DNA from: Pelagibacteraceae bacterium AG-333-C14
GTDB lineage: Bacteria > Pseudomonadota > Alphaproteobacteria > Pelagibacterales > AG-422-B15
Assembly (NCBI GenBank): GCA_003282485.1
Contig: QBZD01000003.1
Location: 6,953 to 70,952 of the forward strand
Length of the DNA: 64,000 nt
Direction of reading: 5' to 3'
The notes below the pieces were generated by a model. That model made no database searches, was not told where the DNA came from, and saw only the letters and a list, made by a program, of their open reading frames with translations. The position numbers and the translations under genes were made by a program. Shown here in pieces: positions 1 to 64,000 of this stretch; the first letter of the stretch is position 1, and each line of letters begins with the position of its first letter.

Positions 1-969
1 GGCTATTATGCCTCCACCAGATTTTTCAAATGGCTCTATGAATTGGAACTCATTAGAGTGAAGATCAAACTTATACAATCTCTGTTTACAACTCCATGGT
101 GCATTTCTTCTCCAACTTAATTCCTTAGGTGCTTTAGTAAACCTACCATTAGGATGCGTTGAATATATTGCTCTTAGTGAGTCTATATCACCATTGTTCA
201 TTAACCACATCGATCCATCTGAAATACACCCATCCCAAGATAGCCCCTGATCATCATCAGTTGAACGATAAGTTGGTGACCAGCTCTCATCCACTGAGAG
301 CGTTTCTTCAACTTTGATTTTCCATATTTTTTCAATTCCAGGTATGTAGATAAATTCACCATCATCATTTTTATCTGAAGCTATTCTTCCCATGGAACCC
401 TCAGGCAGTACAAACGGCTCATGCAGTAATTCTAGTTTATCGTTCAAACGCGTGATGGTTGACCTGCCCTGCCCCTCTAGACGAAGGTCTTTAGTAACAA
501 TAGAACCATCAGATAAGACCAATAAGCCGTTATGTGCTTGGTCAACTGGAAGCTTTTTTTCAATTTCGACTTCACATTGATTAGATATACTATGCATAAA
601 ATTACCATTAACCTTGATAATATTTCCATTTTGATGAGCGGCAATAGCTCCACACCAAACATGGTCACCACAGGGTAGTTGAGGTGTCTCGTTAATAACT
701 TCTAGAGTTTGAGGATCAATTTTTTGAATCCATCCAAAAGGTGCTGCGCCAGTAAAACTTGGCATCGTACCTCCAAGAAAAAGTTCAGCTCGCTCTCGGA
801 AAATGGTCATTACATTCCATCTTTCATTACGAATACTTTTCACATTTGCTTGTTTATTTATTGCATCTAATCTTCCATTAGAAGCTTTTTGTCTTCGGTT
901 ACCTCCACATTCAACTGGCCAATGGGAATTGAAATATCCTTCAAGTTTAACGTCACGATCTTTGATCAT
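1..969 (-). CDS. Hypothetical protein, partial (runs off the left edge, at least 323 aa)
   Basis: Not in the ORF track. Manual translation gives an open frame from ATG at 969 (MIKDRDVKLEGYFNSHWPVECGGNRRQK...) to position 1; ATGA overlap with the GST stop. Confidence 0.85.
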   Translation of the reverse strand, partial: MIKDRDVKLEGYFNSHWPVECGGNRRQKASNGRLDAINKQANVKSIRNERWNVMTIFRERAELFLGGTMPSFTGAAPFGWIQKIDPQTLEVINETPQLPCGDHVWCGAIAAHQNGNIIKVNGNFMHSISNQCEVEIEKKLPVDQAHNGLLVLSDGSIVTKDLRLEGQGRSTITRLNDKLELLHEPFVLPEGSMGRIASDKNDDGEFIYIPGIEKIWKIKVEETLSVDESWSPTYRSTDDDQGLSWDGCISDGSMWLMNNGDIDSLRAIYSTHPNGRFTKAPKELSWRRNAPWSCKQRLYKFDLHSNEFQFIEPFEKSGGGIIA

Positions 970-1823
970 TGCTTTGGCATTAATGCCTTTATTGATTTTC
1001 CACTGAGTGCTGTACTTATTTTTGCATATTGCCTAATTATTTTTAAAATTAGAGGGTCATTTACTTCCTTATAAAATTCATTTCGTGAATAAAGATCTTC
1101 AAACCAAGTCAATACGTGTGGATATAATTTATGAAAAGGAAATCCAGATATGTATAGTCGATAAGAGTAAATAAACCATGCCAGGTCGAGCATCGAAAGC
1201 TTGTCACCCATTAAATATTTCTGATTAGTTAGATGACCTTCAAATTTGTTATAACGTTCACAAAATCTAACCAAGGACAGCTTTACAGACTCATTTGTAA
1301 TTCCTTCTTCACCGTAGGTCTCATAAAATGAGACCTCTTTCATCTTTAGTGTATCAAGTTCAGAATTAGATGATTTATAATTTTTAAATACTTCAAGTCC
1401 CTTGGAACTTTTCTTGCCTAAACCACCAAACATATAGCGATAAGCAATGTTTCTAATATCTTCATGAAGATCATCTTCATCTTTAAGAAGATTGTTCATA
1501 TTTTCTATTTCGGACTCGTCAACTAGGGGGTTTTGAGGATACTTTTTCTCAAGGTACATCAATATATCATTGCTCTCAATTTCAACATGCCCATCATCTA
1601 CAAGCACTGGAATGAGCCCCTTAGGATTAATTCCTAAAAACCATTCTGTGTAATTTTTTCCTGCTGCAAGATTTACACTATGCGAAGTCCAGCTAATTTT
1701 TTTTAAATTAAGATATATTCGAAGTTTCTGTGAGCAAGAAGATGTTCTAAAATTGAGTAAGTGTAACCCCTTCCAATCTAATATCTCTTTTGTTTTAACC
1801 TGTTCACTTGGAATAGTTGTCAT
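966..1823 (-). CDS. Glutathione S-transferase family protein
   Basis: SSCSQKLRI, INPKGLIPVL, IESNDILMYL and C-terminal YLMGDKLSMLDL GST motifs. Confidence 0.85.
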   Translation of the reverse strand: MTTIPSEQVKTKEILDWKGLHLLNFRTSSCSQKLRIYLNLKKISWTSHSVNLAAGKNYTEWFLGINPKGLIPVLVDDGHVEIESNDILMYLEKKYPQNPLVDESEIENMNNLLKDEDDLHEDIRNIAYRYMFGGLGKKSSKGLEVFKNYKSSNSELDTLKMKEVSFYETYGEEGITNESVKLSLVRFCERYNKFEGHLTNQKYLMGDKLSMLDLAWFIYSYRLYISGFPFHKLYPHVLTWFEDLYSRNEFYKEVNDPLILKIIRQYAKISTALSGKSIKALMPKQ

Positions 1824-1990
1824 TTATTTTTTCCCTTATTATTTTGCTTTGTGACTAAATAAGCTAGCACCAATATCACAGCTGTACCTGCCATCATGGA
1901 TATATCTATTGATAAACCAAAGCCCATTAGTATAAAGCCGGTTAATGCACCAATAAAAAATACTCCTATTATTTGCAGCACATTCTTCAT
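1820..1990 (-). CDS. Small membrane protein (56 aa, two hydrophobic segments)
   Basis: Manual translation MKNVLQIIGVFFIGALTGFILMGFGLSIDISMMAGTAVILVLAYLVTKQNNKGKNK; ATGA overlap with the GST start; fills the gap in an operon. Confidence 0.7.
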   Translation of the reverse strand: MKNVLQIIGVFFIGALTGFILMGFGLSIDISMMAGTAVILVLAYLVTKQNNKGKNK

Positions 1991-1999
1991 AAATTAATA

Positions 2000-3604
2000 T
2001 TACTCATTTGTTTTCAACCTTGTTCTCTGAATAATTATAACAGAAAATATTGGGACCAAAAGAGTGAGAAGTGTTACAACAATTAGTAAAATGCCCAATT
2101 CAGAGTAATCTGCAACTGAAAGAATTTCATTTGTAATCTTGTCTTTTACTTCCCTTGTGACCTCATAAATCTGGTTAAGGTATTTTGTAAACAATGAACT
2201 TGCGGATAGAGCAAGATTAGTAAAAGAGGCAAATACTGCGAAAAATGTCGCTTTAAGATGAGCGGGCGCATTTCTCGCAATCCAAGCAAGCAGTGGTATC
2301 ATCGATACTTGCCCCAAAGGCGATTCAAGCGCAGTATTAAAAATAGCTATGAAACGCGCATCAACTACATCATTTGTTAAGGAAGCTGTCCACTGATGAA
2401 ATCCATAATACATACCAACGCTTGGTAAAAATAAAACTGCACCAGCAATAGATAAAATAACAATTATTTTTGCAATCGAGTTATTTACCATAAACGGCCT
2501 TAAAACAATTATTCCCAGTAATGTTAGAAATGAAGCAAGAAAAGAAAGAACTGAAAAAAATTTTTCATCAAAACCTAAATTATCTATTTCAAACCAAGTC
2601 AAACCTGCACCAGGACCTGGCATTGCTCTAAAAATAAATATTATTATTGCAGTTCCTAAAATAGTTAGTCGCATTGATTCAGGTAACTCTCGCATTAACT
2701 TAGCCATCAAAAAGAAAATAATGCTTACTGATCCTACAAACACGATCTCTTGAGCATAAGGAAGATTAAAGCCACCTACAGTAAGAGTAAATATTACAAA
2801 AATTAGTGAGCCACCAAGTATCCACCAATCAACTTTTGTTTCCTCATTCTCTATCTTCTCTTCAACACCAGCATTTGATAATTTATTTCTTCTTTTGTTT
2901 TTAAGGTAAATTGAGAGAAATACACCTAGTACTGAAATTAAAGGGATGATCAATGCAAAGAGATAAATATTTGCATATAGCATTATTTTTTCTTGCTCTG
3001 TTTCAGCTTCAACGCTACTAAAAATGATTATATTAATTAAAGAAACAACAACAGTACCTCCAATGATTGCAAACCTTCCCAAAGTTTGCATTGTGGTATG
3101 CATATTTTTTATTAACTCAGGTGAATAAAGTTTGCCTTCTTCATCTAAACTTGGAACAGCTTCAACAGTCATTGCATCAGCTACGACGTCTTGCACAACA
3201 TATCCAATTGGTGCTAGCAATACACTGATCACATACCAGGTTTCAATATTAAGGAATTGTGACATAAACCCTGTGTGGCCAATTAGCCCATACATAATGC
3301 CTAGGCTTATGGCGAGTAATGAAGCTCCTATATATACAAGATAATTTTTTCGCTCCCAAATCAAATCAACTAAATGACCTATTGGCATTTTTAAGGCCCA
3401 CGGAATTCCAGCCCAAAAACCAAGGCCTGCAAGAAATGCAGCAGATAAGTTGAGATAGTCTTTGACAAAAAAAGTTCCAACTATTCCTGTTAGTCCAGCA
3501 ACACCAGCAGCTAAGTAAATCATGAGTGGTGGCAAGTAACTTAGCTTAAACTGCCTTCCTAGGTCTATAAATGTGCTTTCGATGAAATGATATAACTTAC
3601 TCAT
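2000..3604 (-). CDS. BT1 (folate-biopterin transporter)-like MFS permease
   Basis: Many TM helices; IPWALKMPIG and QDVVADAMTVE resemble BT1-family motifs. Confidence 0.7.
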   Translation of the reverse strand: MSKLYHFIESTFIDLGRQFKLSYLPPLMIYLAAGVAGLTGIVGTFFVKDYLNLSAAFLAGLGFWAGIPWALKMPIGHLVDLIWERKNYLVYIGASLLAISLGIMYGLIGHTGFMSQFLNIETWYVISVLLAPIGYVVQDVVADAMTVEAVPSLDEEGKLYSPELIKNMHTTMQTLGRFAIIGGTVVVSLINIIIFSSVEAETEQEKIMLYANIYLFALIIPLISVLGVFLSIYLKNKRRNKLSNAGVEEKIENEETKVDWWILGGSLIFVIFTLTVGGFNLPYAQEIVFVGSVSIIFFLMAKLMRELPESMRLTILGTAIIIFIFRAMPGPGAGLTWFEIDNLGFDEKFFSVLSFLASFLTLLGIIVLRPFMVNNSIAKIIVILSIAGAVLFLPSVGMYYGFHQWTASLTNDVVDARFIAIFNTALESPLGQVSMIPLLAWIARNAPAHLKATFFAVFASFTNLALSASSLFTKYLNQIYEVTREVKDKITNEILSVADYSELGILLIVVTLLTLLVPIFSVIIIQRTRLKTNE

Positions 3605-3620
3605 GCACGAATTATATATT

Positions 3621-4181
3621 TTAAATTTGTTCTAACAACTGACTGTTATTATTTTTTGGACTATTTATTTGTTTAGATATCTCATAAAAGTTAACTTGAT
3701 CATCTTTTTTTCTTTCTATTTGATGCTTGCCCGATATCCATTCACCTATCTGTTTTTCTTCTAACAACAATGGCTGACGATGATGAACTTGAGCAATATG
3801 TTGAGATGATTGACAAGTTACCACCGCGCATCCACTTGTTAAATTGTAAATTCCAGCAAAATAAATGAGTTCAGTCTTTATAGAATGAAAAAAAGGTTTT
3901 TTTTCGTTTTTTAATCTTTGCCATTCAATCCATCCATTTGCGACAAAAACACATCGCATGGAACCTTTAAAAGACGGCTTCTCAAGCAACGTTTCGTGGC
4001 GGCAATTAATAAGTTTCATGTCCTCTTTCCATTTTGGAGAATAAGACCACTTAATCATTTCAGGATTTGGTTTGAGTACTAGAACATCTTGTGATGGCGC
4101 AATATTAAATGATGCTGATACTTTAGTTTTAAATTTTTCTCTAACTGCTCCTGTATCTGAAAGTACGTAACGCCCACACAT
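3621..4181 (-). CDS. SRAP/HMCES (YedK-like) abasic-site protection protein
   Basis: N-terminal MCGRY (catalytic Cys2), FNIAPSQ, GWIEW, HHRQP. Confidence 0.9.
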   Translation of the reverse strand: MCGRYVLSDTGAVREKFKTKVSASFNIAPSQDVLVLKPNPEMIKWSYSPKWKEDMKLINCRHETLLEKPSFKGSMRCVFVANGWIEWQRLKNEKKPFFHSIKTELIYFAGIYNLTSGCAVVTCQSSQHIAQVHHRQPLLLEEKQIGEWISGKHQIERKKDDQVNFYEISKQINSPKNNNSQLLEQI

Positions 4182-4723
4182 CAGACTAGTAAATCATTAA
4201 TTAATTTTAATCTGTCTTGAGATTTCTTGCTTGAAGGAATAATTTCTAAAATTCGCCTATAAATTACTGCGGCACCTACGAGGTCATCTTGCATTAGGTA
4301 AATTTCGGCTAAACCGTCAAGTGCGCCAAAATGACGAGGCTCTAGATTTAACGTCTTTTCAATATCTGATATAGATTTGTTTAATTCACCTTTTAAAAAA
4401 TAAACAGTAGCTCTTTTGTTCCACCCTTCAGCAAACTCTGGGCTTTGCTTGACAACTTTTGTGAATAATTCGATTGCATTATCTAGTTCTCCAACATCCA
4501 TGGATTTATTGGCTTCATCAAATATAATTTGAGTTTCTTGGTTATCGGCTATAGACCATATATCCCAAATATTAAACAGAAGCTTACTAGCTTCCATATT
4601 ATTTGTGCTTAAAAATAATTTATTAAAAAGTTCAATTAAGCGTTCATCTTTTTGATCCGCCTGAGCAAAATTAGAAAAAAGAATTATAAGGATAATTAAC
4701 CTTTTCAATTTAAATCTCTCCAA
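4181..4723 (-). CDS. Secreted TPR protein
   Basis: Signal-peptide-like N-terminus; TPR motifs AEGWNKRATVYF and EPRHFGALDGL. Confidence 0.8.
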   Translation of the reverse strand: MERFKLKRLIILIILFSNFAQADQKDERLIELFNKLFLSTNNMEASKLLFNIWDIWSIADNQETQIIFDEANKSMDVGELDNAIELFTKVVKQSPEFAEGWNKRATVYFLKGELNKSISDIEKTLNLEPRHFGALDGLAEIYLMQDDLVGAAVIYRRILEIIPSSKKSQDRLKLINDLLV

Positions 4724-6021
4724 TATTTTTGGTATTTTTTACTGTTGGCGGAATCTTCTCTAAAATGATCAAATAAAGCTTTTGTAAGACTGAGTTTATT
4801 ATTTACTTCTTCACCATTAGCCATTTTTAAAATTTGTCGATAGCACCAATATACTTGAGCTGCTTTATTGTTAGACCTCATCAATGCAATCGGACTGTTT
4901 AGGCCGAATATCCAAGGTCCAAATTGAAGAATATTTTCATAAAGTGCAGCTGATTTTCTTTCACCACTTATCAATTCATTAACGATTTCAGGTTCGGAAC
5001 ATAAAGGTCTTCCAAGACCTATAACATCACAGGCCCCACTATTGAGTGCACTATTCATTCCATCGGCAGTGCGAAAACCTCCAGTTACAGCAAGAGGAAT
5101 TGAGAGAAACTTCTTGATTTCCTCTGCATATTTCAAAAAATAAGCCTCTCGAACAAATGTGCTTCTTTGAGGTTTTATTGTTTTCATTTTTTTTAGGTTG
5201 AAAGAATCAATCTCTAAAGCTGCAAAATTTTCATATGTTCCGCCAGAAATCTCAAGCAAGTCCAATGAAGTTGAATTTAGTAGTTTCGCAACTTCAATAC
5301 TTTCTTCATGAGTAAAACCACCTTTTTGAAAATCTGATGAGTTTAATTTTATAGATATAGGGTAGTTATTTCCAACTTTTGCCCTTATCCCATCAATAAT
5401 ACACATCAACAATCTTGATCTATTTTCAATGCTGCCACCCCATTGATCAGTTCTATTATTAATATTTGGAGACAAAAATTCTGATAACAAATATCCATGC
5501 GCTGAGTGTAGTTGTACTCCAGTAAAACCAGTCTGTTTTGCAATTTCAGCAGCATTAATAAATCGATCAATGATATCTAGAATCTGAGAATGTGAGAGTT
5601 CCTCAGGAACTCCAAATTTCAAAACTCCACCTAACGTTGGCATAGGTTTAACTGAGGGAGCTACAGATTTTTTATTTATAGAATATGGGGTTTGACGCCC
5701 AGCATGACTTAGTTGCATCCATAATTGAGTATTATTTTGAGTCCCTGCTTTAGACCAATCTGCTAAAGATGCTAAACTTTCGTTACTTTGGTTACCCTCA
5801 ATAATGACATTTCCAGCCCTTTCAATATAACGATGATCTACCTGTACATTCCCAGTAATACAAATGCCTGTTCCACCTTTAGCCCATCTATCGTAGAGGT
5901 TGGCATGCTTCTTATTGGCGACTGCATCACTGTTAGCGAGGCCCTCAGTCATCGCTGATTTTAGAAACCTATTCTTTATCTCAACTCCACAAGGAAGCTC
6001 TAAATTCTCATTTATTTTCAT
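4705..6021 (-). CDS. NADH:flavin oxidoreductase / old yellow enzyme family
   Basis: NRFLKSAMTE, QLSHAGRQ, LHSAHGYLLSEFLSP, NNRTDQWGGSIENR. Confidence 0.9.
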   Translation of the reverse strand: MKINENLELPCGVEIKNRFLKSAMTEGLANSDAVANKKHANLYDRWAKGGTGICITGNVQVDHRYIERAGNVIIEGNQSNESLASLADWSKAGTQNNTQLWMQLSHAGRQTPYSINKKSVAPSVKPMPTLGGVLKFGVPEELSHSQILDIIDRFINAAEIAKQTGFTGVQLHSAHGYLLSEFLSPNINNRTDQWGGSIENRSRLLMCIIDGIRAKVGNNYPISIKLNSSDFQKGGFTHEESIEVAKLLNSTSLDLLEISGGTYENFAALEIDSFNLKKMKTIKPQRSTFVREAYFLKYAEEIKKFLSIPLAVTGGFRTADGMNSALNSGACDVIGLGRPLCSEPEIVNELISGERKSAALYENILQFGPWIFGLNSPIALMRSNNKAAQVYWCYRQILKMANGEEVNNKLSLTKALFDHFREDSANSKKYQKYWRDLN

Positions 6022-6115
6022 TTTTTTATCTTAGTAAATATAGAGTAAAAACAAATGACTTATAGAGTTTTATAGAAAAATGTTCTTTTAAACCCAGCCA
6101 CGATGACAATATTTT

Positions 6116-6169
6116 TCAAACAACCCAGACTTAGTTGGATAAGTTACATCCAATGCTGAGCTTGTTTGA
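6116..6169 (-). other. Long imperfect intergenic hairpin
   Basis: TCAAACAA (6116-6123)/TTGTTTGA (6162-6169) outer stem, CUCAG/CUGGG middle stem and UUGGAU/AUCCAA inner stem on the minus-strand transcript. Confidence 0.6.
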
Positions 6170-6189
6170 GTATCGATTTATGATCCTTA

Positions 6190-6852
6190 TTACTTTGAAG
6201 GATCGGGCACCTTACGTAAATAAGGTTTTACAGTTTCCCACCCATCAGGATATATTTTTTCTGCATCCTCATTTTTAACTGCAGGAAGTATTACAACATC
6301 TTCTCCTTTTTGCCAATTAGCTGGAGTTGCAACTTTATGATTAGCTGTAAGTTGCATAGAATCAATTGCTCGTAATATTTCATGAAAATTCCTGCCAGTA
6401 GCCATCGGATATGTAAGATATAAACCAATTCTTTTATCTGGTCTTACAACAAATATTGTACGAACAGTTTCATTGTCTACAGCAGTTCTACCCATTGATG
6501 ATGTACCAGCATCACCTTCGAGCATATTAAAAAGTTTTGCAACTTTTAAATCTTCATCGGCAATGATTGGATAGGTTGGCCTGATACCTGAAACATCTTT
6601 AATATCGTCTAACCATTTTACATGATCTTCAACTCCATCAACACTCAGTCCAATTACTTTTACATTTCGTTTATCGAATTCATCTTTCATTCCAGCCAAT
6701 ACACCTAGTTCTGTCGTACAAACGGGTGTGAAATCCTTAGGGTGTGAAAACAACACCCCCCAACTATCTCCTAGCCATTCATGAAAAGATATGTCCCCTT
6801 CTGAAGTCTTAGCTTCAAAATCTGGACACATACTATTAATTTTTAAAGTCAT
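6190..6852 (-). CDS. 1-Cys peroxiredoxin (Prx6 type)
   Basis: FSHPKDFTPVCTTE signature; YPMATGRNFHEILR. Confidence 0.93.
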   Translation of the reverse strand: MTLKINSMCPDFEAKTSEGDISFHEWLGDSWGVLFSHPKDFTPVCTTELGVLAGMKDEFDKRNVKVIGLSVDGVEDHVKWLDDIKDVSGIRPTYPIIADEDLKVAKLFNMLEGDAGTSSMGRTAVDNETVRTIFVVRPDKRIGLYLTYPMATGRNFHEILRAIDSMQLTANHKVATPANWQKGEDVVILPAVKNEDAEKIYPDGWETVKPYLRKVPDPSK

Positions 6853-6931
6853 TTAATTCCCCTTTATTAATTTAGAATTATTATAAACAAGATTGCTTTC
6901 TGTTCAATTTTTTATAAGATGTTGATTCAAA

Positions 6932-7624
6932 ATGATTTTTAAACAACTTTTTGACGAGAAATCATCTACTTACACGTATATCGTTGCAAGCGGTAAGGGT
7001 CGTGAAGCCTTAATAATTGATCCAGTAATAGAACATACATCAATTTATACTAATTTGCTAAATGACTTTGATTTAAGGTTGGTAAAAGTTATCGACACTC
7101 ATATACACGCTGATCATATTTCTGCTATGGCAGAATTAAAAGAGAGAACAAATTGTGAAACAGTTATGGGAGAGCACACGAAATCTGAAGTAGTTAGCTT
7201 GAAGGTAAAGGACAATGAAAAGATAAATATAGACGGAATTGTTTTACAAGCTCTTTATACTCCGGGACACACAGATGATTCATATTGTTTTACTATGAAA
7301 GATCGAATTTTCACTGGTGATACACTTTTGATTAATGGAACAGGAAGAACCGATTTCCAAAATGGTAATTCCAAAGATGCTTATCATTCACTTTTCAAAC
7401 GTTTATTGATACTTCCTGAAGAGACTTTAGTTTATCCAGCACATGACTATAAAGGTAATAAGCACTCATCTATTGGCAATGAGAAGAAAAACAACCCGCG
7501 TCTTCAGGTAAACAGTGCTGAAGAGTATGCTGAGATAATGGATAATTTAAATTTGGCTAATCCTCAAATGATGGATATTGCCGTTCCTGCAAACTTAAAT
7601 GGGCTGAAGTTGAGAAAAATTTAA
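6932..7624 (+). CDS. Persulfide dioxygenase, ETHE1-like MBL-fold protein
   Basis: SSTYTY, THIHADH, TPGHT, GRTDFQ, PAHDY, NPRL; no rhodanese fusion. Confidence 0.85.
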   Translation: MIFKQLFDEKSSTYTYIVASGKGREALIIDPVIEHTSIYTNLLNDFDLRLVKVIDTHIHADHISAMAELKERTNCETVMGEHTKSEVVSLKVKDNEKINIDGIVLQALYTPGHTDDSYCFTMKDRIFTGDTLLINGTGRTDFQNGNSKDAYHSLFKRLLILPEETLVYPAHDYKGNKHSSIGNEKKNNPRLQVNSAEEYAEIMDNLNLANPQMMDIAVPANLNGLKLRKI

Positions 7625-7638
7625 TACTTTAAATTAAA

Positions 7639-8625
7639 TTAGTTATTTTTTATAAAAACTTCAATATCATTTGCTAGCTGTTCAGGAATTTCCATGGGTG
7701 GCATATGTCCTACATTAGGATATGAAATTAATTCTACATTTGGAATTTGTTCTACAAAATGATCAATAAATTTTATATCAACAAGATTATCTTCTTCGCC
7801 ATGAAGAATTAGTGATGGGACATTTATTTTTCTCAAATCTAATGGATTAGCGATGAAATTTGTTTCAAGATCTTCGGCAAGCATGCCAATAGCAACCCTG
7901 GTTCCTTCCATCAAAATTATATCATGAAATTGATCCACAAGTTCTTCTGTCACTATAGATTGATCATACACAGTCTGCGAGACTCCTTCTTTAACTAAAA
8001 TTCTAGGTGTTAAAAATTCTAACAATCTAATAAATAATTTTGACTCAATCAGCTCGAATGCTAAGGGAGGGGCATTAATCAATTGAAAATCGTTGAATTC
8101 TTGCTCATTAGCAAAAAATGCAGATCCAACAATAATTAATCCATTCAATTGATCTATATTTCTTAATGCATACCTCCAAGCAATCATACCTCCCATGGAA
8201 TGGCCAACTAAATAGAATTTATCAATTTCTAATATCTCAACGACCTCCTCTATCACTCTTTCATATGCCTCTTGATTATATAGATCTGAATTTACTGCTC
8301 CTGTTAAGCCATGAGCTGGAAGATCTAGAGAAATTATTCTGTATTCATTACTTAAAAAGGGCACTAACGCCTCATAATTAAATAGTGATCCGTTAAATCC
8401 ATGAACCATTACTAAGATCTTACCTTCTTTATTACCTTCATCTCTAAAATGTATTTTAGAGCCATCAGCTAATTCAAGAAATTCAGATGCTCCAATGGCA
8501 TGTTTTGAGATAATTTCACTTTTTGGAATATCAAAATAAAAAGAATTATATAATCCAAATATCAATAAGATAAAAAAAATTATAGAAGTGATTTTGATCG
8601 TCTTAATAATATTTTTATATCTCAT
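7639..8625 (-). CDS. Alpha/beta hydrolase with N-terminal membrane anchor
   Basis: HGF, DLPAHG, GHSMGG nucleophile elbow, GHMP. Start moved to the ATG at 8625 (MRYKN) to avoid a long overlap with tauD. Confidence 0.85.
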   Translation of the reverse strand: MRYKNIIKTIKITSIIFFILLIFGLYNSFYFDIPKSEIISKHAIGASEFLELADGSKIHFRDEGNKEGKILVMVHGFNGSLFNYEALVPFLSNEYRIISLDLPAHGLTGAVNSDLYNQEAYERVIEEVVEILEIDKFYLVGHSMGGMIAWRYALRNIDQLNGLIIVGSAFFANEQEFNDFQLINAPPLAFELIESKLFIRLLEFLTPRILVKEGVSQTVYDQSIVTEELVDQFHDIILMEGTRVAIGMLAEDLETNFIANPLDLRKINVPSLILHGEEDNLVDIKFIDHFVEQIPNVELISYPNVGHMPPMEIPEQLANDIEVFIKNN

Positions 8626-9463
8626 AAGCTGCGATTGTTGTTCGATGTAAAAGTCTCTCTTGACCTTCATAGCCTCCTGTGGCCCTGTGCAAAACACTTC
8701 TGTTATCCCACATAATTAACATATCTTTTTTCCATTGGTGCTTATAAATAAACTCTTCCTGACACTGCCAAGCACTTAATTCCATTAGTAGTTTCATCGC
8801 ATCTTGGCTATTCATGCCATCAATACCAATGATGTAACCTATTGTACCATAAATCCCCTCACGTTTTGTCTCAGGATGCTTCTTTATTATAGGATGTAAT
8901 TGTTTTGAAAATGCTTCATCAGATGCACGTATATCCATACTTCGTCCCATTTCTTTATCTTTGTCTCCATATCCTCCTCCTGGCGAATAAGGAACCAAAG
9001 CTGAATGAATTGCATTTTTACCCTCAAGTTTTTTTCTAAGCGAGGATGGTATTTTTTCTAATGCCATGTGTTGATTGGCAAATAAAGTATCGCCACCTTT
9101 AGTTGGAATAATTTTTCCATAAAGGCAGGTACCTGCTGGAGGGTTTTCTTGAAAACTCCAATCTGTATGCCAATTGTCCGCAAAAATTGGAACCTTCTCA
9201 TCCGCTTCTCTTTTAACAGCAATAATATTTTTTCTACCTGGAATTGGCGCTATGAAAGGATCATTTCCAAATGAACCAAAGCAAAGAGTAAAGCGTTCAA
9301 GAGCATCATCATCTAAAGATTGATTTGGAAAGCTCAGCACGTGGTGCTCAAGCCACAAATCTCTTATATCTGAGATCTGACTCTCCAGGAGCTCTCTTGT
9401 CAAATCAATTCCTGAGATTTCAGCGCCACAAGCTTGATCAGAAATAGCCACATTAAAACTCAT
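8615..9463 (-). CDS. TauD/TfdA family 2OG-Fe(II) dioxygenase
   Basis: WHTD, GGDTLF, WDNRSVLHRA, RLLHRTTI. Confidence 0.92.
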   Translation of the reverse strand: MSFNVAISDQACGAEISGIDLTRELLESQISDIRDLWLEHHVLSFPNQSLDDDALERFTLCFGSFGNDPFIAPIPGRKNIIAVKREADEKVPIFADNWHTDWSFQENPPAGTCLYGKIIPTKGGDTLFANQHMALEKIPSSLRKKLEGKNAIHSALVPYSPGGGYGDKDKEMGRSMDIRASDEAFSKQLHPIIKKHPETKREGIYGTIGYIIGIDGMNSQDAMKLLMELSAWQCQEEFIYKHQWKKDMLIMWDNRSVLHRATGGYEGQERLLHRTTIAAYEI

Positions 9464-9509
9464 AATTAATTAGGCTATTCAATAATCTTCATTTTGTAAA
9501 TGTAGAGAT

Positions 9510-9558
9510 TTTGGTGGGCCCACTAGGACTCGAACCTAGGACAACTCCGTTATGAGCG
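9510..9558 (-). repeat. att-site duplication: 3' 47 nt of tRNA-Ile2 plus 2 nt
   Basis: 49-bp exact copy of 10214-10262 (TTTGGTGGGCCC...TTATGAGCG); identity stops 2 nt beyond the anticodon loop. Confidence 0.95.
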
Positions 9559-9573
9559 TGGCGTATGAACAAC

Positions 9574-9586
9574 TATCAAATGTTTC
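9574..9586 (+). promoter_or_regulatory. Near-consensus IHF site, left arm of the mini-element
   Basis: TATCAAATGTTTC against WATCAANNNNTTR (one mismatch); lies between the core and the arm repeats. Confidence 0.4.
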
Positions 9587-9662
9587 CCACTAATTCTACG
9601 CCCTGTCTTTCTGCCTTTCTTATGGGAGATTATAGCATTCACTGAACACTAAGTGAATCAAA

Positions 9663-9684
9663 ATCCCGCACAGATCCCGCTCTG
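9663..9684 (+). repeat. Tandem 11-bp repeats (putative integrase arm-type sites), left arm
   Basis: ATCCCGCACAG-ATCCCGCTCTG. Confidence 0.75.
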
Positions 9685-9753
9685 TATAGGGAATGTTTTT
9701 AGATTAAAGATCTTAATTATAAATGATAATACTTTGGAACATATAGTCCGTAA

Positions 9754-10080
9754 TCACATAATTTTTCCAGCACATTCGATTATAACATTAGTTACTTCTT
9801 CATTCTCAAAAAGTAAATCTAGCATGGCCTCTTCGTCATCGCCAACACGCTCAACATCCAGCCCAAGTCTCATTGCTTCTTCTAAAGATAGTATTTGTGA
9901 AAGACCGTTTACGTAACAACCACAATACTCATAATGAATGCCAAGCGGTAGCTCTTCTAATGTTTCTTCCATGCATCCATTAAAAATCTCATCAAGAAAA
10001 ATCTTACTAGAGATTTCAGTGTGCGCATTTTGTGGCAGGAAAAATAAGTATAAAATAGATACAATATGTATAATTTTCAT
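9754..10080 (-). CDS. Secreted acidic 4-Cys hypothetical protein (cassette cargo)
   Basis: Signal peptide (MKIIHIVSILYLFFLPQNAHT); C...YCGC...C pattern; upstream TTGTTT-N16-TAAGAT ends 6 nt before the ATG. Confidence 0.8.
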   Translation of the reverse strand: MKIIHIVSILYLFFLPQNAHTEISSKIFLDEIFNGCMEETLEELPLGIHYEYCGCYVNGLSQILSLEEAMRLGLDVERVGDDEEAMLDLLFENEEVTNVIIECAGKIM

Positions 10081-10139
10081 TTGAAAATCTTATATCAGCT
10101 CTTCAAAAAAACAATCTGTAAATATATTTTATACATTTA

Positions 10140-10161
10140 GTCCCGCACAGATCCCGCACAG
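10140..10161 (+). repeat. Tandem 11-bp repeats (putative integrase arm-type sites), right arm
   Basis: GTCCCGCACAG-ATCCCGCACAG; same orientation as 9663-9684. Confidence 0.75.
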
Positions 10162-10198
10162 CTTGATTTCGAAAGGTAGAAATGGGAATTATGACTCG

Positions 10199-10211
10199 TA
10201 AGTCATTGATT
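10199..10211 (-). promoter_or_regulatory. IHF consensus site, right arm of the mini-element
   Basis: Reverse complement AATCAATGACTTA is a perfect WATCAANNNNTTR; overlaps the hairpin ATGACT-TACG-AGTCAT (10191-10206). Confidence 0.7.
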
Positions 10212-10215
10212 TATT

Positions 10216-10292
10216 TGGTGGGCCCACTAGGACTCGAACCTAGGACAACTCCGTTATGAGCGGAGGGCTCTAACCAACTGAGCTATGGGCCC
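10216..10292 (-). tRNA. tRNA-Ile2 (CAT anticodon, lysidine type); elongator Met not fully excluded
   Basis: GGGCCCATAGCTCAGTTGGTTAGAGC-CCTCCG-CTCATAA-CGGAG-TTGTCCTAGGTTCGAGTCCTAGTGGGCCCACCA; cloverleaf with encoded CCA; downstream of rpoD like ileX. Confidence 0.9.
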
Positions 10293-10340
10293 CTTTTGAT
10301 TTGTTATATACAAAAATAAACTTAATTACAGTTTAATAAA

Positions 10341-12356
10341 TTAGTTTTTATCTAAAAAGCTTTTAAGTAGTTTAGCTCTTGTAGGATGCTTTAATTTGCG
10401 TAAGGCTTTAGCTTCAATCTGTCTAATACGCTCTCTGGTAACAGAGAACTGTTGACCCACTTCTTCTAAAGTATGATCTGAATTCATTCCAATCCCAAAC
10501 CTCATTCTCAGTACGCGCTCCTCTCTTGGGGTAAGTGAAGAAAGTATCTTGGTAGTTGTTTGCCTTAAATTAGAATTTATCGCTGCATCTATTGGGATTA
10601 CAGCATTATCATCTTGAATAAAATCGCCTAGGTGACTATCCTCTTCATCTCCTACAGGGGTTTCAAGACTTACTGGTTCTTTTGCAATTTTTAATACTTT
10701 TCTTACTTTCTCAAGAGGCATATTTAATTTAATAGATATTTCTTCTGGAGTAGGTTCCCGACCAATTTCATTTAATAGAAGTCTCTGTGTTCTAACAATT
10801 TTATTAATCGTTTCAATCATATGGACAGGTATTCTAATAGTTCTAGCCTGATCCGCTATCGAGCGAGTAATAGCTTGCCTTATCCACCATGTGGCATAGG
10901 TTGAAAATTTATATCCTCTTCTGTACTCAAACTTATCAACAGCTTTCATAAGTCCTATATTTCCCTCCTGAATAAGATCAAGAAACTGAAGGCCTCTATT
11001 TGTATATTTTTTGGCAATAGAAATTACTAATCTAAGATTGGCTTCAATCATTTCCTTTTTTGCAATGCTTGATTCTCTCTCTCCTTTTTGAACATTACTA
11101 ACAATTCTTTTAAATTCATTTAATGTTAAACCTATATTACTTGCTGAAGCCCTAACCTCGTTCATTATATTCTTGATACTATTTTTCTCTAACTTAACAA
11201 ACTTTTCCCAACCCGACAGTCTAGTAATTTTTCTTAACCAGTATGGATTATTCTCATTACCTACATATTTATCTAAGAACTCTTCGCGCGTGATCTTATG
11301 CTGCATTGCTAAGCGAAGTAATTTACCTTCTAGAGATACGACTTCTTTATTAATTATGTAGAGTTTATTAATTAATTCCTCAATTTTATTTGTGTTAATT
11401 TGAAGACCCTTGATCAACTCAACAACAGCAATTTTTGATAATTGGTAATTTTTTTCTGATCTTGCTGGAAATTCTCTCCCTTTTTCTTGAAAAGCGATTT
11501 TATCTTGTTGAAGCTTTTGTAACTTTTTGAAACTTTTATTTAATTTTTTAAATGTTTCTAGAATGATGGGTTTTAGCTCCTCTTCCATAATAGCAATAGA
11601 AACATTCAACTCATCATCGGAATCTTCATATTCTTCAACTGACTGATCCGCGGAGGTTTCTATCATAGGCTCAGTGTCATCTCCATAAGTTGCTGACTTC
11701 TTCTCAGCTTCTTTTCGCTTTCTAATTTCTTCTTTCTCCTCTTGTTCCTTTCTTTTTTTTGCTTCTTTAATTTTTTTACTAAGTTCTTTTTTATTTGGAG
11801 ATTCTTCAAATAAAGATTCAAGATCTATAACTTCTCTTAGCGTAATTTTTTCATCAATGATATCATCTCTCCAATCAAGTATTGCTTTTAATGTTAATGG
11901 GCTTTCACATAAGCCAGAAATCATAGCTTCCTGTCCAGCCTCGATCCTTTTAGCAATTGCTATTTCTCCTTCACGTGAAAGAAGGTCAACTGTACCCATT
12001 TCCCTGAGATAGAGTTTTACAGGGTCATCTGTTTTTTCTGTTCCTGTTTTAGCTCCAGAAGAATCTTCATCTTTATCATCATCATTATCCGAGTCATCTG
12101 AATCGATAATATCAAATCCTGCCTGTGACAACTTAGTTGTATACTGTTCAATTTGTTCAGAAGTAAATTTATCATCTGGAAATGATTTTTTTATCAATTC
12201 ATTTGTTAGATATCCGTCTTTCTTACCCTGCTTGATTAACTTCTTTATAATAGATTTTTCTAAATCTAATACAGGTCCATCCTGATCGAGTGGTTGAGAC
12301 GTATTAGTCTCTAATACTTGCTTTACTTGCTTTTTTTTTCTGCCGCGCTTTTTCAT
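10341..12356 (-). CDS. rpoD: RNA polymerase sigma-70 factor RpoD
   Basis: [56 protein letters not shown]. Confidence 0.98.
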
Positions 12357-12357
12357 A

Positions 12358-14169
12358 TCAATTTTTAGCTAAACTCTCTTTTTTAATTTTTAAAAAATTC
12401 TCATAGCTTTCCTGATCCATATTCTGCTCTAAATCTTTGAAAGCTTGTGACAGATCATTTTTCTCAAGTAGCTTATTATGCAAGTCAAGTAATCCTAAAA
12501 AGCTTTTTTCAACTGTTTCAAAATCACTTTTTATGACTGATCTGTAAGTTTTAATCAAATTAGACTTATATATAAGTGCAATCTCAACCGTGAGCCCCTT
12601 TTCTATTAAATATGACTTAAAGTCAAAATTTTCAAGATCTTTATCTGAATTTATTGATCCAAATTCAATGATTTCTGACACTAAATTTGCTAATTTAAGG
12701 TCATTAAAGCTAATTCTTCCCAGTTCCTCAATATACTTAAATAAAAGTAACGGGTTCTCAATAACGTGCATTAAAATAATTTTTTCTCTGATGACTGAGT
12801 CGTGACTAGATTGATTAACCCTATCACTATTAGTAATCTCTTTTGAAACTTTATTATCAATATAACGAGAGTATGATGCATTCTTCTGAAAATACGGTCT
12901 TTTGAGAACATTAAATTTATCATTAAATTCTTTAATATAATAATCTCTTACAGTTTGATTCTCAATTTTACTTATAATTGACTTAATTCTTTTTTCAAAT
13001 CCAGCCTTTTTCTCAGGGGTTGAAATATCATTTTTTATTAATTCTACCTTCCAAATAAATTCTGATAAAGAATATGAATTGTTTATAACCTTCTTAAAAT
13101 CATTTGGACCATTTTTTAATAAAAAATCATCGGGGTCATAATCATTTGGTAATATACAAAACCTCACTGAAAGGTCTGGTGATATATTGCTTAAAGCTAA
13201 AACTGCAGCTCGCTCTGCTGCTTTTTGACCAGCTTCATCCCCATCAAACATGATAATTGGGCTACTGCATACTTTCCATGCTCTTTGTAATTGGTAACTG
13301 GTGAGTGCAGTACCTAAAGGAGCAACAGTGGTTTTAAAGTTATTCTGAAATAAGGATATCACATCCATATAACCTTCAACTACAATTAAATTTTCAACTT
13401 TTCTATTCTCTTCAATTGCTAAATTAAGATTAAATAAGTTTAAACTTTTTTTAAAAATTGGACTATCGGAAGAATTTATATATTTTATATTTGAGTTATC
13501 TATAGCTCTTCCACCAAATGCAATTAAGTTTGATTTATAATCTTTAATCGGAAACATAAGTCTATTTCTGAAAAAATCGTAATATTCATTTTCTTTATGT
13601 TTTGATTTTTTTATAAGTCCTAATGACAAAGCATCTTCGATATTTACTCCAATTTTTTTTAAATGAAGATAAAGTTCATTGCTTTGAGATCCTGCAAATC
13701 CTAACTCAAATTTGTTCCACATATCAGGGTTGACTTGTCTTTTATCCAAATATTTCTTAATTCCCTCACTCTGTTTCAACTTTGACGTGTAAAATTTATT
13801 TGCCTCAATCATAATATTTCTCAGACTTGGATAATTATTTTCAACGTAATTGGAGTCCTTTATAATTCCAGATTCAGGATTTAGACCTGCCTGCTTAGCA
13901 AGGTACTCAATTGAATCAGGATAAGACATATTTTTATGCTTCATAAGAAATGAAAATATATCTCCATGTTCTGCGCTACTGAAACAATGAAAAAACTCCT
14001 TATCATCATTGACTGTAAATGATGGCGTCTTCTCATTTTTGAATGGGCTTAATCCAACATATTCATTTCCACGTTGAGTTAATTTTACAAATTTACCGAC
14101 AACCTCAGAAACTCTGAGTCTTGACTTGATTTCAGAAATAAATTCTTTTGAGTATCTGGGCATCAACAA
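12358..14169 (-). CDS. dnaG: DNA primase
   Basis: Zn-binding-like N-terminus ([11 protein letters not shown]...FHCFSS), [30 protein letters not shown] motif. Confidence 0.97.
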
Positions 14170-14213
14170 AGTATAGTACCTAATTACAGTAAAAAATAGT
14201 TAGCAAATTACAA

Positions 14214-14669
14214 CTAATTTTGCAGCTTTTCCTTTATTAATTTACTCGCAAGCGACATGTCTAATGAAGAAGAGCTGTTATCTTTAAGATATTTAATAAC
14301 TTTACCGATTTCTTTGAGGCTTGAAGCTTCTGTTACACTAATTGCTTTATCACATATTGTGGCTGTTTCTTCTTCACTTAGCTGTTTTGGCAAAAATTCA
14401 TTGATAATTGTGATTTCTAATTTCTCTTTTTTCGCTAACTCAGTTCGACCTGCTTTTTCAAACATATCGATCGAATCATTTCGTTGCTTAACCATTTTTT
14501 TTAAAAGTTGTATGATTGTATCTTCTAGTATTTCTGAGTCTTCACCAGAAGAGCGGCTGGCAATTTCTTTATCTTTTATTGCGGCTATTATTAACCTTAA
14601 TGTATGTAATCTCTCTTTATCACCATTTTTCAGTGCCTTTGACAATTCATTTGTGATTATATCTTTCAT
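14214..14669 (-). CDS. yqeY: GatB/YqeY domain protein
   Basis: KMVKQRNDSIDMFEKAGRTELA...FLPKQLSEEE; canonical position between dnaG and carA. Confidence 0.9.
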   Translation of the reverse strand: MKDIITNELSKALKNGDKERLHTLRLIIAAIKDKEIASRSSGEDSEILEDTIIQLLKKMVKQRNDSIDMFEKAGRTELAKKEKLEITIINEFLPKQLSEEETATICDKAISVTEASSLKEIGKVIKYLKDNSSSSLDMSLASKLIKEKLQN

Positions 14670-14746
14670 ACGAGACGAATAAGGAAACTACATCAACTAA
14701 TCTTAAGTATCAATAAAAGTTAAAATAATATTTTATTATCTTACTA

Positions 14747-14775
14747 TTGCATCGAGCATTCATTTGCCTTAAATT
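14747..14775 (+). promoter_or_regulatory. Putative sigma-70 promoter of carAB
   Basis: TTGCAT-N17-TAAATT upstream of carA. Confidence 0.45.
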
Positions 14776-14800
14776 CCAATAAATCTAGAATCATTTTTTT

Positions 14801-15952
14801 ATGTTAAAGACGAATAGGTTGAAAAAAGATCGCATAACCGCTCGATCTAAACCTATTTCAGGACAGCTCATTCTAGAAGATGGCACTTCCTTCGAGGGTT
14901 TAAAAATCGGATCAGATATCAATTCTATTGGCGAAGTTTGTTTCAATACTTCAATGACCGGATATCAAGAAATTATTACTGATCCATCATACGCAGGTCA
15001 GATAATTAATTTTACATTTCCTCACATTGGAAATGTTGGAACAAACTTTGAAGATAATGAGTCATCAATTTCTTATGCAAAAGGTGTAATAATTAATTGT
15101 GATATTTCCGATCCATCTAATTTTAGATCTATACAGCATTTAGATAAATGGCTTAAAAAAAAAGGTATTCCTGGATTATGCAATATAGATACAAGATCAA
15201 TTACCAATAGAATAAGATCTAAAGGAGCTCCAAAAGGAGGAATTGTTAAAAAACTTATAAATAAACGTCATGAAAAAAAATTTCTCTCAGAAGTAAAAAA
15301 ATGGCAGGGACTTAACAATCTTGATCTTGCAATCGAAGTAACACGCAAAAAAATTCAGAAATTTAAAAGTAAATCAAAGTCAAAATTAAACATAGTAGCA
15401 ATCGATTATGGCATGAAGCAAAATATCTTAAATTGCCTGCTTGAATTAAATATAAATGTAATTGTTGTTCCTGCAAATACTACATCAGATGAAATATTAG
15501 AATATAATCCCAATGGAATTTTTTTATCAAATGGTCCCGGTGATCCAAAGGCTACGGGTAAATATGCTATACAAACCATAAAAGATTTAATTCATCAAAA
15601 GATTCCCATCTTTGGGATCTGTTTAGGGCATCAATTAATTTCTCTCGCACTTGGCGCTAAAACAAAAAAAATGTTTCAAGGCCATCGAGGAGCTAATCAC
15701 CCTGTTCAAAATTTAGAAAACAAAAAGGTAGAGATAACATCTCAAAACCATGGTTTTGTAGTTACTGAAAAGTCTATCCCTAAAAATGTTAAGATTACCC
15801 ATAAATCTCTATTTGATGGCAGTGTTGAGGGTATAGAACATAAAAATAAAAAGATTTTTGCAGTTCAATACCATCCAGAAGCAAGCCCTGGACCTCATGA
15901 CAGCCAGTATCTTTTTCAAAAATTTAAAAGGATGATAAAAAGTAATGCCTAA
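14801..15952 (+). CDS. carA: Carbamoyl-phosphate synthase small subunit
   Basis: [41 protein letters not shown]. Confidence 0.98.
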
Positions 15953-18900
15953 AAGGAATGATATTAAATCAATATTGGTGGTAGGCGCTGGACCAATCAT
16001 TATAGGCCAAGCATGTGAGTTTGATTATTCAGGTACTCAGGCGTGTAAAGCATTAAGAGAAGAAGGGTATAGAGTAATTTTAATTAACTCTAATCCTGCT
16101 ACTATTATGACTGACCCAGATACAGCTGATGCAGTTTACATTGAACCAATTACTCCTGAAATTGTAACTAAGATAATAGCCAAAGAAAAACCTGATGTAA
16201 TGTTGCCCACTATGGGAGGACAGACGGCATTAAATATTGCTATTGCTCTTTCTAACAATGGTACCCTTAAAAAGTATAATGTTGAGCTCATTGGAGCAAA
16301 TCTCAAAGCAATAAAAAAAGCTGAAGAAAGAGAGAGATTCTACAAAGCAATGATAAAAATTGGTCTTGAATGTCCTCGAGCAGAAATAGCTCGAAATTTT
16401 AAAGATGCAAAAAAAGCCTTAAAAAAAATTGGACTTCCAGTAATTATTAGGCCCTCTTTTACTCTGGGAGGTACAGGAGGAGGAATTGCAACAACAGAAA
16501 AGCAATTTGATGAAATAGCGAATTCAGGTCTTTACAGTTCTCCTATTAGTGAAATTTTAATTGAAGAGTCTGTTGCCGGTTGGAAAGAGTATGAAATGGA
16601 AGTTGTCAGAGATCGAAATGATAATTGTATTATTATTTGCTCAATTGAAAATATAGATCCAATGGGAATTCATACGGGCGACTCCATTACTATTGCGCCT
16701 GCGCTTACTTTAACTGATAAAGAATTTCAAATTATGAGGAATGCCTCCATAGCTTGTTTGAGAGAAATTGGAGTTGAAACTGGTGGTTCAAATGTTCAAT
16801 TTGCTGTAAATCCAAAAAATGGTCGTCTTGTTATCATTGAAATGAACCCTAGGGTGTCAAGATCATCAGCCTTAGCTTCAAAAGCTACGGGATTTCCAAT
16901 TGCAAAAATTGCTGCCAAGCTTGCCGTAGGATATACTCTAGATGAGTTAAGAAATGAAATTACAAAAGTAACTCCAGCCTCCTTTGAGCCAACAATTGAC
17001 TATGTAGTAACAAAGATTCCAAGATTTACATTTGAAAAATTTCAACTTACACAACCGCTTCTTTCTAGTTCAATGAAATCTGTTGGTGAGGTTATGGCCA
17101 TAGGTAGATCATTTCCTGAATCACTTCAAAAAGCGATGAGATCTCTTGAAATTGGATTAGATGGGCTTGATGAAGTTAAAAAAAATATAAATAATAAAAA
17201 ACTAAATAAAAAAAATATAATTAGTGAACTAAAGAAACCTCTAGCGGATCGTCTTTTACTTATTGCGCAGGCTTTGCGTCTCGGTAATTCAGTCAAAGAA
17301 ATTTATAATGCTTCAAAAGTTGATAAATGGTTCATTGAACAAATTAAGCGAATTGTAGATAAAGAGATTGAACTTAAGTCAAAAGGGCTTCCAAAAAAAC
17401 CTGAGGAGATTTTAAAAATTAAAGCATTAGGGTTTTCAGATAAAAAAATATCTCAACTATGTGGGTTAAGCGAAGATAGAATATTTGACTTAAGGAAAAA
17501 AAATAAAATATGCCCTGATTTCAAGAGAATTGATACCTGTGCAGCTGAATTTAAATCAATGACTCCTTACATGTATTCGACATATTCAAAAAATTATCTC
17601 AATGGAGATACATGCGAGTCAAATCCATCGAGTAAAAAGAAAGTAATCATATTGGGAAGTGGTCCTAACAGAATTGGTCAAGGAGTTGAATTTGATTATT
17701 GTTGTTGTCATGCGTCATTTGCACTTAAAGAGCTTAAATATGAGACAATTATGATAAATTGTAATCCAGAAACAGTATCAACAGATCCGGATACAAGCGA
17801 TCGACTGTATTTTGAACCACTCGCTGAAGAGAATGTATACGACATAATATTAAAAGAAAAAACTAAAGGTAAATTGCTCGGTGTCATTGTACAGTTTGGA
17901 GGCCAGACCCCTCTTAAACTAGCGTCATTTTTAAATAAGATGAAAATTCCAATTCTTGGAACATCAAAAGACTCTATTGATGCCGCTGAAGATAGAGAGA
18001 AATTTAAAAAAATTTCAGAAAACTTAAATCTTTTACAGCCTGCAAATGGCATAGCCTTTTCAGAAAAGCAAGCTTTCGAAGTCATTAATAAGATTGGATT
18101 TCCTGCTGTCATACGACCGTCATATGTTTTAGGAGGCAGAGCAATGGAAATTGTTCATAATAAAGATGAGCTCAAGAAATATTTCAAAGAAGCAGTTATT
18201 GTTTCAGGAGATAGTCCAGTCTTGATAGATCATTATTTGAAAGACTCAATTGAGGTTGATGTAGACGCCGTGTCTGATGGAAAAAAAGTAATTATTGCAG
18301 GTATTATGGAACATATTGAAGAAGCAGGAATACATTCAGGCGACTCAACATGTACACTACCTCCATACTCGTTATCAGAAAAAATTATAAAAGATATTGA
18401 GAAACAAACAAAAAAACTTGCAATAGCACTTGATGTAAAAGGTCTTTTAAATATTCAATTTGCTATACAAAACAATAATATCTTCCTTTTAGAAGTTAAT
18501 CCTAGAAGTAGTAGAACAGTTCCTTTTGTTGCAAAAGCAACAGGAAACCCCATTGTTAAGATTGCATTAAATGTTGCAATGGGTAAGAAATTAAATAAGA
18601 GAGATTTCAAAGAAAGTAAAAAAGAATACATTTCAATTAAGGAACCAGTGTTTCCTTTCAAAAGATTTCCAAATGTTGACACAATATTAGGTCCTGAGAT
18701 GAAATCGACTGGAGAAGTCATGGCGATAGATAAGTCATTTGAAGCGGCATTTATTAAATGCCAATTAGCTTCATCAAACCCTCTTCCAAAGAAAGGTAAT
18801 TTATTCGTATCCGTTAAGAATTCTGATAAACCAAAAATAGTACCTATTGTTCGGTCCTTTCAAAAACTCGGATTTAAAATTAAGGCTACACATGGCACGG

Positions 18901-19184
18901 CTTCATATTTAATGGATCAAGGAATTAATGTGAGTAAGATTAATAAAGTGTCTCAAGGTTCACCTCACATTGTGGAAGATTTATTAGATGAAAATATAGA
19001 TATACTAATAAACACAACAGAGGGCAGAAAATCTATAAATGATTCCTTTAGTGTTAGAAGAACAGCATTAATGAAGAGTCTACCTTATTTTCTCACTATA
19101 TCAGGGGCAAGAGCAGCCATAAATTCAATTAAGGAATTACGCAACAACGATCTTGAAGTTAATCAAATTACTAACTTTCACTAG
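15945..19184 (+). CDS. carB: Carbamoyl-phosphate synthase large subunit
   Basis: [11 protein letters not shown]...[13 protein letters not shown]; duplicated ATP-grasp domains; MGS domain. Confidence 0.98.
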
Positions 19185-19651
19185 TCTAAAGGAACGTTAC
19201 CTAGTTTTTTAGTATTTTTTATTACAAATGCAGTTTTAACACTTGAAATATTTTCATTGGGTGTGATGTTTTGCGTTAAAAAATCATTAAATTCATTCAT
19301 ATTTTTAACAACACATTTCAATATAAAGTCAATTTCGCCATTAAGCATAAAACACTCCCTTATCGCTACCCATCCCCATATCTGTTTTTCAAAAGCACTC
19401 AAGCTCTCCTCATTCTGGTTCTTAAGACTGATAAAAATCCATGCTGTTAAGTCATATCCTAATTTTGTTGGATCAAGGTTAGCTCTAAATCCATCAATAT
19501 AGCCATTGTCTTCTAAGTCACGCACTCTTCTAAGGGTCGGAGGCGGTGACATACTAATTTTTTTTGAAAGATCTAGATTGGATATTCTTCCCTCATCTTG
19601 GAGTATTCTTAGTATTTTTAAATCTACACTATCAAGCGTTTTTTTTACCAT
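19181..19651 (-). CDS. Lrp/AsnC family transcriptional regulator
   Basis: [20 protein letters not shown]...[13 protein letters not shown]; start set at the TGATG overlap (19651). Confidence 0.92.
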
Positions 19652-20277
19652 CAATATACAGGCCACTCTGTTTCAAACGTTACATAATTTAATTGTAAGC
19701 ATCGTCTTTCATTTTTGATATATTTTTTTTCTAATCCATGCCATGAATCTTTTTCTGAAGTAAAAATATACCCAAAATTATTTCTATAAGGCAAGGTCTT
19801 TGCAACTTTAAGGTCAGGAGTATAAAAATCAGTTCCAAGATTTTCGTTTTCCCCATACCTATTAACAAATAAAATTGACGACATTAATTTCTCTTTTATG
19901 TCGCAGTGAGGCTCAAGCCAAAAACCATTTTTATCAGCAATTACTTCAACTCTTACAAAGGAATTTGATAAATTTCTGTTAATCATTTTTGAAATTAAAT
20001 CCGTACACTCCTTTGATTGCATTTCTTTTACAAGTTTATACAATTCAGGATGATCAGAAGAATTTTCCTTTGTAATGAAAACTCTTAATTTACTTAAAAG
20101 ATTATTTCCTGTTTTGTCGCCTGCTCTAGTTCCATCAAATATCACATCGCCCTCTGGAAATTTGATATCATAAACCTCGTCTATTAAAGTTTCTGATAAT
20201 GGATTTTCTAATGTCCAGTGATTGAAAGGTTCATTGAAATGATTTAAATCGTTCTTTAGAGCATTAACTAATGACAT
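19651..20277 (-). CDS. 2OG-Fe(II) oxygenase family protein
   Basis: HxD (PHCD)...SWHG...RRCLQLNY facial-triad pattern. Confidence 0.75.
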   Translation of the reverse strand: MSLVNALKNDLNHFNEPFNHWTLENPLSETLIDEVYDIKFPEGDVIFDGTRAGDKTGNNLLSKLRVFITKENSSDHPELYKLVKEMQSKECTDLISKMINRNLSNSFVRVEVIADKNGFWLEPHCDIKEKLMSSILFVNRYGENENLGTDFYTPDLKVAKTLPYRNNFGYIFTSEKDSWHGLEKKYIKNERRCLQLNYVTFETEWPVY

Positions 20278-21248
20278 TATTGATTACTATATCTTTCATT
20301 AATTGTTTTGGCTACTTCCGTTGTTTCATTCTCATAAGAATTAGAATAATCATCTAATCTATCTGATAATATTTTTATATAATTTTTTTTGACCAAAGTT
20401 GATATAAAACTTTCAATTCGATTATTTCTTTTTGATGAAGGTAACTTATATATAAAAACTGGTTTTTTTGCAGACACTGATTCAGATATGATTGAAACTG
20501 AGTCTGAAGTACAGATTAGGTATTTTGAGTAATGCATAAGAGCTAAGTAAGGATTCTCTTTTCCTTCCCAAACAATATTTTGTTTTGGGTATTTCTTTTT
20601 TAAATAATCTTTTATAAATTCGTCTGTCCTTCTTGAAAAAACAATAAACATTTGGACATTGTTATTATTCATCACTTTGTCTAGAGTCTGTGCTAATTCG
20701 ATAACATTAGATTGATCAAATTTGTAATTTCTGCTTTTACCACCAATAAAAACCGTACAAATTGGTTTTTGAATTGATCCAAAACTATCCTTCATTTCCT
20801 CTGCATGCTTTTCTAGTAGTTTTGGTGTGATGTGATTAATAGCAAGATCAGTGGTGATGACATTATTTCCAACAACCTTGTCGTGAGAAGGGGCAACAAC
20901 AATATCAAAATTATTTGTATTTATTTTTGGGTTTTGAATGTGAATAGAGAAAATTGGACTATTAGATTTTTTTTTAATAAATAGTGAGGCATAGATACTT
21001 CTTTTGCCACACGAAATCAATATATCAGGAACTTTTCCATCTAAACTAAACTCTCCCAAATTCTTGAACATCTTATTAGACAAAGGCACTAAATTAACTG
21101 GCAGCTTATTCCATGGGAAATTAAGTTTTACCTCTTTCAGTTCATAGCTTACATTAAGTGCTTCAGCAAGGCCTCTGACTTGACTAATCATGCCAGCTGA
21201 GCCATCGGTTAAACACCATGCTAACTTGTTAGTCTTGAAATTATTCAT
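20277..21248 (-). CDS. ELM1 (mitochondrial fission)/DUF1022 family protein
   Basis: WCLTDGSAGMISQ, PSHD, FSRRT, NPY, TSDSVS motifs; typical neighbour of lrp/trxB. Confidence 0.85.
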   Translation of the reverse strand: MNNFKTNKLAWCLTDGSAGMISQVRGLAEALNVSYELKEVKLNFPWNKLPVNLVPLSNKMFKNLGEFSLDGKVPDILISCGKRSIYASLFIKKKSNSPIFSIHIQNPKINTNNFDIVVAPSHDKVVGNNVITTDLAINHITPKLLEKHAEEMKDSFGSIQKPICTVFIGGKSRNYKFDQSNVIELAQTLDKVMNNNNVQMFIVFSRRTDEFIKDYLKKKYPKQNIVWEGKENPYLALMHYSKYLICTSDSVSIISESVSAKKPVFIYKLPSSKRNNRIESFISTLVKKNYIKILSDRLDDYSNSYENETTEVAKTINERYSNQ

Positions 21249-21327
21249 TTAGATATTATCTAGAATCTTAGTATATATAAAATTCTTTAAATTAAATCGA
21301 TAATATATAAATTATACTAAAAGCCAA

Positions 21328-22260
21328 ATGCATTCAAAAGTTCTCATAATAGGTTCAGGGCCTGCCGGGTATACAGCTGCCATTTACGCTGCGCGAGCTA
21401 TGTTGGAACCTACACTTGTACAGGGAATTCAGCCAGGAGGTCAATTAACAATTACTACTGATGTAGAAAATTACCCCGGTTACGGGGATGTAATACAAGG
21501 TCCTTGGCTAATGGAGCAAATGGAGGCTCAAGCAAAAAATGTTGGGACAAAAATAATTAGCGATATTATTGATAGTGTAGATTTTAAATCAACACCTTTT
21601 AAAGCTATGAGTGAGTCTGGCAAAACTTATACCGCCGACTCAGTAATCATTTCGACGGGTGCTCAAGCAAGATGGTTAGGCCTAGACTCTGAAAAGAAAT
21701 TTCAAGGTTACGGAGTTTCTGCGTGTGCTACATGTGATGGCTTTTTCTTTAAAGAAAAAAAAGTTGCTGTTATTGGTGGTGGCAATTCAGCTGTTGAAGA
21801 GGCTTTGTATTTAACTAATTTTGCATCAACAGTTTATTTAATACATAGAAGAAATGAGTTGAGAGCTGAAAAAATACTTCAAGATAGATTATTTAATAAT
21901 GAAAAAGTTAAATGTATCTGGGACCATCAATTGCAAGATATTCTAGGAGACGAAGATCCTCTCAATGTGAAAGGTATCAAAGTCAAAAATGTTAAAACAA
22001 ACGAGATACAAGATATAGAATTAGACGGAGTGTTTATTGCAATAGGACATGATCCTGCTACGCAGATTTTTAAAAATCAAGTTGAGATGGATAATGAAGG
22101 ATATATTATCACGAAACCTGATTCAACCTTAACAAATGTTAATGGTGTTTATGCTGCTGGAGATGTAAAGGATAAAACATATCGTCAAGCTGTGACTGCA
22201 GCTGGCATGGGGTGCATGGCTGCGCTTGAAGCAGAAAAGTTTCTAGCTGAAAAATCCTAA
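21328..22260 (+). CDS. trxB: Thioredoxin reductase
   Basis: GSGPAGYTAAIY, CATCDG, GGGNSAVEEA, YRQAVTAAG. Confidence 0.97.
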   Translation: MHSKVLIIGSGPAGYTAAIYAARAMLEPTLVQGIQPGGQLTITTDVENYPGYGDVIQGPWLMEQMEAQAKNVGTKIISDIIDSVDFKSTPFKAMSESGKTYTADSVIISTGAQARWLGLDSEKKFQGYGVSACATCDGFFFKEKKVAVIGGGNSAVEEALYLTNFASTVYLIHRRNELRAEKILQDRLFNNEKVKCIWDHQLQDILGDEDPLNVKGIKVKNVKTNEIQDIELDGVFIAIGHDPATQIFKNQVEMDNEGYIITKPDSTLTNVNGVYAAGDVKDKTYRQAVTAAGMGCMAALEAEKFLAEKS

Positions 22261-22261
22261 A

Positions 22262-23503
<1,242 letters not shown>

Positions 23504-23554
23504 TTATATTACAAATTAAGTATACTCAACTAAAATTGAAAAAATAGAAAATAA

Positions 23555-25609
23555 ATGCCTAATACTGAGCTACTAAAAGTCACATCTGAATATAGTCCTG
23601 CGGGGGACCAGCCTCAGGCCATTGAGGAAATTGTCAAAAGCATTAATGGCAATGAGATGGAGCAAGTTTTATTGGGAGTAACAGGATCAGGTAAAACATT
23701 CACCATGGCAAAAATTATAGAAAGAGTACAAAGACCAACATTGATTCTTGCCCCAAACAAAACGTTAGCTGCTCAACTGTATGGTGAGATGAAATCATTT
23801 TTTCCAAATAATGCTGTTGAATATTTTGTCTCGTATTATGATTATTATATACCCGAAGCTTACGTACCAAGATCAAATACTTATATTGAGAAGGAAGCGT
23901 CAATTAATGAGCAAATTGATCGCATGCGACACTCGGCTACACAGTCATTACTTGAAAGAAAAGATGTCATTATTGTTGCAAGTGTATCGTGTATTTATGG
24001 AATTGGTTCAGTTGAAACATACCGGTCTATGACTATAAGGCTTGAAAAAAATCAAAAAATTGGACGCAATGAGATAATACAAAAACTTATCACTCTTCAA
24101 TACACACGTAATGACACAGATTTCCATAGAGGTACTTTCAGGGTTAGAGGGGACCTTATAGAAATTTTTCCCTCTCATTATGAAGATAGGGCATGGAAAT
24201 TATCACTTTTTGGTGATGAGCTTGAGACAATTAATGAATTTGATCCCTTAACTGGAAAGAAAACTGATGAACTAGAAACTATAAAAATATATGCAAATAG
24301 TCACTATGTTACTCCAAGGCCTACATTACAAACTGCAATTAAACAAATCAGAAAAGATTTAGAGCTCAGAGTTCCAGAATTTAAAAAAGAAAATAAATTA
24401 ATTGAAGCTCAACGGATAGAGGAAAGAACGCGGTTTGATTTAGAAATGATTGAAGCGACGGGAAGTTGCCCAGGAATTGAAAATTACTCAAGATACCTGT
24501 CTGGCAGGAATCCAGGTGAAGCACCACCAACGCTATTTGAGTACTTGCCCGAAAATTCATTATTATTTGTAGACGAAAGTCATGTAACAATACCTCAGCT
24601 TGAAGGCATGTATAAAGGTGACAGAAGCAGAAAAACCACACTTTCTGAATATGGCTTTAGACTTCCATCCTGCCTTGATAACAGGCCATTAAAATTTGAA
24701 GAATGGGAAATGATGAGACCTCAAAGTCTGTTTATTTCTGCTACGCCAGGACCATGGGAGATGCAGAAAACTCAAGGCGTATTCACTGAACAAATCATAA
24801 GACCGACTGGACTTATAGATCCAGATATTGAGATTCGACCTGCTAAAACACAAGTTGAAGACCTTATTTCTGAATGTAAAAAAATCATTGATATGAAGTA
24901 TAGAGTCTTAGTTACAACTTTGACCAAACGGATGGCTGAGGATTTATCAGAGTACATGCACGAAAATGGCATTAAAGTAAAGTATATGCACTCAGACATC
25001 GATACCTTAGAAAGAATTGAAATAATTAGAGATTTAAGAAAAGGAATGTTCGATGTTCTGGTTGGGATTAATTTACTTAGAGAAGGACTCGATATACCTG
25101 AGTGCGCATTAGTGGCTATTCTTGATGCTGATAAAGAAGGGTTCTTAAGGTCTGAAAGATCGCTTGTTCAAACCATTGGAAGAGCAGCTCGTAATGTCGA
25201 TGGCAGGGTGATTCTTTATGCAGATAAAGAAACAGAAAGTATTAAAAAAGCAATAAAAGAGACTGATAGAAGAAGAGAGATTCAAAAAAGATTCAATCTT
25301 GAAAATAAGATCACTCCTGAGTCTATTAAAAGAGATATCAGTGATATTTTAGAGAGTATATATGAAAATGATAGGGTTAGCGTTGAATTACATGGTGAGA
25401 ATAATAATCTTGTAGGAGATAATTTGCAAAAGCATATCAAAGGGCTTAAAAAGAACATGATTGATTTAGCTGATGACTTAAATTTCGAGGAAGCTGCAAA
25501 GTTAAGAGATGAAATAAAAAGACTTGAAAATAATCAATTAGAATTGCCATCTAATAATCTTGGACAGTATAAAAAGAATAGAAGAAGCAAAAGGAAGTAT
25601 TTCACATAA
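23555..25609 (+). CDS. uvrB: Excinuclease ABC subunit B
   Basis: [32 protein letters not shown]-terminal UVR domain. Confidence 0.98.
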
Positions 25610-26542
25610 ATGTTTGTCGATATTTTAATTTTATTGATTGGACTTGTACTATTACTTTACAGCGCTGACATGATGATAGGTTCCTCTGATCTAATTGCAA
25701 AAAAATTTCAACTATCGCCTATTCTTATAGGTCTAACAATTGTTGCATTCGGTACATCAGCTCCCGAACTAGTTATTACCTTATTCGCAGCTTCTAAAGA
25801 AATCCCAGCAACAGACGCTATAATTGGTAACATTATTGGCTCAAACATTGCTAATATTTTACTTATTTTAGGCACTGCCTCACTTTTTTTTAAAATAGAT
25901 TTAAGTAATATCGGACTTAAAGATAATAGTTTTTTGCTAATACTAACATTTTATTTTGCAGCAATGTTCTATATTGCAAGCTCTCTTAATTTTACAATTA
26001 TTATTGGATTAATAGTTTTTGTAATACTTTTTTTGAACATACTTAAAAATTATGAGTCTAATAATGAAGAAGTAAAATTCAAAGAATTTAGTAAAAGAAC
26101 CTACGTAATTCTCTTATTTTCATTTATTGGTATCTTTATTGGTGGAAAAATATTTTTAGACAGTTCACTTAGTATCTTTACAACTTTTGGATTAGAAGAG
26201 ACAATAATAGGAATATCTATTTTAGCAATTGGCACCTCACTTCCTGAACTAGCAACTGTAGTAATTTCTTACATAAGAAAAAAAGGTTCTATTGGCATTG
26301 GTAACATTATTGGAAGCAATATAATGAATATTCTTTTTGTTTTCTTGCCAGGTGCAATAATAATTAAATCAAGAAACTTAGATTTTTCATTAGAAAATAT
26401 TGATTTAATGCATGTTAACGTGTTGGTATTAGTGACATTAATCATTGCAGCAATGTCATTATTAAAAATGAAATTGAATAAAATTTTTGCTTTGGGTTTT
26501 CTATTGTCATATGTGGTATATATAACTTATTCAGTATTATGA
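25610..26542 (+). CDS. Ca2+/Na+ antiporter (YrbG/CaCA family)
   Basis: Duplicated alpha repeats GTSAPE/GTSLPE and GNIIGSNI. Confidence 0.9.
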   Translation: MFVDILILLIGLVLLLYSADMMIGSSDLIAKKFQLSPILIGLTIVAFGTSAPELVITLFAASKEIPATDAIIGNIIGSNIANILLILGTASLFFKIDLSNIGLKDNSFLLILTFYFAAMFYIASSLNFTIIIGLIVFVILFLNILKNYESNNEEVKFKEFSKRTYVILLFSFIGIFIGGKIFLDSSLSIFTTFGLEETIIGISILAIGTSLPELATVVISYIRKKGSIGIGNIIGSNIMNILFVFLPGAIIIKSRNLDFSLENIDLMHVNVLVLVTLIIAAMSLLKMKLNKIFALGFLLSYVVYITYSVL

Positions 26543-27264
26543 AAAAACAAACTATTTTAATTACTGGAGGCGCTCAAAGAATTGGCAAAGCTATTGCTTT
26601 AAGCTTGAAGAGTAATAACCTAAATTTTGTTATTCATTATAATAGCTCTATTAAAGAGGCTAAAGATTTAAAAAATAGTCTCATAAAATCTGGAAATCAA
26701 TGTGAAATAATTAAGTGTGATTTAAACAAACCAGGTCAAGTTTCAAAGATAATATTAAAATCAAAAAGAATTTTTGGATCAGTCGATTTTCTTGTTAATA
26801 ATGCTTCTCTATTTTTAAATGACAATATTGAAACACTCAATGATGGCTTGTGGTATGATCATATGAATATAAATTTGTATGCACCTTTGATATTATCCAA
26901 AGAATTCAAAAAGCACTTACCAAAAAACTCCAACGGGCATATCATAAATATTTTAGATCAAAATGTAGTCAACGCTGATACTTCATTTCTTTCTTACTCA
27001 ATTTCAAAGGCTGCTCTTTATGCAGCTACACCAATATTAGCTAAATCTTTTGCTCCAAATATAAGAGTTAATTCGATTGGTCCCGGACCAACTTTAAAAA
27101 ATATTCATCAATCAAAGAAACACTTTGATAAGTCATTGAAAAATACAATTTTAAAGATTGGTTCACCTCCGGAAGAAATAGCAAAATCTGTTAAATTTCT
27201 GCTTGAATCAAAGTCAATAACAGGTCAATTTATAGCCGTTGACGGGGGGGAGCATTTATCATGA
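26539..27264 (+). CDS. SDR oxidoreductase, pteridine-reductase/FolM-like
   Basis: TGGAQRIG, NNAS, YSISK; adjacent to folB. Confidence 0.8.
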   Translation: MKKQTILITGGAQRIGKAIALSLKSNNLNFVIHYNSSIKEAKDLKNSLIKSGNQCEIIKCDLNKPGQVSKIILKSKRIFGSVDFLVNNASLFLNDNIETLNDGLWYDHMNINLYAPLILSKEFKKHLPKNSNGHIINILDQNVVNADTSFLSYSISKAALYAATPILAKSFAPNIRVNSIGPGPTLKNIHQSKKHFDKSLKNTILKIGSPPEEIAKSVKFLLESKSITGQFIAVDGGEHLS

Positions 27265-27686
27265 ATCATAAAAATGTACTAAAAATTAACGATTTAAAAT
27301 CAAATACAGATTTAGTAGATCCATTGTCAGGGTATGATTTGATATTTTTAAATGATTTTATGATTGACGCAAACATTGGTGTCTACAAACATGAAAAGTT
27401 GAAGCGACAGCCACTTAGAATAAACGTTATTGCTAAAGTTAAAAACCCTAAAACAATTAATGACAGCAGATTACAAAGTGTTGTTTGCTATAATCAAATA
27501 TCAAAAAAAATAAAAAAAATTATAGGTGCTGGTCATACAATTCTTCTTGAGAAGTTAGCTGAAAAGATATTTCAAGAATGTTTCAAAAATAAAAGAATTG
27601 AGACAATGAAAATTAGGCTAGAAAAATTAGACGCAATAAAAGAGGCTGCGAGTGCTGGTATTGAAATTGAGCGCTCACGCGCTTAA
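27261..27686 (+). CDS. folB: Dihydroneopterin aldolase
   Basis: IGVYKHEK..QPL, VCY, LLEKLAE, RLEK. Confidence 0.88.
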   Translation: MNHKNVLKINDLKSNTDLVDPLSGYDLIFLNDFMIDANIGVYKHEKLKRQPLRINVIAKVKNPKTINDSRLQSVVCYNQISKKIKKIIGAGHTILLEKLAEKIFQECFKNKRIETMKIRLEKLDAIKEAASAGIEIERSRA

Positions 27687-27688
27687 AA

Positions 27689-29521
27689 ATGAATAGTACA
27701 GAAAATCTAAAAGAAATTATAAATCAATCCCCTACTTCTGCAGGCATTTATAAAATGCTGAATGAAAAAGATGAAATACTTTACGTAGGGAAAGCAAAGA
27801 ATATTCAAAATCGCCTTAAAAGTTACCTGAATGGTAATAATTTATCAAACCGCATAAAAAGAATGGTCAGTAAAATCTCAACTATTGACGTTGTAATTAC
27901 ACAAACTGAAAAAGAAGCATTGCTTTTAGAGGCAAATTTAATCAAGAAACTAAAGCCACCATTTAATATACTTCTTCGTGACGACAAATCATTTCCTTAT
28001 ATCTTTATTAACCATGAACAGGAATATCCACAAATTACAAAACATAGAGGTAAGCAAAGATTTAAAGGAAAGTATTTTGGGCCATTTGCAACAATTAACT
28101 CTCTTAATTATACATTAAAAATATTACAGAAAGTTTTCTTACTACGTTCATGTGATGACACAATATTTGAAAATAGATCGAAACCCTGCCTGCTTTATCA
28201 AATTGAAAGATGCAGCGGTCCTTGTGTAAATGATACAATTAATAAAAAAGACTACAATGCAACAGTAAAGAATGCTGAGAATTTTCTTTCAGGTCATCAC
28301 AGTACTCTACAGGCAGAGCTTTCAAAGAAGATGGAAAGAGAAAGTGAAATTTTGAATTATGAAAAGGCTGCAAGTTATAGAGATAAAATTGAAGCTTTAA
28401 CTCAAATTCAAAGCCAGCAGAATATAAACTTGCACGACATTAAAAATACTGACGTGATATCTATTTCAAGAAAAGGAAACAAATCTTGCGTGCAAGTATT
28501 CATATACAGATCAGGCCAGAATTGGGGAAATAGATCATACTTTCCAAAACATGGGGAAGAAGTTGAAACTTATGAAATATTGGAGAGGTTTATAGTTGAT
28601 TTTTACACAAAGTATTCACCTCCAAAAAACGTACTCATAAATACTTCCATTAATAATTCTAAACTCATTAAAAATTCTCTAAAATCGATTTATTCTTATC
28701 AAACAAATTTTTCAATTCCGAAACAAGGTAAAAAATTAGAAATCATTAATTATGCAATAAGGAATTCTGAATTATCATTAAAAAATCATATTACCCAGTC
28801 GTTCTCTGATAAAGAAAATTTAAAAGCCTTAAAAAAAGATTTAGGAATTACCCATGATATTAATCGAATAGAAGCTTTTGATAATAGTCACTTATTTGGC
28901 AAAAATGCTGTTGGAGCCATGATTGTGTTTTCAAACGAAGGTTTTGATAAAAAATCTTATAGAAAATTTAATATTGACTCAAACAAAGTTAAACCTGGGG
29001 ACGACTATGGCATGATGCGGCATGTTCTAGAGAGAAGATTTTCTTCTGAAGCAATAAAAAATCAAAAAAAATATCAAAATTTACCTGAACTTCTCATAAT
29101 AGATGGTGGCAAGGGCCATTATGATTTGGCTAAAAAAATATTAGATGAAAAAAATTTAAATAAAATTAAATTAGCGTCAATTTTTAAGGGCGAAGGAAGA
29201 AAGGAAAGCCTAGATCAGATTATTTTCAATGATAAGAAAAATTATATAAAGAAAGATACACCTTCATTTTTCTTTATGCAAAGGCTCAGAGATGAATCAC
29301 ATAGATATGCTATTGGAGCTCACAGAGACAAAAGAAAAAAAGAAATGCACACATCAGAATTAGAGCCAATTGAAGGCCTGGGACGAGTAAGAAAAAAGCT
29401 ACTACTGAATCATTTTGGATCAATTAAAAATATTAAAACTGCATCATCTCAAGATATTATGAAGGTTAAAGGAATAAGCAGGTTGCTATCAGAAAAAATA
29501 TATGCTTACTTTAATGATTGA
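27689..29521 (+). CDS. uvrC: Excinuclease ABC subunit C
   Basis: GIY-YIG (GIY...YVGKAK), RIEAFDNSH, IDGGKG, RDESHR, HhH. Confidence 0.97.
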   Translation: MNSTENLKEIINQSPTSAGIYKMLNEKDEILYVGKAKNIQNRLKSYLNGNNLSNRIKRMVSKISTIDVVITQTEKEALLLEANLIKKLKPPFNILLRDDKSFPYIFINHEQEYPQITKHRGKQRFKGKYFGPFATINSLNYTLKILQKVFLLRSCDDTIFENRSKPCLLYQIERCSGPCVNDTINKKDYNATVKNAENFLSGHHSTLQAELSKKMERESEILNYEKAASYRDKIEALTQIQSQQNINLHDIKNTDVISISRKGNKSCVQVFIYRSGQNWGNRSYFPKHGEEVETYEILERFIVDFYTKYSPPKNVLINTSINNSKLIKNSLKSIYSYQTNFSIPKQGKKLEIINYAIRNSELSLKNHITQSFSDKENLKALKKDLGITHDINRIEAFDNSHLFGKNAVGAMIVFSNEGFDKKSYRKFNIDSNKVKPGDDYGMMRHVLERRFSSEAIKNQKKYQNLPELLIIDGGKGHYDLAKKILDEKNLNKIKLASIFKGEGRKESLDQIIFNDKKNYIKKDTPSFFFMQRLRDESHRYAIGAHRDKRKKEMHTSELEPIEGLGRVRKKLLLNHFGSIKNIKTASSQDIMKVKGISRLLSEKIYAYFND

Positions 29522-30063
29522 TGTCAAAGTTACCAAACATATTAACAATTTCAAGAATAGTACTGCTTCCAGTCCTAATAATATTAATTCTTTCTGATTC
29601 AAATTTAATAAATTTCTTATCAATAGTTTTATTTATTGTGATGTCGATTACCGATTATCTTGATGGATTAATTGCCAGAAAGACAAAAAATACATCAAAC
29701 TTTGGAAAAATGCTTGATCCCATCGCTGATAAACTCTTTGTAGTTCTTATCTTGATTACTTTTATTTCAGATAGCATGTTGTTAGGAATACATCTCATAC
29801 CTGCATATCTAATTATAGCTAGAGAAATATTTATTTCTGGCTTGAGAGAATATGCATCAAGTGATGATAACAAAAAAGAAATACCTGTATCAAATTTAGG
29901 TAAATATAAAACTGCAGCTCAAATGAGCGGCTTATTTTTGATACTCTTGGCCGATGTGTACAGTAGTTTATTATTAATTAACGATTTTGGCATAGCGCTT
30001 TTGTGGATTGCTATGATAGCGTCGCTATATAGTGGTTATCAATACTATAGAAAGATTTTTTAA
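29518..30063 (+). CDS. pgsA: CDP-diacylglycerol--glycerol-3-phosphate 3-phosphatidyltransferase
   Basis: PNILTISR, DYLDGLIAR...FGKMLDPIADK; follows uvrC. Confidence 0.95.
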   Translation: MMSKLPNILTISRIVLLPVLIILILSDSNLINFLSIVLFIVMSITDYLDGLIARKTKNTSNFGKMLDPIADKLFVVLILITFISDSMLLGIHLIPAYLIIAREIFISGLREYASSDDNKKEIPVSNLGKYKTAAQMSGLFLILLADVYSSLLLINDFGIALLWIAMIASLYSGYQYYRKIF

Positions 30064-30945
30064 CTAAGATCTTACTAGATCGTGATAATCTTGCATGAAC
30101 TGAAAATTTTGGCTTTCATCGCCAGTCTTAAATTGAATACTATCAATTGATTGTATTGGAGTAATTTCAGCGGCTGTCCCAGTTAAAAAAGCCTCTTCAT
30201 AGTTGGCCATTTCATCTGGCATTATATGTTTTTCCTCAACTGAAAATCCTTTTTTTGTCACCATCTCAATAACTGTTTGCCTAGTTATGCCATTTAGGAA
30301 ACAATCTGGTATAGGTGTATGTATTGTTTTATTTTTTATAAAAAATATATTCGCCCCTGTTCCTTCCGCTACATAGCCTCTGTAATCCAGCATTAAAGCA
30401 TCATTGTAGCCTTTACTCTCCGCATATTCCTTTGACATTGTACAAATAACATAAGGTCCTGATGCTTTAGCCTCACATGGAGCAGTATCAGGTGCTGGTC
30501 GTTTCCAGGGTGATGTAATCAACCTTAGGCCTGCTTTTCTATCTTCAATTTTGAAATATGATGCCCAATCATCCCAGACGGCAATGGCAACATTTATATC
30601 AGCATTAGATGTCGATAATCCCATCTGCTGACTTCCACGCCAGGCAATTGGACGAACATAACAATCTTGATAACCCATCTTACTGATTAAATCATCTTTA
30701 GCCTTGTTAATTTCTTTCTGAGTATAGGGAATTTTTATGCCAACTGTTTCAGCTGACTTAAATAGTCTTTTCGTATGTTCATCAGATTTAAATATTTTTC
30801 CTTTATAGGCCCTCTCACCTTCAAAAACAGAACTTGCATAATGAAGTCCCTGGGTGATGACATGACATTTAGCATCATTCCATGGAATAAATTTGCCATT
30901 CATCCATATAAAGCCATCTCTGTTATCAAATGGTGGTATTTCCAT
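30064..30945 (-). CDS. ilvE: Branched-chain amino acid aminotransferase
   Basis: LHYASSVFEG, EGTGANIF, LNGITR, FLTGTAAE. Confidence 0.93.
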   Translation of the reverse strand: MEIPPFDNRDGFIWMNGKFIPWNDAKCHVITQGLHYASSVFEGERAYKGKIFKSDEHTKRLFKSAETVGIKIPYTQKEINKAKDDLISKMGYQDCYVRPIAWRGSQQMGLSTSNADINVAIAVWDDWASYFKIEDRKAGLRLITSPWKRPAPDTAPCEAKASGPYVICTMSKEYAESKGYNDALMLDYRGYVAEGTGANIFFIKNKTIHTPIPDCFLNGITRQTVIEMVTKKGFSVEEKHIMPDEMANYEEAFLTGTAAEITPIQSIDSIQFKTGDESQNFQFMQDYHDLVRS

Positions 30946-31028
30946 ATATTTTTTATTTAATTTAAGAATAGATTACATAACAGAAAAACTCCTTGATTAA
31001 TATATATTTTTATCGTAACTATGTCATA

Positions 31029-31505
31029 GTGGCTGACTTAAATACATCCAATAACAAAGCATCTTCTCTGCTCTATCTTCGTGAAGACCGTATCAAAATT
31101 TCATTAAATAATTTTTTTGAAGCTAATAGAATATTTGAAAAAGAAATTTTTAATAATTTAGATGATGAACAGCTTGGCATGGCTGATATTAGATGTCTTT
31201 TAGTAATAAATTTAAATCCTGGGATAATATTTAATGAACTGTTAAATATTCTTGATATCAGAAAACAAAGTTTGAATAGAGTTTTAAGAGGTTTATTAAA
31301 GGAAAAATTTATTATTCAAAAAATTAATTCTGATGATGGCAGAAAAAAGAATTTATATCTCACCGATACTGCTACAGACAAATTAAATAATGTTATTAAA
31401 CCTTTAATAGATAGACTCTCAAAATCTTATGTTAAATCTGGGGCTAACGCTGTTCAGGGATTTAATATGGTCGTAAACAGTTTAATAGAAAAAAATAATG
31501 AATAA
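31029..31505 (+). CDS. MarR family regulator (PetP-like)
   Basis: SLLYLRED, IRKQSLNRVL, DGRKKNLYLT; probable GTG start at 31029; precedes an OmpR-type pair. Confidence 0.8.
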   Translation: MADLNTSNNKASSLLYLREDRIKISLNNFFEANRIFEKEIFNNLDDEQLGMADIRCLLVINLNPGIIFNELLNILDIRKQSLNRVLRGLLKEKFIIQKINSDDGRKKNLYLTDTATDKLNNVIKPLIDRLSKSYVKSGANAVQGFNMVVNSLIEKNNE

Positions 31506-32175
31506 TAATCTACAACACTTACTTATTGTTGACGATGATGACAAAATTAGAAACCTTTTAAAATCATATTTAATAGAACATAGCTTTCTTATTTCTACTG
31601 CTGCTAATGCAGAAGAGGCCAAAGAGTTACTTAAGTATATAGTTTTTGATCTACTAATCGTAGATATCATGATGCCAGGACAAGATGGCTACGAGCTCAC
31701 AAAGGATATAAGGCAGTCATCTCTCACGCCTATAATCCATCTAACGGCCATGAATGAGTCGGAGAATAGAGTTCATGGACTCGAAATTGGTGCTGATGAT
31801 TATTTAAGTAAACCTTTTGAACCAAAGGAATTACTACTAAGAATAAGAAATATAATAAATAAAACATCGACTAAAAATATTAAAAGTAAGATCCAACTAG
31901 ATAATATAGTAATAGATTTATCAAGTGGGTCCATAAAAGGAAGAACAGCAGACTTATCGCTTAATCAAAATGAGTTAAAAATTTTGCAACTCCTCTCCGC
32001 TAACCCAGGCAAGTCATTTTCTAGAGATCAATTAATAACAGAGTTAAATTTTTCGCAGGAACGTACATTAGATGTATGTATTAATAGGTTAAGAAAGAAA
32101 ATTGAAAAGAATCCGAAAATACCTAGATTTTTGCGAACAAAAAGAGGTTCAGGATATGAACTGTGGATTGATTAG
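31498..32175 (+). CDS. OmpR-family response regulator (PetR-like)
   Basis: IVDDD, DIMMPG, GADDYLSKPF; winged helix DVCINRLRKKIE...RGSGY. Confidence 0.92.
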   Translation: MNNNLQHLLIVDDDDKIRNLLKSYLIEHSFLISTAANAEEAKELLKYIVFDLLIVDIMMPGQDGYELTKDIRQSSLTPIIHLTAMNESENRVHGLEIGADDYLSKPFEPKELLLRIRNIINKTSTKNIKSKIQLDNIVIDLSSGSIKGRTADLSLNQNELKILQLLSANPGKSFSRDQLITELNFSQERTLDVCINRLRKKIEKNPKIPRFLRTKRGSGYELWID

Positions 32176-32178
32176 ATA

Positions 32179-33471
32179 ATGTTTAGAAATTTACTTCCTA
32201 CAAGCTTACTAGGCCGAACAATTTTAATAGTTTTGTTTCCTATAGTTATGTTTCAATTAATTATTTTATCCTACTACTATAATAGTTTGTGGGAGCGTAC
32301 CCTCAATAGGCTTTCAAGGTCAGTTGCAATGGAAATACAAATGGTTGCCAGACAATATGATGAAGGCCAAGGTTCTTTAATTAATATAAAAAATGTACAA
32401 GAAATATTTTTATTTGACGTAAATACTTATGACCAGGTAGAATTTTTTTATGAGACAGAAAATTATAATACGCAAATTCTTAATAGTTTTAGTCAAGAAC
32501 TAGCCACAAGAATTGAAAATCCTTTTTCAATCAAAGAGACACTTAATGATACAATTGAAGTGATTATACAATTTGATTCCTCATTTATAATGCTTACTTT
32601 TCCAAAAGATAGGATAACTACCGCTCGAAATCATATTTTTCTCGGTTGGCAGATTATATCCGCACTTATATTGGTTCTCATTTCTTATTTATTTCTTAAA
32701 AATCAAGTAAAACCAATTAGTAATTTGGCAAAGGCAGCAGAGCAATTTGGTAAAGGACAAGAGTTGGATAATTTTAAAATTTCAGGAGCTCTTGAAGTTA
32801 GACAGGCTGGTAAAGAATTTATAAAAATGAAGAATCGAATATTAAAACAAATTGATCAACGCTCTCTAATGCTTGCTGGGGTAAGTCATGATTTAAAAAC
32901 ACCATTGACCAGAATGAAACTAATAATAGAAACACTAGATAATAAGGGTATAAAAAAAGATATTAATGATGAAATTAATCATATGAATGAAATGCTAATT
33001 GAATACCTTGATTTCGCAGCCTCTGATGATTCAAAAGATAGGTCTGTGATTAACCCCATAGAAGCTATCATTAAAATTAAAAATGATGTTCATTTTAGGA
33101 GCCACAAAATTGAACTAGAGGTACTCAACGATCAGGCTGCAACGGTAAATGAAAATGTGTTTGTACGGTCAATTACAAATATTTTGAATAATGCCATTGA
33201 TAAAGCAGGCAAAATTATCATCAAAGCTGAGGTGAATAGCAGAATGATTAAAATCAATATTCACGACAATGGCCCAGGTATTGATGATGAAGAAAAAGCA
33301 AATGTATTCAAGCCCTTCTATAGGATTGACAAAAGTAGGAATCAAAACAAGACAAACTCAGGTTTAGGTCTGGCAACTACTAAATCACTACTTGGCTCAA
33401 TAAACGGAAAAATAAGTTTGCATGATAGTTATTTAGGCGGCTTGGAAGTAGCTATAGTAATACAAAATTAA
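32179..33471 (+). CDS. EnvZ-like sensor histidine kinase
   Basis: Two TM helices, HAMP, SHDLKTPLTR, DNGPG, GLGL. Confidence 0.92.
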   Translation: MFRNLLPTSLLGRTILIVLFPIVMFQLIILSYYYNSLWERTLNRLSRSVAMEIQMVARQYDEGQGSLINIKNVQEIFLFDVNTYDQVEFFYETENYNTQILNSFSQELATRIENPFSIKETLNDTIEVIIQFDSSFIMLTFPKDRITTARNHIFLGWQIISALILVLISYLFLKNQVKPISNLAKAAEQFGKGQELDNFKISGALEVRQAGKEFIKMKNRILKQIDQRSLMLAGVSHDLKTPLTRMKLIIETLDNKGIKKDINDEINHMNEMLIEYLDFAASDDSKDRSVINPIEAIIKIKNDVHFRSHKIELEVLNDQAATVNENVFVRSITNILNNAIDKAGKIIIKAEVNSRMIKINIHDNGPGIDDEEKANVFKPFYRIDKSRNQNKTNSGLGLATTKSLLGSINGKISLHDSYLGGLEVAIVIQN

Positions 33472-34298
33472 TTAGCCTTACTAAGCTCCCTTGACCGTTT
33501 CTTTGCTTTATCAATGGCTTTAGAAATTAGAGTACTAAGGCCATTTTTGTTTTCTAATATTTTAAGCGCAGCTTCAGTTGTTCCTCCCTTACTAGTAACA
33601 CTCTTTTTTAAATGGATTGGACCATCTTTTTCATTTAAAAGAAGCAAAAGGGACCCAAGAAAAGTTTGAAGAACCATATTTTTTGAATTTTTGAACCCAG
33701 ACTTATCAGCTATTTTAATAAGCGTTTCAATAAAAAGAAATATATAGGCAGGGCCACTTCCAAAGATTGCTGTGAAATCATCAATAATTTTTTCATTTTT
33801 AGTTTCATTTATTTGCCCTAGTAATGATAGGAAATTCCTAACTATTTTCTTTTGATCACTTTTAATTGTTTTATCAAAACAAATGAGAGTTGTACCCATA
33901 TTGACTGATGCCGGGGTATTTGTCATAGCTCTCACAATACCTTTATTTAGAGTAAATATTTTTTTTAAATCAGAAATCTTCTTTCCTGCTACGATCGACA
34001 CAATAAGAGAATTAGACAAAAATTTTTCTAAAGAACTGTCAACTGCAGCATTTAATTGATTTGGCTTTACAGAAATTAATGAAATAGATGGTACAAATTT
34101 ATATTTTAGCAACCGAACATTTTTGATAATTTTAAGATTGTGTTTTGACTTTAACTTTTTTAGTTTTGGTGTAATTTTTTTTTCAATAATTAAGATATTT
34201 TTTGATGATATCTTATTTTCAATCAATGAATTGAGTACTGCGTAGCCCATATTTCCAGCGCCAATAATAAGAAATTTTTGTTTTTTAAGATTTATCAT
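33468..34298 (-). CDS. proC: Pyrroline-5-carboxylate reductase
   Basis: GAGNMG, VKP, RAMTNTP, GSGPAY, VTSKGGTT. Confidence 0.95.
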   Translation of the reverse strand: MINLKKQKFLIIGAGNMGYAVLNSLIENKISSKNILIIEKKITPKLKKLKSKHNLKIIKNVRLLKYKFVPSISLISVKPNQLNAAVDSSLEKFLSNSLIVSIVAGKKISDLKKIFTLNKGIVRAMTNTPASVNMGTTLICFDKTIKSDQKKIVRNFLSLLGQINETKNEKIIDDFTAIFGSGPAYIFLFIETLIKIADKSGFKNSKNMVLQTFLGSLLLLLNEKDGPIHLKKSVTSKGGTTEAALKILENKNGLSTLISKAIDKAKKRSRELSKAN

Positions 34299-34440
34299 TT
34301 GACTTTTGAGCTGATGTATTTTTTCTATCTTCTTTAAATTTATTCATTGTTTTGATTTCATCTTTAAAAGATAAAGAGATTTCATATAAACTTATACAGA
34401 TGTCTGTAACTTTATTTAATATTTTATTTCTACTATACAT
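34285..34440 (-). CDS. Short ORF, probable truncated UbiK/BMFP homologue (51 aa)
   Basis: Manual translation MYSRNKILNKVTDICISLYEISLSFKDEIKTMNKFKEDRKNTSAQKSNDKS; occupies the lgt-divergent, proC-upstream position where alphaproteobacteria carry ubiK. Confidence 0.5.
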   Translation of the reverse strand: MYSRNKILNKVTDICISLYEISLSFKDEIKTMNKFKEDRKNTSAQKSNDKS

Positions 34441-34480
34441 AAATGGTGCTAGGTTATTCTTATATCAAATTTAAAATAGC

Positions 34481-35284
34481 GTGATTTATCTTAGTTTTCC
34501 ATCTATTAGTCCAATTTTTTTCTCAATAGGTCCACTTGAAATTAGATGGTACTCATTAGCGTACATCGTAGGCTTTATATTTGCTTGGCGATACATCAAA
34601 TACTTGTCTTCTAACAAAAAAATATATGACGTTAAAGCAAATATAAATGAAAAATTAGTTGATGACTTAGTATTCTATTCAATCTTAGGTCTTATAATTG
34701 GAGCTAGAGTTGGATACATATTATTTTATAATTTTGCATACTATAGCGATAACTTTGTAGAAATATTCTACCTATGGCAAGGAGGACTGTCATTTCATGG
34801 TGGATTGATAGGCATCATAATTGCAGCTTTACTTGTTTCAAGAAACTTTAAGTGCTCTTTTTTTGAAGTTAGTGACTTAATATGTGTTTCTGCTCCTGTT
34901 GGCATATTCTTTGGGCGAATAGCAAATTTTATTAATGGTGAACTTTATGGACGGCCAGCAAATTTCTTGTTTGGCATGATCTTTCCAAATGCAGATGACC
35001 AATTTAGACATCCCAGTCAGCTCTATGAAGCATTCTTGGAAGGCCTATTGCTGTTCATCATCTTAAATATTCTAATTTTTAGATATTATAAACTCAAGTC
35101 TCCAGGGTTTATTTCTGGAGCCTTTCTCTTGTTATATGGAGTATTTAGATATTCTGTAGAGTTTACCCGTGAGCCCGATGTACAAGTTGGGTATATTGCA
35201 AACTTTTTTACCATGGGAATGTTGCTTTCAATACCAATGATTATAGCTGGATTGACCATCTTACTTTTAGCAAATAAAAAATGA
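34481..35284 (+). CDS. lgt: Prolipoprotein diacylglyceryl transferase
   Basis: IRWYSL, GARVGY, GGLSFHGG, GRIANFINGELYGR, RHPSQLYE. Confidence 0.97.
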   Translation: MIYLSFPSISPIFFSIGPLEIRWYSLAYIVGFIFAWRYIKYLSSNKKIYDVKANINEKLVDDLVFYSILGLIIGARVGYILFYNFAYYSDNFVEIFYLWQGGLSFHGGLIGIIIAALLVSRNFKCSFFEVSDLICVSAPVGIFFGRIANFINGELYGRPANFLFGMIFPNADDQFRHPSQLYEAFLEGLLLFIILNILIFRYYKLKSPGFISGAFLLLYGVFRYSVEFTREPDVQVGYIANFFTMGMLLSIPMIIAGLTILLLANKK

Positions 35285-36309
35285 TTAAAGAAAAGTTGCT
35301 AAAATATCTTAACGAAAACCCATACATATATTTAGATGAGTTTATTAAACTAGTGCATGGTGATAAAGATTATGGATATTATGTCTCTGAAAAGATTATT
35401 GGTAAAAAAGGTGATTTTATAACTGCTCCTGAGATATCGCAAATGTTTGGCGAAGCAATAGCAATCAAGATTCTTCAGGTTATAAATAAAAATAATATCA
35501 AACACTTTAATTTAATAGAATTAGGCCCTGGAAGGGGAACTCTCATTAATGATATTTTAAGGGTATTAAATAAACATTTATCTCTTGAAATAAATATTTC
35601 ACTTCACTTCAATGAAATTAATAAAAATTTTATCGAAAATCTAAAATTACAATTTCCAAAATGTAAAATTCATTCAGTAATTGGTGATTATCCTGATCAA
35701 TATTCTTTTTTTATCGCAAATGAATTTGTAGATGCGCTGCCCTTAAGACAGTTAAAAAAAAGAGACAACACATATTACGAGACAGTCGTAAAAAAATCAT
35801 TAGATGGAGGCTTTGAATTTGATATTGAAATTGCAAGAAGTGAAAGTGAAATATATGTAAAATCTAGATTTGATTTAAAAAATAATCAAATCTTTGAATA
35901 CTCCCCACAAACAATTGAAGTATTTAATCAAATCATCAACTTTTTAGAAAAAAATAAAGGACATCTTCTATTAATTGACTACGGCTACGTAAAACATCCT
36001 TTAAAAAGCACTATCCAGTCAATTAAAAATCATAAAAAAACTGATGTATTAAATGATATTGGAAAACAAGACATTACTTACCTTGTGAATTTTGATTGCT
36101 TGATAAGTATCTTAAAAAATAAAAAGATTTTAGAGTATAAATTTGTCACTCAATCAGCTTTTTTGAAATTGAACGGCATTGAGGAAAGAGCAAATCAATT
36201 GTGTGAACAAAACCCAGCTAAAGCTGAGGAAATAAAAATACAGTTAAATCGATTAATTAATGATGAACATATGGGAAGCCTTTTCAAAGTATTGGAAGTG
36301 GAAATTTAA
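35281..36309 (+). CDS. SAM-dependent methyltransferase, NDUFAF7/MidA family
   Basis: GDFITAPEISQMFGE, ELGPGRGTL, ANEFVDALP, IDYG, MGSLFKV. Confidence 0.92.
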   Translation: MIKEKLLKYLNENPYIYLDEFIKLVHGDKDYGYYVSEKIIGKKGDFITAPEISQMFGEAIAIKILQVINKNNIKHFNLIELGPGRGTLINDILRVLNKHLSLEINISLHFNEINKNFIENLKLQFPKCKIHSVIGDYPDQYSFFIANEFVDALPLRQLKKRDNTYYETVVKKSLDGGFEFDIEIARSESEIYVKSRFDLKNNQIFEYSPQTIEVFNQIINFLEKNKGHLLLIDYGYVKHPLKSTIQSIKNHKKTDVLNDIGKQDITYLVNFDCLISILKNKKILEYKFVTQSAFLKLNGIEERANQLCEQNPAKAEEIKIQLNRLINDEHMGSLFKVLEVEI

Positions 36310-37071
36310 ATGTTTTTTTCAAAAAATTTAAGCGACGTTGATCACTGTTTTTTTTCAAGAATTGGTGGCTTTAGTAAAAAAAAATATTCATCACTAAATT
36401 GTGGTAAAGGATCAAATGATAATCCTCTATTGGTAGAAGATAATTTAAAGATAATTCATAAGTATTTCAATCTTCCAAGGTCTAAGTTGATTACAATGCA
36501 CCAAACACATTCAAACATATGCAAAATAGTTGAGCCTAAATTACAGCAAACAGAATATAAGTGTGACGGTATAGTAACAAAACATCAGAATATAATATTG
36601 TCAGTTCTGACAGCCGATTGTGCCCCAATCTTATTTTTTGACCAAAAAAAATCAATTATTGGAGCTTGTCATGCAGGTTGGAAAGGAGCCCTGAACGGTA
36701 TTATTGAAAATACTCTATCAAGTATGAAGCTCCTTGGTGCAAACATTAACAATATAAATTGTTCAATTGGGCCATGTATTGGACAAAGCTCATATGACGT
36801 GAAATCAGACTTTTTCAAAAAATTTGTAGACAAGTCGAAAAGAAATAGAAAATTTTTTATCGAAATCAATAAGGATAAATATCAGTTTTCCCTAAAAAAA
36901 TTCATTACATTTAGGCTTGGAGAGCAAGGCGTTGGAAACATAGACACTGTCAACATTGATACTTACAAAGACGAACACCTTTGTTTCAGCTACAGGCGGG
37001 CGCTTCATAAAAAAGAGGATGATTATGGTAGAATGATTTCAACAATTACTATAAAAGGAGATCATTCATGA
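36310..37071 (+). CDS. pgeF: PgeF/YfiH laccase-domain protein
   Basis: QTHS, TADCAP, HAGWKG, IGPCI, FSYRR. Confidence 0.92.
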
Positions 37072-38003
37072 GAATTATTGCGGGAAATAGTAATTTACCT
37101 CTTTCTAAAAGTGTTTCTGATTATCTTGGTGAGAACTTAACGAACGCTTCCATACAAAGGTTTGCCGACGATGAAGTTTACGTTGAAATTAAAGAAAACA
37201 TACGAGGTGAAGATGTTTTTGTTATAGAATCTCTATCCCACCCTGCTAACGATAATCTTATGGAGCTTCTAGTAATTATGGATGCTCTAAAAAGAGCTTC
37301 TGCAAAAAGAATTACTGCTGTGATTCCTTATTATGGTTATGCACGACAAGATAGAAAGCCCGGCCCTAGAACACCAATATCTGCAAAATTAGTTGCTAAC
37401 TTAATAACAACTGCTGGAGCTGACAGAGTTTTAACATTAGATTTACATGCTGAACAGATACAAGGTTTCTTTGATATTCCTACTGATAATCTTTTTGCAG
37501 GACCAGTTTTTTCAAAAGATATAAAAGAAAAATATGATATTGGAAACTTAGTTGCGGTTTCACCTGATATTGGTGGTGTAGTAAGAGCTAGAGCAATTGC
37601 TAACAAAATTGGTGCTTCAATAGCTATTGTTGATAAAAGGCGATCTAAACCCGGTGAGAGTGAAGTTATGAATATCATTGGAGATGTAAAAGGAAAAGAC
37701 TGTATTATTTTAGACGATATAATCGACTCTGCTGGAACGATTTCTAATGCAGCTAATAGGATAATGGATCTTGGAGCTAAAAGTATAACATCCTACGTAA
37801 CACATGGCGTACTTACTGGAAAAGCACTCGAGAGAATAAATAATTCAAAATTAACTGAATTGGTAATTACCAATTCTATTAATAATCAAGATATATTAAG
37901 TAATGGCAATAAAATACGCTCTATTGATGTATCCACTCTATTGGGTGAAGCGATAAAAAGAATTTCTGAAGAAAGCTCGGTATCCAGCCTGTTTGATTTT
38001 TGA
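37068..38003 (+). CDS. prs: Ribose-phosphate pyrophosphokinase
   Basis: [37 protein letters not shown]. Confidence 0.97.
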
Positions 38004-38054
38004 TTAATATGCTTGCCATATAAGTAAATTTAATCTAATTACCACAACACAATT

Positions 38055-38741
38055 ATGTCAAAAGAAACAAATTTAGATGCTGAGATAAGAGCTGAATCTG
38101 GAAAATCTGCAGTAAAAAAGGTCCTTGCTGCTGGTAAAATTCCATCAGTAATCTATGGGTTAGGTGAAGATTCTCTTAATATTGCCCTTGATAAAATATC
38201 TGTTCAAAAGGAAATTAATTCTGGAGGATTTCTTACAAGAATCATTTCTTTAAATATCGCAGGTAAGAAAAGTCTCGCAATCCCGAGAGATGTACAATTT
38301 GATCCTCTTTCAGATCAACCAATTCATGTAGACTTTTTGAGATTGGCAGAAGACTCAAAAATCACCCTGGATATACCAACTAGATTTATCAATGAAGAGT
38401 CATCTCCCGGCCTTAAACGTGGTGGAGTACTTAACGTTAACAGAAGAACTGTGCAACTTAGTTGCCCAGCAAATAATATTCCTGAAGAAATTGTATTTGA
38501 TTTAGATGGTCTAGAAATTGGTGATACCATCAGGATATCTGCCGCCAATCTATCAAGCGACATTACTCCTACAATTAGTGATCGTGACTTTACTGTAGCA
38601 TCAGTTGCCGCGCCAACTGTTGTCAAAGAACCTGAAGCTCCTGTAGAAGGTGAAGAAGCAGCAGCAGAGGGAGCAGAGACTTCGGATGATGCTAAAGAAG
38701 CATCAACAGATGATGCTAAAAAAGAAGAAAATAAAGATTAA
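38055..38741 (+). CDS. rplY: 50S ribosomal protein L25/Ctc
   Basis: GKIPSVIYG, HVDF, SPGLKRGGVL; acidic tail. Confidence 0.95.
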   Translation: MSKETNLDAEIRAESGKSAVKKVLAAGKIPSVIYGLGEDSLNIALDKISVQKEINSGGFLTRIISLNIAGKKSLAIPRDVQFDPLSDQPIHVDFLRLAEDSKITLDIPTRFINEESSPGLKRGGVLNVNRRTVQLSCPANNIPEEIVFDLDGLEIGDTIRISAANLSSDITPTISDRDFTVASVAAPTVVKEPEAPVEGEEAAAEGAETSDDAKEASTDDAKKEENKD

Positions 38742-38786
38742 TACTTTACCTTTCAACTAATACATAATTTCTATATTCTTAAACGT

Positions 38787-39344
38787 ATGATTGCTCTTAT
38801 TGGTTTAGGAAACCCCGGTGAAAAACATTCCTTAAATAGACATAATATAGGATTTATAATTATTGATGAACTCATTGATAATAATGAAATTATTAAGAAT
38901 GAAAAAAAATTCAACGGTAATTTAACAACGTTTTCAATCGGAAGAAAAAAAATAGTCACGTTTAAGTCATGCGATTACATGAATGAATGTGGTAGCAGTA
39001 TTGCAAAACTCATTAATTTTTACAAACTTGGTCTAGATTCAGTTTATGTCTTTCATGATGACCTTGATATTTCCCTTGGAAAAGTAAAAATAAAAAATGG
39101 TGGCTCACCAGCTGGTCATAATGGATTAAAATCAATAGACTCATGTATAGGCAAAAATTATAACAGAGTAAGGGTTGGAATTGATCACCCAGGGAGCCGT
39201 GAATTGGTTAACAGGCATGTACTAGGTAACTTTAAAAAAAAGGAGTTGGAAATTGTTGACCAATTAAAGATCAGTATTTCATCGCACTTAAAATTACTGA
39301 TATCAGAGAATAAACCTCAATTCTTAAATAACATTAAATTATAA
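38787..39344 (+). CDS. pth: Peptidyl-tRNA hydrolase
   Basis: GLGNPG, RHNIGF, HDDLD, GHNGLKS. Confidence 0.96.
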   Translation: MIALIGLGNPGEKHSLNRHNIGFIIIDELIDNNEIIKNEKKFNGNLTTFSIGRKKIVTFKSCDYMNECGSSIAKLINFYKLGLDSVYVFHDDLDISLGKVKIKNGGSPAGHNGLKSIDSCIGKNYNRVRVGIDHPGSRELVNRHVLGNFKKKELEIVDQLKISISSHLKLLISENKPQFLNNIKL

Positions 39345-39345
39345 T

Positions 39346-40434
39346 ATGGGATTTAAATGTGGAATTGTTGGGCTACCTAATGTTGGAAAATCAACTTTAT
39401 TTAATGCTCTTACCAAGAAAATTTCGGCTGAAGCCGCCAACTATCCTTTTTGTACAATAGAACCAAATGAAGGAACCGTAATCGTTCCTGATGAGAGAGT
39501 TAATACTTTGACAGAAATAGCAAAATCTAAAAAAACTATACCTACCTCACTGACATTTTTTGATATAGCTGGACTAGTTAAAGGTGCATCAAAGGGAGAA
39601 GGATTAGGAAATAAGTTCTTATCACATATAAGGGAAGTTGATGCAATCATACACGTGGTTAGGTGCTTTGAAGATGACAATATAACTCACGTAAGCAATA
39701 AAATTGATCCCTTGGACGATATTGAGACAATTAATACTGAATTAGTTTTATCTGATATTGAACTACTAGAAAAATTAAAATCTGGTCTCGAAAAACAAGC
39801 TAAAAAAGGTGATAAAGATGCAAAAATAAAAATCACAGCAGCTGAAAAGTTACTAAACCATCTTGGGAAAGGTGAGCCAGCAATTACAATTGAAAATTTA
39901 GCTGAGATAAAATCAAATTCGTCGGAATTTAATTTAATTACGTTTAAACCAACAATCTATGTCTGTAATGTCAATGAAGAGTCAATTATTGGTGGGAATC
40001 AATTCACAGAAAAAATTAAAAATAGTTTTAACAATGAAATTATTCTTATCTCTGCAGAAATAGAGTCTCAGATCTCTTCATTAAGTGATGAGGATCAAAA
40101 AGAGTATGTACAGAGCTTAGGCTTAGAAGAATCGGGTTTGAATAAAATTATCCGTAGCGGCTACAAAACGCTTAACTTGATTACTTATTTTACAGCAGGT
40201 GAACAAGAAACAAGAGCATGGACCATAGAATTGGGGACAACAGCACCGCAGGCTGCAGGAAAGATTCATACTGATTTTGAAAAAGGCTTTATACGAGCTG
40301 AAACTATTGCGTATAATGATTACATTGCCTGTGTGGGTGAAATAAAAGCGAAGGAACAAGGAAAGATGCGTAGCGAAGGTAAAGAATATACTGTACAAGA
40401 TGGTGACGTAATGCATTTTTTATTTAATAATTAG
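39346..40434 (+). CDS. ychF: Redox-regulated ATPase YchF
   Basis: GLPNVGKSTLFNALT, ANYPFCTIEPN, DIAGLVKGAS, IHTDF. Confidence 0.97.
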   Translation: MGFKCGIVGLPNVGKSTLFNALTKKISAEAANYPFCTIEPNEGTVIVPDERVNTLTEIAKSKKTIPTSLTFFDIAGLVKGASKGEGLGNKFLSHIREVDAIIHVVRCFEDDNITHVSNKIDPLDDIETINTELVLSDIELLEKLKSGLEKQAKKGDKDAKIKITAAEKLLNHLGKGEPAITIENLAEIKSNSSEFNLITFKPTIYVCNVNEESIIGGNQFTEKIKNSFNNEIILISAEIESQISSLSDEDQKEYVQSLGLEESGLNKIIRSGYKTLNLITYFTAGEQETRAWTIELGTTAPQAAGKIHTDFEKGFIRAETIAYNDYIACVGEIKAKEQGKMRSEGKEYTVQDGDVMHFLFNN

Positions 40435-40436
40435 AT

Positions 40437-40883
40437 ATGGAACATAAATTAGTATTCCCGACTTATGAGGAAATGCATGAAAAAGCCGTAAAGCTTGGAC
40501 ACTTAATCAAAAGTAAAAATATAGATTTTGATAAAATGGTTGTTGTCTCAAGGGGAGGTTTTGTGCCTGCTGCTGTTGTTGCTTACACTTTAGGAATACA
40601 AGACGTAGATATCGTATCCATACAAAGCTATATTCATCGGGAGGCTGGGAAGGCCATTGTTCACCGCGCTCCAAAAACCGACGAAATAGTCCTCGTGATT
40701 GACGATATTGTAGATAAAGGTGGAACAGCAAAAGCTCTTAAAGAATATATGCCTAATATGCATTTAGCTGTGATTTATGCTAAACCGAGAGGGTTGCCTT
40801 TGGCTAGTACGTATGTTGAAGAAATAACCCAAGATACCTGGCCTGTCTTCCCCTGGGATGAGGAAGACAAAGCCAATCATTAG
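40437..40883 (+). CDS. gpt: Xanthine/guanine phosphoribosyltransferase
   Basis: VSRGGFVPA, VIDDIVDKGGT PRPP motif, YAKP, QDTWPVFPWD. Confidence 0.85.
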   Translation: MEHKLVFPTYEEMHEKAVKLGHLIKSKNIDFDKMVVVSRGGFVPAAVVAYTLGIQDVDIVSIQSYIHREAGKAIVHRAPKTDEIVLVIDDIVDKGGTAKALKEYMPNMHLAVIYAKPRGLPLASTYVEEITQDTWPVFPWDEEDKANH

Positions 40884-40886
40884 TTT

Positions 40887-42260
40887 CTAAAATAAAGTTA
40901 CAGAATAAAAATAAGGGACTGATATCAAACCTATAAATATAGTACCAGAATTTAAGTCACTTAATTTACCACTTAAGACTTTAATTACCAAATAAGCAAG
41001 AAATCCAATTGCAATTCCATTGGCAATACTAAAAGTAAAAGGCATTACTACAGCGGCTAACACAGCAGGTGCATACTCAGAGACATCATCCCAATCAATA
41101 TCAATGATATTCCTCATAAAGTAAGTTGCAATAAAGACCAGCGCAGGTGCAGATGCATAATAAGGAACACTTTTAGCTAGTGGCGCTAAAAAAATGCATA
41201 ATAAAAATAATACGCCGACTGTTACAGCCGTAAGCCCTGTTCTTCCACCCTCTTTAATTCCAGCGCCAGACTCGATATAAGATGTTGTATTAGTTGTTCC
41301 AGCTAAAGCACCAACAGCAGTAGCAACTGAATCAGCAAGAACTGCTTTTTCAATACCGTCTACTTTACCATCCTGATCCACTCTGCCACTAAGATTCGCA
41401 ACAGAGGTTAGCGTTCCAGCTGTATCCATGAAGTCAACAAATAGCAAAGTAAGAACAGTTGAAACCATTCCAATTGTTAAAGCACTAGAAATATCAAGTT
41501 GCATAAATATAGTATCTGCAAATGATGGGACACTAAAAATTTGTGATGGAAATTCAGTAACATGAACAAATCCTGGTACACTCTGACTTACAACAGCTGT
41601 TGTAAAAATATCTTCTACACCGAAGATCATTCCTATTACTGTTACAAGTATAATACTTATAATAATGCCACCACGAATTCCTCTTTTATCAAATACAGCC
41701 ATTAGTGCAAAAGCAAGACAGCCTAATAAAACACTTGCAGATAAAATGTTTCCTGCATTAAGAGTTACATAGGTCGCAGGATGAGCAACAACTATTCCCA
41801 TCTCTTCTAGTCCTATAATAGCTAAAAATAATCCAATCCCAGCACCAATACCAAATTTCATGCTTCGTGGAATACTATTGATAATCCATTGTCTTAGAGG
41901 TGTTAAACTTATAACTATAAACAATATGCCAGAAATAAATACTGCACCTAAAGCTGTTTGCCATGAAATATCACCACTGCCACCGAAACCAACTAATGTG
42001 TAAGCAACAAAAGCGTTTAGTCCCATTCCAGGAGCAAGACCTATTGGCCAATTTGCATATAACCCCATTATTAAACAAGCAACTACAGCAGCAAGGATTG
42101 TGGCTATAAATACTCCCTCATAAGGAAACCCAGCATCTGCTAAAATACTTGGATTAACAATAAGTATATATGCCATTGTTAAGAATGTAGCGAGCCCAGC
42201 AAGAATTTCTGTTCTTACGGTCGTACCATTTTCTTTTAATTTAAAAATACTTTCTAACAT
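40887..42260 (-). CDS. NCS2/AzgA family nucleobase (purine) permease
   Basis: EILAGLATFLTMAYI, APGMGLNAF, YIESGAGIKEGGRTGLTA; GGAGGA RBS. Confidence 0.93.
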   Translation of the reverse strand: MLESIFKLKENGTTVRTEILAGLATFLTMAYILIVNPSILADAGFPYEGVFIATILAAVVACLIMGLYANWPIGLAPGMGLNAFVAYTLVGFGGSGDISWQTALGAVFISGILFIVISLTPLRQWIINSIPRSMKFGIGAGIGLFLAIIGLEEMGIVVAHPATYVTLNAGNILSASVLLGCLAFALMAVFDKRGIRGGIIISIILVTVIGMIFGVEDIFTTAVVSQSVPGFVHVTEFPSQIFSVPSFADTIFMQLDISSALTIGMVSTVLTLLFVDFMDTAGTLTSVANLSGRVDQDGKVDGIEKAVLADSVATAVGALAGTTNTTSYIESGAGIKEGGRTGLTAVTVGVLFLLCIFLAPLAKSVPYYASAPALVFIATYFMRNIIDIDWDDVSEYAPAVLAAVVMPFTFSIANGIAIGFLAYLVIKVLSGKLSDLNSGTIFIGLISVPYFYSVTLF

Positions 42261-42409
42261 TTAGTTCCTCCATCTAGTTAACTTCAAAGCTTATATTAAT
42301 CAAAAATGGTTTTCGAGACAGATTTAATCTGCTTGTGGATAACGATGCTTATAATTTACTGTAAAGAAAAAAATTAAATTATTGAAATAATGAGTATATT
42401 TTAATTGTA

Positions 42410-43183
42410 CTAGTGTGACTCTTTCCAAATTTGCTTATTCGTAAAGTAAAGCAAGAATGAAAGTATCAATAAGTACGTTATGACTTTAAAACCGATTCTC
42501 TTACGTGCCTCCAATTTAGGTTCTGCTGTCCATGTCAAAAACATAGTAACGTCTCTAGCCATTTGCTCCGGTGTTGCTTCCGTGCCATCGCTATACTCAA
42601 CAGCATCAGCTGAGAGTAATTGCGGCATTGCAATCTTTTGACCCTTTGCATAAATATTGTAGTAGACACCATCGTCAAGTACCATGCCCTCAGGAGTATC
42701 TTCATATCCAAGCAGCAATGAATAAACATAATCTGCTCCACCATGTCTTGCTTTAACCATTACAGATAGATCTGGAGGATATGCTCCACCATTAGCCGCT
42801 CTTCCTTGTTGTTCATTTTCATAGGGACTAACAAATTTATCTGACAAGATAGCTGGTCGCATGACTACGTCTCCATACTCGTCTGGAGCACCTTTTACCT
42901 CGAATGCAGCTGCCATAGCTTTCACTTGTGCTTCAGAGAACTCAGGGCCACCATCTTCCATTAAGTTTCTATAACTCAATAATTCCATTGAATGGCAACC
43001 AGAACATACTTCAGTATAAACCTGGTAACCTCTTTGTAATGATGCTCGCTCAAATTTACCCAATGGTCCTTGAAATGACCATTTTGGATGCAACGGCTCT
43101 TTCATTTCTGCTGCCTGTATAGTTATTTGAGAGAGTCCAAAATATACGAGAGTTAAAATTAATATTTTTGATAAATATTGCAT
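42410..43183 (-). CDS. petC: Cytochrome c1
   Basis: LQRGYQVY..VCSGCH, PPDLS, MP ligand, C-terminal anchor. Confidence 0.96.
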   Translation of the reverse strand: MQYLSKILILTLVYFGLSQITIQAAEMKEPLHPKWSFQGPLGKFERASLQRGYQVYTEVCSGCHSMELLSYRNLMEDGGPEFSEAQVKAMAAAFEVKGAPDEYGDVVMRPAILSDKFVSPYENEQQGRAANGGAYPPDLSVMVKARHGGADYVYSLLLGYEDTPEGMVLDDGVYYNIYAKGQKIAMPQLLSADAVEYSDGTEATPEQMARDVTMFLTWTAEPKLEARKRIGFKVITYLLILSFLLYFTNKQIWKESH

Positions 43184-43188
43184 TTAAC

Positions 43189-44442
43189 TTAAGTAGTTGC
43201 TCCTGAGGCTAACATTTCTTTTTCCTCTTTGGTCAAGACAGGTTCACTTAAGCTTTTTGGAAGCGGTTTGGTCTTCTCTATGTAACCCAGCAATGGCAAA
43301 ATTACTATAAAGTGAGCAAAGTAGTATACAGTGGCAATTCTTCCCATGATTAAAAATAAGCCATCTGCTACTTGCGCTCCCAAGTAACCAAGAAAAATAG
43401 TGTTTGCAAAGAAGAGCCATACAAATTGTTTGTAAAGAGGTCTATATTTTGCTGATCTAACTTTTGATGTATCTAACCATGGCAAGAAAGCAAGAATAGC
43501 TATCGCCGATACCATCAGAATTACCCCACCAAGTTTGTCTGGGACAGCCCTTAGGATTGCATAGAAAGGTAAAAAATACCACTCTGGAACAATATGTTCA
43601 GGTGTTTGAAGTGGGTTGGCTTGGATGTAATTATCGGTATGTCCTAGAAGGTTTGGTACAAAAAATACGAACCCTGCAAAAATGATTAAAAATACAACAA
43701 GTGCAAATAAATCTTTTACTACGTAGTGTGGATGAAATGGAACTGTATCCTGAGATCCTTTAACAACATCGATTCCCTCAGGGTTATTGTTTCCAGGTAC
43801 GTGAAGAGCCCAAACATGAAGAATTACCAATGCAAAGATAAGAAAAGGCATTAAGTAATGTAATGTAAAGAACCTTGTCAGTAATGGACTGCCTACAGCA
43901 TAGCCTCCCCATAACCAGTTAGTCACAGACTCTCCAACAATCGGTATTGCACTAAATAAATTAGTTATCACGGTGGCTCCCCAAAAGCTCATTTGACCCC
44001 AAGGTAAAACGTATCCCATAAATGCAGTAGCGATCATTAATAAGAAGATAAATACACCTATAATCCAAATAAGTTCTCGTGGCTCTTTATAAGAACCATA
44101 AAACATAGATCTAGCCATGTGGATATAGACAGCCATGAAAAATAGAGATGCGCCATTTGCATGGATATATCTTAGCAACCATCCATAGTTTACATCGCGC
44201 ATTATGTGCTCAACACTTGCAAAAGCTAAATCAGCATCTGCAACATAATGCATAGCAAGCACTAGCCCAGTTATAATCTGCGTAACTAAGCAAAACGTTA
44301 ATATTCCACCGAACGTCCAGAAATAATTTAAATTTTTTGGAGTTGGGTACGGCATTAAGTGTCCATAGATTAGGTCAAGTAAAGGCAGCCTTTCATTAAA
44401 CCATTTTCCAACTGCTGACTTTGGTACGTAGTTATCGCTCAT
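43189..44442 (-). CDS. petB: Cytochrome b
   Basis: [25 protein letters not shown]. Confidence 0.98.
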
Positions 44443-44447
44443 GTTAT

Positions 44448-44957
44448 TTATCCAATTTTAATAGTGTTATCATTAAGGAATACATAGTCGGGAATTTCCA
44501 AATTGGTAGGGGCTGGACCCTTTCTTATTCTCCCTGATGTGTCATAGTGTGAACCATGACATGGGCAGAACCAACCATTATATTCGCCCTTTTGACCAAG
44601 TGGAATGCAACCTAAGTGTGTACATATTCCTACCATTACCAACCACTCTGGATTTTTAGCTCTAGCAGCATCATCTTGAGGATCCGGTAATTCATCGAGA
44701 GATACAGCTTTAGCTTCTGAAATCTCTTCAGGTGTCCTTCTTCTAATAAAAACAGGCTTACCTCTCCACAAAACTGTAATGCTTTGGCCTGGAGCAATGG
44801 GTCTTAAGTCAACTTCCGTTGAAGCCAGTGCTTTTACTGATGCATCTGGATTCATTTGGTCTACAAAAGGCCATACCAATGAAGCAGCTCCAGCAGCAGT
44901 AAATGTTCCGGTTGTGATGTACAAAAAGTTTCTTCTTGTAACAGGTTTGTCTGACAA
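44448..44957 (-). CDS. petA: Ubiquinol-cytochrome c reductase Rieske Fe-S subunit
   Basis: Tat motif TRRNFL, CTHLGC, CPCHGS; TTG start. Confidence 0.97.
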
Positions 44958-45092
44958 ATTTTCTTCCCAATATTTAATTGCTAATATACTCTAAAATAAG
45001 CATTTTTATGCGAAATAAAATAAGCAATTGAAGGATAAATTGGGTCAAGATGACGCATATTTCTCTAAAAATCTAGAAGGGTAAATTTAAAA

Positions 45093-45536
45093 TTGAATTT
45101 AGCGATATTTGAACCTGATATTCCTCAAAATACTGGTGCTATGATTCGTATTTGCTCATGTTTTGATGTGGATATCGATATTATTCATCCTGCATCATTT
45201 GTTTTATCTGAAAAATCACTAAATCGTGTTGCAATGGACTATATAAAAAATGTGAAGATAAGCGAGTTTGATGATTGGAAAGATTACATGACAAAAAGAA
45301 ATGGAAGAAAAATATTACTTTCAACGAGAGGAAGTAAATCTCATTATGATTATAGCTTTAATCAATCAGACAATCTAATCGTAGGAAGAGAAAGTGCGGG
45401 TGTGCCAGAATACGTTCATCAAGATTCAGATGAAGTTCTTAAGATAAATATGAAAGCTGGAGCGAGATCACTCAATGTAGCCACATCATCTGCGATAGTA
45501 ATCTCGGAAGCCATAAGGCAGTTAAAATTAATATAG
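45093..45536 (+). CDS. trmL: tRNA (cytidine/uridine-2'-O)-methyltransferase
   Basis: EPDIPQNTG, GRESAG, RSLNVA SPOUT motifs. Confidence 0.92.
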   Translation: MNLAIFEPDIPQNTGAMIRICSCFDVDIDIIHPASFVLSEKSLNRVAMDYIKNVKISEFDDWKDYMTKRNGRKILLSTRGSKSHYDYSFNQSDNLIVGRESAGVPEYVHQDSDEVLKINMKAGARSLNVATSSAIVISEAIRQLKLI

Positions 45537-45537
45537 T

Positions 45538-46344
45538 ATGAAAAATAATAATAAAAAGATTTGTAAAGACTGGTTTATAGAACTTCAAAATTTAATCTGT
45601 AAGGCAGTTCTTGAGCTTGAAAAAGAATATGGATCAACCGCTAAGTTTAAGGAGAATAAATGGTCAAAGGGAGAGTATAGAATTATTGAAGGTGATGTAA
45701 TTGAAAAAGGTGGCGTTGCATTTTCAAACGTAGTTGGGAAATTTCCAAAAGACTTTGCAAAGCAAATACCTGGCACTGAAAAAAATAATAATTTCTGGTC
45801 ATCAGGTGTTTCAGTGGTGCTTCATCCAGTAAATCCTAAAGTACCAGCACTGCACTTTAATACGCGTCATATTATTACTAGCAAAAGTTGGTTTGGAGGA
45901 GGAATTGACGCTACTCCATGCTTAGAAGATAAAATATTAAAAAAGAACTTTCACTCTAAACTTAAAAATACCTGTGATATGCACAGCAAGAGTTATTATC
46001 CTAAATATAAAAAATGGTGCGATGAGTACTTTTATTTGCCGCACAGAAAAGAAATAAGAGGCATCGGCGGTATTTTCTTCGATTACAAAATGGATAATTG
46101 GGATAATGATTTTGAATTTGTAAAAGACGTAGGATTAACCTTTGTAGAAATTATTAAAGATGTTGTTCGCAGAAAAATGTTTGAAAAATTCACAAAAAAA
46201 CAGAAAGAAATTCAGTTGTTGAAACGAGGCCGTTACGTAGAATATAATCTTTTGTACGACCGAGGAACTAAATTTGGACTAAATAGTGGCGGCAATATAG
46301 ATGCGATTTTAATGTCAATGCCGCCTAATGCAAAATGGAAGTAA
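45538..46344 (+). CDS. hemF: Oxygen-dependent coproporphyrinogen III oxidase
   Basis: EKGGV, HPVNP, WFGGG, RGIGGIFFD, RGRYVEYNLLYDRGTKFGL. Confidence 0.96.
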   Translation: MKNNNKKICKDWFIELQNLICKAVLELEKEYGSTAKFKENKWSKGEYRIIEGDVIEKGGVAFSNVVGKFPKDFAKQIPGTEKNNNFWSSGVSVVLHPVNPKVPALHFNTRHIITSKSWFGGGIDATPCLEDKILKKNFHSKLKNTCDMHSKSYYPKYKKWCDEYFYLPHRKEIRGIGGIFFDYKMDNWDNDFEFVKDVGLTFVEIIKDVVRRKMFEKFTKKQKEIQLLKRGRYVEYNLLYDRGTKFGLNSGGNIDAILMSMPPNAKWK

Positions 46345-46350
46345 ATAGAA

Positions 46351-46830
46351 ATGGATACAGAGCCAATTACAGTAGCAGGAGCAAAAAAACTTCAAGACGA
46401 ATTGAATGATCTTATTAACAATAAGCGTCAAAAGGTAATACAAGCCATAGCTGAAGCAAGGGAGCATGGTGACTTAAAAGAAAACGCTGAATATCATGCC
46501 GCCAAAGAAGAGCAAGGTCACATTGAAGGACGCATTCAAGAAATTCAACTTATGCTCTCTAATGCAGAAATAATAGATCTTGATAATATTCCAAAAACTC
46601 AGAAGACAGTTGTTTTTGGAGCAACTGTTGAGTTGTCAGATTTAGATGATGAATCTAAAACAAAATTTCAAATTGTTGGTGATGATGAAGCAGATATTGA
46701 ATCAGGCTTATTGTCCTATAAGTCACCTGTTGCGAGAGCACTTATTGGAAAAGAAAAAGGTGATTTTGTTACTGTGACAACACCAAAAGGTGAAAAGAAT
46801 TACGATATTAAAAAAATTGAATTTAAATAA
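46351..46830 (+). CDS. greA: Transcription elongation factor GreA
   Basis: AREHGDLKENAEYHAAKE, SPVARALIG. Confidence 0.97.
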   Translation: MDTEPITVAGAKKLQDELNDLINNKRQKVIQAIAEAREHGDLKENAEYHAAKEEQGHIEGRIQEIQLMLSNAEIIDLDNIPKTQKTVVFGATVELSDLDDESKTKFQIVGDDEADIESGLLSYKSPVARALIGKEKGDFVTVTTPKGEKNYDIKKIEFK

Positions 46831-46838
46831 AAGAATTT

Positions 46839-48071
46839 TTACTTTTGAGCCTGAACAATCGCTTTCAAGCGCTCTATAAGAGAAAACTTATCATCGATAA
46901 AGTCATTTTCGGCCCACCAATCTTCAACTTCAGACATTATTCTTCCAACCATTGGTCCCTGCTCTATCCCCATGTTTATAATGTCTTTGGGTGAAATTCC
47001 AAAATCAGGTTTGGTCCAGTTATCCGCAACTTCATACAACGATCTCCAGTTAACTTCGTTCTTATTTTGAGTATCTCGAGACCAATTTATTATAATCTGA
47101 TTTTGAAATTCAGTTTTACCAAGCTTATACAATAAGTAGCGAACTTCTTTCATTGAAAGGTATGAAACAATTTTTTTATTGAGACTTGATAATTTCAGTA
47201 ACTCTGTTGAATCTGTCTTGGATAATGGAAAGCTATTAATAAAATGGTTTGTTTTTTCAAGTGAGCTTCCTATAAGTGTGCTTAGCCTAATTATAGGATT
47301 GGGTACTGCGCCAATTCTTGATTCAATTTCAATTAAGTTTTTAAAGTTTTCATCCAGTAAAGCTCCTTCGAAATGAGTTTTTAATATTCCCGCACTCTCC
47401 ATCATATGAAGTGAATTATGAGGTGTTTTTAATTTTAAAATTTCTTTAAATTCATGCCATTTCCGTTCATTGGAGATATTCGATAAATGAGCATGATTGA
47501 CCGTAAATACTTTTTGTAAATCAGGATCAATATCGCTATTTTCAAAAAGTGCAAAGAAGCGAAAGTATCGAAGAATCCTAAGGTAATCTTCTTTAATTCT
47601 TTCATTTGGATCTCCAATAAAAATAACATTGCCATTCTTCAAATCCTCTTGGCCATTATAGAAATCGAATATTTTTCCGTTACTGTCGACATATAGAGCA
47701 TTAAAGGTGAAATCTCTTCTTTGAGCATCTTCCTTCATATCCTTGGTAAATATAACCGTTGCATGTCTGCCATCAGTTGAAATATCTTTTCTAAAAGATG
47801 TGATCTCATATTTTTTCTGATTTATAATTGCAGTAACAGTGCCATATTTCTTACCTACATCCACAGACTGAATATTATTTTGATCAAGCAGGTTAGTTGT
47901 TTCATCGGGAGTCAACGATGTTGCAAAATCAATGTCAGTAACATCTTTTTGCAAAATTGCATCTCTGATACAACCACCAACAAGAAAAATGCTTTTCTTT
48001 TTAAAAGTTTCGAAAATTCTGAATATTTGACTAACTTCTTCAGATGAGATTAGGGAAGAATAATTGCTCAT
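46839..48071 (-). CDS. cca: CCA tRNA nucleotidyltransferase
   Basis: VGGCIRD, DIDF, RRDFTFNA, EDYLRILR. Confidence 0.9.
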   Translation of the reverse strand: MSNYSSLISSEEVSQIFRIFETFKKKSIFLVGGCIRDAILQKDVTDIDFATSLTPDETTNLLDQNNIQSVDVGKKYGTVTAIINQKKYEITSFRKDISTDGRHATVIFTKDMKEDAQRRDFTFNALYVDSNGKIFDFYNGQEDLKNGNVIFIGDPNERIKEDYLRILRYFRFFALFENSDIDPDLQKVFTVNHAHLSNISNERKWHEFKEILKLKTPHNSLHMMESAGILKTHFEGALLDENFKNLIEIESRIGAVPNPIIRLSTLIGSSLEKTNHFINSFPLSKTDSTELLKLSSLNKKIVSYLSMKEVRYLLYKLGKTEFQNQIIINWSRDTQNKNEVNWRSLYEVADNWTKPDFGISPKDIINMGIEQGPMVGRIMSEVEDWWAENDFIDDKFSLIERLKAIVQAQK

Positions 48072-48089
48072 AGCAAGAGCATATTTATA

Positions 48090-48728
48090 TTATTTTAAAA
48101 TTTGATAAAGATTTATTAACATTCCTGCTGTTGCCCCCCAAATTCTATAGTTTTCGTAAGGTAAAACACTATAAACATAATCATATTTTTCATTACCATG
48201 ACTGTAAGTAGCACTTTCCTCCTGATGGTTATTTTTATTCATAAGAAATTCTAAAGGTAGATAAAAGACCTCATCTACTTCACTTTTATTAATTTTTAGT
48301 GACGAATAATCTTTAATTACAGAAACAATTGGTAATATTCTGAAGCCAGTTCCTGTTACGTAAACATCAAGGTTTCCCAACACTTCAACTTGTTCTCTGG
48401 AAAGCCCAACTTCCTCTGATGCTTCCCTTAGAGAGGTTTCTATAGGCGTTAAATCGCCTGTCTCAATTTTACCTCCTGGAAAACTTATTTGACCTGCATG
48501 ATCTTTAAGATTTGTAGGTCTTTTTGTAAGCAATATCTTTACATTGTCTTCTTCATAAATAATTGGCACTAAAACTGCGGACGGTATCAAATTGTAACTT
48601 TCTTTTTTAAGTTTTGCCAACGGATGATGCGCTCTTGTAATCAAATCATCAGTTAATTGGTCAAAATATTTGTGTGATATTATTTTAGGCCCTTTAAAAA
48701 GCTTTCTCAATTGAGAAATTTCGATCAT
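48090..48728 (-). CDS. CoA pyrophosphatase (Nudix, NudL/Pcd1-like)
   Basis: LLTKR...HAGQISFPGG...REASEEVGL, IWGATA. Confidence 0.9.
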   Translation of the reverse strand: MIEISQLRKLFKGPKIISHKYFDQLTDDLITRAHHPLAKLKKESYNLIPSAVLVPIIYEEDNVKILLTKRPTNLKDHAGQISFPGGKIETGDLTPIETSLREASEEVGLSREQVEVLGNLDVYVTGTGFRILPIVSVIKDYSSLKINKSEVDEVFYLPLEFLMNKNNHQEESATYSHGNEKYDYVYSVLPYENYRIWGATAGMLINLYQILK

Positions 48729-49306
48729 AAATCTTCTACTTTATGAATTTTAAAAATTTCCCCCTGGCTTTTTATCGCTAAGTACGGCACGCCATCAATT
48801 GGCATAGTCTCAGCTAAGTCTACTAATTCATAAAAAACTGATCGAGAAATAAGCGCTCTTAAATTATTACGAACTGTTATGTATGGAGAGGGTTCATCAT
48901 TTTTCTTTATTTCAATTGATAATGGATTCTCTTTTGAAAGAACAATTTTATCATTAAGATTGGTTCGAAAAGTTACTGTATTTATTCCTTCACTTTGCTC
49001 TTTTGTTATAGCTACCGCTACAAAAGGCGCGTCTTCAACTTGAATTCTTACTTTTTCAACTGGAGTAACCAAATAGTATGAATTGTCAGACTCTAATCTA
49101 AGAATACCTGAAAATAATTTGACCATGGCAGGTCTTTTAATTTCTGATCCCATGTAATACCATTTTCCAGATTTAGAAATCGTCATATCAATATCTCCAC
49201 AAAACGGAGGGTTCCATTTTTCAATTGGAGGAAGAGATTTCTTATTTGATTTACTGAAACTATAGATTGTTTCTATACCCTTCAAGTTTACTGGATCATC
49301 ACTCAT
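48725..49306 (-). CDS. DUF1285 family protein
   Basis: PPIEKWNPPFCGDIDM, LVTPVEKV..VEDAPF; conserved neighbour of the CoA Nudix gene. Confidence 0.85.
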   Translation of the reverse strand: MSDDPVNLKGIETIYSFSKSNKKSLPPIEKWNPPFCGDIDMTISKSGKWYYMGSEIKRPAMVKLFSGILRLESDNSYYLVTPVEKVRIQVEDAPFVAVAITKEQSEGINTVTFRTNLNDKIVLSKENPLSIEIKKNDEPSPYITVRNNLRALISRSVFYELVDLAETMPIDGVPYLAIKSQGEIFKIHKVEDL

Positions 49307-49315
49307 TATTTTTTT

Positions 49316-49804
49316 CTAAGTAAATTTATACTGCTCAATATCATTTATATTTATTTTTGTACCAATCAATTTTATCAAAACTTTATCCTTATCTACAGGA
49401 CCATAAAATTCTAAGTTCTTCTCAACTTTATTGAATTCAAATTTTGAATAATAATCTAAGTCACCGACGACAATTATAAAGTCATAAATATTGCTCAATT
49501 CTATTTTATTAATTGTGTATTTTACTAATTCTTTACCATGACCCTTGCCTTTTAAGGCAGGACTGACTGCTAGAGGGCCTAGTAAAAGTCCTTTAAATAA
49601 GTTGTTTATATACGTTTCACTGTAACTAATGCTTGCCGCAATTTTTGAGTCATTTAAGTAGACGTATGAAAATTCATCAATGAAAGGTCTTATTTCTCTC
49701 AAACGATATACAGATCTTGCTAATCTTCCTGGTCCAAATGCTTCATCCAGCAAACTAGATATATTTATTTCATCATCAGGTTTAGTTCGTCGAATATTTT
49801 CCAT
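49316..49804 (-). CDS. GNAT N-acetyltransferase (YhbS-like)
   Basis: AFGPGR, LLGPLAV...KGKGHG, VGDLDYY. Confidence 0.85.
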   Translation of the reverse strand: MENIRRTKPDDEINISSLLDEAFGPGRLARSVYRLREIRPFIDEFSYVYLNDSKIAASISYSETYINNLFKGLLLGPLAVSPALKGKGHGKELVKYTINKIELSNIYDFIIVVGDLDYYSKFEFNKVEKNLEFYGPVDKDKVLIKLIGTKININDIEQYKFT

Positions 49805-49876
49805 TATAAAACTTCTATTATTAGCTTATTTTCGTTATGATTTTACAATTAAAAATTACGAATTGGGAGATATATT

Positions 49877-50332
49877 ATGCTGACAGTTGATGTTAATGAA
49901 ATTGAGTCATACAAAGGCAAAGAAATGGGCCATTCAGAGTGGATGACTATAGATCAAGAAAGAATAAATCAGTTTGCTGAAGCAACTAGTGATCATCAAT
50001 GGATACATGTTGACGAAGAAAAAGCTCAAAAAGAATTGCCAACTAAAAGTACAATTGCTCATGGATTTTTAAGCCTTTCTCTTTCAGTGCCTTTGAGCGC
50101 TCAAGTATGGATTATCTCAGGCGCTAAAATGGTAATAAATTATGGCTTAAACAAAGTTAGATTCATTAACATGGTGCCCGTAAATTCTAAAGTAAGGATG
50201 TCAGCTAAAATAAACGAAGTTAACAAATTAGATAACGGTGGCACGCAAGTAATCAGCGAAGTATCCCTCGAAATTGAAGGTCAAGATAAGCCTGCTTATG
50301 TAGCTGAAACGATTATGGTTGCCTTTCCGTAA
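49877..50332 (+). CDS. MaoC family dehydratase (hotdog fold)
   Basis: FAEATSDHQWIHVD, TIAHGFLSLS, NYGLNKVRF. Confidence 0.92.
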   Translation: MLTVDVNEIESYKGKEMGHSEWMTIDQERINQFAEATSDHQWIHVDEEKAQKELPTKSTIAHGFLSLSLSVPLSAQVWIISGAKMVINYGLNKVRFINMVPVNSKVRMSAKINEVNKLDNGGTQVISEVSLEIEGQDKPAYVAETIMVAFP

Positions 50333-50336
50333 CTGA

Positions 50337-51185
50337 ATGAGTGATAAATCTTTTCCTGATCCTGATGCAATAATAATTGAAGAGAGCGGTGAGACAATTA
50401 AGCTCGTGACCTGGAACTTATGGTGGAAGTTTGAATCTTATAAGGAAAGAGAAAATTTAATTCTATCAGAGCTTCAAGAAACAGCCGCTGATATAATGTG
50501 CTTACAGGAAGTATGGGAAGAGGAAGATGAAAGCCAAGCAAAAATAATAGCAGACAAACTAGGCTACCAATATATTTATGGAAAATCTTTTGAGTTTGAC
50601 GGTGTTGCGTTTGGAAATGCTATAATCTCAAAATATCCAATACAGAATCATCAAATAATGATGTTTAAAGCAGACCCTAAGAAAGATGAGAAGAAATTAT
50701 TTATACATGCTGAGTTACTCTATAAAAACAGTATTACAATTAATGTCATATGTACGCACCTTAACTACAAATACGAGCATCAACCAGTAAGAGAAAGCCA
50801 AGTTACAGAATTAATGGAGTATATAAGCCATCTGCAAAAATCTAAATTTCCAGTTTTATTGTGCGGTGACTTTAATGCAGATCCTGAAAGTGATGAAATA
50901 AAAATGATCACTGGGCACAAAAAGCCCATCAATGAAACAGTTCTCAGAGACGTTTGGAACCTCACAAATATAGGTGAACCAGGTTATACATGGTCCAATG
51001 AAAATAAATGGGCAATGAAAACTCTAGAGTATGACCGAAGAATTGATTATATTTTTTCTTCAAAAGCAGGACCAAAAGGTTTGGGTCAACCTGTAAAAAG
51101 CTGCCTTATAGGAAATAAATCAAATGATATTTATCCCAGTGATCACTTTGGAATTTTAACTCATCTGGTAGGCATAAAAGATTAA
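50337..51185 (+). CDS. Endonuclease/exonuclease/phosphatase family protein
   Basis: TWN, LQE, THL, GDFN, RIDYIF, SDH. Confidence 0.9.
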   Translation: MSDKSFPDPDAIIIEESGETIKLVTWNLWWKFESYKERENLILSELQETAADIMCLQEVWEEEDESQAKIIADKLGYQYIYGKSFEFDGVAFGNAIISKYPIQNHQIMMFKADPKKDEKKLFIHAELLYKNSITINVICTHLNYKYEHQPVRESQVTELMEYISHLQKSKFPVLLCGDFNADPESDEIKMITGHKKPINETVLRDVWNLTNIGEPGYTWSNENKWAMKTLEYDRRIDYIFSSKAGPKGLGQPVKSCLIGNKSNDIYPSDHFGILTHLVGIKD

Positions 51186-51559
51186 TGAGTTTATTTATTT
51201 CAATATTTATTGGTGGTGGTATAGGGGCGCTTACTAGATATATTCTTATAGAACAAATTAATAAATCGTTTGTAAGTTCTTTTCCTTATGGAACTCTCAC
51301 AGTGAATGTTATAGGTGCATTTCTTATTGGTTTAGCATGGAGCTACTTCGCAGCTAAAATTAATATTTCTGATAATCTTAAAATGTTCATCACTATTGGA
51401 TTCTTGGGGGGCTTTACTACTTTCTCTTCTTTTAATGTGGATATTTTTGAGCTAATTCAGAATGGTAGTATTTTTATTTCAATTTTATATATAATTGGAA
51501 CGTTCGCTCTAACAGTTGGAGCTTTTTTCTTAGGAATGAGTTTATTACGAGTAGCCTGA
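51185..51559 (+). CDS. crcB: Fluoride channel FluC/CrcB
   Basis: GGGIGALTRY, PYGTLTVN, GFLGGFTTFSSF. Confidence 0.95.
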   Translation: MSLFISIFIGGGIGALTRYILIEQINKSFVSSFPYGTLTVNVIGAFLIGLAWSYFAAKINISDNLKMFITIGFLGGFTTFSSFNVDIFELIQNGSIFISILYIIGTFALTVGAFFLGMSLLRVA

Positions 51560-52111
51560 TTATTTATTTCTTTTTGAGATCATATATTCAGCGAGTCCAT
51601 CATAACCTTTTTCTATCATCATCTTTGCGGATCCGATATTTTGAATGTCGTCGAGAGGTTTTATCTGATGAGCTACCACTACCGTATTCATAAATTGTGC
51701 GGCACCGCATATTGAAATAATTTCTGAAATTACTCGTTCGTCGAAGCCGTATTGAAGTATTTGATCTACATCCTCATCAACTATTGATTTTATATCCACA
51801 TTGACTTTATGAGCCAGCTTCATAATTGGTTTGTACTTTTCTTCTATGCCAGCATTTTCAATATCTAGAAGTGGCTGTTCATCATTTGCGTCTCTTAATA
51901 ATTTCTTAGATATTTCAGCGTGAATATTTTTACAATATTGGCATCCATTGAGGCCAGATATGTAGGCAAAGATCATTTCTTTAATATAATTAGGCAGTAA
52001 TGTTTGTTGGCGCATTAAAGCCTCAAGGTATAAGACATAATGTGATTGATAACTCCAGTTATCTAAAAACACATCATATACAGATTTATATTTGTTTAAA
52101 AAGTTGCTCAT
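51560..52111 (-). CDS. Carboxymuconolactone decarboxylase/AhpD-like protein
   Basis: KEMI...SGLNGCQYC..IH CxxC motif. Confidence 0.8.
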   Translation of the reverse strand: MSNFLNKYKSVYDVFLDNWSYQSHYVLYLEALMRQQTLLPNYIKEMIFAYISGLNGCQYCKNIHAEISKKLLRDANDEQPLLDIENAGIEEKYKPIMKLAHKVNVDIKSIVDEDVDQILQYGFDERVISEIISICGAAQFMNTVVVAHQIKPLDDIQNIGSAKMMIEKGYDGLAEYMISKRNK

Positions 52112-52123
52112 ATTTTTTTTCCT

Positions 52124-52198
52124 TGGCTGGGGCGGGAGGATTCGAACCTCCGAATGCCGCTACCAAAAAGCGGTGCCTTACCGCTTGGCCACGCCCCA
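52124..52198 (-). tRNA. tRNA-Gln (TTG)
   Basis: TGGGGCGTGGCCAAGCGGTAAGGCA-CCGCT-TTTTGGT-AGCGG-CATTCGGAGGTTCGAATCCTCCCGCCCCAGCCA cloverleaf with encoded CCA. Confidence 0.96.
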
Positions 52199-52241
52199 AC
52201 ACTCATACATTATTTAGTTTAACAAATAGATTTTGCAATGA

Positions 52242-53078
52242 TTATATTATCCTAGCAAGACAAGTCCACCATTTAGGATGGAGTTTTTTGATTTTAGAGA
52301 CAGCCTCATTTGAAGTAGCTTCATCATTGTAACATCCAAAAAAAGCTGATCCGCTTCCTGTCATTCTAGTAAAATTACAACGTTCATCGCTTTCGAGAAA
52401 CTGCTTTACCATTCTTATTTCTTGATTAAGAGTTATAGCTGTCTCCTCGAGATCATTTGAGGTTTCTTGCAATATATCACTAATTTGTTTTTGGCCCTCG
52501 TAAAGGAAATTACTCTTACTCAATATTTGATGCTGCTCAAAAATTATTTTCGTACTACTTAAAATTTGTGGGTAAATTAGGAGAAAAATTTTATCTGAAA
52601 ATAATTTTATTCTTTTTTTAACAGAACCTGTGCCAGTAATTAAAGCTGAACCTTCTTCTAAAAAAAATTCAATATCAGAACCGAGTTCTTTTGCAACTAA
52701 TAAACATTGTGATTTTGATAAAGCACCCTCGCTCATTAAGTACTTTAGAATTTCGGCAACATTTGAGGATCCGCCTCCCAATCCAGAACCAACTGGTATT
52801 TGTTTATCAATAAGAATTGTGTAATTACTATGGTTGATAAAATTATTATCTAATAGGAATTGAAACAAAGTATGAATATTGCTTTCTTGACTTACTTGCG
52901 AGCAAAAGGGTCCTATAAATTTCACAGAAAAATCAGCTGCTGTATCAATTTTAATTTTATCGGAAATACTTATTCTTGTGATAATAGAAGATAAATCGTG
53001 ATAACCATTTTTAAGTTTTTTAATTACTTCAAGAAATAAATTAATTTTTGCGTATGATTGTAATGTATGCTTGTGCAA
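52242..53078 (-). CDS. ispE: 4-diphosphocytidyl-2-C-methyl-D-erythritol kinase
   Basis: AKINLFL, GYHDL, KQIPVGSGLGGGSSN, MTGSGS. Confidence 0.95.
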   Translation of the reverse strand: MHKHTLQSYAKINLFLEVIKKLKNGYHDLSSIITRISISDKIKIDTAADFSVKFIGPFCSQVSQESNIHTLFQFLLDNNFINHSNYTILIDKQIPVGSGLGGGSSNVAEILKYLMSEGALSKSQCLLVAKELGSDIEFFLEEGSALITGTGSVKKRIKLFSDKIFLLIYPQILSSTKIIFEQHQILSKSNFLYEGQKQISDILQETSNDLEETAITLNQEIRMVKQFLESDERCNFTRMTGSGSAFFGCYNDEATSNEAVSKIKKLHPKWWTCLARII

Positions 53079-53083
53079 TGATA

Positions 53084-54745
53084 TCAGATTCCTTTAAGTA
53101 GTTTTCTATGAATCTTTTCTTGAAGAGACTCATCAATATCCAGTTCTATTGCTTTTTTCCAATAATATCTCGCTTGTATTTCATTTCCAAGCATCCAAAG
53201 AACGTCTCCATAATGATCATTAACTGTGGGATCATAAGGCATCATATCAATTGAAAATTCAAGCAATGAAAGCGCATCTTCATATTGCCCAACCTTATAA
53301 TAATACCAAGCCAGACTATCAATAATGTAAGGATCGTTGGGCTTTAAAGAAATTGCCTTTTCAATCATTTCCTTAGCTGTAGATAAATTTTGATCCATAT
53401 CAATATAAGAATAACCTAAATAATTTAATACATCTGGCTGTTCTTCATAAAGTTCTAACGCATTGATAAAGTTTTGTTCAGCTAATTTCCAATTTTTTGT
53501 TCTTTCGTGAACTATCCCAATATTAAAAAAAACTTCCCACAAGTTATCTTTATCTAATGCTTCTCCTAAATCGAGTGCCGCTCGATACGACTTAATTGCG
53601 TTGTCCCAATCTTTTTCATATCGATAAAAATTTCCTAGTGATAAAAATACTTCAAAATTTTCTTCACTTTCTGAAAAAGTTCTTAAGTTATTGATAGCTT
53701 TTGCGCTTTCATCTTCATTACGATATGTTTCCGATATTTGAATTGCTGCAAAATGCCCTAGATAATGAGTTTTGGGTATTAAGCTTAAGATATTTCGAGC
53801 TTTATCTTGATCTTGCGTTTCGCTCAAGAATGTAGCAAATATATATTTTATCTCATGCATATGAGGGGATGTCTCTAAGGCCAATTGAAACAACATGTGG
53901 GACAATTCTTGATTAACATTTTTGATTAATGATTGTGCGTTGAACAAAACAATACCAATTCCCTGTAATGGATTCTGAATAATTCGATTATTATTGGATT
54001 TAGTAAACTTCTCTATAAAAGCATCATCATAATCAGACAAATATTCACTTACAAAATTATTTTTTTCTTCTAAAAGATTATTTCTATTCAAAAAATTTAA
54101 ATATAACTGCATTACATAAAGATCGTTTTGCATAGACAGTGATTGCTCATAAAAAATTTCTGCTAGTTCAATCTCATCTGCAAAGTCATATATGAGAGCC
54201 TTATGAACCAAGGTAAGATATTGATGATCATCAGATGATATCAGGTCGATCAGTGCCATGCTCTTATCAAGAGAGGGGCTATCAGCCCAAACCCAGGCCC
54301 TTAAAAGCCTAACAAAAGTGCTGTCTGATATTTCTCCTCTCCAGATACTGGCAAAGCTCTGATCAGCAAAACCTTTCTTGTAAGAGTTTAAATATGAAAT
54401 GCCATTTACGAGATGACCCTGAGGTGACTGATTGCTCATACAGCATGAGTTTACTTTTTTATCACAGCCTGCCTGAGCTAATTTAAATGAATAGTTATTA
54501 GCGCTGTACAAGTCACCATCTAAGATACTAAGTAGCAGTAATCGATCTAAAGCTAATAGATCATTTGGGTTGGATCTGTGTAATTTTTGATAATACCTTT
54601 TAGTTATTTTATAATCATTTGAATTACTTGATATATTTGCAACTAAATAATCACCGATTTTTGGTAAATTTGTTTTAGCGGCAGTCGCTGAGCTGAAAGA
54701 TAGAATAAATATAAAGATGAAAGAGAGTAATCTTATAATACTCAT
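53084..54745 (-). CDS. Secreted TPR protein
   Basis: Signal peptide; VLNYLGYS, IIDSLAW, DHYGDVLW; conserved ETF-QO/TPR/ispE order. Confidence 0.88.
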   Translation of the reverse strand: MSIIRLLSFIFIFILSFSSATAAKTNLPKIGDYLVANISSNSNDYKITKRYYQKLHRSNPNDLLALDRLLLLSILDGDLYSANNYSFKLAQAGCDKKVNSCCMSNQSPQGHLVNGISYLNSYKKGFADQSFASIWRGEISDSTFVRLLRAWVWADSPSLDKSMALIDLISSDDHQYLTLVHKALIYDFADEIELAEIFYEQSLSMQNDLYVMQLYLNFLNRNNLLEEKNNFVSEYLSDYDDAFIEKFTKSNNNRIIQNPLQGIGIVLFNAQSLIKNVNQELSHMLFQLALETSPHMHEIKYIFATFLSETQDQDKARNILSLIPKTHYLGHFAAIQISETYRNEDESAKAINNLRTFSESEENFEVFLSLGNFYRYEKDWDNAIKSYRAALDLGEALDKDNLWEVFFNIGIVHERTKNWKLAEQNFINALELYEEQPDVLNYLGYSYIDMDQNLSTAKEMIEKAISLKPNDPYIIDSLAWYYYKVGQYEDALSLLEFSIDMMPYDPTVNDHYGDVLWMLGNEIQARYYWKKAIELDIDESLQEKIHRKLLKGI

Positions 54746-54757
54746 GCTCGTCTAATT

Positions 54758-56404
54758 TTACATGTTTGCATACTTTGGCCCACCTCCACCTTCAGGTGTC
54801 ACCCAATTAATATTTTGCGACGGCTCTTTGATATCGCACGTTTTACAGTGAATACAATTTTGACTATTGATCACAAATCTAGGTGTTTGATTTTCATTAT
54901 CTTGATGAACTTCGTAAACTCCTACAGGACAATATCTTTGTGAAGGTTCGTCGTATTCGTTCAGTGTATAACTTATCGGTAATTCACTATCTTTTAGTTG
55001 AAGGTGAACAGGTTGATTTTCTGTATGGTATGTGCCCGTCAAATAAACCGAGCTTGACCTATCAAAGGTTAGTACCCCGTCAGGCTTAGGATATTCAATT
55101 TTTTTTGCGTCTTTAGCTTTGATAAGTGTTTCATGGTCAGCGTGCTTGTGGGATAAAGTGAATGGCATTTTTCCCCAAAATAGCCATTGATCAATTCCTG
55201 CTAATATAACGCCTAACATTGTTCCAAATCTAGTAAAGAAAGGCTTCACGTTGCGTGCTGCATGAAGTTCTTTATAAAGCCAGCTACTATTAAATTTCTC
55301 CTCGTAAACTGATAAATCAGACACTCTTTCGGAAATAAATTCATTGATAGACTCTGCGGCTAGAATTCCACTTTTCATAGCAGTATGCGATCCTTTAATC
55401 TTAGGCATGTTCAAAGTGCCGGCATCACATCCAATAAGTAACGCACCTGGCATATACATTTTTGGTAAGCTTTGAAGTCCACCTTCAATTAATGCTCTTG
55501 CCCCATATGAAATTCTTTTGCCACCAGATAATATTTTTTTAATGGCTGGATGTGTTTTAAATCTTTGAAATTCTTCAAAAGGTGAGAGATATGGGTTTGA
55601 GTAATCTAAGCCAATAACATACCCTAAATAAATTTGTTTATTTTCTGCATGGTAAACAAAGCTGCCACCATAAGTATCATTTTCTAAAGGCCATCCAACT
55701 GAATGCAAAACCATTCCCTCGTCATGATTTTCTTCTGGAACTTCCCATATTTCTTTTAAACCAATTCCATATTGCTGAGGATCAGAGTTCTCTGATAAAT
55801 TAAATTTATTAATTAATTGTTTACCTAGATGGCCTCTGCATCCTTCTGCAAACACAGTAACTTTGGCATGCAGTTCTATACCTGGTTCATATGAGTCTTT
55901 TTTTTCATTATTTATATCAAGACCCATATCATTTGTCGCAACTCCTCTTACTTTCCCTTGCTCATCATAAAGAATTTCTGAAGCTGCAAATCCAGGATAT
56001 ATCTCAACACCCATACCTTCAGCAACTTGCCCAAGCCATCTACATAAATTAGCAAGGCTAGTTATATAATTGCCTTTATTATGTTGAACGGGAGGCAATA
56101 AAAATGATGGAACAGAGAAATAACTTTTTTCGGATAGAACTAAAAATTTCTCTTTTGATACTTTAGTTTTTAGAGGGCAGCCTTCCATAGACTGCCAGTC
56201 AGGTAATAGTTCATCTAGTGCTTTTGTTTCAAATACATTTCCACTCAAAATATGGGCTCCAACCTCTGAGGCCTTCTCAACTATGCACACGTTTGCATCA
56301 GCATTAATTTGCTTTAATTTGATAGCAGTTGCTAAACCCGAGGGTCCCGCTCCGACGACAACTACGTCGTACTCCATCGCTTCTCTTTGAGTATCAGTCT
56401 CCAT
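54758..56404 (-). CDS. Electron transfer flavoprotein-ubiquinone oxidoreductase
   Basis: GAGPSG, GAHILSG, AEGCRG, KIKGSHTAMKSG, CPVGVYE...CIHCKTCDIK. Confidence 0.96.
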   Translation of the reverse strand: METDTQREAMEYDVVVVGAGPSGLATAIKLKQINADANVCIVEKASEVGAHILSGNVFETKALDELLPDWQSMEGCPLKTKVSKEKFLVLSEKSYFSVPSFLLPPVQHNKGNYITSLANLCRWLGQVAEGMGVEIYPGFAASEILYDEQGKVRGVATNDMGLDINNEKKDSYEPGIELHAKVTVFAEGCRGHLGKQLINKFNLSENSDPQQYGIGLKEIWEVPEENHDEGMVLHSVGWPLENDTYGGSFVYHAENKQIYLGYVIGLDYSNPYLSPFEEFQRFKTHPAIKKILSGGKRISYGARALIEGGLQSLPKMYMPGALLIGCDAGTLNMPKIKGSHTAMKSGILAAESINEFISERVSDLSVYEEKFNSSWLYKELHAARNVKPFFTRFGTMLGVILAGIDQWLFWGKMPFTLSHKHADHETLIKAKDAKKIEYPKPDGVLTFDRSSSVYLTGTYHTENQPVHLQLKDSELPISYTLNEYDEPSQRYCPVGVYEVHQDNENQTPRFVINSQNCIHCKTCDIKEPSQNINWVTPEGGGGPKYANM

Positions 56405-56450
56405 TATTAACTATATATTTAGTTTATAAGCATTATAATTCAATTTGTTT

Positions 56451-57200
56451 ATGACGAAGTTAGATATTCAAAATACTATAAAACTACTAAATCAATATAA
56501 ATTAAGCGGGGTTGATGAAAATATAGGAAATATGGCAAAAAATAGGTATGGAAAAGGAACAATAAAATCGCCCGATAAGTTTCAGTCAAAAGAAAAAACA
56601 GACTTTCCTCAGCATGAAATCGAAAAAGATATTCTCAATATTGATAGTCTAGAATCATTAAAAGAATACATGTCAAATTTTAAAGGCTGTGAACTTCATA
56701 AAAGCGCAACAAATATGGTCTTTTCAGATGGAAACCCAAGTGCAAAAATCATGCTTATAGGTGAGGCTCCAGGTCATGATGAGGATATTCAAGGTAAACC
56801 CTTTGTTGGAAGAAGTGGCAAGCTGTTGGATAAAATGCTAGAGGCCATCGATCTAAATCGAGAAAAAGTTTACATTGCAAATATTGTTCCGTGGAGACCA
56901 CCAAATAACAGAAGGCCAACAGACGAAGAGATTGAGATATGTTTACCAATGATAAAAAAGCATATTGAAATAGTAAATCCAAAAGCAATTTTGTTATTAG
57001 GAAGCACTGCTACTTATGCATTAATTAAAAATAATGAAGGGATTACCAAGATTCGGGGGAAGTGGTTAGATATAGAAATTAATAAAAAAAAGTATCCGAT
57101 ACTACCTACATTCCACCCAGCTTTCTTGTTAAGACAGCCAGCTCAAAAAAAGTTTTCTTGGGAAGATTTAAAAAGTTTAAAGAAAAAAGTAAAAATATAA
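56451..57200 (+). CDS. Uracil-DNA glycosylase family 4
   Basis: GEAPG..ED..GKPFVG, NIVPWRPP.NR, TFHPAFLLR. Confidence 0.93.
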   Translation: MTKLDIQNTIKLLNQYKLSGVDENIGNMAKNRYGKGTIKSPDKFQSKEKTDFPQHEIEKDILNIDSLESLKEYMSNFKGCELHKSATNMVFSDGNPSAKIMLIGEAPGHDEDIQGKPFVGRSGKLLDKMLEAIDLNREKVYIANIVPWRPPNNRRPTDEEIEICLPMIKKHIEIVNPKAILLLGSTATYALIKNNEGITKIRGKWLDIEINKKKYPILPTFHPAFLLRQPAQKKFSWEDLKSLKKKVKI

Positions 57201-57201
57201 A

Positions 57202-57807
57202 TTGAAATTTGACCCTCAGAAATTAATTGCTTTTGAAAATAACTTTTCCTTGCCCATTGCTGGTATTGATGAAGTTGGTAGAGGTCCACTTGCTGGTCCA
57301 GTAATTGCAGCAGCCGTAATACTCGATAGAAAAAATATTCCAGAAGGAATTAATGACTCTAAAAAAATTCCTAAAGCTAAGAGAATATTGTTAGCGGAAA
57401 AGATAAAAGAGAATAGTATTTATGCCTATGGAGCCGCATCCGAGATAGAAATAGATGAGATCAATATCTTACAAGCTTCATTATTAGCAATGAAAAGAGC
57501 TAGTGATAGACTATCAGTCGTTCCGAAAACAACACTTATCGATGGTAATTTTAAACCAGATATAAAAAACAACACCATTAGTATTATTAAAGGAGATAGT
57601 AAGTCTGTTTCGATTGCCGCAGCATCTATTCTTGCTAAAGTTTATAGAGACGAAATTATGCTTAAATATTCAAAGCAATTTCCAGAATATGGATTTCAAA
57701 ACAATTCAGGTTATGGAACAAAAGAGCACCTTTCAGCTCTAAAAAACTATGGAATTACCCCAATTCATCGGAAATCTTTTAAACCAGTACACAATATATT
57801 GAATTAA
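57202..57807 (+). CDS. rnhB: Ribonuclease HII
   Basis: GIDEVGRGPLAGPV, DSKK, IDGN, SIAAASILAKV, HRKSF. Confidence 0.97.
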   Translation: MKFDPQKLIAFENNFSLPIAGIDEVGRGPLAGPVIAAAVILDRKNIPEGINDSKKIPKAKRILLAEKIKENSIYAYGAASEIEIDEINILQASLLAMKRASDRLSVVPKTTLIDGNFKPDIKNNTISIIKGDSKSVSIAAASILAKVYRDEIMLKYSKQFPEYGFQNNSGYGTKEHLSALKNYGITPIHRKSFKPVHNILN

Positions 57808-57817
57808 GAAGATTATT

Positions 57818-60026
<2,209 letters not shown>

Positions 60027-60028
<2 letters not shown>

Positions 60029-60524
60029 GCTAATTTCTAATATGTCTTATAAAAAATTTAATGGACCTCAAATTCTATCAAATCTTCTACCAAATGACGT
60101 AAAGAAATTATTAAAAAACAGAGGATTTTTTGAACTAGAACTACTTTCAAATTGGGAGAAAATTGTTGGTACAAGTTTTAATAAATTGTCCTACCCAACT
60201 AAAATCAAAACAACGAACTCGAGCCCTAAAGGAAAGGGCAAACTTGTGGTTAAAGTCGATAGAAGCATATCTTTTGCTTTTGAACATGAGCATAAAAAAA
60301 TTGTAGATAAAATAAATTTATTTTTTGGCTACAATGCGGTTGAGAAGATTGAAATAATTCAAATCAATTTAAAAAATAAAAAATCCAGAAAAGATATTAA
60401 TTTCAATCAATTAGATAGTGAAATTAAAGAGAAAAATAAGACATATGAAGAGCTATCAGATTTTCCAGAACTAAAAAAAAGCTTTGAAAAAATTGCTTCA
60501 AAAATTTCTAAGACGAAATTTTGA
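60027..60524 (+). CDS. dciA: DUF721/DciA replicative helicase-operating protein
   Basis: LLSNWEKIVG...YP.KI...KINLFFGY; conserved mutY/DUF721/dsbA/smc order; the real start may be 60042. Confidence 0.75.
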
Positions 60525-60649
60525 CAAATTCTTTTTGTACTTAGAATTGTATAATAAAACCTATTAAAATTGGTAAAAATTGAGTATATTCAACATGTTG
60601 TGTATTGTTTTAGTCATTGTATACAAAATGTAGGCTATAGTTATTAAAA

Positions 60650-61261
60650 ATGAAAAATATTCATAAATTCTCTATCTTTCTTGTGTCACTCTTGTTGTCT
60701 TATCAATCGCTAGCCATAAGTAGCACATTAACAGGAATGCAGCTTGGAGATGATGCTGCTCCATTGACTATTGTTGAGTACCGTTCATTAACTTGTAGTC
60801 ACTGTGCAGATTTCAGCAATAATATTTTTCCGGAAATTAAAGAGAAATATATTGATACGGGAAAAATTAAATTTGAGGTCAGACCATTTGCGTTGAATGC
60901 AATTGATTTAAATGCTTTTAAGCTACTACACTGCACAGACGAAAAAGATTTTTTTGCTATGGAAAAACTTTTATTTCAGGATCAAAAAAAGTGGATTGTT
61001 ACAAAACAAAGTGACCGAGTGTTAGAAAACAGCACAGATGCATTAAGAACATATTCTACATTATTCAGCATTTCTGAGGACGAATTCAATTCCTGTATGG
61101 AAAATGAAGAAATAACAGATTTTATTTTAACAATGAGAATAGATGCCGTTGAGGATTATGATGTTTCCTCTACCCCATCTTTTATCATAGATGGAGACCT
61201 CTATTCGGGAAATATGTCTTTTTCAGAGTTTGAAAAGATAATTGAGAAAAAAATTAATTAA
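60650..61261 (+). CDS. DsbA family thiol-disulfide oxidoreductase
   Basis: Signal peptide, EYRSLTCSHCA, STPSF cis-Pro motif. Confidence 0.9.
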   Translation: MKNIHKFSIFLVSLLLSYQSLAISSTLTGMQLGDDAAPLTIVEYRSLTCSHCADFSNNIFPEIKEKYIDTGKIKFEVRPFALNAIDLNAFKLLHCTDEKDFFAMEKLLFQDQKKWIVTKQSDRVLENSTDALRTYSTLFSISEDEFNSCMENEEITDFILTMRIDAVEDYDVSSTPSFIIDGDLYSGNMSFSEFEKIIEKKIN

Positions 61262-63855
61262 TGAAATTTAAAAAAATTAAAATCTTAGGCTTTAAATCTT
61301 TTGTTGACCCAACTGAGTTAAATATTGAACAAGGTCTTACTGGGATTGTAGGCCCTAATGGATGCGGTAAATCTAATGTAGTTGAATCATTAAGATGGTG
61401 TATGGGAGAAACATCAGCAAAAAGTATGAGGGGCTCTGGAATGGAAGATGTGATTTTCTCAGGTACTGCAGATAGACCATCAAGAAATAATGCTGAAGTC
61501 ACGATTTATTTAGATAATGAAGATAGAAAGGCGCCATCAGAATTTAATGATCAAACAGAAATTCAAGTAAAAAGAAAAATTGAGGTAGAAAGAGGTTCTG
61601 ATTACAAAATTAATGGCAAAGACGTTAGAGCAAGAGACGTACAGAGGCTGTTTGCAGACCTTTCTACTGGAGCTCACTCACCTTCTCTTATTAGCCAAGG
61701 ACGAGTTGGGGCTCTAATAAATGCAAAACCAATAGACAGAAGGTCTGTATTGGAGGAAGCGGCTGGGATTTCTGGCCTTCACTCTAGAAGACATGAGGCA
61801 GAACTAAAACTCAAAGGTGCTGAAAATAATCTCCAGCGAGTTAAAGACTTGATGAAACAACTGAATACTCAAATAAACAATCTAAAAAAACAAGCAGAAC
61901 AAGCTGAAACTTACCGATCCATCTCCTCTGAAATCAGTAAATTAGAGGGCATAGTGCTGTTTTTAAAATGGACCTCATTAAAGGAGTCTTTCGAGAAGTC
62001 TGATGAGGATTTGAAAACAAGTGAGTCACAAATTCAAAAATTTACTCTAGAGGTTACCCAAGCAACTAACGAGCAACTAAAATCTAATGAGAAGATAAAG
62101 CCTCTCAGAGAAAAAGAGATTGAAGCCGCTGCTAAGCTTAATCGAATTAATCTTGAGAGAGACACTCTTGATCAAGAAGAGGAAAGAATAAAAGATGAAA
62201 AGAAAAACCTTGAAAATTCGATTCAACAAATAATTAGTGACAATGAACGAGAGCAATTTCAGCTTGAGGATGCAATCAAAGATCTTGAGGCATTAAAATC
62301 TAGAAGGGATACAGAAGATAATGGTCAAAATACAGATGAAATAAGCAACGAAACAATAGACCAGCTAAAAGTAGAAAAAGAAAAATTAGAAGCAAAAATT
62401 CTAGATCTTGATCAAGAGATAGAACAGTACAATCAAATAAAAAATTCTAAAAGAGATGAATGGCAAGATACACTCATAACTTCAGAAAACTTAAAATCAC
62501 GAGAGTCAACTCTTAAAGAGGTTGAAGGCTATGATGATCCACATAATTGGACATCCAAGTTTAAGGAAAAATTCTACTTCCACTTAAAAGAGATAACCGA
62601 AAAGGTAATAAGCGCAAATCAGGCATCTCAAGAAGCAAGAAATGTCTACGATAGGTCAAGTAATGAAGCTAAAAAAGCTGCAACCTTGTCACTGGAACTG
62701 AGAGAACAACTCAGACAAAAAGATGTTGAACAAAAGCAAAGTGATTGGACCTACGAATATCAAAGATTAAGTAAAACAATTAGATCGTCCAAAGAGCAGA
62801 TAGAAAAATTAGCATCCAGAAAAACAAAATCTGAAGAAGAATTGAAAAAAATTTCAAATAGGCCTGAAGAAATTGCTCAACGAAGAGGGCAATTGATTGA
62901 AACAAAAGGGTTTGCAGAAACAGAAAGGCAATTTGCTGCCGATAGACTTGCTGAAGCAGATAATGAGCTCAAAAAAATTGAGGCCAAACTTCGAAAAGCA
63001 CAAAATGATCTAGCTAATATTAGAGAGTCAAAAGGAAGAACAGAGGCCACAAAAGAATTAGCAGAATCCAGATTGAAAGAGCTAGAAGATGAGTCAAAAG
63101 AAAAGTTTAATTGTGTACCGCATGACATCGTAAGTGTTTTAAATATTGCCGAGGATCTAGATACGATGAAAACAAATGCAGATAGAACTGAAATGAGATT
63201 AGACAGATTAAAGCAACAACGTGAAACAATGGGTGCCGTAAATTTAAGAGCTGATTTAGAAACAAAAGAAATCGATGATGAATTAGAGAACATGACAAAA
63301 GAAAAAGAAGATCTCGAAAGTGCAATTAAAAAAATGAGAATCTCAATTGAGGATTTAAATAAAGAAGGTAGAACAAGGTTATTGAAAGCTTTCGATACTG
63401 TAAATAGTCACTTTAAAGATGTATTCGTAAAATTATTCAATGGAGGCAAGGCTCATCTTGAGCTTATTGACTCGGATGATCCTTTAGAAGCTGGATTAGA
63501 AATGATGGTCAGTCCGCCAGGTAAAAAATTGCAATCGATGTCTCTACTTTCAGGCGGAGAGCAAGCTCTTACTGCGCTATCATTAATATTTGCAGTTTTT
63601 CTTACCAACCCATCACCGATATGTGTACTTGATGAGGTCGATGCTCCACTGGATGACGCTAATGTAGAAAGATTCTGTGGCCTCTTAGACAGCATAACAG
63701 ACAAGACCAATACTAAGTTTTTAATAATAACACACCATGCCCTGACGATGTCTAGAATGGACAGGCTATTTGGTGTTACGATGGCTGAGCGAGGAGTTAG
63801 TCAAATAGTCTCAGTAGATCTTAAGAAAGCTGAGGAAATTGGGGCTGTTGCTTAA
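61261..63855 (+). CDS. smc: Chromosome segregation protein SMC (short, 864 aa)
   Basis: GFKSF, GPNGCGKSN, LSGGE, VLDEVDAPLDD, ITH; long coiled coils. Confidence 0.93.
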   Translation: MKFKKIKILGFKSFVDPTELNIEQGLTGIVGPNGCGKSNVVESLRWCMGETSAKSMRGSGMEDVIFSGTADRPSRNNAEVTIYLDNEDRKAPSEFNDQTEIQVKRKIEVERGSDYKINGKDVRARDVQRLFADLSTGAHSPSLISQGRVGALINAKPIDRRSVLEEAAGISGLHSRRHEAELKLKGAENNLQRVKDLMKQLNTQINNLKKQAEQAETYRSISSEISKLEGIVLFLKWTSLKESFEKSDEDLKTSESQIQKFTLEVTQATNEQLKSNEKIKPLREKEIEAAAKLNRINLERDTLDQEEERIKDEKKNLENSIQQIISDNEREQFQLEDAIKDLEALKSRRDTEDNGQNTDEISNETIDQLKVEKEKLEAKILDLDQEIEQYNQIKNSKRDEWQDTLITSENLKSRESTLKEVEGYDDPHNWTSKFKEKFYFHLKEITEKVISANQASQEARNVYDRSSNEAKKAATLSLELREQLRQKDVEQKQSDWTYEYQRLSKTIRSSKEQIEKLASRKTKSEEELKKISNRPEEIAQRRGQLIETKGFAETERQFAADRLAEADNELKKIEAKLRKAQNDLANIRESKGRTEATKELAESRLKELEDESKEKFNCVPHDIVSVLNIAEDLDTMKTNADRTEMRLDRLKQQRETMGAVNLRADLETKEIDDELENMTKEKEDLESAIKKMRISIEDLNKEGRTRLLKAFDTVNSHFKDVFVKLFNGGKAHLELIDSDDPLEAGLEMMVSPPGKKLQSMSLLSGGEQALTALSLIFAVFLTNPSPICVLDEVDAPLDDANVERFCGLLDSITDKTNTKFLIITHHALTMSRMDRLFGVTMAERGVSQIVSVDLKKAEEIGAVA

Positions 63856-64000
63856 ATGTCATCTGATCAGAATGACATTCGTAACCTGCAAGAAAAAATT
63901 CAAGCAGCCAAAAAGTCATCCTCACCTGACACTCCAAATACTCCGAAACCCATAGGAAAAATCATGAAAGTGGTGGTAGAAATTGTCGCAGCAATGGCCG
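63856..64000 (+). CDS. atpI: AtpI/AtpZ family protein, partial
   Basis: Manual translation MSSDQNDIRNLQEKIQAAKK...IMKVVVEIVAAMA; usual position after smc and ahead of the F0 operon. Confidence 0.7.
   Translation, partial: MSSDQNDIRNLQEKIQAAKKSSSPDTPNTPKPIGKIMKVVVEIVAAMA

Follow-up and report, generated by a model that had tools for sequence, protein, structure and literature searches.

The window analysed in this study is a 64-kb stretch of DNA from Pelagibacteraceae bacterium AG-333-C14, a SAR11-type marine bacterium. It contains an array, flanked by rpoD and a tRNA gene on one side and by tauD on the other, in which two segments (9510-9558 and 10214-10262) are identical at 49 of 49 positions and are offset, start to start, by 704 bp (Table 1). 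The right-hand copy comprises 47 nt of the tRNA gene at 10216-10292 on the minus strand plus 2 nt past the tRNA 3' end, and the repeat stops 2 nt beyond the 7-nt anticodon loop. Despite the insertion, the target tRNA gene is intact (77 nt). An earlier note on this DNA had described an exact 49-bp duplication of the 3' part of the tRNA, two tandem pairs of an 11-mer in the same orientation, and a single gene with no integrase, and each of these observations was reproduced. The motif RTCCCGCWCWG has four matches in the 64 kb against 0.03 expected, all on the plus strand and confined to 9663-9684 and 10140-10161; four or more matches were reached in none of 100 shuffles. The sole long ORF inside the cassette (9754-10080, minus strand) encodes 108 aa, and neither an integrase nor any other recombinase is present within the 704 bp. 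Promoter-like sites in 9400-10400 number three against 3.9 expected, and no terminators were found in this interval.

Table 1. Features of the 704-bp cassette and its target tRNA gene (window coordinates)
Feature	Position	Strand	Evidence
Displaced tRNA 3' part, attL-side core (47 nt of tRNA plus 2 nt downstream)	9510-9558		49/49 vs 10214-10262; a 46-47-nt core bounds cassettes in 14 relatives
Left scaffold, spacer from core to left arm pair	9559-9662		Collinear blocks common to the left end of the G007 tRNA-Lys element
Block CTTTCTGCCTTTCTTATGGGAGATTATA within left scaffold	9607-9634		Common to the integrase-bearing element
Left 11-mer pair ATCCCGCACAG ATCCCGCTCTG, putative arm-type integrase sites	9663-9684	+	Motif count; left-right agreement
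Cargo gene, 108 aa	9754-10080	-	ORF list; without known family
Right 11-mer pair GTCCCGCACAG ATCCCGCACAG, same sense as left pair	10140-10161	+	Pair and spacer recur at tRNA-Lys cassettes of G019 and G034
Right spacer	10162-10213		Conserved in 12 cassette right ends with differing arm motifs
Block TGATTTCGAAAGGTAGAA in right spacer	10164-10181		Common to the G007 element
Palindrome ATGACTCGTAAGTCAT in right spacer	10191-10206		Overlaps the IHF match
attR-side core within intact tRNA gene	10214-10262		49/49 repeat
tRNA, anticodon CAU, insertion target	10216-10292	-	ARAGORN; Rfam tRNA, 69.3 bits

The genome carries three tRNAs with a CAU anticodon, one of the initiator type, one of the elongator-Met type and the one that bears the cassette, together with a TilS-type PF01171 gene. 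By elimination, it is reasonable to assign the cassette-bearing gene to the tRNA-Ile2 (lysidine) type. The 108-aa cargo protein has a hydrophobic, signal-like stretch at its N terminus and four invariant Cys residues, and it matched no Pfam or NCBIfam family. Its eight relatives, at 74-92% identity, all come from marine metagenome sources, every one of its Atlas neighbours is annotated as 'hypothetical protein', and its AlphaFold model is poor (pLDDT 42).

The earlier note had also counted IHF sites among the preserved elements of an att architecture. A perfect IHF consensus, WATCAANNNNTTR, is indeed present at 10199-10211 on the minus strand, in a block (TAAGTCATTGA) that is conserved among cassette right ends; most relatives are one base off the consensus because this block reads GAATT at that spot. 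However, perfect matches are no more frequent in the window than expected by chance (12 against 12.7, with 12 reached in 60 of 100 shuffles), and we therefore rejected the IHF matches as evidence. Three genes of the HU/IHF family are present in the genome.

Cassettes of the same design are found among relatives of the window. With up to three mismatches allowed, the tRNA core was detected in 44 of 401 genomes of the order, all within the window's family, and 14 of the 401, all of the window's genus, hold two to four copies. Of the 38 genomes of the genus that hold the core, 14 carry one to three cassettes at the tRNA, stacked and with differing cargo. Among 20 relatives chosen largely for extra hits in an earlier scan, we mapped core-to-core intervals, which total 20 across the window and 14 relatives, range from ~190 bp to 3.6 kb and mostly hold one gene. 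The order of elements is core, spacer, paired 11-mers, cargo, paired 11-mers, spacer and core, with the 11-mer pairs placed ~115-150 nt after the previous core and ~65-76 nt before the next one. In 19 of 20 displaced fragments the identity to the tRNA ends at 45-47 nt, and in the remaining one at 60 nt. The cargo, found in both orientations, includes a 4HBT thioesterase, TylF and FkbM methyltransferases, an acyltransferase-3/SGNH protein and several signal-peptide proteins that belong to no family; an integrase domain was detected in none of the 17 cargo proteins scanned. Cargo-less mini-cassettes of ~190-226 bp also exist among the relatives, and the left scaffold of the window (9559-9662) is 77% identical to one of these, from G046.

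Two checks proposed in the earlier note, different cargo between shared ends and empty sites, gave positive results. Unlike genes are enclosed by the relatives' cassettes, and precise empty sites occur. For example, the junction between tauD and the tRNA is empty in G015, holds the window's cassette in G000 and holds another cassette in G017. Core variants, with either a CTAGG or a CCAGG T-stem, travel with the cassettes; in G021 the outermost fragment is unlike the present 3' part of the tRNA, and G046 shows the reverse arrangement. The same note had argued that the segment is not just a decayed scar, because all cis sites are kept. This holds for young cassettes, which retain both arm sets, but not for old ones. 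An older cassette ('lipo108'), whose divergence equals that of rpoD, has arms and one core that are decaying. The decay in this cassette indicates that sites in place are not under selection, and the decaying cores and arms of old cassettes mean that att sites are not maintained in resident cassettes.

The paired 11-mers vary from cassette to cassette yet match between both ends of any one cassette. The motif types encountered are TCCCGCAC, GACTGCA/GGCCTGCA and GACGAC, and paired RTCCCGCWCWG is restricted to seven genomes of the window's genus among the 401 genomes of the order that were scanned. A permutation test of this agreement used 14 of the 20 intervals. The 7-mers common to both ends of a cassette add up to 51 over the set, compared with an average of 1.1 per pair for ends taken from different cassettes; none of 20000 permutations reached this sum. 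When eight cassettes with unrelated cargo were considered, the observed left-right agreement was reached by 4 of 40320 permutations. At tRNA-Lys, cassettes of G019 and G034 are likewise framed by TCCCGC pairs with the same spacer, and one of these cassettes carries a 70%-identical homologue of the cargo of a tRNA-Ile2 cassette. FkbM cassettes carry no recognisable arms, yet these have moved between species.

A source of integrase was sought in the genome itself and among its relatives. The genome, which is 84.5% complete, encodes only two tyrosine recombinases (305 and 306 aa), both XerC/XerD-sized and located away from the array, and no serine recombinase was found in it. As these two genes are the only tyrosine recombinases of the genome, a host recombinase (XerC/XerD), or some other resident enzyme, might be proposed to move the cassettes, as in Xer-dependent elements. 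We consider this very improbable, because tRNA 3' repeats that end at the anticodon loop, with arm repeats ~100 nt away, correspond to the geometry of a heterobivalent integrase and not to a 28-bp dif-type site. Xer proteins are not known to have an arm-binding domain.

A candidate was found in a genome of a sister genus (G007), in which a 6.6-kb integrase-bearing element with the layout of the cassette resides at tRNA-Lys. Its order is a 45-nt core, scaffold, three copies of GACGTCA, a RepA-like AAA_25 gene, an excisionase-like HTH_17 gene, a gene for a 336-aa tyrosine integrase, two copies of TGGACGTCA, spacer and tRNA. The integrase has ~50 residues, with no family match, ahead of its core-binding and catalytic parts. 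Blocks of the element's scaffold match the ends of the window's cassette at corresponding positions; these blocks are short (29 and 20 nt), and each was matched in 1 of 2000 shuffles. The sequence GGAGTTGTCCT, beside the anticodon loop, is common to tRNA-Lys and tRNA-Ile2. A repeat phased at 11 nt was clear at 2 of 10 integrase-adjacent tRNA intervals of the order (2 and 4 of 500 shuffles) and weak at three others (32-34 of 500). An integrase-bearing element of the same layout, which the earlier note had proposed to look for, exists at tRNA-Lys in the sister genus, but no autonomous element was found at tRNA-Ile2 in 60 genomes of the family.

An integrase of the G007 type was detected in none of 46 genomes of the window's genus, and none of the 15 cassette arrays has an integrase-bearing neighbour. 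Additional PF00589 genes in G042, G017, G005, G003, G007, G044 and G058 were considered and rejected, as none adjoins a tRNA-CAU fragment or a TCCCGC pair; the contig-edge PF00589 fragments of G017 and G044 did not match the G007 integrase by tblastn, and by eye they resemble XerC/XerD C termini. No integrase-bearing element with a tRNA-Ile2 core or TCCCGC arms was found in the 60 family genomes, the 401 order genomes, IMG/VR or the metagenome-contig matches listed. Cultured phages gave merely generic tRNA-like matches (query positions 697-783). In IMG/VR, a 30-nt core query matched two contigs, of which one (L054) holds a full tRNA-CAU gene and the other (L055) has its match outside called tRNAs, amid phage-like ORFs. 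A 17-nt arm-pair query matched three high-GC contigs, a count that has no chance control, and two scaffold patterns and two patterns of arm plus integrase start had no matches in IMG/VR. Among metagenome contigs, the core combined with an N-terminal integrase motif gave no matches, and a 25-nt tRNA end gave at least 120 loci, with one of the window's clade among the matches listed. A search of assembly contigs with the G007 integrase as the single query returned only its own record. Sequencing runs that match the cassette are only marine or seawater metagenomes, at no more than 0.19 of words, and are kept as contigs. In the low-depth contigs of four such runs, cargo relatives were recovered at ~94-95% identity, and neither a circle nor an empty site of the window's strain was seen. 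One metagenome contig carries an ambiguous joint (9571 to 10209), with 37 nt on its shorter side.

Three comparisons show that cassettes were recently transferred between species, with the cores as boundaries. The thioesterase cassettes of G052 and G021 are 97.5% identical while rpoD is 80.6% identical; for G021 and G031 the corresponding values are 99.5% and 91.9%; and the FkbM cassettes of G033 and G049 are 98.4% identical against 79.9% for rpoD. High identity sets in with the very first base of the left core and drops immediately past the tRNA. Identities of 97-99% in diverged species therefore indicate that a small unit, or something ending exactly at the cores, has moved.

These transfers bear on a reading in which the cassettes are fossil scars of a full-size element (G007-like, 6-8 kb), whose integrase and replication genes were deleted in place, such that cassettes are no longer mobile as units and their ends survive only through the recency of the deletion. 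This reading would accommodate the decaying cores and arms of old cassettes and the lack of an integrase in the genus, and the cargo-less units of ~190-226 bp resemble deletion products between two direct arm pairs. In addition, the distance from the tRNA-proximal arm pair to the start of integrases of this family is 15-20 nt, and the window's cargo gene occupies that place on the same strand. Nevertheless, all 20 intervals in 15 genomes are small and none represents an intermediate with an integrase fragment, and near-identical cassettes of 0.7-0.8 kb sit beside different left neighbours in species with 80% rpoD identity. We judge this reading unlikely, although it retains some weight.

Sharp tract boundaries would also arise from homologous recombination within identical cores. 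Under this second alternative, an integrase made the first insertion and is no longer needed. Later events would be accounted for by RecA-type spread or replacement, with the tRNA and the identical 46-nt cores as anchors, or by one crossover between a circle and the tRNA, and the arms would be relics. In favour of this alternative, only the cores and the tRNA are identical between species, and it is there that transfer tracts stop; no integrase is present; and the arm-less FkbM cassettes reach 98.4% identity between distant species. However, both ends of a cassette carry concordant arm motifs and neighbouring cassettes of one array carry different ones, conserved spacers are common to cassettes with different arms and to the integrase-bearing element, and a double crossover cannot insert into an empty site. 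Homologous recombination as the only process is in our estimation rather improbable.

We hold with moderate confidence that the 704-bp segment is a non-autonomous integrative cassette, in which one cargo gene is framed by a complete lambda-type att site that was split on insertion. On this reading the cassette was made by a lambda-type integrase and probably moved in trans. A tyrosine integrase with an arm-binding domain would have recombined a small circular attP, consisting of a 46-nt tRNA-like core, two spacers and two pairs of 11-nt arm sites, with the tRNA-Ile2 gene. Crossover would occur at the anticodon loop, and insertion would bring in a new tRNA 3' part and displace the old one by 704 bp. 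The enzyme, absent from the cassette and the genome, would have to come in trans from a relative that encodes an integrase, for example the satellite-like tRNA-Lys element of 6.6 kb. By this mechanism the integrase would bind the 11-mers, which may act as an address pairing a cassette to its integrase, and the cassette would be excised as a circle and mobilised in trans; a resident cassette that is never remobilised would decay. Weighing against this reading are the failure to find an integrase-bearing element with the tRNA-Ile2 core or TCCCGC arms in the collections listed above, the lack of a circle in the contigs of the four runs, the shortness of the blocks common to the G007 element, the small number of clear 11-nt-phased repeats, the decaying sites of the 'lipo108' cassette, the arm-less yet mobile FkbM cassettes, and tract boundaries that homologous recombination would also produce.

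More tentatively, and as a possibility rather than an expectation, SAR11 bacteria may operate a distributed, integron-like exchange without a resident integrase. Single genes would travel as minimal attP circles, paired 11-mers would be interchangeable address codes for different integrases, integrases would be carried only on rare satellite-like elements, and cargo, arms and cores would be reshuffled between cassettes. One integrase lineage could serve both tRNA-Lys and tRNA-Ile2, because these have GGAGTTGTCCT in common. The presence of different genes in the same frame among relatives suggests how tiny SAR11 genomes swap single genes. Enzyme-less cassettes with a complete att site, near-identical across ~20% divergence in core genes, offer streamlined genomes a concrete way to exchange single genes, and one that can be tested. 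Turnover of flexible genes is rapid. The cargo consists mostly of secreted or envelope-modifying proteins, a kind of gene expected to matter for interactions with phages and grazers. Moreover, cassette-specific arm motifs on a shared scaffold form a natural test set for the specificity of arm-binding domains in tyrosine integrases.

Among known systems, lambda-type (heterobivalent) att sites that target tRNA genes (P4/lambda-like, Islander-type islands) share with the cassette an identical core that restores the tRNA 3' part, a boundary at the anticodon loop, and direct arm-type repeats that are unlike the core and lie ~90-130 nt from the crossover on both sides. The predicted crossover region at the anticodon loop, flanked by the anticodon stem as inverted core-type sites, appears from its sequence to fit this class. 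The full-size relative in G007 adds an excisionase-like HTH_17 gene and an integrase. The cassette differs in that its cognate integrase is absent from the element, the genome and the genus, and in its small size (704 bp, one gene) and an arm motif that varies on otherwise similar scaffolds.

CIMEs, the cis-mobilisable elements of streptococcal ICE families, are bounded by att sites, lack integrase and transfer genes, and are thought to depend on a complete element; their length is in the kilobase range, and tandem accretion with an ICE precedes their mobilisation in cis. The cassette is likewise flanked by att sites and devoid of integrase and transfer genes, and its att layout is common to the integrase-bearing G007 element. 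In contrast to CIMEs, the 15 arrays have no integrase-bearing neighbour, the units carry single genes, and the host is a streamlined marine bacterium.

Integrons likewise form arrays of small cassettes, mostly with one gene each, whose content varies between close relatives. However, no intI/attI/Pc platform is present here, the boundaries are direct repeats of tRNA fragments of 46-49 nt rather than attC sites, which are imperfect inverted repeats or hairpins, and the cargo genes point in both directions. Membership in the integrons was rejected on these grounds, and because no defining integron feature is present, the term 'integron-like' used in the earlier note survives only as an analogy.

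Tycheposons of Prochlorococcus are tRNA-targeted and comprise integrase-carrying elements and fragments; in their islands, successive insertions are separated by partial tRNA copies, such that newer insertions push older ones inwards, and degenerate remnants and extra partial tRNAs accumulate (Hackl et al., bioRxiv 10.1101/2020.12.28.424599). The cassettes resemble the tycheposons, as far as the available text describes them, in tRNA targeting and stacked partial tRNA copies, and differ in what recurs, which is an entire att frame around one gene, devoid of an integrase. SAR11 is mentioned nowhere in the available part of that account (10.1101/2020.12.28.424599). SAR11 islands with partial tRNA repeats have been described, in which no canonical mobile elements were found according to the available text (Molina-Pardines et al. 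2025, Microbiome, PMC11796062); that portion of the account includes no arm repeats, shared scaffold, arm classes, interspecies transfer tracts or integrase-bearing relatives.

Virion-encapsidated integrative mobile elements (VEIMEs) occur in Pelagibacter and other marine bacteria (Eppley et al. 2022, PMC9618062). Unlike tycheposons and VEIMEs, the cassette has no recombinase and no replication or packaging module of its own, whereas the G007 element carries genes of such kinds. With its tyrosine integrase, HTH_17 gene, RepA-like helicase and length of 6.6 kb, the G007 element fits the small integrase-bearing Pelagibacter satellites, to the extent that these are described in the available text (PMC9618062), and a VEIME-type satellite would be the likeliest kind of integrase donor for the cassettes.

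Read from its sequence, the cassette in the window (features in the table below) has the layout that a heterobivalent (lambda-type) tyrosine integrase leaves on integration. The exact duplication of the tRNA 3' part claimed in the earlier note is indeed present; it takes in 47 nt from the 3' part of the tRNA, runs 2 nt past the tRNA end and, on its other side, stops 2 nt beyond the anticodon loop. The claim of two same-sense 11-mer pairs also holds, as RTCCCGCWCWG matches four times in 64 kb versus 0.03 expected, a count reached in 0 of 100 shuffles. These arm-type sites lie ~92 and ~106 nt away from the anticodon loop. The IHF sites that had been offered as further evidence carry no weight, since their consensus has 12 matches in the window versus 12.7 expected. 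The interior was described as holding one gene and no integrase, and this description stands: the product of the sole sizeable ORF belongs to no family, and its eight relatives are all of marine metagenome source. Crossover would occur in the anticodon loop, with the core restoring the tRNA upon integration. Because both cores are identical, excision would yield an intact tRNA plus a 704-bp circle with a complete attP. A promoter-like site in the left scaffold (9629-9657, minus strand; TTCACT, 17 nt, TATAAT, with TG) faces outward to tauD, and such sites around the cassette occur at chance level (3 versus 3.9 expected).

Features of the window, cargo-less units in relatives, and blocks common to the integrase-bearing G007 element and the window's cassette
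Feature	Position	Strand	Remarks
tauD	8615-9463	-	PF02668, E 1.4e-53; 704 bp further down from tRNA
Core repeat	9510-9558 = 10214-10262		49/49 identical
Left 11-mer pair	9663-9684	+	RTCCCGCWCWG, adjacent copies
Cargo ORF	9754-10080	-	108 aa; no family
Right 11-mer pair	10140-10161	+	RTCCCGCWCWG, adjacent copies
tRNA gene, anticodon CAU	10216-10292	-	77 nt; ARAGORN; Rfam tRNA 69.3 bits
rpoD	10341-12356	-
tRNA-Gln (UUG), second tRNA gene of the window	52124-52198	-
Cargo-less unit, G024	L037:8046-8315		~190 bp: core, left spacer, one TCCCGC pair, right spacer, tRNA
Cargo-less unit, G046	L036:10691-10993		~226 bp: core, scaffold, one arm pair, spacer, tRNA
Block CTTTCTRCCTTTC..TTAT..GGGATTATA	~50 nt past core		G007 and window
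Block A(C/G)(T/G)AAGTGAA	directly ahead of arms		G007 and window
Block GGGAATGT	directly past arms		G007 and window
Block TGATTTCG(G)AAAGGTA(A)GAA	right spacer		G007 and window

The host, G000, is a SAR11-order bacterium, and its genome (1.19 Mb, 42 contigs, 84.5% complete, 33% GC) carries three CAU tRNAs. Because these could be sorted (initiator-like, elongator-Met-like and the cassette-site tRNA) and a TilS-type gene is present, tRNA-Ile2 is a fair label for the cassette site by elimination. Only two tyrosine recombinases, both XerC/XerD-sized, are encoded, and no serine recombinase was found in this 84.5% complete assembly. Displaced fragments of at least four genes other than tRNA-Ile2 were detected, and this assembly, which lacks an integrase, thus holds at least five att-flanked islets. 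At tRNA-Phe (G000:C2:89376-90579, outside the window), the gene's 5' half recurs as a 43-nt copy ~1.1 kb upstream, and GTGGAAACC repeats occur at both ends of the islet. A 54-nt tmRNA fragment is displaced (C7:28033-29898), and displaced fragments of tRNA-Leu(UAG) and tRNA-Thr(UGU) span contig breaks (C4:23298-25498 with C10:1650-1734; C2:171459-171504 with C24:154-229). A genome-wide check of G000 revealed no displaced fragment of tRNA-Gln.

In a DNA search of the 60 family genomes, many proved to have additional copies of the tRNA 3' part close to the tRNA. When a 41-nt core was counted in 401 genomes of the order (≤3 mismatches), 44 carried it, every one within this family, and at the same tolerance it occurred in 0 of 341 sister-family genomes. 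Within the genus it is held by 38 of 47 genomes, and the 14 genomes with two to four copies are all members of this genus. Displaced fragments are present in 15 of 20 relatives' loci, which were selected mostly by extra matches in the family search. A core gene directly adjoins the tRNA in four relatives (G015, G055, G057 and G027), and a fifth (G039) shows a right end of cassette type with no detectable left fragment. Window included, 20 core-to-core intervals were delimited across 15 genomes. Their lengths are ~190 bp (G024), 581-811 bp, 956-1589 bp and, in a single case, 3577 bp; the majority hold one gene. Different cargo does sit between the same ends, a point that the earlier note had asked about: among the 17 proteins scanned are a 4HBT thioesterase, TylF- and FkbM-type methyltransferases, an acyltransferase-3/SGNH protein, an M48/PDZ protease, and several signal-peptide or lipoprotein-like proteins without a family. 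No integrase is among these 17, and its absence is the rule for units at the tRNA-Ile2 site, and their unusual feature.

Most cassettes read, from displaced core to tRNA, as core, spacer, 11-mer pair, cargo, 11-mer pair, spacer and core, with a conserved left spacer of ~70-105 nt and a conserved right spacer of ~52-64 nt that includes the palindrome ATGACTnnnnAGTCAT. The arm 11-mers vary in type by cassette (TCCCGCAC; GACTGCA/GGCCTGCA; (T/C)GACGAC/CACGAC), and left and right pairs agree inside each cassette, even beside an array neighbor with another motif. For a permutation test on 7-mers common to left and right ends, 14 of the 20 intervals were used; those excluded were the G024 cargo-less unit (single pair), the composite G046b interval, the 3.6-kb G051a interval, two FkbM intervals without recognizable arms, and the G031 interval, a duplicate of G021b. 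The within-cassette sum was 51, a value attained by 0 of 20000 permutations; the between-cassette mean was 1.1 per pair. For eight cassettes with unrelated cargo, the observed sum was reached in 4 of 40320 permutations. We lean towards the cassette being non-autonomous and dependent on an integrase supplied in trans, for which the 11-mers would be the specificity code. Spread solely by homologous recombination via the identical cores, a main rival, strikes us as quite improbable. At the left cassette ends of many relatives, the stretch of ~30 nt that follows the displaced core (GCTTTAACCTTTAAGCTAGG..., e.g. L039:9030-9060) resembles, by eye, the reverse complement of the tRNA D-arm region, and the attP scaffolds may derive from a whole tRNA-like sequence.

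Two relatives carry cargo-less units, which either arose by deletion between the two direct arm pairs or represent empty vehicles. In the G046 unit, the left core is heavily mutated and the scaffold matches the left scaffold of the window at 77% identity. The lipo108 cassette, a type shared by G051, G017 and G029, has diverged to the same degree as rpoD (79-89% versus 80-93% identity), and its arms are decaying, as is the left core in G017. Alongside such units we weighed the reading that the cassettes are in-place deletion remnants, no longer mobile, and consider it unlikely; other cassettes are far more alike between species than the adjoining rpoD. The thioesterase cassettes of G052 and G021 are 97.5% identical (rpoD 80.6%), those of G021 and G031 99.5% (rpoD 91.9%), and the FkbM cassettes of G033 and G049 98.4% (rpoD 79.9%). 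These comparisons indicate that cassettes moved between species.

Homology between shared cassettes starts at the left core's first base, sequence to the left of the core is unrelated, and in 50-nt windows identity drops from 96-100% to 62-86% directly past the tRNA. At one and the same tauD-tRNA junction, G015 has no insert, G000 has the window's cassette and lipo108 is found in G017, the closest relative among those compared with G000 (rpoD 90.8%); empty sites, which the earlier note had proposed looking for, thus exist among relatives. Two T-stem variants (CTAGG or CCAGG) go along with cassettes, as expected if a tRNA 3' part of its own comes with each insertion. The variant of the outermost fragment in G021 differs from that of the working tRNA, and the arrangement is reversed in G046.

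Among 401 order genomes, seven have paired TCCCGC motifs, every one of them from this genus, versus one for a reversed control pattern. Two of these places are tRNA-Lys cassettes (G019 and G034) that share the same arm-plus-spacer sequence. The G019 cargo (L254:1366-2661) is a 375-aa secreted protein with a C-terminal coiled-coil-like part, and is 70% identical over 375 aa to the cargo of a G021 tRNA-Ile2 cassette (L044), which has GACGAC-type arms. One secreted-protein family is therefore cargo at two tRNAs with differing arm motifs, a pattern indicating that modules are reshuffled between cassettes. Because tRNA-Lys and tRNA-Ile2 of the genus have GGAGTTGTCCT in common beside the anticodon loop, one integrase lineage might accept both.

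Nearly all of the 60 family genomes have at most two PF00589 matches, and none of their few extra integrases is close to a tRNA-CAU fragment. No integrase-bearing element with a tRNA-Ile2 core or TCCCGC arms was found in the 60 family and 401 order genomes, in IMG/VR or among the metagenome-contig matches listed; the metagenome scan with the tRNA end gave at least 120 loci, and one of the 120 listed is from this clade. One of the few extra integrases belongs to a 6.6-kb element in tRNA-Lys(UUU) of G007, from a sister genus. It comprises a 45-nt displaced core, scaffold, three GACGTCA repeats, genes for AAA_25 (RepA-like, 627 aa), HTH_17 (70 aa) and a tyrosine integrase (336 aa), two TGGACGTCA repeats, a spacer and the tRNA. 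The window's cargo gene has the same place and strand as this integrase gene, and the ends of both elements have short collinear blocks in common, the two best of which were each matched by 1 of 2000 shuffles. This similarity is modest, though the positions match. Of 401 order genomes, 32 have relatives of the G007 integrase (E ≤1e-10), the weakest of which (~317 aa) may be Xer proteins; they occur in 0 of 46 genomes of this genus. In ten cases among order genomes, a tRNA (Met, fMet, Arg or Lys) is followed closely by the integrase start. A paired short motif ~11 nt apart is visible by eye ahead of all ten starts, with clear support from shuffles for two (2 and 4 of 500) and weak support for three (32-34 of 500).

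Another integrative element in the genus, with an integrase family other than that of G007, is a ~5.9-kb element in G042 (L091:3195-9180), bounded by tRNA-Gly(GCC) on one side and a 37-nt partial copy of that tRNA on the other, encoding a 193-aa ORF with a PF00589 match and a 439-aa ORF. Separately, an unrelated viral contig of 60% GC (IMG/VR, L057:1-260) has a tRNA 3' end, ~125 nt, and three 11-nt-phased TCCCGCAC repeats, after which a 347-aa tyrosine integrase with a weak Arm-DNA-bind_4 match (E 0.0044, below the cut-off) begins. Its repeats place the window's motif at the expected arm position but oriented oppositely with respect to the tRNA, a match that may be coincidence.

For cultured pelagiphages, integration is described at tRNA-Cys, tRNA-Leu and tRNA-Arg, in a text with no mention of tRNA-Met or tRNA-Ile (bioRxiv 10.1101/410191). 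A complete att frame without its enzyme, cassette-specific arm motifs within a common scaffold, sharp interspecies transfer tracts, and a cassette link to an integrase-bearing relative are not described in the main-text passages of works on SAR11 islands (PMC11796062, 2025), Prochlorococcus tycheposons (bioRxiv 10.1101/2020.12.28.424599) and VEIMEs (PMC9618062). According to these passages, canonical mobile elements were not found in SAR11 islands, four of which have a partial tRNA repeat marking gene-cassette insertion; tycheposon islands exhibit stacking, with partial tRNAs between and degenerate remnants; and VEIMEs are small integrase-bearing satellites reported in Pelagibacter.
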